In this document: one piece after another, positions 1 through 20,000 of the stretch
Position numbering within the stretch: the first letter of the stretch is position 1
How the letters are laid out: each line of letters begins with the position of its first letter
Source: an uncultured virus (IMG/VR IMGVR_UViG_3300032296_004100)
Taxonomy: Duplodnaviria; Heunggongvirae; Uroviricota; Caudoviricetes
IMG/VR virus record: IMGVR_UViG_3300032296_004100
Length of the DNA: 20,000 nt
Reading direction: 5' to 3' (one strand)
Translations under genes and position numbers: made by a program
Notes under the pieces: model-generated
What the model saw: only the letters and a program-made list of their open reading frames with translations
What the model was told of the DNA's origin: nothing
Database searches by the model: none

Positions 1-525
1 TAATTCTAAAACTTCTTCAGGGGTTACCTCATCGATGTCAAAACCTGAATCAATCATAATCTTTTGAGCGTCCTCTTCGTTTTTTTCCTCTAACTCCTCG
101 GCTTCGTATCTAAAGTTACTAACATCGATTGTTTCACGATTCAAATTTGCCTCAACAATAAACCAATCAGAGGGTACTTGGGTATCTTCCAAACAAGCCT
201 CGATTGCCAAGTTTTCCAAAGCATCCCTGTGTCTTGATTCAATTTGCATAACTTGGGGTACTTTCTGATACATTTCAGAAATTAACATCCTTCCCAACAT
301 TTGAGAATTAATTGTTTCTCTTCCTGTAACCTCTCGAACTTTGTCCACAACTTGTTTAAATCGGTTTGTAACCAATCTTTGTACATCTTCAGAACCTTTT
401 CCCATTGCAGGATTTTTTGCGTAAGGACTCTCAGGGTCTCGGAGTTTTCTTTCGAGACTTGGGTCCATACGCTCGGGATAATCCCCGTAATCGATTTGTT
501 CTCGAATTTTTCTATTTTTTGCCAT
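1..525 (-). CDS. Hypothetical phage protein, 3'-partial (runs off window edge); not in supplied ORF track
   Basis: ATG at 525 overlaps the end of the upstream ORF. The frame is open for 175 codons to position 1 (MAKNRKIREQIDYGDYPERMDPSLERKL...EVTPEEVLEL). Confidence 0.85.
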   Translation of the reverse strand, partial: MAKNRKIREQIDYGDYPERMDPSLERKLRDPESPYAKNPAMGKGSEDVQRLVTNRFKQVVDKVREVTGRETINSQMLGRMLISEMYQKVPQVMQIESRHRDALENLAIEACLEDTQVPSDWFIVEANLNRETIDVSNFRYEAEELEEKNEEDAQKIMIDSGFDIDEVTPEEVLEL

Positions 526-1381
526 CACGAAGAATACTTTGAATTAGTTGTAATACATCTTTTTTAGCACCTTCCATTTCTTTATTAGAGGCCTTTGGTT
601 TGGGATTTGGTCCTTCGAATGGTTTTTTACCAGGATGTGCAGGACGAATAGAGGGTCTCGTACCAGGTTTGGTAGTTGGTTTAACAGGTGCAGTTTCAGT
701 TTCTGCCTCACCCATAGATTGTAACATCCCTAAATCCCCAATAGGACGACTCATACGAACGCTCTTTCCTCTTTTAGATTTTGGTTTGTAAACCGAGCGA
801 CGAATGACACCTTGTTCGGCAATCATATTCAATATTTCTGTTTTTGTCATTTTTGGTTCTAAATAATTTTCAACCAAAGATACAATTTCTTCTTCAATAA
901 AAAAATCCATCGGAGATTTTCCTTCCTTTAAGCTTTTTTTAACTTGTTTAACACATCTTTCAAACTTGGCGTTTTTCTTAGGACCTAATTGTGCGTGGCA
1001 TATAGCCCAAGGATTGTTTTCATCTTTTTCTTCTTCTGACATATCCTCCTTTTTATCAATCTCAGTATCACCTAAATCACCCATACCATCAGGGGCTTGA
1101 ACTTGGTGTGGTGCTTGAGTGGTGGCACCACCTTGAGCACTACCCATATAGTCCACATCATCTTCAGTCATCTCAGTTTCGATACGAACATTAATACCTC
1201 TTGAAGTTAAATCTTTGAGTTTCTGTGGTTCCGCTTTTTCAGGGGAAATAATAACAGCGCCTTGTTCTAAGATTGCAAGTTTTTCTAAGAGCACATCGAT
1301 TTGAGTTTCATTCAATTTTACAACGGTTGTTGGTGATAATCCCATTTCTACCAATTTAACAATTTTTTCCTTAGTTTTCAT
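512..1381 (-). CDS. Hypothetical acidic/low-complexity phage protein, possibly head-associated
   Basis: Long ORF. Start reassigned to ATG at 1381 (MKTKEK), which overlaps the stop of the upstream gene (ATGAAAACTAA). Contains NPWAIC...KFERCV and a Pro/Lys-rich C-terminus. Confidence 0.8.
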   Translation of the reverse strand: MKTKEKIVKLVEMGLSPTTVVKLNETQIDVLLEKLAILEQGAVIISPEKAEPQKLKDLTSRGINVRIETEMTEDDVDYMGSAQGGATTQAPHQVQAPDGMGDLGDTEIDKKEDMSEEEKDENNPWAICHAQLGPKKNAKFERCVKQVKKSLKEGKSPMDFFIEEEIVSLVENYLEPKMTKTEILNMIAEQGVIRRSVYKPKSKRGKSVRMSRPIGDLGMLQSMGEAETETAPVKPTTKPGTRPSIRPAHPGKKPFEGPNPKPKASNKEMEGAKKDVLQLIQSILRDGKK

Positions 1382-1766
1382 ATACAACTTTTTTTTCGAA
1401 CTCAAGAATTAGGTCTTTTTCGTAAAGTTTATTTTTTACCGATTCTTCTTCTTCACCAAATTTAAACACCAATCGATTGTTTTCATCGTACTCTTCAATT
1501 TCCCAACCTAAAGCAATAACACCGTCCATGGCATCGGACATATTGAAATAATCTGAGTTTTGAACAAGTTCCAATTTGACATCTGAGTTTCTAAGGACTC
1601 CGACTTTATTGATATGTTCTAATTTAGGTGGTGTGGGATATCCACCCGAAGGTGACGACTCCCATGAATCACCCCACACATCTAAGTTTTCAGAAAATAT
1701 AAATTCGTAGAGATTGTTTCCCTTATAATCAGGACCTAGTCCATTGATATAAGTTAGATATCTCAT
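1371..1766 (-). CDS. Hypothetical phage protein
   Basis: 131-aa ORF with an ATGA overlap with the upstream gene; operon-like packing. Confidence 0.8.
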   Translation of the reverse strand: MRYLTYINGLGPDYKGNNLYEFIFSENLDVWGDSWESSPSGGYPTPPKLEHINKVGVLRNSDVKLELVQNSDYFNMSDAMDGVIALGWEIEEYDENNRLVFKFGEEEESVKNKLYEKDLILEFEKKVVYEN

Positions 1767-2929
1767 AAAACTATTCCTTCGACAGAGATTTTAATTTGTT
1801 TATTTTTATTTTCAAATACCAAATTCTTTTTATTTGTTCTACCAACAAATTCAAAATTTGAGTTTTCTTCTAAAAACTTCTTACTTGCCAACTCTTGTTC
1901 GATGGTCTCTGATAAAGTTTCAATTTTTGAAATAAACGAATTAACTTTTTTCTTGTTTTCACTTTTTCTTTCCTCAAACAACTTTTTTGAAAGTTCTACT
2001 TCTGAATCCGTGACCTCAAAATACTTACTAAGGACTTTGTCGATATTGCTTTCCCTAACCGAGTTGTAGTCATAGTCTTCAGAACCCATACCTTCCATAG
2101 GTTCTTCCATAGAAACTTCATCCTCAAAATCTAAATCCATTTCAGTTTCTCCACCCATATCTGAATCCATTTCAACATCAGCTTCCACATCTTCAAACTT
2201 AGACATAATGTCCTCCATGTCCTCAGGGTCTAATTTAGTCAAATCAAGAGCTGAAAGAACCATGTTAATAACATATTTAATATCCTCAGAGGACATTCCT
2301 TCTTGGTCTTCGAGGGCTCTCATTTTTTGGGTCAATTTACCAGTAAGTTTTTGAATTACTTTAAAAGAAACTCTTTCTTCCATATCTTCACCACCTGTCA
2401 TAGGTTCTTCAGCGGGAACATCCAAATCAAGTTCTGTGTCCATACCTAAATCGAGTTCATCGTCACCACCCATGTCGTCCATAGGTAGTTCAGGCGCCGG
2501 AAGTGCCATTGGTTCTGCGGGAACCGCAGGTGTAACAACTTCAGGTGTTGGTGGGGTTGGTGTTTTTAAAACAAATTTCTTTTGTTCACCAAACAATTTA
2601 ACTTCTTCGTTTTGACCGTTAAGCTCATTGTTTTCTTTAATTATTAAATTTAACTTTCTAAGAGCTTGTGAGTATGAGGAGTGATACTTTCTATTTTTCA
2701 TTGGTTCCATGTAATCTAAAGTGGATTCGTTAATCCCCTTTTTAATAATGTAACCTTGTTTCTCTTTTACAATGTGGTAATCCATTCCATCAGGTAAATT
2801 AATGGAATATTCTGTTGCACCTTCTTTAATGCCTGTTGATGACGTACGGTAGGTGGCAATCTCCATAATTCTTTTTAATTTATCGGCTCCTTCGAGTTTT
2901 TCGCTACCGATTGCTTTTAATTTTGCCAT
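1763..2929 (-). CDS. Hypothetical acidic phage protein (scaffold/internal-protein-like composition)
   Basis: 388-aa ORF with D/E/M/P-rich disordered segments. Function is inferred from composition only. Confidence 0.8.
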   Translation of the reverse strand: MAKLKAIGSEKLEGADKLKRIMEIATYRTSSTGIKEGATEYSINLPDGMDYHIVKEKQGYIIKKGINESTLDYMEPMKNRKYHSSYSQALRKLNLIIKENNELNGQNEEVKLFGEQKKFVLKTPTPPTPEVVTPAVPAEPMALPAPELPMDDMGGDDELDLGMDTELDLDVPAEEPMTGGEDMEERVSFKVIQKLTGKLTQKMRALEDQEGMSSEDIKYVINMVLSALDLTKLDPEDMEDIMSKFEDVEADVEMDSDMGGETEMDLDFEDEVSMEEPMEGMGSEDYDYNSVRESNIDKVLSKYFEVTDSEVELSKKLFEERKSENKKKVNSFISKIETLSETIEQELASKKFLEENSNFEFVGRTNKKNLVFENKNKQIKISVEGIVL

Positions 2930-2948
2930 GGTTTTTTTTTATTAATTT

Positions 2949-3830
2949 TTAGTTGTTAAGGCCGTGCATACCCCCTAGTTGTACCGCACTCAAATCGATT
3001 ACAGTCCCTTGTTTTTCTCCATCGGGACCCACAGGGACCCAATCAGATGGATGTGGGTATGAGGCAATGTATGGTGAATCATCTCCACAAGTTACACAAG
3101 CCTCGGCTTCATACTGAACATTCACATCAAATACTCCAAAAGGTGTTGATGAGGGTGTGGGGGTTGGAGTTTTTGTTACCGTTTGAGTTGGTGTTGCGGT
3201 GTTTGTTGTTGTAACAGTTGGGGTGGGTGTGCTTGTTGTTGTTGCTGTTTGAGTTGGAGTATTACTAGCCGTATTTGTGGGAGTTTGTGTTTGAGTATTA
3301 GTTGGTGTTACGGTAGGGGATGGTGTATTAGTTGGTGTTGACGTATTTGTTGCGGTAATACTTGGTGTTGGTGTGTTTGTTGCGGTAATACTTGGTGTTG
3401 GTGTGTTTGTTGCGGTATTAGTTGGTGTTTGTGTCTGAGTTTGGGTTGTAGTGTTTGTAGGCGTTTGTGTTTGTGTTGGGGTTTGGGTTTGTGTAATTGT
3501 TGGTGTTGGTGTTGGAGTTGCAGTATTTGTTGGGGTTTGAGTTTGGGTTGCCGTGTTTGTTGGTGTTTGTGTGGGTGTTGAGGTTGGGGATTCGGTAGGA
3601 GTTGGTGTTAAATCTGCCTGACACTCAACACAGGATTGCCATGGGCCATTGAAAACAGTTACAATTTGTGCAAGTGGAGTTTCATCAAAAGTAGTAAGGG
3701 TCCAACAACCAATGTTTGTTGCCCCTGCTAATAATTCATAAATTCTACCCGAAACAATTGTAGCTTCAGTAGCTAAATATCTGAAGGGTTCCCCCGTACA
3801 AGAAATTCCAATAAAATAATTCAATGCCAT
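2949..3830 (-). CDS. Pro/Thr-repeat protein, likely virion surface/fibre or decoration protein
   Basis: 293 aa with a long central TPT/TQT/TNT stalk between small Cys-containing N- and C-terminal domains. TATTTATA motif upstream. Confidence 0.8.
   Translation of the reverse strand: MALNYFIGISCTGEPFRYLATEATIVSGRIYELLAGATNIGCWTLTTFDETPLAQIVTVFNGPWQSCVECQADLTPTPTESPTSTPTQTPTNTATQTQTPTNTATPTPTPTITQTQTPTQTQTPTNTTTQTQTQTPTNTATNTPTPSITATNTPTPSITATNTSTPTNTPSPTVTPTNTQTQTPTNTASNTPTQTATTTSTPTPTVTTTNTATPTQTVTKTPTPTPSSTPFGVFDVNVQYEAEACVTCGDDSPYIASYPHPSDWVPVGPDGEKQGTVIDLSAVQLGGMHGLNN
3346..3417. repeat. 30-bp tandem repeat (~2.4 copies) within the PT-repeat coding region (~3150-3610)
   Basis: TTTGTTGCGGTAATACTTGGTGTTGGTGTG at 3346-3375 and 3376-3405, partial copy to 3417. 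Encodes TPTPSITATN units. Confidence 0.9.
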
Positions 3831-3894
3831 GGACTTTTTTCTATAAATATTGTCAGTTAATAATAACTTTAATAAATAAATATCTAAAATGGTA

Positions 3895-4647
3895 TTAATC
3901 TACCAATTTTACCTCAACTGATAATTCTTTGTCTGTTTGACGACTAACAGTATTATAGAGTTTCTCCAACAATCCTGACCTACGAAGGTACTTAAACACC
4001 AAATTTTCATAGGAATATTCCCCCTCTTTTTCGAGTCCCGACTTACGATAATCTTTTAATTTTTTTTTCAGTTTCTCAACTTTCTCTTCGTTGGCTTTGA
4101 GACCTTCTTTTTTGATGTTGGTAATAAGATTCTCTATTTTGTCTTTCCAACCATCGATTTTGGTGGTTAGAACACCTCTTTCGAGTTGTGGTTTTTCTTT
4201 CGAGGGTTTAGAAATCCACTCATCATTTAACACCGAATATACTCCCGAGGCAAAATGCATCTCCTCAGAATCTTGTGGGTATAGTTCAACTTCGTAACCA
4301 AAAATTTTAATATCGTGTTTGTCGTTAAATATCTGTTTTTTAAGACCAAATAAATCTCTGTAAAGTTGAGATTGTTTTCCGAATTGTTTGTAATCGATAA
4401 TAAGATGTAGGTCAAAGTCTGAATATTCTGACCAGTTGTAGTTTGATAAACTACCTGTTAGGACCACATCTTCGACTTCCAAGTCATCTATTAATGTATC
4501 GCCAAATGCTTCGGCAATTTTCATAAGAGCGTCTCTTACTTTTGGTTTAATCACCGCTTCTGAGGCATCGTCATTGTTTTCCCATACCTTTGGGTTAAGG
4601 GTGTCTCTAACAGAGAAGCTCTGAAGTATGGTTGATAGTTGGGCCAT
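3895..4647 (-). CDS. DNA polymerase beta-superfamily nucleotidyltransferase
   Basis: LTGSLSNYNWSEYSDFDLH matches the hG[GS]...DxD signature. A later acidic residue (EVELY) is a candidate third carboxylate. Confidence 0.8.
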   Translation of the reverse strand: MAQLSTILQSFSVRDTLNPKVWENNDDASEAVIKPKVRDALMKIAEAFGDTLIDDLEVEDVVLTGSLSNYNWSEYSDFDLHLIIDYKQFGKQSQLYRDLFGLKKQIFNDKHDIKIFGYEVELYPQDSEEMHFASGVYSVLNDEWISKPSKEKPQLERGVLTTKIDGWKDKIENLITNIKKEGLKANEEKVEKLKKKLKDYRKSGLEKEGEYSYENLVFKYLRRSGLLEKLYNTVSRQTDKELSVEVKLVD

Positions 4648-4667
4648 CTGAGATAAATACCTCCTTA

Positions 4668-4910
4668 TTAGAGTTTGGTGTATTTAAATTTTTTGGCAAT
4701 ATCACTTGAGAAGTATTTCCCTTGAGATTCTGCCATTCTAAACTTTGTGTAGGTTTGATGTGGAACTTCATTATATTGGTATTTTGTTCCGTTTTTAAAT
4801 TCTACGACCATTTCTTTTGACTCGGTATCATAGACGCTTTTAATGATTGTTGTTGAATCAATCTCATTGATGATTTTTGTTCCGTCTATAGTTTCTTTTT
4901 TTACTCCCAT
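4668..4910 (-). CDS. KTSC domain protein
   Basis: 80 aa with STII..vYD....M.VEFKNG..YQY..VP...Y..F..AESQGKYF, the KTSC pattern. Confidence 0.88.
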   Translation of the reverse strand: MGVKKETIDGTKIINEIDSTTIIKSVYDTESKEMVVEFKNGTKYQYNEVPHQTYTKFRMAESQGKYFSSDIAKKFKYTKL

Positions 4911-4964
4911 TGTAAAGATGTTTTTATAAGTTAATTTACTAGTGTATCGTTAATTGATAAATAC

Positions 4965-4992
4965 AAAAAACCCCCAACTTACGCTGAGGGTC
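4965..4992 (-). terminator. Intrinsic terminator downstream of the UVR-domain gene
   Basis: Minus strand reads CCCTCAGC-GTAA-GTTGGGGG followed by TTTTTT. Confidence 0.7.
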
Positions 4993-5012
4993 AAAAACAG
5001 GGTCTTTGATTA

Positions 5013-5438
5013 TTAGGAAAGTTTCTTTATTTCATCTCTAAGTTCAATTGCCTTTTCATAGTCTTGTTGGTCAACTGCTTTTGTTAGTTGTAAGTTAAGG
5101 TCTTCAAGTTTAACTTTATTGTCTTCCAAGTTTTTAATCTTGTCACGAAGCTCCACCGCTTTTTCAAACTCTTGAAGGTTCACCGCATTTTGGAGTTCTT
5201 TTCTAAGACGCTCCAAGGTATTTTGTTCTGCGGGTTGTGGAGTGTTCCCGTAGGTTGACCTAAAAATCGTGGTGAATTGAATCATACCATCTTCAGAGGT
5301 AAAGGTTTCTTTTGACCAATCACCATTCTCATCCTTACCATTCTCTTTTTGTGTTTTACCTTTAAAGATAAATGGGTCTTGGTTTAACAGTGAGTTAAAA
5401 AGGTTGTCAAATTCATTAAATAATTTTCTTCTAAACAT
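5013..5438 (-). CDS. Tandem UVR (UvrB/UvrC) coiled-coil protein, putative ClpC partner
   Basis: Two UVR motifs: LQNAVNLQEFEKAVELRDKIKNL and LTKAVDQQDYEKAIELRDEIKKL. Divergent from clpC. Lacks the CxxC motifs of McsA. Confidence 0.8.
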   Translation of the reverse strand: MFRRKLFNEFDNLFNSLLNQDPFIFKGKTQKENGKDENGDWSKETFTSEDGMIQFTTIFRSTYGNTPQPAEQNTLERLRKELQNAVNLQEFEKAVELRDKIKNLEDNKVKLEDLNLQLTKAVDQQDYEKAIELRDEIKKLS

Positions 5439-5504
5439 TTTTTGTATTTTTTAATTTTTTTATTTGACCCTAATAAGTCAATCCCCGTACCAAATCAAAA
5501 TAAC

Positions 5505-5579
5505 TGACAAAATGTCTGAATTAGTTTTATTTAGAAATATTTTTATGACATCTTGTCAATTACTAACAAAATTCTGACA
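5505..5579. promoter_or_regulatory. Repeated TGACA-N3-TGTCA operator-like palindromes between the divergent UVR gene and clpC
   Basis: TGACAaaaTGTCT (5505-5517), TGACAtctTGTCA (5546-5558, perfect) and a half-site TGACA (5575-5579). Confidence 0.55.
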
Positions 5580-5636
5580 GGGGTTTGGAATTGTCCTTTT
5601 TTTGATTAACCTTTGTACAAATCAATTCTATAAATT

Positions 5637-7637
5637 ATGAACGACACATTAGGCGACGACGATAAGACACTCTCAAGGAAGAAACCTACCTCCGAATCGG
5701 GTACTCCCGTATTGGATAACTTTTCTCGTGACTTGAACAAATTGGCAGAACAAGGAAAACTTGACCCAGTGATAGGTCGGGAGAAAGAGATTATTCGCAT
5801 TGCTCAAATCCTTTCCCGTAGAAAGAAGAACAACCCTATTATCTTGGGGGAGCCAGGCTCAGGTAAAACCGCTTTGATTGAGGGATTGGCGTCTCTTATT
5901 ATAAATGGAGAATGTCCCAAAAATCTTCTTGACAAGCGTATTGTCAATTTAGACCTCACCGCTGTGGTGGCAGGGACAAAGTATCGTGGTCAGTTCGAGG
6001 AGCGACTAAAGGTTATCCTTGAGGAACTCTCCAACAATCCCAACATCATTGTCTTTATCGATGAGATACACACATTGATTGGTTCAGGTAACTCAACAGG
6101 TAGTTTAGACGGTTCAAACATCTTTAAACCCGCACTTGCTCGTGGAGAAATTCAATGTATCGGTGCCACTACCTTGGATGAGTATCGTAAGTCGTTTGAA
6201 AAAGACGGGGCTTTGGAGCGTAGATTCCAAAAGGTAATTGTAGACCCCTCATCAGTTGAGGAGACCATCCAAATTCTCACTCACATTAAAGACCGATACG
6301 AATCGTTCCACAAAGTGGCATACTCTCAAGAAGTAATCGAACTTTGCGTGAAGCTCGCAGACCGATATATCACCGACCGTGAGTTCCCCGACAAAGCCTT
6401 TGACATTTTGGATGAAGTTGGTGCTCGTAGTCAAACCGAGCAAAAGATTCCTGAAGTAATTGAAGAACTAAAACTCAAGGCTTCGGAAATCAAACAACAA
6501 AAGATGGATGTTGTAAAGAAACAGAACTACGAAGAAGCGGCAGCACTAAGGGACAAGGAGCGTAAAATCCTTGCCAAACTCGAAGAGGAAAAGCGGAAAT
6601 ACGCGGAAGAATCCTCAACAACTCGTATTCCTATCTCCGTGGAACAAGTCTACGATGTTGTTTCCAATATGACCAAAATTCCTGTGAGTAAAATGTCAGT
6701 TGACGATATTAACGCTCTTATTAATATGGACAAAACCCTTATGGAAAAGGTAATTGGTCAAGACGATGCGGTGTCTAAGATTGTCAAATCAATCCGTCGT
6801 AACCGAATCGGAATCAAAGACCCTAACCGTCCTATTGGTTCATTTATCTTCTTAGGTTCAACAGGTGTGGGTAAGACCCACTTGGCAAAACAGATTGCTA
6901 AGGAGATGTTCGGGTCAGAGGATGCGTTGATTCGAGTCGACATGAGTGAATATCAAGAGAAGCACACACTGTCTCGTTTAGTGGGAGCACCCCCAGGATA
7001 TGTCGGTTACGAAGAAGGTGGACAGCTCACCGAACAGGTGAAAAACAAACCATATGCGGTTATCCTATTCGATGAGGTTGAGAAAGCCCACAAGGACATT
7101 TTCTCCATTCTCCTTCAAATTCTTGACGATGGTCACGCAACCGATTCACTCGGTCGCAAAATCAACTTCAAGAACACCCTTATCATCATGACCACCAACC
7201 TCGGAGTCAAGAAACTTCAAGACTTTGGAGCTGGTATCGGGTTCTCCTCTAACAAGTACTCAAACGAGGAGGCTAAAAAACAAATCTTGATGAAGGAAAT
7301 GAAGAACTTCTTTTCCCCCGAGTTCCTAAACCGTATCGATGACACCATTGTGTTCCAAACACTCACAAAGGAGAACATCGAGAAGATTGTAGGACTAGAA
7401 CTTAGTAAACTCTCCAAGCGACTAGGTCACATGAAGTACAAAGTGGTGATGGACCCCACCCTCACAGAGTACATTGCAAAAGTCGGTTTCGATGATGAAT
7501 ACGGAGCTCGTCCAGTAAAACGAGCCATCCAAGACAAAATCGAAGATTACCTATCGGAACTTATCTTAATAGGTAAACTTAAAGAAAACCGAAAATACAC
7601 CTTAAAGGTGGTAAATGAAGAGGTGAAAATCTCTTAA
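5637..7637 (+). CDS. clpC: ClpC-type AAA+ unfoldase lacking the N-terminal Clp_N domain
   Basis: Two AAA modules (GEPGSGKT / VFIDEIH; GSTGVGKT / LFDEVEKAH), pore loops GTKYRGQFEE and GYVG, a UVR-type middle domain (QNYEEAAALRDKE) and a ClpP-docking IGF loop (GAGIGFS). Only ~20 aa precede the first AAA domain. Confidence 0.93.
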   Translation: MNDTLGDDDKTLSRKKPTSESGTPVLDNFSRDLNKLAEQGKLDPVIGREKEIIRIAQILSRRKKNNPIILGEPGSGKTALIEGLASLIINGECPKNLLDKRIVNLDLTAVVAGTKYRGQFEERLKVILEELSNNPNIIVFIDEIHTLIGSGNSTGSLDGSNIFKPALARGEIQCIGATTLDEYRKSFEKDGALERRFQKVIVDPSSVEETIQILTHIKDRYESFHKVAYSQEVIELCVKLADRYITDREFPDKAFDILDEVGARSQTEQKIPEVIEELKLKASEIKQQKMDVVKKQNYEEAAALRDKERKILAKLEEEKRKYAEESSTTRIPISVEQVYDVVSNMTKIPVSKMSVDDINALINMDKTLMEKVIGQDDAVSKIVKSIRRNRIGIKDPNRPIGSFIFLGSTGVGKTHLAKQIAKEMFGSEDALIRVDMSEYQEKHTLSRLVGAPPGYVGYEEGGQLTEQVKNKPYAVILFDEVEKAHKDIFSILLQILDDGHATDSLGRKINFKNTLIIMTTNLGVKKLQDFGAGIGFSSNKYSNEEAKKQILMKEMKNFFSPEFLNRIDDTIVFQTLTKENIEKIVGLELSKLSKRLGHMKYKVVMDPTLTEYIAKVGFDDEYGARPVKRAIQDKIEDYLSELILIGKLKENRKYTLKVVNEEVKIS

Positions 7638-7644
7638 CATAGAA

Positions 7645-7669
7645 GGGGGGACGAAAGTCCCCCTTTTTT
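7645..7669 (+). terminator. Intrinsic terminator after clpC
   Basis: GGGGGAC-GAAA-GTCCCCC followed by a T-run. Confidence 0.85.
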
Positions 7670-7696
7670 ATTTATACAGAATTGTATTTATAACAT

Positions 7697-8386
7697 ATGA
7701 GGGACATTATAATCAAGATATTAAAAGAAGAAGTTAGTAAAGGTAAGGTTACTTGTGACAATTGTGGTTGGTCTTGGAAACTATCCGAGGGGGGTCATGA
7801 CCCATATATTTGTCATCAGTGTAACCACAACAACGAACCCAAAAATTTAAAAGAATCTTACAAACACCCCAATCAAGAAAGTTTCGACAAATACTTTCTT
7901 TTAGTAAAAAAATATTGGGATAAAGTTGGTCTCTCTCGGAAATCGGAAAAAATGGCTGGTAAATATATTTTAGATTCTTCACTAACATTTCCTTTTGCCA
8001 TAAAGTATCTTGGTGGTACCAAAAAATTTATAAAAGAAATATCAGATAAAATTCAAAATCAAGTTTTTGATTGTAAAGAATGTGGGGGATATAATTTCAA
8101 GTATTATGTTGATGAGTTTGATGTGGAAAGAAACTATAATTTTCACGAAATTAATGTTTCGGTAGTTGTTGATACCTCAATATCAGGTAGAACTTACAGC
8201 TCCGAAGATTTCAGTTTTACAAATGTAGATTACCAATTATTGTCAAACTTAGAAGGTTCTGAATTTTATGATGAGGTAATCCAAGAACTCAAGGCAATAA
8301 TTAGTGAAGAATTAGAAAAAAAGATAGATGCACCGTTTGAACTTTGGGCTGACATTGTACAATTAGATTTTAAAACTTTTAATTAG
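7697..8386 (+). CDS. Hypothetical protein with Zn-ribbon motifs
   Basis: CDNCGWSW...YICHQC and CKECGGY. N-terminus MRDIIIKILKEE. TATTTATA at 7685-7692. Confidence 0.75.
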   Translation: MRDIIIKILKEEVSKGKVTCDNCGWSWKLSEGGHDPYICHQCNHNNEPKNLKESYKHPNQESFDKYFLLVKKYWDKVGLSRKSEKMAGKYILDSSLTFPFAIKYLGGTKKFIKEISDKIQNQVFDCKECGGYNFKYYVDEFDVERNYNFHEINVSVVVDTSISGRTYSSEDFSFTNVDYQLLSNLEGSEFYDEVIQELKAIISEELEKKIDAPFELWADIVQLDFKTFN

Positions 8387-9210
8387 AACACCCAAGAATT
8401 GGTTTGAGGTTTCAAATCTTTTTGATGTTTACGATATCCCAATTTTTCAATCATTTTTTTACCCATCTCAATTCCATTGAAAACATCTTCGATTACAACA
8501 TATTCGTAGGGGGTGTGGTAGTCGTAGTACCCAATAGAGAAATTAATACAGGAGATGTCAAATTTACCCCGTAAAGCCCATACATCTGTATAGGGGTGAA
8601 CCATATACTCTAAGTCTTCACCAATACCTTCAGTCAAGATGGTATTACAAACATCAAAGAATTCAGAATCACGGTTGAACAATTGCTGACCCCAACAGTA
8701 TTCAGTCACCATCCAATTTTCGGGAGCATCGAACTGAATACCATATCCAACATTTTCAAAGAACTCGGGACTAGCTTTTTTTGAACCATGACAACCGGTT
8801 TCTTCAGAAACAAAAAATGCCGCTTTCAGATTCGGTAGTTCCTCCAATAATTCCAAACAAGCAAAAACACCAGCTTTGTCATCACCCCCAATTCCTGTGG
8901 GCTGGTCATGGTCGTTGTAAGCTTTAAGAGAAGGGCGTTGCTCTCCTTGAGCATTTACCAAAAATTCCTCACGGATATTAATTGGTCCCAACCCATGTAC
9001 GGTGTCGGTATGAGAAATCACACAAGGGAAATATTCAATATTCTCATCAGTTTGTTTAGTTGCATAAACATTTAGATGTTCATCAACAAAATATGGGATT
9101 TGTTTTTCCTTTAGCCACTCACAAATAAACTCTACCATCATACCTTCTCGGTGTGTTGCGGTTGGAACGGATAAGACTTTCTTTAAGAATTCAATTTTAC
9201 TGTGAGTCAT
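8383..9210 (-). CDS. M20/M28-family zinc metallopeptidase
   Basis: SHTDTV, GGDDKAG, SEETG, FDAP and YHTPYE metal-ligand/catalytic motifs. Start reassigned to ATG at 9210 (MTHSK), with a TAnnTTTG motif at 9227-9234. Confidence 0.85.
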   Translation of the reverse strand: MTHSKIEFLKKVLSVPTATHREGMMVEFICEWLKEKQIPYFVDEHLNVYATKQTDENIEYFPCVISHTDTVHGLGPINIREEFLVNAQGEQRPSLKAYNDHDQPTGIGGDDKAGVFACLELLEELPNLKAAFFVSEETGCHGSKKASPEFFENVGYGIQFDAPENWMVTEYCWGQQLFNRDSEFFDVCNTILTEGIGEDLEYMVHPYTDVWALRGKFDISCINFSIGYYDYHTPYEYVVIEDVFNGIEMGKKMIEKLGYRKHQKDLKPQTNSWVF

Positions 9211-10351
9211 GAGATAATATTTTACCCAAAGATAGTAAAATATTCCTTGATTCCAAAGTGAGCTCATAATTGTAATACCAAGTGTAAAAATTCTCAGGAG
9301 ATATTTTCATCTCTTTCGTATTACTTGACCATCTACCAAGAGGGATATTCTCATAACCACCGTCCGAATAATTTTGAACAAAAAGATTGAGCTTGTTAGA
9401 GGGGGGGTCATAATTGGAAATCATAAATTTCAATTTCTTCTGAGGAACATCAATGTCTTTTTTGACCCCAAACTCTTTGAATATTTTTGTCAACAACTTA
9501 GTTTCCTTGGGTGTAATCTCCCCCTGAATCTTCTCAACCAAATCTTCCATAATCCGATTAGTTTCAGACACATACATTGGATTAGTTAAGTATTCATTGA
9601 TTTCTAAGTTCCACTTATCTTCATTCCAACCTCCGAAATTATTACCACGAACCATTCCTCTGATTGCCGAATGGATACTATCCAAATCTGAAAACCCACC
9701 TTCTTTATTGGGATACATTTTCATTAAATAATAGAGATTCCCTGCCGGTATTGATACATTGAATGAATCACTATATCCCTCAACAAGTTGAATATCCACC
9801 CTATAAGGACTTAACACCTCTTTTAACTCCTCAGAGATAAGACCCCTCATTTTTTCTGTGAACTCTTCATTTTCATATTCATAATTAACATCAAAAATTT
9901 CATTGATTTCACTTCGATACCCCTTTAGCAGAGAATTATTGATAATTTTGGGATTACTACCCACATTAAAATCTTCATCAAATTTTCGATACAACTGTAG
10001 TGACATCTGATATTCCGTACTGTTACTATGAAAAAAATTTCCAAGGAAATAATCCCCCTCTTGAAATCTTTCCCAGGCGGTGTTATCTGATTCATAGTCC
10101 ATAATCCTCCCAATTAAAAACTCATATAGATACCAATCATCATACTCTTGTAAATCGAAATTATCAATCAATTCATTACCATCCATCTTTATTTCAAAAA
10201 TAGATTTTACCCTATTGGGATTTTCTATTATTTTATCTACCACACTCTGAGCTAAAACATCCTCGGCAGATACTCTACCTTTGATGTAGTCGTAAACCAA
10301 CTGAGGAAAATCCTTAGTACTTTCTGAAATTATTCTTCGGGACTTGGTCAT
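9197..10351 (-). CDS. Hypothetical phage protein
   Basis: 384-aa ORF with TATTTATA immediately upstream (10357-10364, minus). No recognisable domain. Confidence 0.75.
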   Translation of the reverse strand: MTKSRRIISESTKDFPQLVYDYIKGRVSAEDVLAQSVVDKIIENPNRVKSIFEIKMDGNELIDNFDLQEYDDWYLYEFLIGRIMDYESDNTAWERFQEGDYFLGNFFHSNSTEYQMSLQLYRKFDEDFNVGSNPKIINNSLLKGYRSEINEIFDVNYEYENEEFTEKMRGLISEELKEVLSPYRVDIQLVEGYSDSFNVSIPAGNLYYLMKMYPNKEGGFSDLDSIHSAIRGMVRGNNFGGWNEDKWNLEINEYLTNPMYVSETNRIMEDLVEKIQGEITPKETKLLTKIFKEFGVKKDIDVPQKKLKFMISNYDPPSNKLNLFVQNYSDGGYENIPLGRWSSNTKEMKISPENFYTWYYNYELTLESRNILLSLGKILSHDSQ

Positions 10352-10356
10352 ATCAA

Positions 10357-10374
10357 TATAAATACTTATATTTG
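10357..10374. promoter_or_regulatory. Back-to-back promoter motifs: TATTTATA (minus, for the 384-aa gene) and Bacteroidota-type TATATTTG (plus, for tmRNA)
   Basis: tataaata at 10357-10364; TATATTTG at 10367-10374, 18 nt before the tmRNA 5' end. Confidence 0.55.
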
Positions 10375-10485
10375 TAGAGTTCTTTGAAATATGGGGGTGA
10401 ACGGTATTGATTGGCAGGGTTAATCATACGGGGCATGCAGTGAGATGTTTCCTATCACTTTAATCTATGGGAGTGCTTTTTAAGT

Positions 10486-10551
10486 GGCAACACTTTTGAA
10501 AAGCTTCAGGCTGTAGGTCTTCTTACAACTGAAGCAGTTACTGTAGCTTAG
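10486..10551 (+). other. tmRNA tag reading frame: (A)GNTFEKLQAVGLLTTEAVTVA*
   Basis: Resume codon GGC follows pk1 and TAAGT. 21 sense codons, then TAG within GTAGC-TTAG-GCTAT. Confidence 0.8.
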
Positions 10552-10781
10552 GCTATAATAACCGTGGGTCGATGGGGACATATACCTTGAAACAGAAGTC
10601 CTTATGGTGTGGTTTCTACCTTAAAAGGAATGGAGGTAATGTTTGGTGTTCTACCGATTTGAGTGAACACCCCACAGTTTCTGATGACGATGGCAAAATA
10701 GGAATCAGATATTTCGGAGGGTTAAACAAACCCTGACCTAAGCATGTAGTCCTTTATGGGTAAACTGAGCAAGACGTGGGT

Positions 10782-10975
10782 TAAAAATCGAGCCCCTTCA
10801 TATCGTGAGATATGTCGAAAATCGGATGAATTCAGGGGAAGTCCTTAGGGATTATCCTGAGCCAAGCCTGGTAGGAACAGGAAGGTGCAGAGACTAGTGG
10901 GTGGTAGACGCTTCTACCGTAATACCACATTAGCGTCCGACATCTTGAAAAAGATGATGATATAGTCCACTTGTG
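10782..10975 (+). mobile_element. Group I intron (194 nt, IC3-like core, no ORF) in the tmRNA T-loop
   Basis: 5' exon ends in U and the intron ends in G. P1 GGGU/GCCC with a U:G at the splice site; P10 UCGA/UCGA; P2 CATATC-GTGA-GATATG; P3 TCGGATG/CGTCCGA; P4 TTCAGG/CCTGAG; GGTGCAGAGACTA...GATATAGTCC (P7 GACTA/TAGTC); P8 CATCTT-GAAA-AAGATG. Removal restores TTCGAAT. Confidence 0.93.
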
Positions 10976-11009
10976 TCGAATCCCACCACCTCCACCGTGG
11001 ACAAATTTG

Positions 11010-11038
11010 AAAGGGTCTTTAATTAGACCCTTTTATTT
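11010..11038 (+). terminator. Intrinsic terminator after tmRNA
   Basis: AAAGGGTCT-TTAATT-AGACCCTTT followed by TATTT. Confidence 0.75.
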
Positions 11039-11101
11039 GTTCATAAATTAGATTTATAATTTATGTAAAATTTGATGTTAAGTTTTATTATTTTTTACTA
11101 C

Positions 11102-11129
11102 TTGACAGATAATTATTGTCGATTATAAT
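11102..11129 (+). promoter_or_regulatory. Consensus sigma70-like promoter (TTGACA-N16-TATAAT) before the small lipoprotein gene
   Basis: TTGACA 11102-11107 and TATAAT 11124-11129; ATG at 11151. Confidence 0.45.
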
Positions 11130-11150
11130 ATTCAATATAATTTATACAAA

Positions 11151-11321
11151 ATGAAAAACATCATCGCATCTATTTTTGCTGCTGTCGTTTTAACTTCTTG
11201 TGGCGGTGAATCAACAGTTGAAGAAACTGTTATTGACACCACAACTGTTGTTACCGAGGAGGATACCCTTGTAACTGAAGAAGTTGTTGAAACTTCAGGA
11301 GAAGAAGCTACCGCAGAGTAA
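11151..11321 (+). CDS. Small acidic lipoprotein (56 aa); not in supplied ORF track
   Basis: MKNIIASIFAAVVLTSC-GGESTVEETVIDTTTVVTEEDTLVTEEVVETSGEEATAE*: signal peptide with LTSC lipobox, then a Glu/Thr-rich tail. Has its own terminator. Confidence 0.8.
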   Translation: MKNIIASIFAAVVLTSCGGESTVEETVIDTTTVVTEEDTLVTEEVVETSGEEATAE

Positions 11322-11343
11322 TTTACATTTCTCTTTGACGCAG

Positions 11344-11367
11344 AGGGGTCTTCGGACCCCTTTTTTT
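11344..11367 (+). terminator. Intrinsic terminator (UUCG loop)
   Basis: AGGGGTC-TTCG-GACCCCT followed by a T-run. Confidence 0.9.
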
Positions 11368-11395
11368 ATTACTAATAATTTTCTATATTTTAACT

Positions 11396-11797
11396 ATGAG
11401 TAAACACGCAAATATTTGTAGTAACAATTGTTTTGGTAGGAAAGACTATGATGGTAGTTGTTGTCACATAGAAGACAGAGATTACATAATTGGACCTCAC
11501 ACGGACCCCGAAGAGTTTATAGAAAGATTATCTGATAGATTCAATAGAAAAGTAAAATTTGAAGAAATATTTTATTCATTCGAGGAAGGTTCAAGATTAT
11601 TTCCTGAAAGAAGTTCTTGGCAAAATCCTAATTCGTATCCCTCGTTGAAAATCGATATGGAAAAAGAACGGAAACCATGTATATTTTATAATTCTACATT
11701 GCGTTCTTGTTCTATTTACGATATCCGACCACAGATTTGTAGAAAATATTATTGTCAGTTTTTGCACGATGTTTTACATCCTGTTGACAAAAAGTAA
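11396..11797 (+). CDS. YkgJ-family (CxxCxxCC) cysteine-cluster protein
   Basis: CSNNC...GSCC at the N-terminus; PCIFY....CSIYDIRPQICRKY at the C-terminus. Confidence 0.8.
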   Translation: MSKHANICSNNCFGRKDYDGSCCHIEDRDYIIGPHTDPEEFIERLSDRFNRKVKFEEIFYSFEEGSRLFPERSSWQNPNSYPSLKIDMEKERKPCIFYNSTLRSCSIYDIRPQICRKYYCQFLHDVLHPVDKK

Positions 11798-11819
11798 TTT
11801 ATTTATTATGGTTTCTCAC

Positions 11820-11907
11820 GGAAAAGTAGCCAAGTGGTTGTACGGCACCTGACTTGAAATCAGACATATGGGAAACCGTATCGGGGATTCGAATCCCTGC
11901 TTTTCCG
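11820..11907 (+). tRNA. trnS: tRNA-Ser(UGA), slightly irregular T-arm
   Basis: Acceptor GGAAAAG/CTTTTCC with G73; anticodon loop CT-TGA-AA; long variable arm ATATGG-GAAA-CCGTAT; T-arm CGGGG-A-TTCGAAT-CCCTG (one extra A). No encoded CCA. Confidence 0.85.
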
Positions 11908-11959
11908 CAGAAAAATATTTGAAAGTTTATAAATTATTTATTATATTTGTACAGACAAA

Positions 11960-12031
11960 GGGCCCATAGGTAAAGGGATATACCCTCTCACTTCTAATGA
12001 GATATTCCAGGTTCGAATCCTGGTGGGCCTA
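11960..12031 (+). tRNA. trnR: tRNA-Arg(UCU)
   Basis: GGGCCCA/TGGGCCT; TCTCA-CTTCTAA-TGAGA; CCAGG-TTCGAAT-CCTGG. TATATTTG promoter motif at 11942-11949. Confidence 0.92.
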
Positions 12032-12039
12032 CAAAAGTT

Positions 12040-12216
12040 ATGAAACCAAGTCGAGAAGACATCAAAAAAACCCGATACAATGGTGTGGCCCCTGAGGGCT
12101 ATACTTTGCTTCGAAATGAAGTTTTAGCAGAACTAAAAGATTTTGATAATTGGAAAGCTTGGAAAAACAACGAAATTTCCCTCTACGACCTCGATAAAAG
12201 GGATATTTCCGAGTAA
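12040..12216 (+). CDS. Small hypothetical protein (58 aa); not in supplied ORF track
   Basis: MKPSREDIKKTRYNGVAPEGYTLLRNEVLAELKDFDNWKAWKNNEISLYDLDKRDISE* fills the gap between two tRNAs. Confidence 0.6.
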   Translation: MKPSREDIKKTRYNGVAPEGYTLLRNEVLAELKDFDNWKAWKNNEISLYDLDKRDISE

Positions 12217-12234
12217 TATCATATTTAATTAAAA

Positions 12235-12307
12235 GCCCCCATAACTCAGTTGGTAGAGTAGCGGTTTTGTAAACCGCCTGTCGTTGGTTCGAGTCCGACT
12301 GGAGGCT
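12235..12307 (+). tRNA. trnT: tRNA-Thr(UGU)
   Basis: GCCCCCA/TGGAGGC (one C:A mismatch); GCGGT-TTTGTAA-ACCGC; GTTGG-TTCGAGT-CCGAC. Confidence 0.92.
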
Positions 12308-12363
12308 CTAAATTTTGATAACTAAAGTCGGTCGACCGATATTTATTTTCAAAATAGGTCGTA

Positions 12364-12774
12364 ATGAGAACAAGAGAAAAAAAAGAAAAAAATTGTAAAA
12401 ATTGCGGGGAAAATATCCCGAATAGGAATGTATATTGTGACAATGTTTGCCAAGGAGAATATTCTTTTTCGAAAAAAATAAATGAATGGTTAGGTGGCAA
12501 AAATATGATTCAAAAAGGTGGTAACTCCGTACCTGTATGGATTAAGCGTTATTTGATAAAATTGTCCGAAAACAAGTGTAGTAGATGTTCTTGGTGTGAA
12601 ATAAATGAAGTTACTCGTAAAGTACCGTTGGAAATTGACCATATTGATGGGGACTCGTTAAATAATAATTTTGATAATCTTAGAGTTCTTTGTCCAAATT
12701 GCCATTCTTTAACACCCACTTATAAAAATATTGGTAATAGACAATCTACAAGAACCTATAGAAAATTTTTATAA
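12364..12774 (+). CDS. Free-standing HNH endonuclease with N-terminal Zn-finger
   Basis: CKNC...YCDNVC; CSRC...LEIDHIDGDSLNNNFDNLRVLCPNCHS. Confidence 0.9.
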   Translation: MRTREKKEKNCKNCGENIPNRNVYCDNVCQGEYSFSKKINEWLGGKNMIQKGGNSVPVWIKRYLIKLSENKCSRCSWCEINEVTRKVPLEIDHIDGDSLNNNFDNLRVLCPNCHSLTPTYKNIGNRQSTRTYRKFL

Positions 12775-12800
12775 ATCAAATAAACTTAACCCCCCTTTCT

Positions 12801-12929
12801 ATGAATCCTGAAATTCTCAACACTACCGATATCCTCTTCCAAAGCGGTCAAATTATTGACAAAGCTCAATGTGAGATTTATCTTTGTGAATGGGATAATA
12901 TCCATGGTGATATTGTCTTGTTTGTTTAA
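12801..12929 (+). CDS. Possible small protein (42 aa)
   Basis: MNPEILNTTDILFQSGQIIDKAQCEIYLCEWDNIHGDIVLFV* fills the gap before tRNA-Gly. It also contains a TATCTTTG motif (12879-12886). Confidence 0.35.
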   Translation: MNPEILNTTDILFQSGQIIDKAQCEIYLCEWDNIHGDIVLFV

Positions 12930-12935
12930 ACAAAA

Positions 12936-13008
12936 GCGGTAATAGCTCAGTTGGTAGAGCACGTTCCTTCCAAGTACGGGGTCGCAGGTTCGAATCCTGT
13001 TTACCGCT
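12936..13008 (+). tRNA. trnG: tRNA-Gly(UCC)
   Basis: GCGGTAA/TTACCGC with U73; CGTTC-CTTCCAA-GTACG (one U:U); GCAGG-TTCGAAT-CCTGT. Confidence 0.92.
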
Positions 13009-13010
13009 CA

Positions 13011-13216
13011 AAGTAGACCTTCAAAAGGGCCCTTCCGTATTTATACGGCTTGTTGGGCCCGGGTCTATTTTAAAATAAACAGTACCTCGAGGCTTCCCGT
13101 AAGAACAGCTCTAAATTCTGAGGTCTTATAGTGATACAAGTGAATAACCCAAGGCATAAGCTACAATCACACCCCCAACCTCTCCTTGGAGGACGCTTCA
13201 AGGATGTTGGGGTTTT
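13011..13216 (+). ncRNA. Candidate structured non-coding RNA(s) of unknown class
   Basis: Four consecutive stem-loop domains between tRNA-Gly and a tRNA-like element; no ORF in the supplied track. Confidence 0.45.
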
Positions 13217-13217
13217 A

Positions 13218-13293
13218 GCCGAAGTAGCTCAGTGGTAGAGCAGCTTTCGTAAAAGATGGTGTGACGCGATAGGTTCGATTCCTGCCTTCGGCT
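13218..13293 (+). pseudogene. tRNA-Thr-like element with aberrant anticodon arm (CGU-containing)
   Basis: Perfect acceptor GCCGAAG/CTTCGGC, D-arm GCTC/GAGC and T-loop TTCGATT. The anticodon region only forms CTTT-CGTA-AAAG, not a 5-bp stem with a 7-nt loop. Confidence 0.65.
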
Positions 13294-13323
13294 CTTAATT
13301 ACTCAATAAACTATTTATTGATT

Positions 13324-13956
13324 ATGAACAGTAGATTATTGAAAGAAATTTCTGAGATTAAAAAACAAATCTCTTTATTGGAAGACTATGTAAGAGTGGA
13401 TGAAACAGGATTTTCATTCATTACTACCGATGATGATGCAACCAAAACTGACAAAATCTCAAGGGCTTTGTTACAAGATATCAACACCGCCGCTAAAAGA
13501 GCTGGTGTTAAAGCGGTTATAACTACCGCCAGCTCGGGACACTCTGAAAAAACTATTAGTGGAACTCGTAGTAGACATCCCGATAATAACGCGGTTGATA
13601 TTTCAAATATCAATGGAGAAGCCGCTCAGGGTGCGAGTTCCAACAATCCAGGTAACCCAAAATTCAAAAAACTTGGTGATGCTTTGGTGAATGAATTGGT
13701 TGATATGGGTTATTCTTTAAATGTCGAGAGTGGAAAAGATAAAGCCGTTTTTTGGCAAACAAATAAAGGTGGTAACCACTACAATCACATTCATGTCTCA
13801 AATATTACTGATACACCGAGTGAGGAATCAGAAACTGAAGATACCGAAACTACGACTGCCGGTGTCAGAGATGGGCAGTTTCAACAGGAAAAACCATCCT
13901 TTGATATCTCACAAACTTTAAAATCATTCCAAAAGTTTAAAGATATTTTCAAGTGA
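13324..13956 (+). CDS. Peptidase M15-like (LAS) zinc peptidoglycan hydrolase
   Basis: SRH-PDNNAV-D (HxxxxxxD) and HYNHIH (HxH) motifs. Start set to ATG at 13324, after TATTTAT at 13312-13318. Confidence 0.75.
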   Translation: MNSRLLKEISEIKKQISLLEDYVRVDETGFSFITTDDDATKTDKISRALLQDINTAAKRAGVKAVITTASSGHSEKTISGTRSRHPDNNAVDISNINGEAAQGASSNNPGNPKFKKLGDALVNELVDMGYSLNVESGKDKAVFWQTNKGGNHYNHIHVSNITDTPSEESETEDTETTTAGVRDGQFQQEKPSFDISQTLKSFQKFKDIFK

Positions 13957-14003
13957 TTTGTGAAAAGTGAGGGATTTGCCCTACAAAGTAAGTTTTCTGT
14001 GAC

Positions 14004-14168
14004 TTAAATCATATCAGGATTATCACCATCATTATCCTTTATTGAATTCAATATACTTGGTAATGCAAGTGCCATCAAAGACCACCAAGGATTCTCAAAG
14101 TGGTAAACAATATATCCAATTAATAGAATGAATGCGAGTCCCAAAACAATTATCGCTAATTCTTTCAT
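14004..14168 (-). CDS. Small membrane protein (2 predicted TM segments)
   Basis: MKELAIIVLGLAFILLIGYIVY...WWSLMALAL; ATGA overlap with the upstream gene. Confidence 0.65.
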   Translation of the reverse strand: MKELAIIVLGLAFILLIGYIVYHFENPWWSLMALALPSILNSIKDNDGDNPDMI

Positions 14169-14455
14169 TGTTTCCAATCTGAAAATTTTAAACCCCACAT
14201 CAAACTAATCATTGCCATTTCCCTTTCCGCAAGGTGTTTGTTGATTCTAAGATTTTTTCTTATAAATTCAGTACCCCACAACTGCCATTCATCATTTTGA
14301 GCTTTGGTCATTTCCCATTCCTGATACCAAGAATCTTTTCTGTCTTTAATATCCTCGTAAGAAATATTATGACCTGCAATATAAAACATTTTGTTGATTA
14401 GTTCTTCAACAACTTTCTGATTTTTTTCCTGTTTTGATAATCGCTTCTTTGTCAT
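14165..14455 (-). CDS. Hypothetical phage protein
   Basis: 96-aa ORF coupled to both neighbours by overlaps. Confidence 0.75.
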   Translation of the reverse strand: MTKKRLSKQEKNQKVVEELINKMFYIAGHNISYEDIKDRKDSWYQEWEMTKAQNDEWQLWGTEFIRKNLRINKHLAEREMAMISLMWGLKFSDWKQ

Positions 14456-15045
14456 TACATTAAAAATTTTATAATTTTATCCTTTATACCTGATTGCTTT
14501 ATACCTTCCCAAGACCTTGGTGTTTGAACAAAATTACTTAAGCCTGGTTTGTTGTCTGAACCATCTCTGTCAGAAAATTGAGCACTCAAAAAATCTATAG
14601 ACATATCCAAATCATCAACCGCGACCCAATGAGTAATCTCAGGATGAGATTCCAACCAATGTTGAATTTCCATGAATCTTTCTAATTCCAAATCAGCCCT
14701 GAATCTTAGTTTAGCCCATTCAGATGGAAATAAATCTTTAAACATTCCTGTGGTATCTATTGGTCTTTTAATAACACCCTGTGATAAGTAATAATCTCCA
14801 AGTTCCTCAATCGTTGCGTGAAACCTCCAATCTGAACTCACCACATATTCTGCGCCTGTTTTCTCAAGAATTTTGTTGAAAACCTTAATCGCTTTTGGGT
14901 CGAAGTTATCAAATCGAACATATACAGGTAAGTCATTTGCTGATGTACCCATAGTTCTACCCTCTTTGATTTGTTTCTTTCTACGAGAACCCCAGTTCTC
15001 CGCCAAGCAGATTACACCATCATTATCTAAGAATATTACTTTCAT
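14455..15045 (-). CDS. HAD-superfamily phosphatase, 'Swiss Army Knife RNA repair' type (HAD_SAK_2-like)
   Basis: MKVIFLDNDGV (DxDGV), VVSSDWR, ER..EI..WL and WVAVDD motifs. Confidence 0.82.
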   Translation of the reverse strand: MKVIFLDNDGVICLAENWGSRRKKQIKEGRTMGTSANDLPVYVRFDNFDPKAIKVFNKILEKTGAEYVVSSDWRFHATIEELGDYYLSQGVIKRPIDTTGMFKDLFPSEWAKLRFRADLELERFMEIQHWLESHPEITHWVAVDDLDMSIDFLSAQFSDRDGSDNKPGLSNFVQTPRSWEGIKQSGIKDKIIKFLM

Positions 15046-15205
15046 CTTGAATTGATTTGTAGTGAGATTCGTAATATGTGAGTGGCATCAAATGTCCCTT
15101 TTCACCTGATATTGCTTCTTTGAGCGTTGGATAATGAAACACTTGGTCATTGGAAACAACGACCCAATTTTTTTGGTTTGCTAAGTTTGGTCTAGTTAAA
15201 TACAT
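15023..15205 (-). CDS. Small hypothetical protein
   Basis: Start set to ATG at 15205 (MYLTRP); TATCTTTG at 15213-15220 (minus). Confidence 0.6.
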   Translation of the reverse strand: MYLTRPNLANQKNWVVVSNDQVFHYPTLKEAISGEKGHLMPLTYYESHYKSIQDESNILR

Positions 15206-15347
15206 AATACAACAAAGATACAACAAAAATTACTACCAAACTAATAAAGGCGATTTTATATCCTCCTTGAATTTTGTGTTTTGACCTACCTTGCCAATCC
15301 TCGGGGTTCCAAGATTCTTTCCAATTGTCAGAATATTTGTTTCTCAT
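15192..15347 (-). CDS. Small single-TM protein (51 aa); not in supplied ORF track
   Basis: MRNKYSDNWKESWNPEDWQGRSKHKIQGGYKIAFISLVVIFVVSLLYYVFN*. Confidence 0.6.
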   Translation of the reverse strand: MRNKYSDNWKESWNPEDWQGRSKHKIQGGYKIAFISLVVIFVVSLLYYVFN

Positions 15348-15376
15348 ATTTTTTTTAGTTATTACAGAATGACTTG

Positions 15377-15442
15377 TAGCCCGACGGGGAATCGAACCCC
15401 TGAGTGAAAACCAGGTGCTCTATCTATTTGAGCTAATATCCC
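15377..15442 (-). pseudogene. Chimeric/degenerate tRNA-Glu(UUC)-like element
   Basis: GGGATAT-TA-GCTC...GAGC-A-CCTGG-TTTTCAC-TCAGG-GGTTCGATTCCCC-GTCGGGCTA. D-arm, anticodon arm and T-loop are present, but the acceptor halves do not pair and the variable loop is missing. Confidence 0.6.
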
Positions 15443-15485
15443 TATTTGTTATTACAAATATAGAATAATAACATAAAAGACCAAA

Positions 15486-16268
15486 TTATTTTTCGATTCT
15501 TTTATTGAATGTGAAAACAGGATTTTGACAAAATCTTTGGTCGGTGACATAACATCGGTCTAAACCCATGATAATGTTGACATCATTTTCTAATGAAATT
15601 AATGGATGCAAGTCTTTTATCATTCCATGGAGTGAAACATGTTCCATCCAAAAATAAGCCAAAAAAGTTTTGATATATTTTTTTGGGACAACATTAAAAA
15701 CATTTCCAGTTACCCTATTGTATGTATTCCAAAACCAAAACTCGCTTCCCAATGATTCAACCATACTTTCTTTTTCATCCGTATAAAAACGAAAATCAGT
15801 CTCCGCCCACAAAAAGTTCATTTTGTTTTCGTTAATATTCAATTTTGAGATTGGGAGTTTGAATTGAGTGTCCGCCCTAACAAATACATACAAATCATAT
15901 TCGGGAATTTCATCGTGTAATTTAAGAAATCTTCCACCACTTCTGAAATTTCCAGGACCCCATTGCATGGGTACTTTTAATTGGTATAATTTACCAAGAA
16001 ACTTTAAATCTTGATTAGAGATTTCATCGTAACCCAAATCAATTGCATAATATTCCTCTTTGAATTGTTGAAAATATTTGTGTTTGTTTGTTACCAAAGC
16101 GGTATCAATCTTATAACCCAAATTCCTAAGAGGTTTGTATATCATTTTCTGATGATTTGGACGGTTGTCCCTCATGTCTACAGAATAAGTATACGAACCA
16201 CTATAGTCCAACACCTTTTCGGAATATCCATTTCCGATATAGATTACTAAACAAGTTTTATTAAACAT
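15486..16268 (-). CDS. Hypothetical protein, possibly glycan-modifying/glycosyltransferase-like
   Basis: 260-aa ORF. YDLYVFVRAD resembles YDxxxxxRxD motifs in phage sugar-modification proteins (weak). Confidence 0.6.
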   Translation of the reverse strand: MFNKTCLVIYIGNGYSEKVLDYSGSYTYSVDMRDNRPNHQKMIYKPLRNLGYKIDTALVTNKHKYFQQFKEEYYAIDLGYDEISNQDLKFLGKLYQLKVPMQWGPGNFRSGGRFLKLHDEIPEYDLYVFVRADTQFKLPISKLNINENKMNFLWAETDFRFYTDEKESMVESLGSEFWFWNTYNRVTGNVFNVVPKKYIKTFLAYFWMEHVSLHGMIKDLHPLISLENDVNIIMGLDRCYVTDQRFCQNPVFTFNKRIEK

Positions 16269-16304
16269 ACTTGTAGTAAAATAGTTATTTCTGCGGTAAA
16301 GTAA

Positions 16305-17246
16305 TTATATCTGTCCACCTTCAGCCGTATTTGCTTCGGGTTCATATAAATCCACCTCTACTGGGAAATCTCTTAATTCAGTTTGTATTGCTCGGACCAT
16401 TGGAGTTTCTTCCTGATACGACTTTTCAAGCTCTTTATAGAGAGAATAAGAAGTTTGCCACGATTGTTCATTGAGTTGCCTGTTAGTGAAAGAATCTTTT
16501 ACAAACAAAATGTTTTTTATTACATCCATAATCGCATTTGGTAATTCACACAACATGGAATCAACTCTGTCGTCAACCATATTCCAAAAACTTAATTCAG
16601 TGGTACTATCTTTATTTTTTTTATAATAAACCGCTATTTTTTTTCCGTTAATTTTATTGATACAATAGATAAGTTTCCCTTCTTCCGTATAAGAAAAAAA
16701 ATGAGCTTGGTAACTTTCAGAGGATGTACACCATTTAGTACCATAACCATACTTTTGAGATGCCTCGCCCGTGAATGGTCGAACAATTAACCATTCGTCG
16801 TCCTCATAATCTTTTATGGCTTGTTTTTGTAGCTTTTTTGAAATGTTTTTGAGTTGGATTAAACTCATTAACTCTGAAATTTCCGAAATGTCATTGACTT
16901 GTGTGACATCCACACCAGGTAATTGCTTGTTTTCGGTAGCCTCGATGAAATTTAACATCGTTTTAATCAAGTCAGAATCAAAACACCCTAAAAAATGATA
17001 AATCAAAGGGATTTGTTCGTCTGAAATATCTGGCAAAACAACATTATAACCATTACGCAACTCAGTATGAAGGTCGTTTAGATGGCGGGTTTTCAAATTT
17101 CTTTTACTGTAATTCTTCGTGAATAGTTTGACCATTAAAGGTGTAAACTTGTTGGTTTTACTTGGGTCAAGTAACATAATTAAATCCAACAAACTCAATT
17201 TCATGAAATCGGGTGCTTGTTCTACAATTTCAACTCGTTTTGCCAT
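16305..17246 (-). CDS. Conserved phage hypothetical protein, PcfJ-like C-terminal domain
   Basis: WLIVRPFTGEASQKYGYGTKWCTS...F.SY...GKLIY motif. Confidence 0.65.
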   Translation of the reverse strand: MAKRVEIVEQAPDFMKLSLLDLIMLLDPSKTNKFTPLMVKLFTKNYSKRNLKTRHLNDLHTELRNGYNVVLPDISDEQIPLIYHFLGCFDSDLIKTMLNFIEATENKQLPGVDVTQVNDISEISELMSLIQLKNISKKLQKQAIKDYEDDEWLIVRPFTGEASQKYGYGTKWCTSSESYQAHFFSYTEEGKLIYCINKINGKKIAVYYKKNKDSTTELSFWNMVDDRVDSMLCELPNAIMDVIKNILFVKDSFTNRQLNEQSWQTSYSLYKELEKSYQEETPMVRAIQTELRDFPVEVDLYEPEANTAEGGQI

Positions 17247-17320
17247 AATAAAATAATTTATTTAAACATAAGAAATAAAAAAGTCGCAGTCAAAGACTAT
17301 TTATAATAAGTTATTAAAAA

Positions 17321-18274
17321 ATGCCCACAGCTCGTCCTTTTGCTTATAATCCTGGTTCCCCTATTGCTGGAACTGAACAAGTTGGTGATATTGCCGTAGG
17401 TATAACCCCACAAAACTATTCGGGAGGATACGGAGGAGTCCGTTGGTGGAATGGGGCCGACGAAGACTTGGGATACATTATTTGTTATTCAGTTCCAACA
17501 GAGGACCACCCAAGCCCTGACGGACCAATTGCTGGTGTGGGATTTTTTAGGTCAAAATTTTTGACCGAACCATCTTTTATTGAAATTGCAGAATATGTTT
17601 CAAATGGACAAACATTTGCAACAGGAAGTGATGCCAAAACATGGTTGAATTCGAATGGTTATTGGACTTCTTGGCAAGAACCCGCAAATGGGATATTAAC
17701 AAGAGCTGTAGGAGTTTTTGATACTGTCACAGGCTCTACAATAGTAACTTTTTCAAGTTCTACATTCAGTATCTCAGGAAGTTCTTATCTACCTGTATTT
17801 GACGGAGAGTCCAAAGAATTTTCACATGGTGATATCGAAATTGGTGACACTTTAACTATAGGTCTTACAGGTACACCTTTCTATCTAGTCGCTCTAACAA
17901 AAAATTCAACTACATTCCTTCAACAAAGTTTTTGGTATACACCTGAAACTGGCGTCACATTTAACACAGCCGTGAGTACTGGAGATACTTTAACAGTATC
18001 GGTTGCAGTACGAGTTTATGAATATGAAAATCCTGGTATTGGTAGTTCAGCGATTGAGGCATGTAGTTCATATCCTACAATTACTTCGAGTAAATATAGT
18101 GTCTTTCCGTGGGGAGAATGGGGAGATGAATCCTACATATTCAACGACAGTCAATTCACATCCCCATTCACATCATCCTATGTTGCAAATATCGGATTTG
18201 GAACAAGTGCTGTTTATTGGAAAGAAACTGATTCTAACGGTAAGGTCATTTCTCAAGGAACTTGTCCAACATAA
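17321..18274 (+). CDS. Putative virion structural/fibre protein
   Basis: 317 aa, G/S/T/aromatic-rich and beta-like, apparently modular. TATTTATA at 17298-17305. Confidence 0.7.
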   Translation: MPTARPFAYNPGSPIAGTEQVGDIAVGITPQNYSGGYGGVRWWNGADEDLGYIICYSVPTEDHPSPDGPIAGVGFFRSKFLTEPSFIEIAEYVSNGQTFATGSDAKTWLNSNGYWTSWQEPANGILTRAVGVFDTVTGSTIVTFSSSTFSISGSSYLPVFDGESKEFSHGDIEIGDTLTIGLTGTPFYLVALTKNSTTFLQQSFWYTPETGVTFNTAVSTGDTLTVSVAVRVYEYENPGIGSSAIEACSSYPTITSSKYSVFPWGEWGDESYIFNDSQFTSPFTSSYVANIGFGTSAVYWKETDSNGKVISQGTCPT

Positions 18275-18644
18275 ACTTTCTGAGTTACCCTTTTCGGATT
18301 TCGTAAAAAAATATAAAGGTGAATATCCATTTTATCACAATCCACAGGAAATGGATTATGTTGAGCATAGTAAAAATAAAAAAATAAAAAAAATAATTCG
18401 TCAAGAAAACTTATATGATGACTTAACATCAATTGAATTCATAAATGGGAACGAAAATTTATTAGAAAAAAAACTTATCGATATCAAAAATAAAGTTAAA
18501 GTTTATAGAGGTGGAAAAATAAAAAAACTGGTGGATGGAAATCTTTATGATGAAGATTTAGCCAACATTATTTATTATAACAGAAGAAAATTTTTTGAGT
18601 TTGGTGGTTACGAAAAAGATTCTTGGATAAATTTAAAATATTAA
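18275..18644 (+). pseudogene. 5'-truncated sulfotransferase-family-like gene remnant
   Basis: FSDFV...HNPQEMDY...IIRQENLYDDL...LYDEDLANII......FEFGGY resembles the C-terminal half of Sulfotransfer_2 proteins. The N-terminal part of the listed ORF is the alternative frame of the upstream gene. Confidence 0.5.
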
Positions 18645-18648
18645 AAAG

Positions 18649-18752
18649 GCGTCGGGGTAGGAATCCCACCTACAATCGAGAACAACCTAAGATAGGTCTT
18701 GATGTTCTCCATCCAAAAATGGATGTGCCTTTGTCAATTCAGCCACCCGACT
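18649..18752 (-). ncRNA. tRNA-like element (AGTYRGG family) without anticodon loop
   Basis: GTCGGG/CCCGAC acceptor; D-arm-like GCTGAATTGACAAAGGC; CATCCA-TTTT-TGGATG; long arm GAGAACA...TGTTCTC; T-like arm GTAGG-TGGGATT-CCTAC. Confidence 0.7.
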
Positions 18753-18761
18753 AACCTATTT

Positions 18762-19304
18762 TTAATTTTTACCTGCACATTCAGTAACAACAAATCGTTC
18801 ACCAAATAATACGGGTGTTACCTCATGAAATAAACTACCTTTATAAAGAATTGCCATCCCCTTTTCTTTGGGCGTTATCACATCGTTGATAATTAACTCT
18901 CCACCTTTAAAGTTATCATTTAACATCAATGTCATAACCCATTCTCTATTAAATGAGGGGATAAAATCCTTGTGTTTAGTGTGTTTACCACCCAAAGGAT
19001 AATGAGTAAAATAATGTGGGAATTCCAAAATAAAATTTGTAAGAATACACCCAAAACATTTTGAAAAAATATCCGATAGAAAAGGTAAATCATTTTTTTT
19101 TATCCCAACAATATCAACAACTCTATTCGGAGCATTTATTCTTGTAATAGATTTTGAAGTAGTGTCCCACACATTTTTATCAATATCAATAAAAGAATTA
19201 AAACTATTCCAAAAGTTTAAAACACTTTGAATTTCATCATTAGAAATCACATTTCGGATTATTTTGAAATCACCATAGTCTTCTATATTTTTACAAATAT
19301 CCAT
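18762..19304 (-). CDS. 2OG-Fe(II) oxygenase
   Basis: HKD (HxD), LNDNFKGGEL and FHEVTPV..GERF (distal His and 2OG-binding Arg). Confidence 0.88.
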   Translation of the reverse strand: MDICKNIEDYGDFKIIRNVISNDEIQSVLNFWNSFNSFIDIDKNVWDTTSKSITRINAPNRVVDIVGIKKNDLPFLSDIFSKCFGCILTNFILEFPHYFTHYPLGGKHTKHKDFIPSFNREWVMTLMLNDNFKGGELIINDVITPKEKGMAILYKGSLFHEVTPVLFGERFVVTECAGKN

Positions 19305-19333
19305 TTGAAATTGTTTTGTAAATAATAAATTAA

Positions 19334-19495
19334 TTATTTTTTTTCTTCAATTTGAGACTCCATCAATTCAATTGCCTTTTTTAAGTGATTAACATAAAAA
19401 GGTATGTCAAATTTGTCTTCCTTTCCATATGATTTAACTGAATCTTGAACATATTTCAGTTCCCAAAGTATTTCATTTACGGTTTCTTTTGTCAT
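19334..19495 (-). CDS. Small hypothetical protein (53 aa); not in supplied ORF track
   Basis: MTKETVNEILWELKYVQDSVKSYGKEDKFDIPFYVNHLKKAIELMESQIEEKK*. Confidence 0.6.
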   Translation of the reverse strand: MTKETVNEILWELKYVQDSVKSYGKEDKFDIPFYVNHLKKAIELMESQIEEKK

Positions 19496-19511
19496 AATTT
19501 AATAATTTAAG

Positions 19512-19581
19512 TGGTCCGTGCGGGAATTTAAATCCCCACATCCGTTATCGGGCTATATTATAGCCGTTAAAGGAACGGGCC
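19512..19581 (-). pseudogene. Highly degenerate tRNA-like element
   Basis: Acceptor GGCCCGT/ACGGACC plus A; T-arm remnant GGGGA-TTTAAAT-TCCC; total length 70 nt. Internal arms are poor. Confidence 0.45.
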
Positions 19582-19669
19582 TTTGGTTAATGATAAGAAA
19601 TAGTTTCAAAGAAAGCTATTACCATTTTTTTTAAAAATAATTTAATTTTTTCCATATTAATAAGTATAG

Positions 19670-19747
19670 CAGTCAGGACAGGACTCGAACCTGCAATACC
19701 GGTTTGCCCATTCTTAGGGTACGTCTATCCAATTCCGCCACCTAACT
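19670..19747 (-). ncRNA. tRNA-like element (AGTYRGG family) with non-canonical anticodon arm
   Basis: AGTTAGG/CCTGACT; Leu-like D-arm GCGGAATTGGATAGACGT; CCC-TAAGAAT-GGG (no U33); GCAGG-TTCGAGT-CCTGT. Confidence 0.75.
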
Positions 19748-19751
19748 AAAT

Positions 19752-19853
19752 TTATAGTATTCCTCTTTGAACTAAATCAAGTATAACTATACCAAGTATA
19801 CCCCCGATAAAAAGTCCTAATAGGAAACCATTCCACCATTTTTCATTTTTCAT
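19752..19853 (-). CDS. Small single-TM protein (33 aa)
   Basis: MKNEKWWNGFLLGLFIGGILGIVILDLVQRGIL*. Start reassigned to 19853 because the longer listed ORF overlaps a tRNA-like element. Confidence 0.55.
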   Translation of the reverse strand: MKNEKWWNGFLLGLFIGGILGIVILDLVQRGIL

Positions 19854-19870
19854 AACTTCATTAATTTTAG

Positions 19871-19998
19871 TAGTCAGGACAGGATTCGAACCTGTATTGT
19901 ATTGTAAGTGAAAAACACCCATACATTTAGTATCGTAATTCATAACATACGACCTGTTCTTGTATAAATCTAAGCGTCTACCATTCCGCCACCTGACT
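19871..19998 (-). ncRNA. tRNA-like element (AGTYRGG family) with a 78-nt insert replacing the anticodon/variable arms
   Basis: AGTCAGG/CCTGACT plus A; D-arm GCGGAATGGTAGACGC; ACAGG-TTCGAAT-CCTGT. The middle has no canonical anticodon stem-loop. Confidence 0.78.
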
Positions 19999-20000
19999 AT

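Follow-up and report, generated by a model that had tools for sequence, protein, structure and literature searches.

The window, a 20,000-nucleotide stretch of DNA from an uncultured virus (IMG/VR record IMGVR_UViG_3300032296_004100), carries a tmRNA gene whose T-loop is interrupted by a group I intron. The gene is recognizable as a tmRNA and its insert as a group I intron, the borders between them fit the usual rules, both parts are conserved, and the intron is patchily distributed among related copies of the gene. We judge it likely that this is a real and probably working intron-form tmRNA gene, residing on a large (~300 kb by estimate) uncultured freshwater phage.

A tmRNA gene that is recognized once its exons are joined

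The unspliced window was first analyzed with standard tools for tmRNA annotation. ARAGORN finds no tmRNA in it, and the Rfam tmRNA model RF00023 has no match, even at E values up to 10. Because both are blank on the unspliced DNA, the original prediction that standard annotation would miss this gene holds. A test sequence was then made by script, in which 10300-10781 is fused with 10976-11100. ARAGORN reports a 410-nt tmRNA on this joined sequence, consisting of the two exons listed in Table 1. The two strands of the acceptor stem pair with a G3:U at the third position, where all five genes compared have a G.U, and the two strands of the T-stem close a 7-nt loop after joining. A complete tmRNA with a G3:U acceptor, pseudoknot 1 and a tag ORF had been proposed, and is borne out by the ARAGORN call on the join together with the stem pairs. 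The gene end is moved from 10994, as first given, to 10996, since the DNA already specifies the CC of CCA.

ARAGORN has low sensitivity for this tmRNA family, where only 4 of 12 joined or intron-less genes are called. None of the six intron-less genes in that 12-gene set is called, although those genes pass RF00023. The call on the joined window exons is helpful, though not strong alone. The joined exons are also 83-86% identical to intron-less homologues that score 69-89 bits with RF00023 (cut-off 47). The tag frame is predicted to encode GNTFEKLQAVGLLTTEAVTVA, 21 codons followed by a TAG stop on the joined exons. The gene is followed by a terminator-like hairpin of 11 pairs with a T run, the sole such site within 10200-11200.

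Table 1. Features of the intron-form tmRNA locus (positions in the window)
Feature	Position	Strand	Basis and content
tmRNA 5' exon	10393..10781	+	ARAGORN on script-joined exons; acceptor 5' strand 10393-10399, pseudoknot 1, tag frame, later pseudoknot region; ends with T-stem 5' strand 10776-10780, then first T-loop base U10781
Tag reading frame	10486..10551	+	ARAGORN; positions 94-159 of gene
ORF-less group I intron	10782..10975	+	194 nt; RF00028
P1	10778-10782/10791-10795	+	Read from sequence
P2	10799-10814	+	GUGA loop
P3	10822-10828/10934-10940	+	Read from sequence
P4	10832-10837/10855-10860	+	Read from sequence
P5	10841-10852	+	Read from sequence
P6/P6a	10861-10886	+	Read from sequence
P7	10890-10895/10964-10968	+	Read from sequence
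P7.1/P7.1a	10897-10928	+	Extra hairpin between P7 and 3' strand of P3
P8	10941-10956	+	GAAA loop
tmRNA 3' exon	10976..10996	+	Sequence reading and ARAGORN; T-loop bases 2-7, T-stem 3' strand 10982-10986, acceptor 3' strand 10987-10993; ends with discriminator A10994, then C10995-C10996 (CC of CCA encoded)
Terminator-like hairpin and T run	11008..11035	+	12 bases past tmRNA gene

The insert is an ORF-less group I intron

Inspection of the insert with the group I intron model RF00028 reveals a match to the full model (1-253) across 10772-10988 on the + strand, scoring 77.4 bits against a cut-off of 50 (E 1.9e-18). The original prediction had proposed this search of the window DNA, and a T-loop group I intron is found at exactly the coordinates that it gave. 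Intron borders were placed by the usual group I boundary rules. At the 5' border, U10781 forms a U.G pair with G10792 inside the 5-pair P1; at the 3' border, the last intron base is G10975. A P10 pairing is possible between 10976-10979, at the start of the 3' exon, and 10788-10791. As read from the sequence, the intron has no P9, and P7 forms a pseudoknot with P3. The additional hairpin P7.1/P7.1a, which follows P7 and precedes the second strand of P3, is one that we take to be typical of subgroup IA.

The helices in Table 1 agree well with the homologous introns, where helix cells are 98.6% paired across 6 genes, compared with 36-47% when the partners are slid. Covariation in these helices is scarce because the intron copies are 97-99% alike. 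Folded by itself, the intron has a minimum-energy structure that includes P3, P4, P5, P6a, P7.1a and P8, with a fold z of -2.70 and with none of 200 shuffled sequences folding equally well. For so short an intron lacking P9, we assume catalytic competence from its conservation.

Related genes with and without the intron

To survey related genes, we used a search pattern consisting of an exon stretch upstream of the T-arm, which is hence blind to intron state. The search returned 12 viral contigs and 18 metagenome loci, 5 of the latter already among the viral contigs, and a looser pattern added one 668-bp contig of a metagenome-assembled genome (MAG). Including the window, the census comprises 27 copies that were de-replicated by contig only, such that the same phage population may recur. 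An intron is present at T-loop subsite 2 in 14 of the 27 copies (3 of these cut by a contig end) and a homologous intron at subsite 3 in two more (L012 and L030). Intron-less alleles, which the original prediction had suggested looking for, make up the other 11 copies of this tmRNA family, and all 11 pass RF00023 with 47.7-88.9 bits against the cut-off of 47. Among the 16 copies with an intron, 14 pass the RF00028 cut-off; the other two lie on contigs truncated within the intron, one scoring 40.6 bits (L040) and one retaining only 22 nt of intron (L024). Joined exons measure 408-411 nt, equal in length to the intron-less genes.

The stretch is no product of misassembly: 71-89% of its sampled words are present in 14 DNA runs drawn from 6 studies. 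The runs that contain it come from lakes, freshwater, sediment and estuary.

Exons and intron are conserved as paired RNA

The acceptor and T stems that flank the intron are 100% paired in the five complete intron-bearing genes, and in three of their pairs both partners have been substituted (G-C to A-U, U-A to C-G). An RNAalifold consensus of eight intron-less genes contains 109 pairs. Compensatory changes are seen in 12 of these, among them four in the T-stem and those of the first stem of pseudoknot 1. Within the intron, four substitutions occur in the aligned helices P3-P8, and all retain a standard pair through G.U; P2 of L012 differs in sequence and does not align to the others. All 12 aligned genes retain a tag frame of 21 codons (9 translated by script; L009, L015 and L017 by eye from the alignment); its changes are either conservative or synonymous, and the stop is TAG in some genes and TAA in others. 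This conservation is evidence that the spliced RNA is probably what selection acts on.

RNA data were available as contigs from four metatranscriptome runs (3 studies), which we compared with 10300-11100. These contigs cover 10405-10782 only, with exact pieces at 10426-10689 (X15) and 10408-10596 (X17). The intron and the 3' exon have no RNA contig cover; as these are contigs, missing cover carries no weight. One diverged RNA contig, X15 record 1, reads straight across a T-loop that has no insert. It represents a different allele, so its source may be an intron-less gene.

These data bear on whether the intron splices very poorly or no longer does so, which would leave the tmRNA an inactivated relic while the host tmRNA does the work. 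RNA contigs of the window allele stop short of the junction and splicing of its intron is inferred only, the ribozyme is small and lacks P9, and the existence of intron-less alleles indicates that the interrupted state is not required. A dead gene, however, would degenerate, in the ribozyme core as well as in the exons. The stems that span the intron instead stay paired through two-sided changes, the core has accepted pair-keeping substitutions only, and the intron persists in 16 of 27 copies, with the tag frame intact in the intron-bearing genes. We consider a relic very unlikely.

The tag bears on a further possibility, namely that the tmRNA has a role outside general rescue, either directed against host tmRNA or in sensing, and that splicing would time its action. 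At 21 residues and with a VTVA end, the tag is long and presumably unlike the usual tags ending in LAA. The accessible part of PMC11915505 cites an RNA of mycobacteriophage DS6A that is tmRNA-like, has no tag and inhibits E. coli tmRNA, and phages that use tmRNA to sense the host state are mentioned in the accessible part of PMC7162821. These points are countered by the tag frame, whose length is kept, with synonymous changes, in 12 of 12 genes. We argue that a conserved tag frame points to a tag that is translated, unlike that of a pure decoy, and regard a role outside rescue as quite unlikely. A working tmRNA that would take part in ribosome rescue is the reading that we retain.

The intron looks mobile within the phage family

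Pairwise comparisons reveal that intron and exon divergence do not track one another. The window and L006 are 85.4% identical in exon 1 and 99.5% in the intron, and for L011 the corresponding values are 84.4% and 97.9%. For L012, exon 1 is 95.6% identical to that of the window and the intron 81.4%. An exon tree was built from 19 complete genes, with 8 rows dropped as cut by a contig end. Intron presence on this tree requires 6 changes, at least 3-4 of which are forced by well-supported branches. Six changes are no fewer than for shuffled labels (mean 6.6), which describes a patchy distribution. Flanking genes are common to contigs with and without the intron, and no endonuclease gene was found inside the intron or within ~900 bases around any copy. 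Since introns that are 97-99.5% alike sit in exons that are only ~85% alike, and since intron presence is scattered, the intron looks like a mobile element within this phage family.

An HNH endonuclease gene lies at 12364-12774 (+), between tRNA-Thr and tRNA-Gly. It was considered as a helper of the intron and rejected, as it is carried by none of the five related viral records, three of which bear the intron. Its absence from all five suggests that this gene probably entered the tRNA cluster recently as a mobile insertion.

The tmRNA genes of the window and L004 are 99% identical, and the protein of the upstream gene (9197-10351, -) is just 62.5% identical between them. The nearest viral record, G001, has 44% of the sampled words of the window. 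Judged by such comparisons, these phage genomes are mosaics.

Homologous introns occupy two subsites

The window intron lies between T-loop bases 1 and 2, where exon 1 ends at U10781 and exon 2 starts at 10976. We label this position subsite 2 by the boundary rules of PMC11915505, with the numbering as given in its figure legend. L012 and L030 are cut one base further along, such that both loop U's belong to exon 1 and loop base 3 is the first base of exon 2. The intron core of these two copies, from P6 to P7, is nearly identical to that of the window. The guide strand reads CGAGCCC in 14 of 14 subsite-2 copies and CGGACCC in both subsite-3 copies, and this AG/GA swap shifts the U.G wobble of P1 by one position. 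The pattern looks like a splice site that has shifted within one intron lineage. Recombination between introns could produce the same picture. Homologous introns at subsites 2 and 3 with a swapped AG/GA in the guide suggest that not every T-loop subsite known from bacteria has to represent a separate invasion.

Phage setting and host

The tmRNA had been predicted to be phage-encoded, and the viral record G001 and the terminase genes of related records support this. G001, a 74,204-base virus fragment from IMG/VR with an estimated completeness of 25%, has the same tmRNA gene at 99% identity. In 4 of 5 related records, the tmRNA is accompanied at a distance of 11-14 kb by a Terminase_6N gene (588-aa frame). 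The terminase is T4-like and less than 30% identical to that of any isolate. Every long relative, up to a size of 172 kb, is a viral contig from IMG/VR. The window itself contains seven tRNA-like genes and few proteins with known families. SmpB (PF01668) was found in none of the five related viral records, all of them fragments that are 22-57% complete.

Phage origin is supported by this genomic context, which can be set against the reading that the stretch is bacterial, with a host tmRNA gene or a piece of host DNA misfiled as viral. The window has no structural phage gene and its Clp ATPase is of cellular type, and one relative sits on the 668-bp contig that was binned with a Nanopelagicales MAG. 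A contig of that length, however, is too short for reliable binning. It was the single match when species genomes were scanned with the looser exon pattern, whereas the exact exon pattern occurs in 0 of 185,579 species genomes. The terminase large subunit near the tmRNA, the viral origin of every long relative and the HNH endonuclease gene within the tRNA cluster of the window likewise argue against a bacterial chromosome, and we hold this reading to be extremely unlikely. A blastn comparison with 50,697 phage records, made in search of cultured relatives, matched the intron core only and never the tmRNA exons.

Assignment to a lineage associated with Bacteroidota, as originally proposed, is unsupported. 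The Bacteroidota consensus motif TAnnTTTG is not enriched in the window (32 found versus 26.6 +/- 5.1 expected), and an argument for a Bacteroidota host from this motif was rejected. Flavobacterium phages are nominally the top isolates for the terminase, yet at 27% identity, and a Bacteroidota host on this basis was likewise rejected. A perfect TTGACA-16-TATAAT promoter match (12/12) occurs at 11102-11129 (+), ahead of an ORF at 11151, and hints at a host that may use standard sigma-70 promoters.

Inspection of the remaining window reveals several further genes. A ClpC/ClpA-like double AAA+ unfoldase is encoded at 5637-7637 (+), with matches to AAA_2 (227 bits) and ClpB_D2-small; its GAGIGFSS stretch is presumably the IGF loop for docking to ClpP. 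A small protein with UVR motifs is encoded at 5013-5438 (-), adjoining the unfoldase gene. G001 has a strong ClpP match of ~195 bits (G001:C1:35579-36106) some 22 kb downstream of its tmRNA, and 4 of 5 related records carry a ClpP gene. A tRNA-like gene of 128-129 nt occurs at 19870-19998 (-), with an RF00005 score of 39.2 bits; with introns allowed, ARAGORN reads it as tRNA-Ser(act) with a 34-nt insert. The tRNA at 13218-13294 (+; RF00005 37.7 bits) has an odd anticodon loop, for which ARAGORN gives the anticodon 'aa' and no name. Near the tRNA cluster, the protein encoded at 14455-15045 (-) matches PF18143 at 72.5 bits, the HAD domain found in 'Swiss Army Knife' RNA repair proteins.

Discussion

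Intron-form tmRNA was reportedly first encountered in Clostridium botulinum. The original prediction described group I introns in tmRNA as rare, a statement that is now out of date: the accessible part of PMC11915505 catalogs 883 unique intron-form tmRNAs in 21 phyla, all interrupted in the T-loop, at subsites 7, 2, 3 and 8. Subsite 2 is occupied there in Anaerolineae and one Myxococcota, and subsite 3 in Bacteroidia. The same source lists 79 phage tmRNAs, and its accessible text holds no statement that any of these is of intron form. Our literature searches returned no printed phage case of an intron-split tmRNA.

The gene described here resembles the bacterial intron-form tmRNAs in the placement of its intron in the T-psi-C loop, in the U.G pair of P1 and in the terminal G of the intron. 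The bacterial introns are, according to the accessible part of PMC11915505, mostly ORF-less and short, and their genes are likewise missed by standard tmRNA models. In contrast to the bacterial cases, subsites 2 and 3 are here both occupied within one phage gene family, and by homologous introns. A large phage with its own tmRNA beside many tRNA genes and translation-related functions is in turn reminiscent of the huge phages surveyed in PMC7162821. As far as the accessible part of that survey goes, tmRNAs were called with ARAGORN only and introns are unmentioned, such that split genes would have been missed. SmpB is reported there in some phages, which contrasts with its absence from the five fragments analyzed here.

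Group I introns are themselves known from phages. The intron core (query 399-579) has blastn matches of 72.5-80.8% identity in several of them, and the matches that were examined lie on or beside introns in psbA (Synechococcus phage S-SRM01), in terminase genes (Vibrio phages) and in the tRNA(CAU) of Klebsiella phage Muenster. All phage intron loci examined pass RF00028, with 72-104 bits. These known introns interrupt other genes, some with a homing endonuclease gene nearby, whereas the window intron occupies a tmRNA T-loop and has no endonuclease gene. In the Klebsiella phage Muenster genome (L018; MT708547.1), the CAU tRNA at ~779-1097 is unannotated and has its intron in the anticodon loop, with exons assigned by eye. 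That intron is related to the one in the window and scores 104.1 bits with RF00028. The phage case is a modest extension of a well-catalogued bacterial layout.

For splicing, tmRNA activity and the route of spread, we infer the following. A precursor of ~600 nt would be transcribed and would end at the terminator-like hairpin, after which the intron would remove itself through the usual two transesterifications. In the first step, an external guanosine would attack after U10781, which would be held in P1 as the U.G pair with G10792. In the second, the freed exon end would attack after G10975, where P10 would align the 3' exon. The T-arm and the closed acceptor stem would exist in the ligated RNA only. 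As the ligated RNA alone would have both, alanine charging, binding of host SmpB and ribosome rescue would all depend on splicing. Host SmpB is assumed to be the partner, and rescue would add the 21-residue tag. Free of an endonuclease, the intron would most likely spread by recombination between co-infecting phages.

A more elaborate scheme can be drawn around the same gene, in which the tmRNA would feed a private pathway of rescue and degradation. Here, the phage tmRNA tag with its VTVA end would be read by the phage ClpC-like unfoldase together with the ClpP that related records encode; a mobile ORF-less intron would gate tmRNA maturation, spread between co-infecting phages and slide from subsite 2 to subsite 3 by the AG/GA swap in its guide. 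That the Clp proteins might be linked to the tmRNA tag is only a guess, and we regard the scheme as a whole as unlikely.

The workings of tmRNA and of group I introns as known are unchanged by this finding; the new detail lies in the apparent mobility of the intron and in its apparent shift between subsites. Phage surveys that use ARAGORN or RF00023 miss split tmRNA genes of this kind and, with 16 of 27 copies split in this family, phage tmRNA counts are underestimates. Near-identical introns in exons that are ~85% alike, together with intron-less alleles of the same gene, offer a natural system for endonuclease-free intron spread.

Follow-up and report, generated by a model that had tools for sequence, protein, structure and literature searches.

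Phages have been known to carry tRNA-like stable RNAs since the early work on T4 and T5, and these RNAs have stayed unexplained. RNA1 and RNA2 of T5 (AY543070, 30501-30644 and 32959-33083) are annotated as 'tRNA-like stable RNA with unknown functions', and in T4 (AF158101) the small stable RNAs rnaC (species 1 RNA, 70908-71046) and rnaD lie directly after the tRNA genes. Generic tRNA-like candidates, but not the family that we describe here, have been reported from IMG/VR (PMC10690425).

We analysed a 20,000-nt stretch of an uncultured Caudoviricetes virus from a lake (IMG/VR record IMGVR_UViG_3300032296_004100), hereafter the window, in which three tRNA-like elements, A, B and C, lie close together. 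A and B belong to a family that is very large among phages and barely described, while C belongs to another.

Results

Three tRNA-like elements without a credible anticodon arm

The original prediction placed three elements on the minus strand of the window, and all three were confirmed at these positions:

19871-19998, minus strand: element A, 128 nt, matched by the family model R1 and by the Rfam tRNA model
19974-19998, minus strand: 5' frame of A, comprising the acceptor 5' strand and a Leu-type D arm
19896-19973, minus strand: middle of A, 78 nt
19871-19895, minus strand: 3' frame of A, comprising the T arm, the acceptor 3' strand and A73
19670-19747, minus strand: element B, 78 nt, with an A-type frame and a middle of about 26 nt
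18649-18752, minus strand: element C, 104 nt, with a frame of its own, two inner hairpins and a T run after it

The three middles (78, about 26 and 53 nt) are mutually unrelated, as predicted. Each element has the acceptor, D and T arms of a tRNA but lacks a credible anticodon arm; a canonical one, with a 5-bp stem, a 7-nt loop, U33 and a purine at 37, is absent from A, B and C. The head of B is a variant with T at position 4, and its position 73 is G. The frame of C consists of a 6-7-bp acceptor, a 3-bp D stem and a T stem whose loop is unusual in having G at positions 55-56; C lies at the end of a minus-strand unit, before the T run and opposite a convergent ORF.

A scored 39.2 bits and B 31.9 bits against the Rfam tRNA model (RF00005), exceeding its gathering score of 29 bits only by way of their acceptor, D and T arms; the aligned part of A is confined to these arms and leaves a 69-nt unaligned insert. 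C had no Rfam match up to E = 10. ARAGORN, which had been expected to return pseudo or undetermined calls, left A uncalled in default mode and called B tRNA-Ser(aga). In that assignment the called stem is poor, with an A.C mismatch, position 33 is A, the D arm is of Leu type and there is no long variable arm. At the place of the called anticodon loop, the closest relative of B (L043) has a 5-nt loop.

The minimum free energy fold of A retains the acceptor, D and T arms (z = -1.3), and the fold of B has z = -0.6. The fold of C is a cloverleaf that contains two inner hairpins (z = -3.1; 1 of 200 shuffles equally stable), the first of which has 5-6 bp and a 4- or 6-nt loop in the window.

A large phage family with a nearly invariant frame

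When scored with R1, a model of the A/B frame, ordinary tRNAs did not exceed 39.7 bits, whereas A reached 61.3 bits and B 65.6 bits. The family numbers at least 164 distinct copies, which come from 140 or more IMG/VR stretches; members score 43-75 bits, and ordinary tRNAs at most about 40 bits. A and B are thereby members of a large phage family whose Leu-type frame hardly varies: at each of 12 frame pairs the commonest pair occurs in 84-100 of 100 sequences, an invariance that is partly built in because copies were collected by way of an exact 21-nt pattern at the 3' side. A73 is present in 150 of 164 members, A among them. The D arm of A is nearest to the canonical tRNA-Leu of these phages (mean score 9.5; other isotypes at most 4.5), and the D arm is retained in roughly 80-85% of copies; some members consist of acceptor and T arm only.

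The middles are far more diverse, 123 of 164 being singletons, with 17 clusters of related middles. A strict anticodon arm (5-bp stem, 7-nt loop, U33, R37) stands at the canonical place in 2 of 164 members, which upholds the proposal that these are non-decoding tRNA mimics. The further suggestion that they act as decoys for anticodon nucleases is disfavoured because anticodon-loop-like hairpins are no commoner than expected by chance (6 of 164 members; shuffles gave 6.6 +/- 2.5). Default ARAGORN nevertheless assigned an anticodon to 26 of 94 elements; among seven calls that we inspected, six fell on family elements, all with poor stems or a wrongly placed loop.

Copies number 1-11 in 48 of the 50 viral records examined. 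Every record at least 90% complete (11 of 11, 33-476 kb) has copies; complete genomes of 33-34 kb hold one copy each, and ARAGORN called no tRNA in the 20 kb of them that were examined. Solitary copies sit tightly between co-directional ORFs and point the same way. More generally, 66 of 82 elements have another tRNA or element no more than 300 nt away, 81 of the 82 being on the same strand as that neighbour, and arrays reach nine elements with gaps of 49-200 nt, several of which contain no ORF. The family occurs in lakes and other habitats.

No canonical cellular tRNA with the A/B 3' frame was found among 185,579 species genomes, and a BLAST search of window positions 17000-20000 against a cultured-phage collection gave no match. 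Across seven multi-copy loci (140 kb), no Rfam family other than tRNA overlapped any element; GOLLD and tmRNA lie elsewhere in one of these loci. The claim that this is not a named family holds for Rfam, and gives way where T5 RNA1 and RNA2 and T4 rnaC are concerned, these being old annotated analogues.

Flanks, turnover and selection on the middles

The elements are flanked as tRNAs are. T precedes the element at position -1 in 137 of 163 cases, compared with 201 of 294 genuine tRNAs of the same loci, and C follows at position 74 in 161 of 164, compared with 292 of 294.

In two phages that are 94-99% identical over about 8 kb, the frames stay and the middles are replaced, moved or duplicated. 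One of the two has nine elements, of which three have their middles in place in the other phage (one only partly), one has its middle at another slot and five have no counterpart. One middle appears to recur in a different tRNA frame, on a reading by eye of unaligned sequences. Two relatives of the window, G001 and G003, are 91% identical to it over 18644-19525 and have neither A nor B in the syntenic stretch.

In the 17 middle clusters, inspection by eye revealed paired substitutions. Together with covariation in C (below), they show that the middles are under structural selection and are not junk.

Element C is a separate lineage

The original prediction had treated the three elements as one family. 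R1 gave C only 27.3 bits, which is within the range of ordinary tRNAs, so C is not a member of the A/B family and the grouping is unsupported; C is a separate, smaller family that shares its overall plan with A and B and resembles them at its head and tail. Among its 15 distinct homologues, 95.6% of cells are paired, and seven pairs are changed on both sides, a count reached by 0 of 500 shuffles. These changes fall in hairpin 1 (three of six pairs), the variable-arm stem (three of seven) and acceptor pair 1-72 (one). The loop of the first hairpin measures about 3-6 nt among the homologues, which bears out for C as well the view that these elements do not decode.

Neighbouring genes and partner searches

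The surroundings of the elements are made up of short ORFs, one enzyme gene and a further structured stretch:

19752-19853, minus strand: small hydrophobic ORF of 33 codons, directly after A, recognised from its translation
19587-19655, minus strand: small ORF of 22 codons, directly after B
19518-19592, minus strand: hairpin-rich stretch between a 53-codon ORF and the 22-codon ORF, fold z = -2.3
18762-19304, minus strand: 2OG-Fe(II) oxygenase gene (Pfam PF13640, E = 1.2e-8), between the small ORFs and C

Both A and B are thus followed by a small ORF within about 20 nt. The 33-codon ORF has a counterpart with an 82%-identical peptide in a second viral record (L215/L083), where it lies 21 nt downstream of a family element whose middle is not that of A; the 22-codon ORF is 91% identical in G002, there too after a family-type element, and 81% identical in two metagenome contigs. 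The oxygenase gene is 86% identical in G001 and G003. The hairpin-rich stretch has no R1 match and so is not a family member; the corresponding site in G001 is occupied by a tRNA-like gene of 98 nt whose D loop carries an insert.

Annotated neighbours that recur across 42 loci of about 20 kb are DUF932, HNH, VanY, GAF, cREC_REC and metallophosphatases, with HNH endonuclease genes nearby in six of the 42 loci and also in the window. A CCA-adding enzyme head domain was found in 2 of 51 viral records and TROVE in 1 of 51. A scan of the region for sigma-70 promoters and terminators gave chance-level counts. When the middles of A, B and C were compared, antisense or sense, with the window and 37.5 kb of relatives (57.5 kb), nothing exceeded chance; the best match was a 13-nt stretch of C on the same strand (E = 0.03).

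RNA-library contigs

A and C are present with their own middles in RNA-library contigs, an expression hint that comes from contigs of four runs, two of them only guessed to be RNA, and with DNA carry-over possible. In contigs from environmental runs, agreement with A breaks off at 19895-19898 and resumes at 19969-19983. Every joint across the middle carries other letters in place of those of A, so these contigs represent other family members and not splicing. The outcomes named beforehand as speaking against the original prediction were not seen: the RNA-library contigs contain no spliced form, and the overall pattern is not one of uniform decay. In three lake or freshwater runs the elements are covered and the 2OG oxygenase gene and 18300-18641 are not, and in a marine run a single 241-nt contig falls on the oxygenase gene; as these are contigs only, the difference in coverage is not evidence of differential expression.

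Discussion

We favour, with a probability of roughly 0.45, a reading in which the frame causes host tRNA maturation to excise and stabilise a small RNA whose exchangeable working part is the middle. The constant parts of A and B, namely the acceptor stem, D arm, T arm and the flanking T(-1) and C74, would make the transcript a substrate for the host's tRNA-maturation enzymes; RNase P cleavage at the 5' end, 3' trimming and CCA completion would then leave a compact, stable RNA. The middle, standing in for the anticodon and variable arms so that decoding would be impossible, may act in trans on some RNA or protein, probably in conflict between phage and host or between phages. Because the frames are nearly identical between copies, they could serve in addition as recombination arms by which middles are swapped, duplicated and lost. 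C would work in the same mode as an independent lineage with its own frame. Of the roles originally proposed, a stable scaffold with a variable payload is the best fit, given the tRNA-type flanks, the compensatory changes in the middles and the swapping of middles. Counting against this reading, a search for a dedicated protein partner in the 42 loci found no cluster in more than 10 of them, the middles of A, B and C have no significant antisense match in the 57.5 kb compared, default ARAGORN calls an anticodon in 26 of 94 elements, and the D arm, kept in most copies, may not be needed for processing alone. Taken together, the middles exceed flanking DNA only marginally in stability (mean z -0.60 versus -0.38, p = 0.03), and the folds of A and B have z-scores of no more than -1.3 and -0.6. 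A bolder extension, which we regard as possible though doubtful, is a natural phage RNA cassette system in which the tRNA-Leu-like frame would be both excision signal and homology arm for exchanging small RNA modules in very great variety, whether decoys, aptamers or guides, for use against hosts or competing phages. At the RNA level, such a system would correspond to integron cassettes or CRISPR arrays.

The frame might instead be the working part, a proposal that we consider unlikely. The elements would then be leucine-tRNA mimics that are bound, and perhaps charged, by the LeuRS of the host or by some other tRNA-binding factor, and the middle would serve just to block decoding and stay folded. 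The anticodon and variable arms of tRNA are dispensable for leucylation by the E. coli LeuRS, and it is these parts that vary here; the Leu-nearest D arm of A, the prevalence of A73, retention of the D arm in most copies and a frame conserved far beyond the needs of pairing all suit such a mimic. It fits poorly with G73 in B, with members reduced to acceptor and T arm, with middles that recur in subfamilies and are under structural selection, and with the many different middles kept in one phage. Nor does any canonical cellular tRNA in the species genomes share the 3' frame, and Leu/Phe-tRNA protein transferase is found in 0 of 51 viral records, which bears only on that downstream use. Rather less likely is that the fold is punctuation, marking RNase P/Z cuts that separate and stabilise small-ORF mRNAs, with C closing a transcription unit. 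The ORFs just downstream of A and B, the 33-codon ORF following an element in a second phage too, the T run and convergent ORF at the end of C, the tight fit of solitary elements between co-directional ORFs and the tRNA-like flank signals are what it would predict. A cut site, however, has no need of middles of up to about 140 nt with covariation, and both the arrays of up to nine elements with several ORF-free gaps and the chance-level promoter and terminator counts speak against punctuation.

Fast gain, loss and relocation between near-identical phages, nearby HNH endonuclease genes, the lack of A and B in G001 and G003 and the weak stability of the middles would also be expected of decaying or selfish tRNA-Leu copies, functionless RNAs whose ends are kept alike by gene conversion in recombination-prone tRNA clusters. 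Decay, however, should not spare a 50-nt frame and positions -1 and 74 while the rest is replaced; with compensatory changes in the middles, and single copies kept in complete 33-34 kb genomes without nearby tRNA genes, we judge this explanation improbable, somewhat more so than punctuation. The last alternative, that each middle is an intron which interrupts a tRNA gene and is cut out to yield a normal tRNA, is very improbable. The intron mode of ARAGORN can force models for A and C, and a group I intron does lie elsewhere in the window (10772-10988); the models were rejected because homologues disagree, C being read as Lys(ctt) in the window and as Leu(taa) in G001. Middles of 20-80 nt are too short for self-splicing, anticodon-arm-like hairpins are at chance level and the joints across the middle of A in the RNA-library contigs carry replacement letters, while an Rfam search of 18300-20000 (E up to 10) gave, tRNA aside, no family at half its gathering score and no intron match.

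The T5 and T4 tRNA-like stable RNAs are the closest known systems, analogous in architecture and not sequence relatives. Like the window elements, T5 RNA1 and RNA2 lie in a phage tRNA gene region, on the tRNA strand, and have an acceptor-like closing helix and T arm with a multi-hairpin middle in place of the anticodon arm. RNA1 has a Leu-type D arm, and the T-arm sequence of RNA2 is identical to that of A and B; their acceptor sequences differ from those of A and B, and against R1 RNA1 has no match at E up to 1 and RNA2 a partial one of 25.5 bits, a score that ordinary tRNAs also reach. Stability is part of the annotation of the T5 RNAs, whereas expression of the window elements is hinted at by contigs. 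T4 rnaC has a canonical T arm and closing helix at its end and a large structured middle (z = -4.6); unlike A and B, rnaC and rnaD have another frame without a Leu-type D arm and are single copies, and we know of no family of exchangeable middles for them.

Canonical tRNA-Leu (class II; RF00005) resembles A in its acceptor, Leu-nearest D arm, T arm, A73 and tRNA-type flanks, but A and B have neither an anticodon arm nor a regular variable arm. The absence of an anticodon arm below a tRNA upper body is common to the window elements, tmRNA and the bacterial Y RNA YrlA. For tmRNA, the interval 18300-20000 gave only a partial permuted-tmRNA match (12.1 bits, E = 9.5; gathering score 47 bits). YrlA differs in having its RNA ends on the opposite side of the tRNA-like module, and its Ro/TROVE partner occurs in only one of 51 viral records.

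Set against these systems, the A/B family indicates that tRNA-like stable RNAs are not peculiar to two laboratory phages, spanning as it does phages of 33-476 kb, its frame conserved down to single nucleotides and its middles showing cassette-like turnover. There is a consequence for annotation: the elements appear in Rfam searches as low-scoring tRNAs, and roughly one in four receives an arbitrary anticodon from ARAGORN, which inflates phage tRNA counts and the codon-usage inferences built on them. In engineered tRNA scaffolds and tRNA-gRNA arrays, the body of a tRNA directs the cell's tRNA-processing enzymes to cut out an inserted RNA and shields it, and several RNAs can be freed from units in tandem. 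Those constructs are artificial, whereas A and B are natural, phage-borne and diversified, with processing that is predicted; if their middles are working modules, the family would be a large and as yet unused collection of natural small RNAs, and nature would have anticipated tRNA-scaffold engineering.

A run of tRNA-like elements at the window's end

The window is phage DNA (36% G+C) that encodes five ordinary-looking tRNA genes and a ClpB-like ATPase, and lake water is the main source of the DNA runs that contain the stretch. The three minus-strand tRNA-like elements without an anticodon arm that the original prediction described are real; in each, here called A, B and C, a frame of acceptor, D and T arms surrounds a middle; in A and B the middle replaces the anticodon and variable arms.

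Features at the end of the window, in order of the minus strand
19998-19871, minus: element A, first in the run
directly after A, minus: 33-codon hydrophobic ORF
19747-19670, minus: element B, after the 33-codon ORF
directly after B, minus: 22-codon ORF
19518-19592, minus: hairpin-rich stretch between the 22-codon and 53-codon ORFs
between the hairpin-rich stretch and the oxygenase gene, minus: 53-codon ORF
between the 53-codon ORF and C, minus: 2OG-Fe(II) oxygenase gene
18752-18649, minus: element C, last in the run, with a T run and a convergent ORF beyond it

The nearest viral record is G001, a viral contig of 74 kb with an assigned completeness of 25%; it is 91% identical to window positions 18644-19525, and A and B are missing from it across a syntenic 18 kb. 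The slot of the hairpin-rich stretch is occupied in G001 by a 98-nt tRNA-like gene (L001 2371-2469, minus) whose D loop contains an inserted hairpin of ~21 nt, whose anticodon arm is irregular, and which occurs also in another viral record, G002 (L004 2742-2839; Rfam tRNA 37-41 bits); a conserved structured stretch of ~150 nt adjoins tRNA-Leu in both G001 (L001 2560-2715) and G002. Elsewhere in the window, a tRNA-shaped gene (13218-13294, plus) has a normal frame (Rfam 37.7 bits) and a 6-nt anticodon loop, from which ARAGORN reads a two-base anticodon, 'aa'; it recurs in G001, G003 and G002 (37.7, 37.7 and 35.3 bits), and a further tRNA of G001 has a loop of 8 nt ('ctta'). A full-model group I intron match (10772-10988, plus; 77.4 bits) flanked by short ORFs (10572-10736 and 11151-11321) suggests a split gene. 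The window also encodes an RNA-repair-type HAD domain of the 'Swiss Army Knife' class (14455-15045, minus; E = 5.8e-20), and 3895-4647 (minus) weakly matches a nucleotidyltransferase. In other phages, genes for cREC_REC and metallophosphatase are found repeatedly near elements.

A and B belong to a Leu-framed phage family

A degenerate 21-nt pattern taken from the T arm and acceptor 3' strand of A and B matched at least 140 IMG/VR stretches, and the matches listed yielded 164 distinct elements of 54-191 nt (mean 105 nt). Because this sample is anchored entirely on an exact 3' match, frame invariance is partly built in; the first 18 positions, on which the search placed no constraint, are nearly fixed among the 164 listed, and position 73 is A in 150, G in 10 (including B) and T in 4. 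A model of the frame, R1, built from 42 members, gave A 61.3 bits, B 65.6 bits and two copies in G002 68-70 bits, with a ceiling of 39.7 bits for ordinary tRNAs. C scored 27.3 bits, within the range of ordinary tRNAs, and the proposal that all three form one family is not supported: C is a family of its own. R1 matches (E <= 1e-7) numbered 1-11 per record in 48 of 50 viral records, and were present in each of the 11 records with a completeness of 90% or more; the sizes of the records span 33-476 kb.

In a model-based sample of frames (103 matches, 100 distinct), frame pairs were 99.7% paired, the commonest pair occurred in 84-100 of the 100 sequences, and 7 of 12 pairs changed on both sides. 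Frame conservation thus exceeds the needs of structure alone and is consistent with sequence-specific recognition or gene conversion. The D arm of A aligned best to these phages' canonical tRNA-Leu (mean 9.5; next isotype 4.5). Among 185,579 prokaryote species (one genome each), the 21-nt pattern matched only 30 stretches, nearly all short MAG contigs and many labelled Bacteroidota; none was a canonical tRNA-Leu with the A/B 3' end, indicating that the frame was not copied from a known cellular tRNA. The sole match in an isolate genome, a Hymenobacter montanus contig (L163), looks like a 5' tRNA part with a CCT anticodon loop fused to the T arm and acceptor 3' end typical of the family, which resembles the outcome of a mobile-element insertion into a tRNA gene. 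ARAGORN finds no tRNA there.

Other structured RNAs were seen near family members. In record G033 (L209), a GOLLD RNA (17386-17790, plus; 316.7 bits) and a tmRNA gene (17971-18365, minus; 98.2 bits) share 20 kb with four elements, and a near-threshold freshwater-1 motif in G002 (L004 2573-2635, minus; 66 bits, gathering score 72) sits among tRNA-like elements.

Most family members lack an anticodon arm

A strict anticodon arm (five standard pairs, 7-nt loop, U33 and purine 37) occupied its canonical position in 2 of the 164 elements listed, both 71-nt tRNA-Lys(UUU)-like genes with the family's acceptor and T arm; anywhere in the middle it occurred in 6 of 164, against 6.6 +/- 2.5 in shuffles. 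These counts support the predicted non-decoding tRNA mimics. Contrary to this reading, 26 of 94 elements (42 loci) received an anticodon from default ARAGORN; the assignments spread over many amino acids, and of seven calls inspected, the six that were family elements had stems with 1-3 mismatches or, once, a T-arm-like hairpin. B itself (31.9 bits against Rfam tRNA) is called Ser(aga), a call flawed by an A.C stem mismatch, A33, a Leu-type D arm and a variable region of only 10 nt; its closest relative, L043, which has B's head variant and shares the 3' portion of its middle, carries a 5-nt loop where B has its called anticodon loop. A received no default ARAGORN call and matched Rfam tRNA (39.2 bits) through its acceptor, D and T arms only, with 69 nt skipped; its MFE fold retains the three frame helices, the 78-nt middle forming hairpins (z = -1.3). 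If middles were spliced out to give normal tRNAs, joined frames would be expected; contigs of four RNA-labelled runs held no joint marking clean removal of A's middle. ARAGORN's intron-mode models, which make C Lys(ctt) in the window and Leu(taa) in G001, were not credible.

Middles are selected, yet turn over like cassettes

The A/B middles are under selection, yet show cassette-like turnover. As a class, their stability only slightly exceeds that of downstream DNA (mean z -0.60 versus -0.38, p = 0.03), and by eye the differences between related middles appear to be paired substitutions in stems. Among the 164 listed, 123 middles were singletons and the other 41 fell into 17 clusters of 2-4. 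Two records, G008 and G026, share ~8 kb of tRNA region at 94-99% identity; of nine G008 elements, three keep their middle at the same G026 slot (identity 1.00, 0.95 and 0.68), one has it at a different slot (0.97) and five have no counterpart (at most 0.61). One middle is present twice in G026, and at two slots the middle is replaced while the flanking tRNAs are conserved. In another phage, an 82%-identical version of the 33-codon ORF that lies downstream of A follows an element whose middle is different, and the middle of a ~135-nt tRNA-like element in G002 (L007, about 10410-10545, minus), whose acceptor and T arm differ, appears (by eye, unaligned) inside an A/B-type frame in viral contig L092. 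In nine of the 42 loci ARAGORN calls no tRNA within 20 kb, and in complete 33-34 kb genomes one element is wedged between co-directional small ORFs; such solitary copies speak against simple decay within tRNA clusters.

C is a separate structured family

No Rfam family matched C even with E relaxed to 10. Its fold is a cloverleaf containing two inner hairpins (z = -3.1). A 22-nt piece of its D region retrieved 3 stretches from viral records and 20 from metagenomes, and these yielded 15 distinct sequences of full length. In their alignment 95.6% of cells pair and seven pairs change on both sides (three of six in hairpin 1, three of seven in the variable-arm stem, and acceptor pair 1-72), covariation reached by 0 of 500 shuffles (slid controls, 0-3). 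The stem of hairpin 1 is 4-7 bp long and its loop about 3-6 nt, so this hairpin is not an anticodon arm. The T loop has G at 55-56, the D loop lacks the GG pair, and a T run follows C in the window, G001 and G002.

Hints of expression, probable maturation and a proposed scaffold with payload

Contigs from four RNA-labelled runs, two of them only presumed to be RNA, hint at expression: a freshwater metatranscriptome contig spans 19870-20000 and differs from the window once, a 131-nt contig of a separate study spans 19870-19999, and a 115-nt contig spans 18646-18752. Many further contigs match only A's two frames, with other letters between, and represent other family members. A sigma-70 promoter and terminator scan of the region gave chance-level counts.

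The flanks resemble those of tRNAs. At position -1, T is present in 137/163 elements and in 201/294 canonical tRNAs encoded at the element loci; at position 74, C is present in 161/164 and 292/294, respectively. Canonical tRNA genes of the 42 loci almost always encode C74 but not CCA (A75 in 192/294, A76 in 224/294). A neighbouring tRNA or element lies within 300 nt of 66/82 elements, on the same strand for 81/82, at a median gap of 134 nt. Bacterial RNase P prefers U(-1). From these flanks and surroundings, together with that preference, we infer that the elements would be matured by the tRNA pathway.

The predicted role as a scaffold displaying a variable payload, in which the frame would recruit tRNA-maturation machinery and the middle would be an exchangeable working part, is the best-supported mechanism, though unproven; we put it at slightly below even odds (about 0.45). 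Sense and antisense matching of the three middles over the window and 37.5 kb of relatives gave nothing above chance (the best, a 13-nt same-strand match of C, had E = 0.03). In the neighbourhoods of 42 loci no protein cluster recurred in more than 10, and among candidate partners looked for in 51 viral records, Leu/Phe-tRNA protein transferase was present in none, the CCA-adding enzyme head domain in 2 and TROVE in 1. Rfam over seven multi-copy loci (140 kb) found only tRNA matches overlapping elements.

Comparison with known phage stable RNAs

We found no description of the A/B family in the literature searched; one paper reports tRNA-like candidates of a generic kind in IMG/VR (PMC10690425). 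Phage T5 has three annotated tRNA-like stable RNAs of unknown function, RNA1, RNA2 and RNA3, inside its tRNA region, and T4 has rnaC and rnaD. T5 RNA1 and RNA2 and T4 rnaC, but not rnaD, fold around a multi-hairpin middle, with a T arm and a closing helix; the D arm of RNA1 is Leu-type, and the T arm of RNA2 is identical to that of A. R1 does not group the T5 and T4 RNAs with A and B, and by this model they appear to be analogues rather than sequence relatives. A/B-type elements extend an old, unexplained kind of phage RNA.
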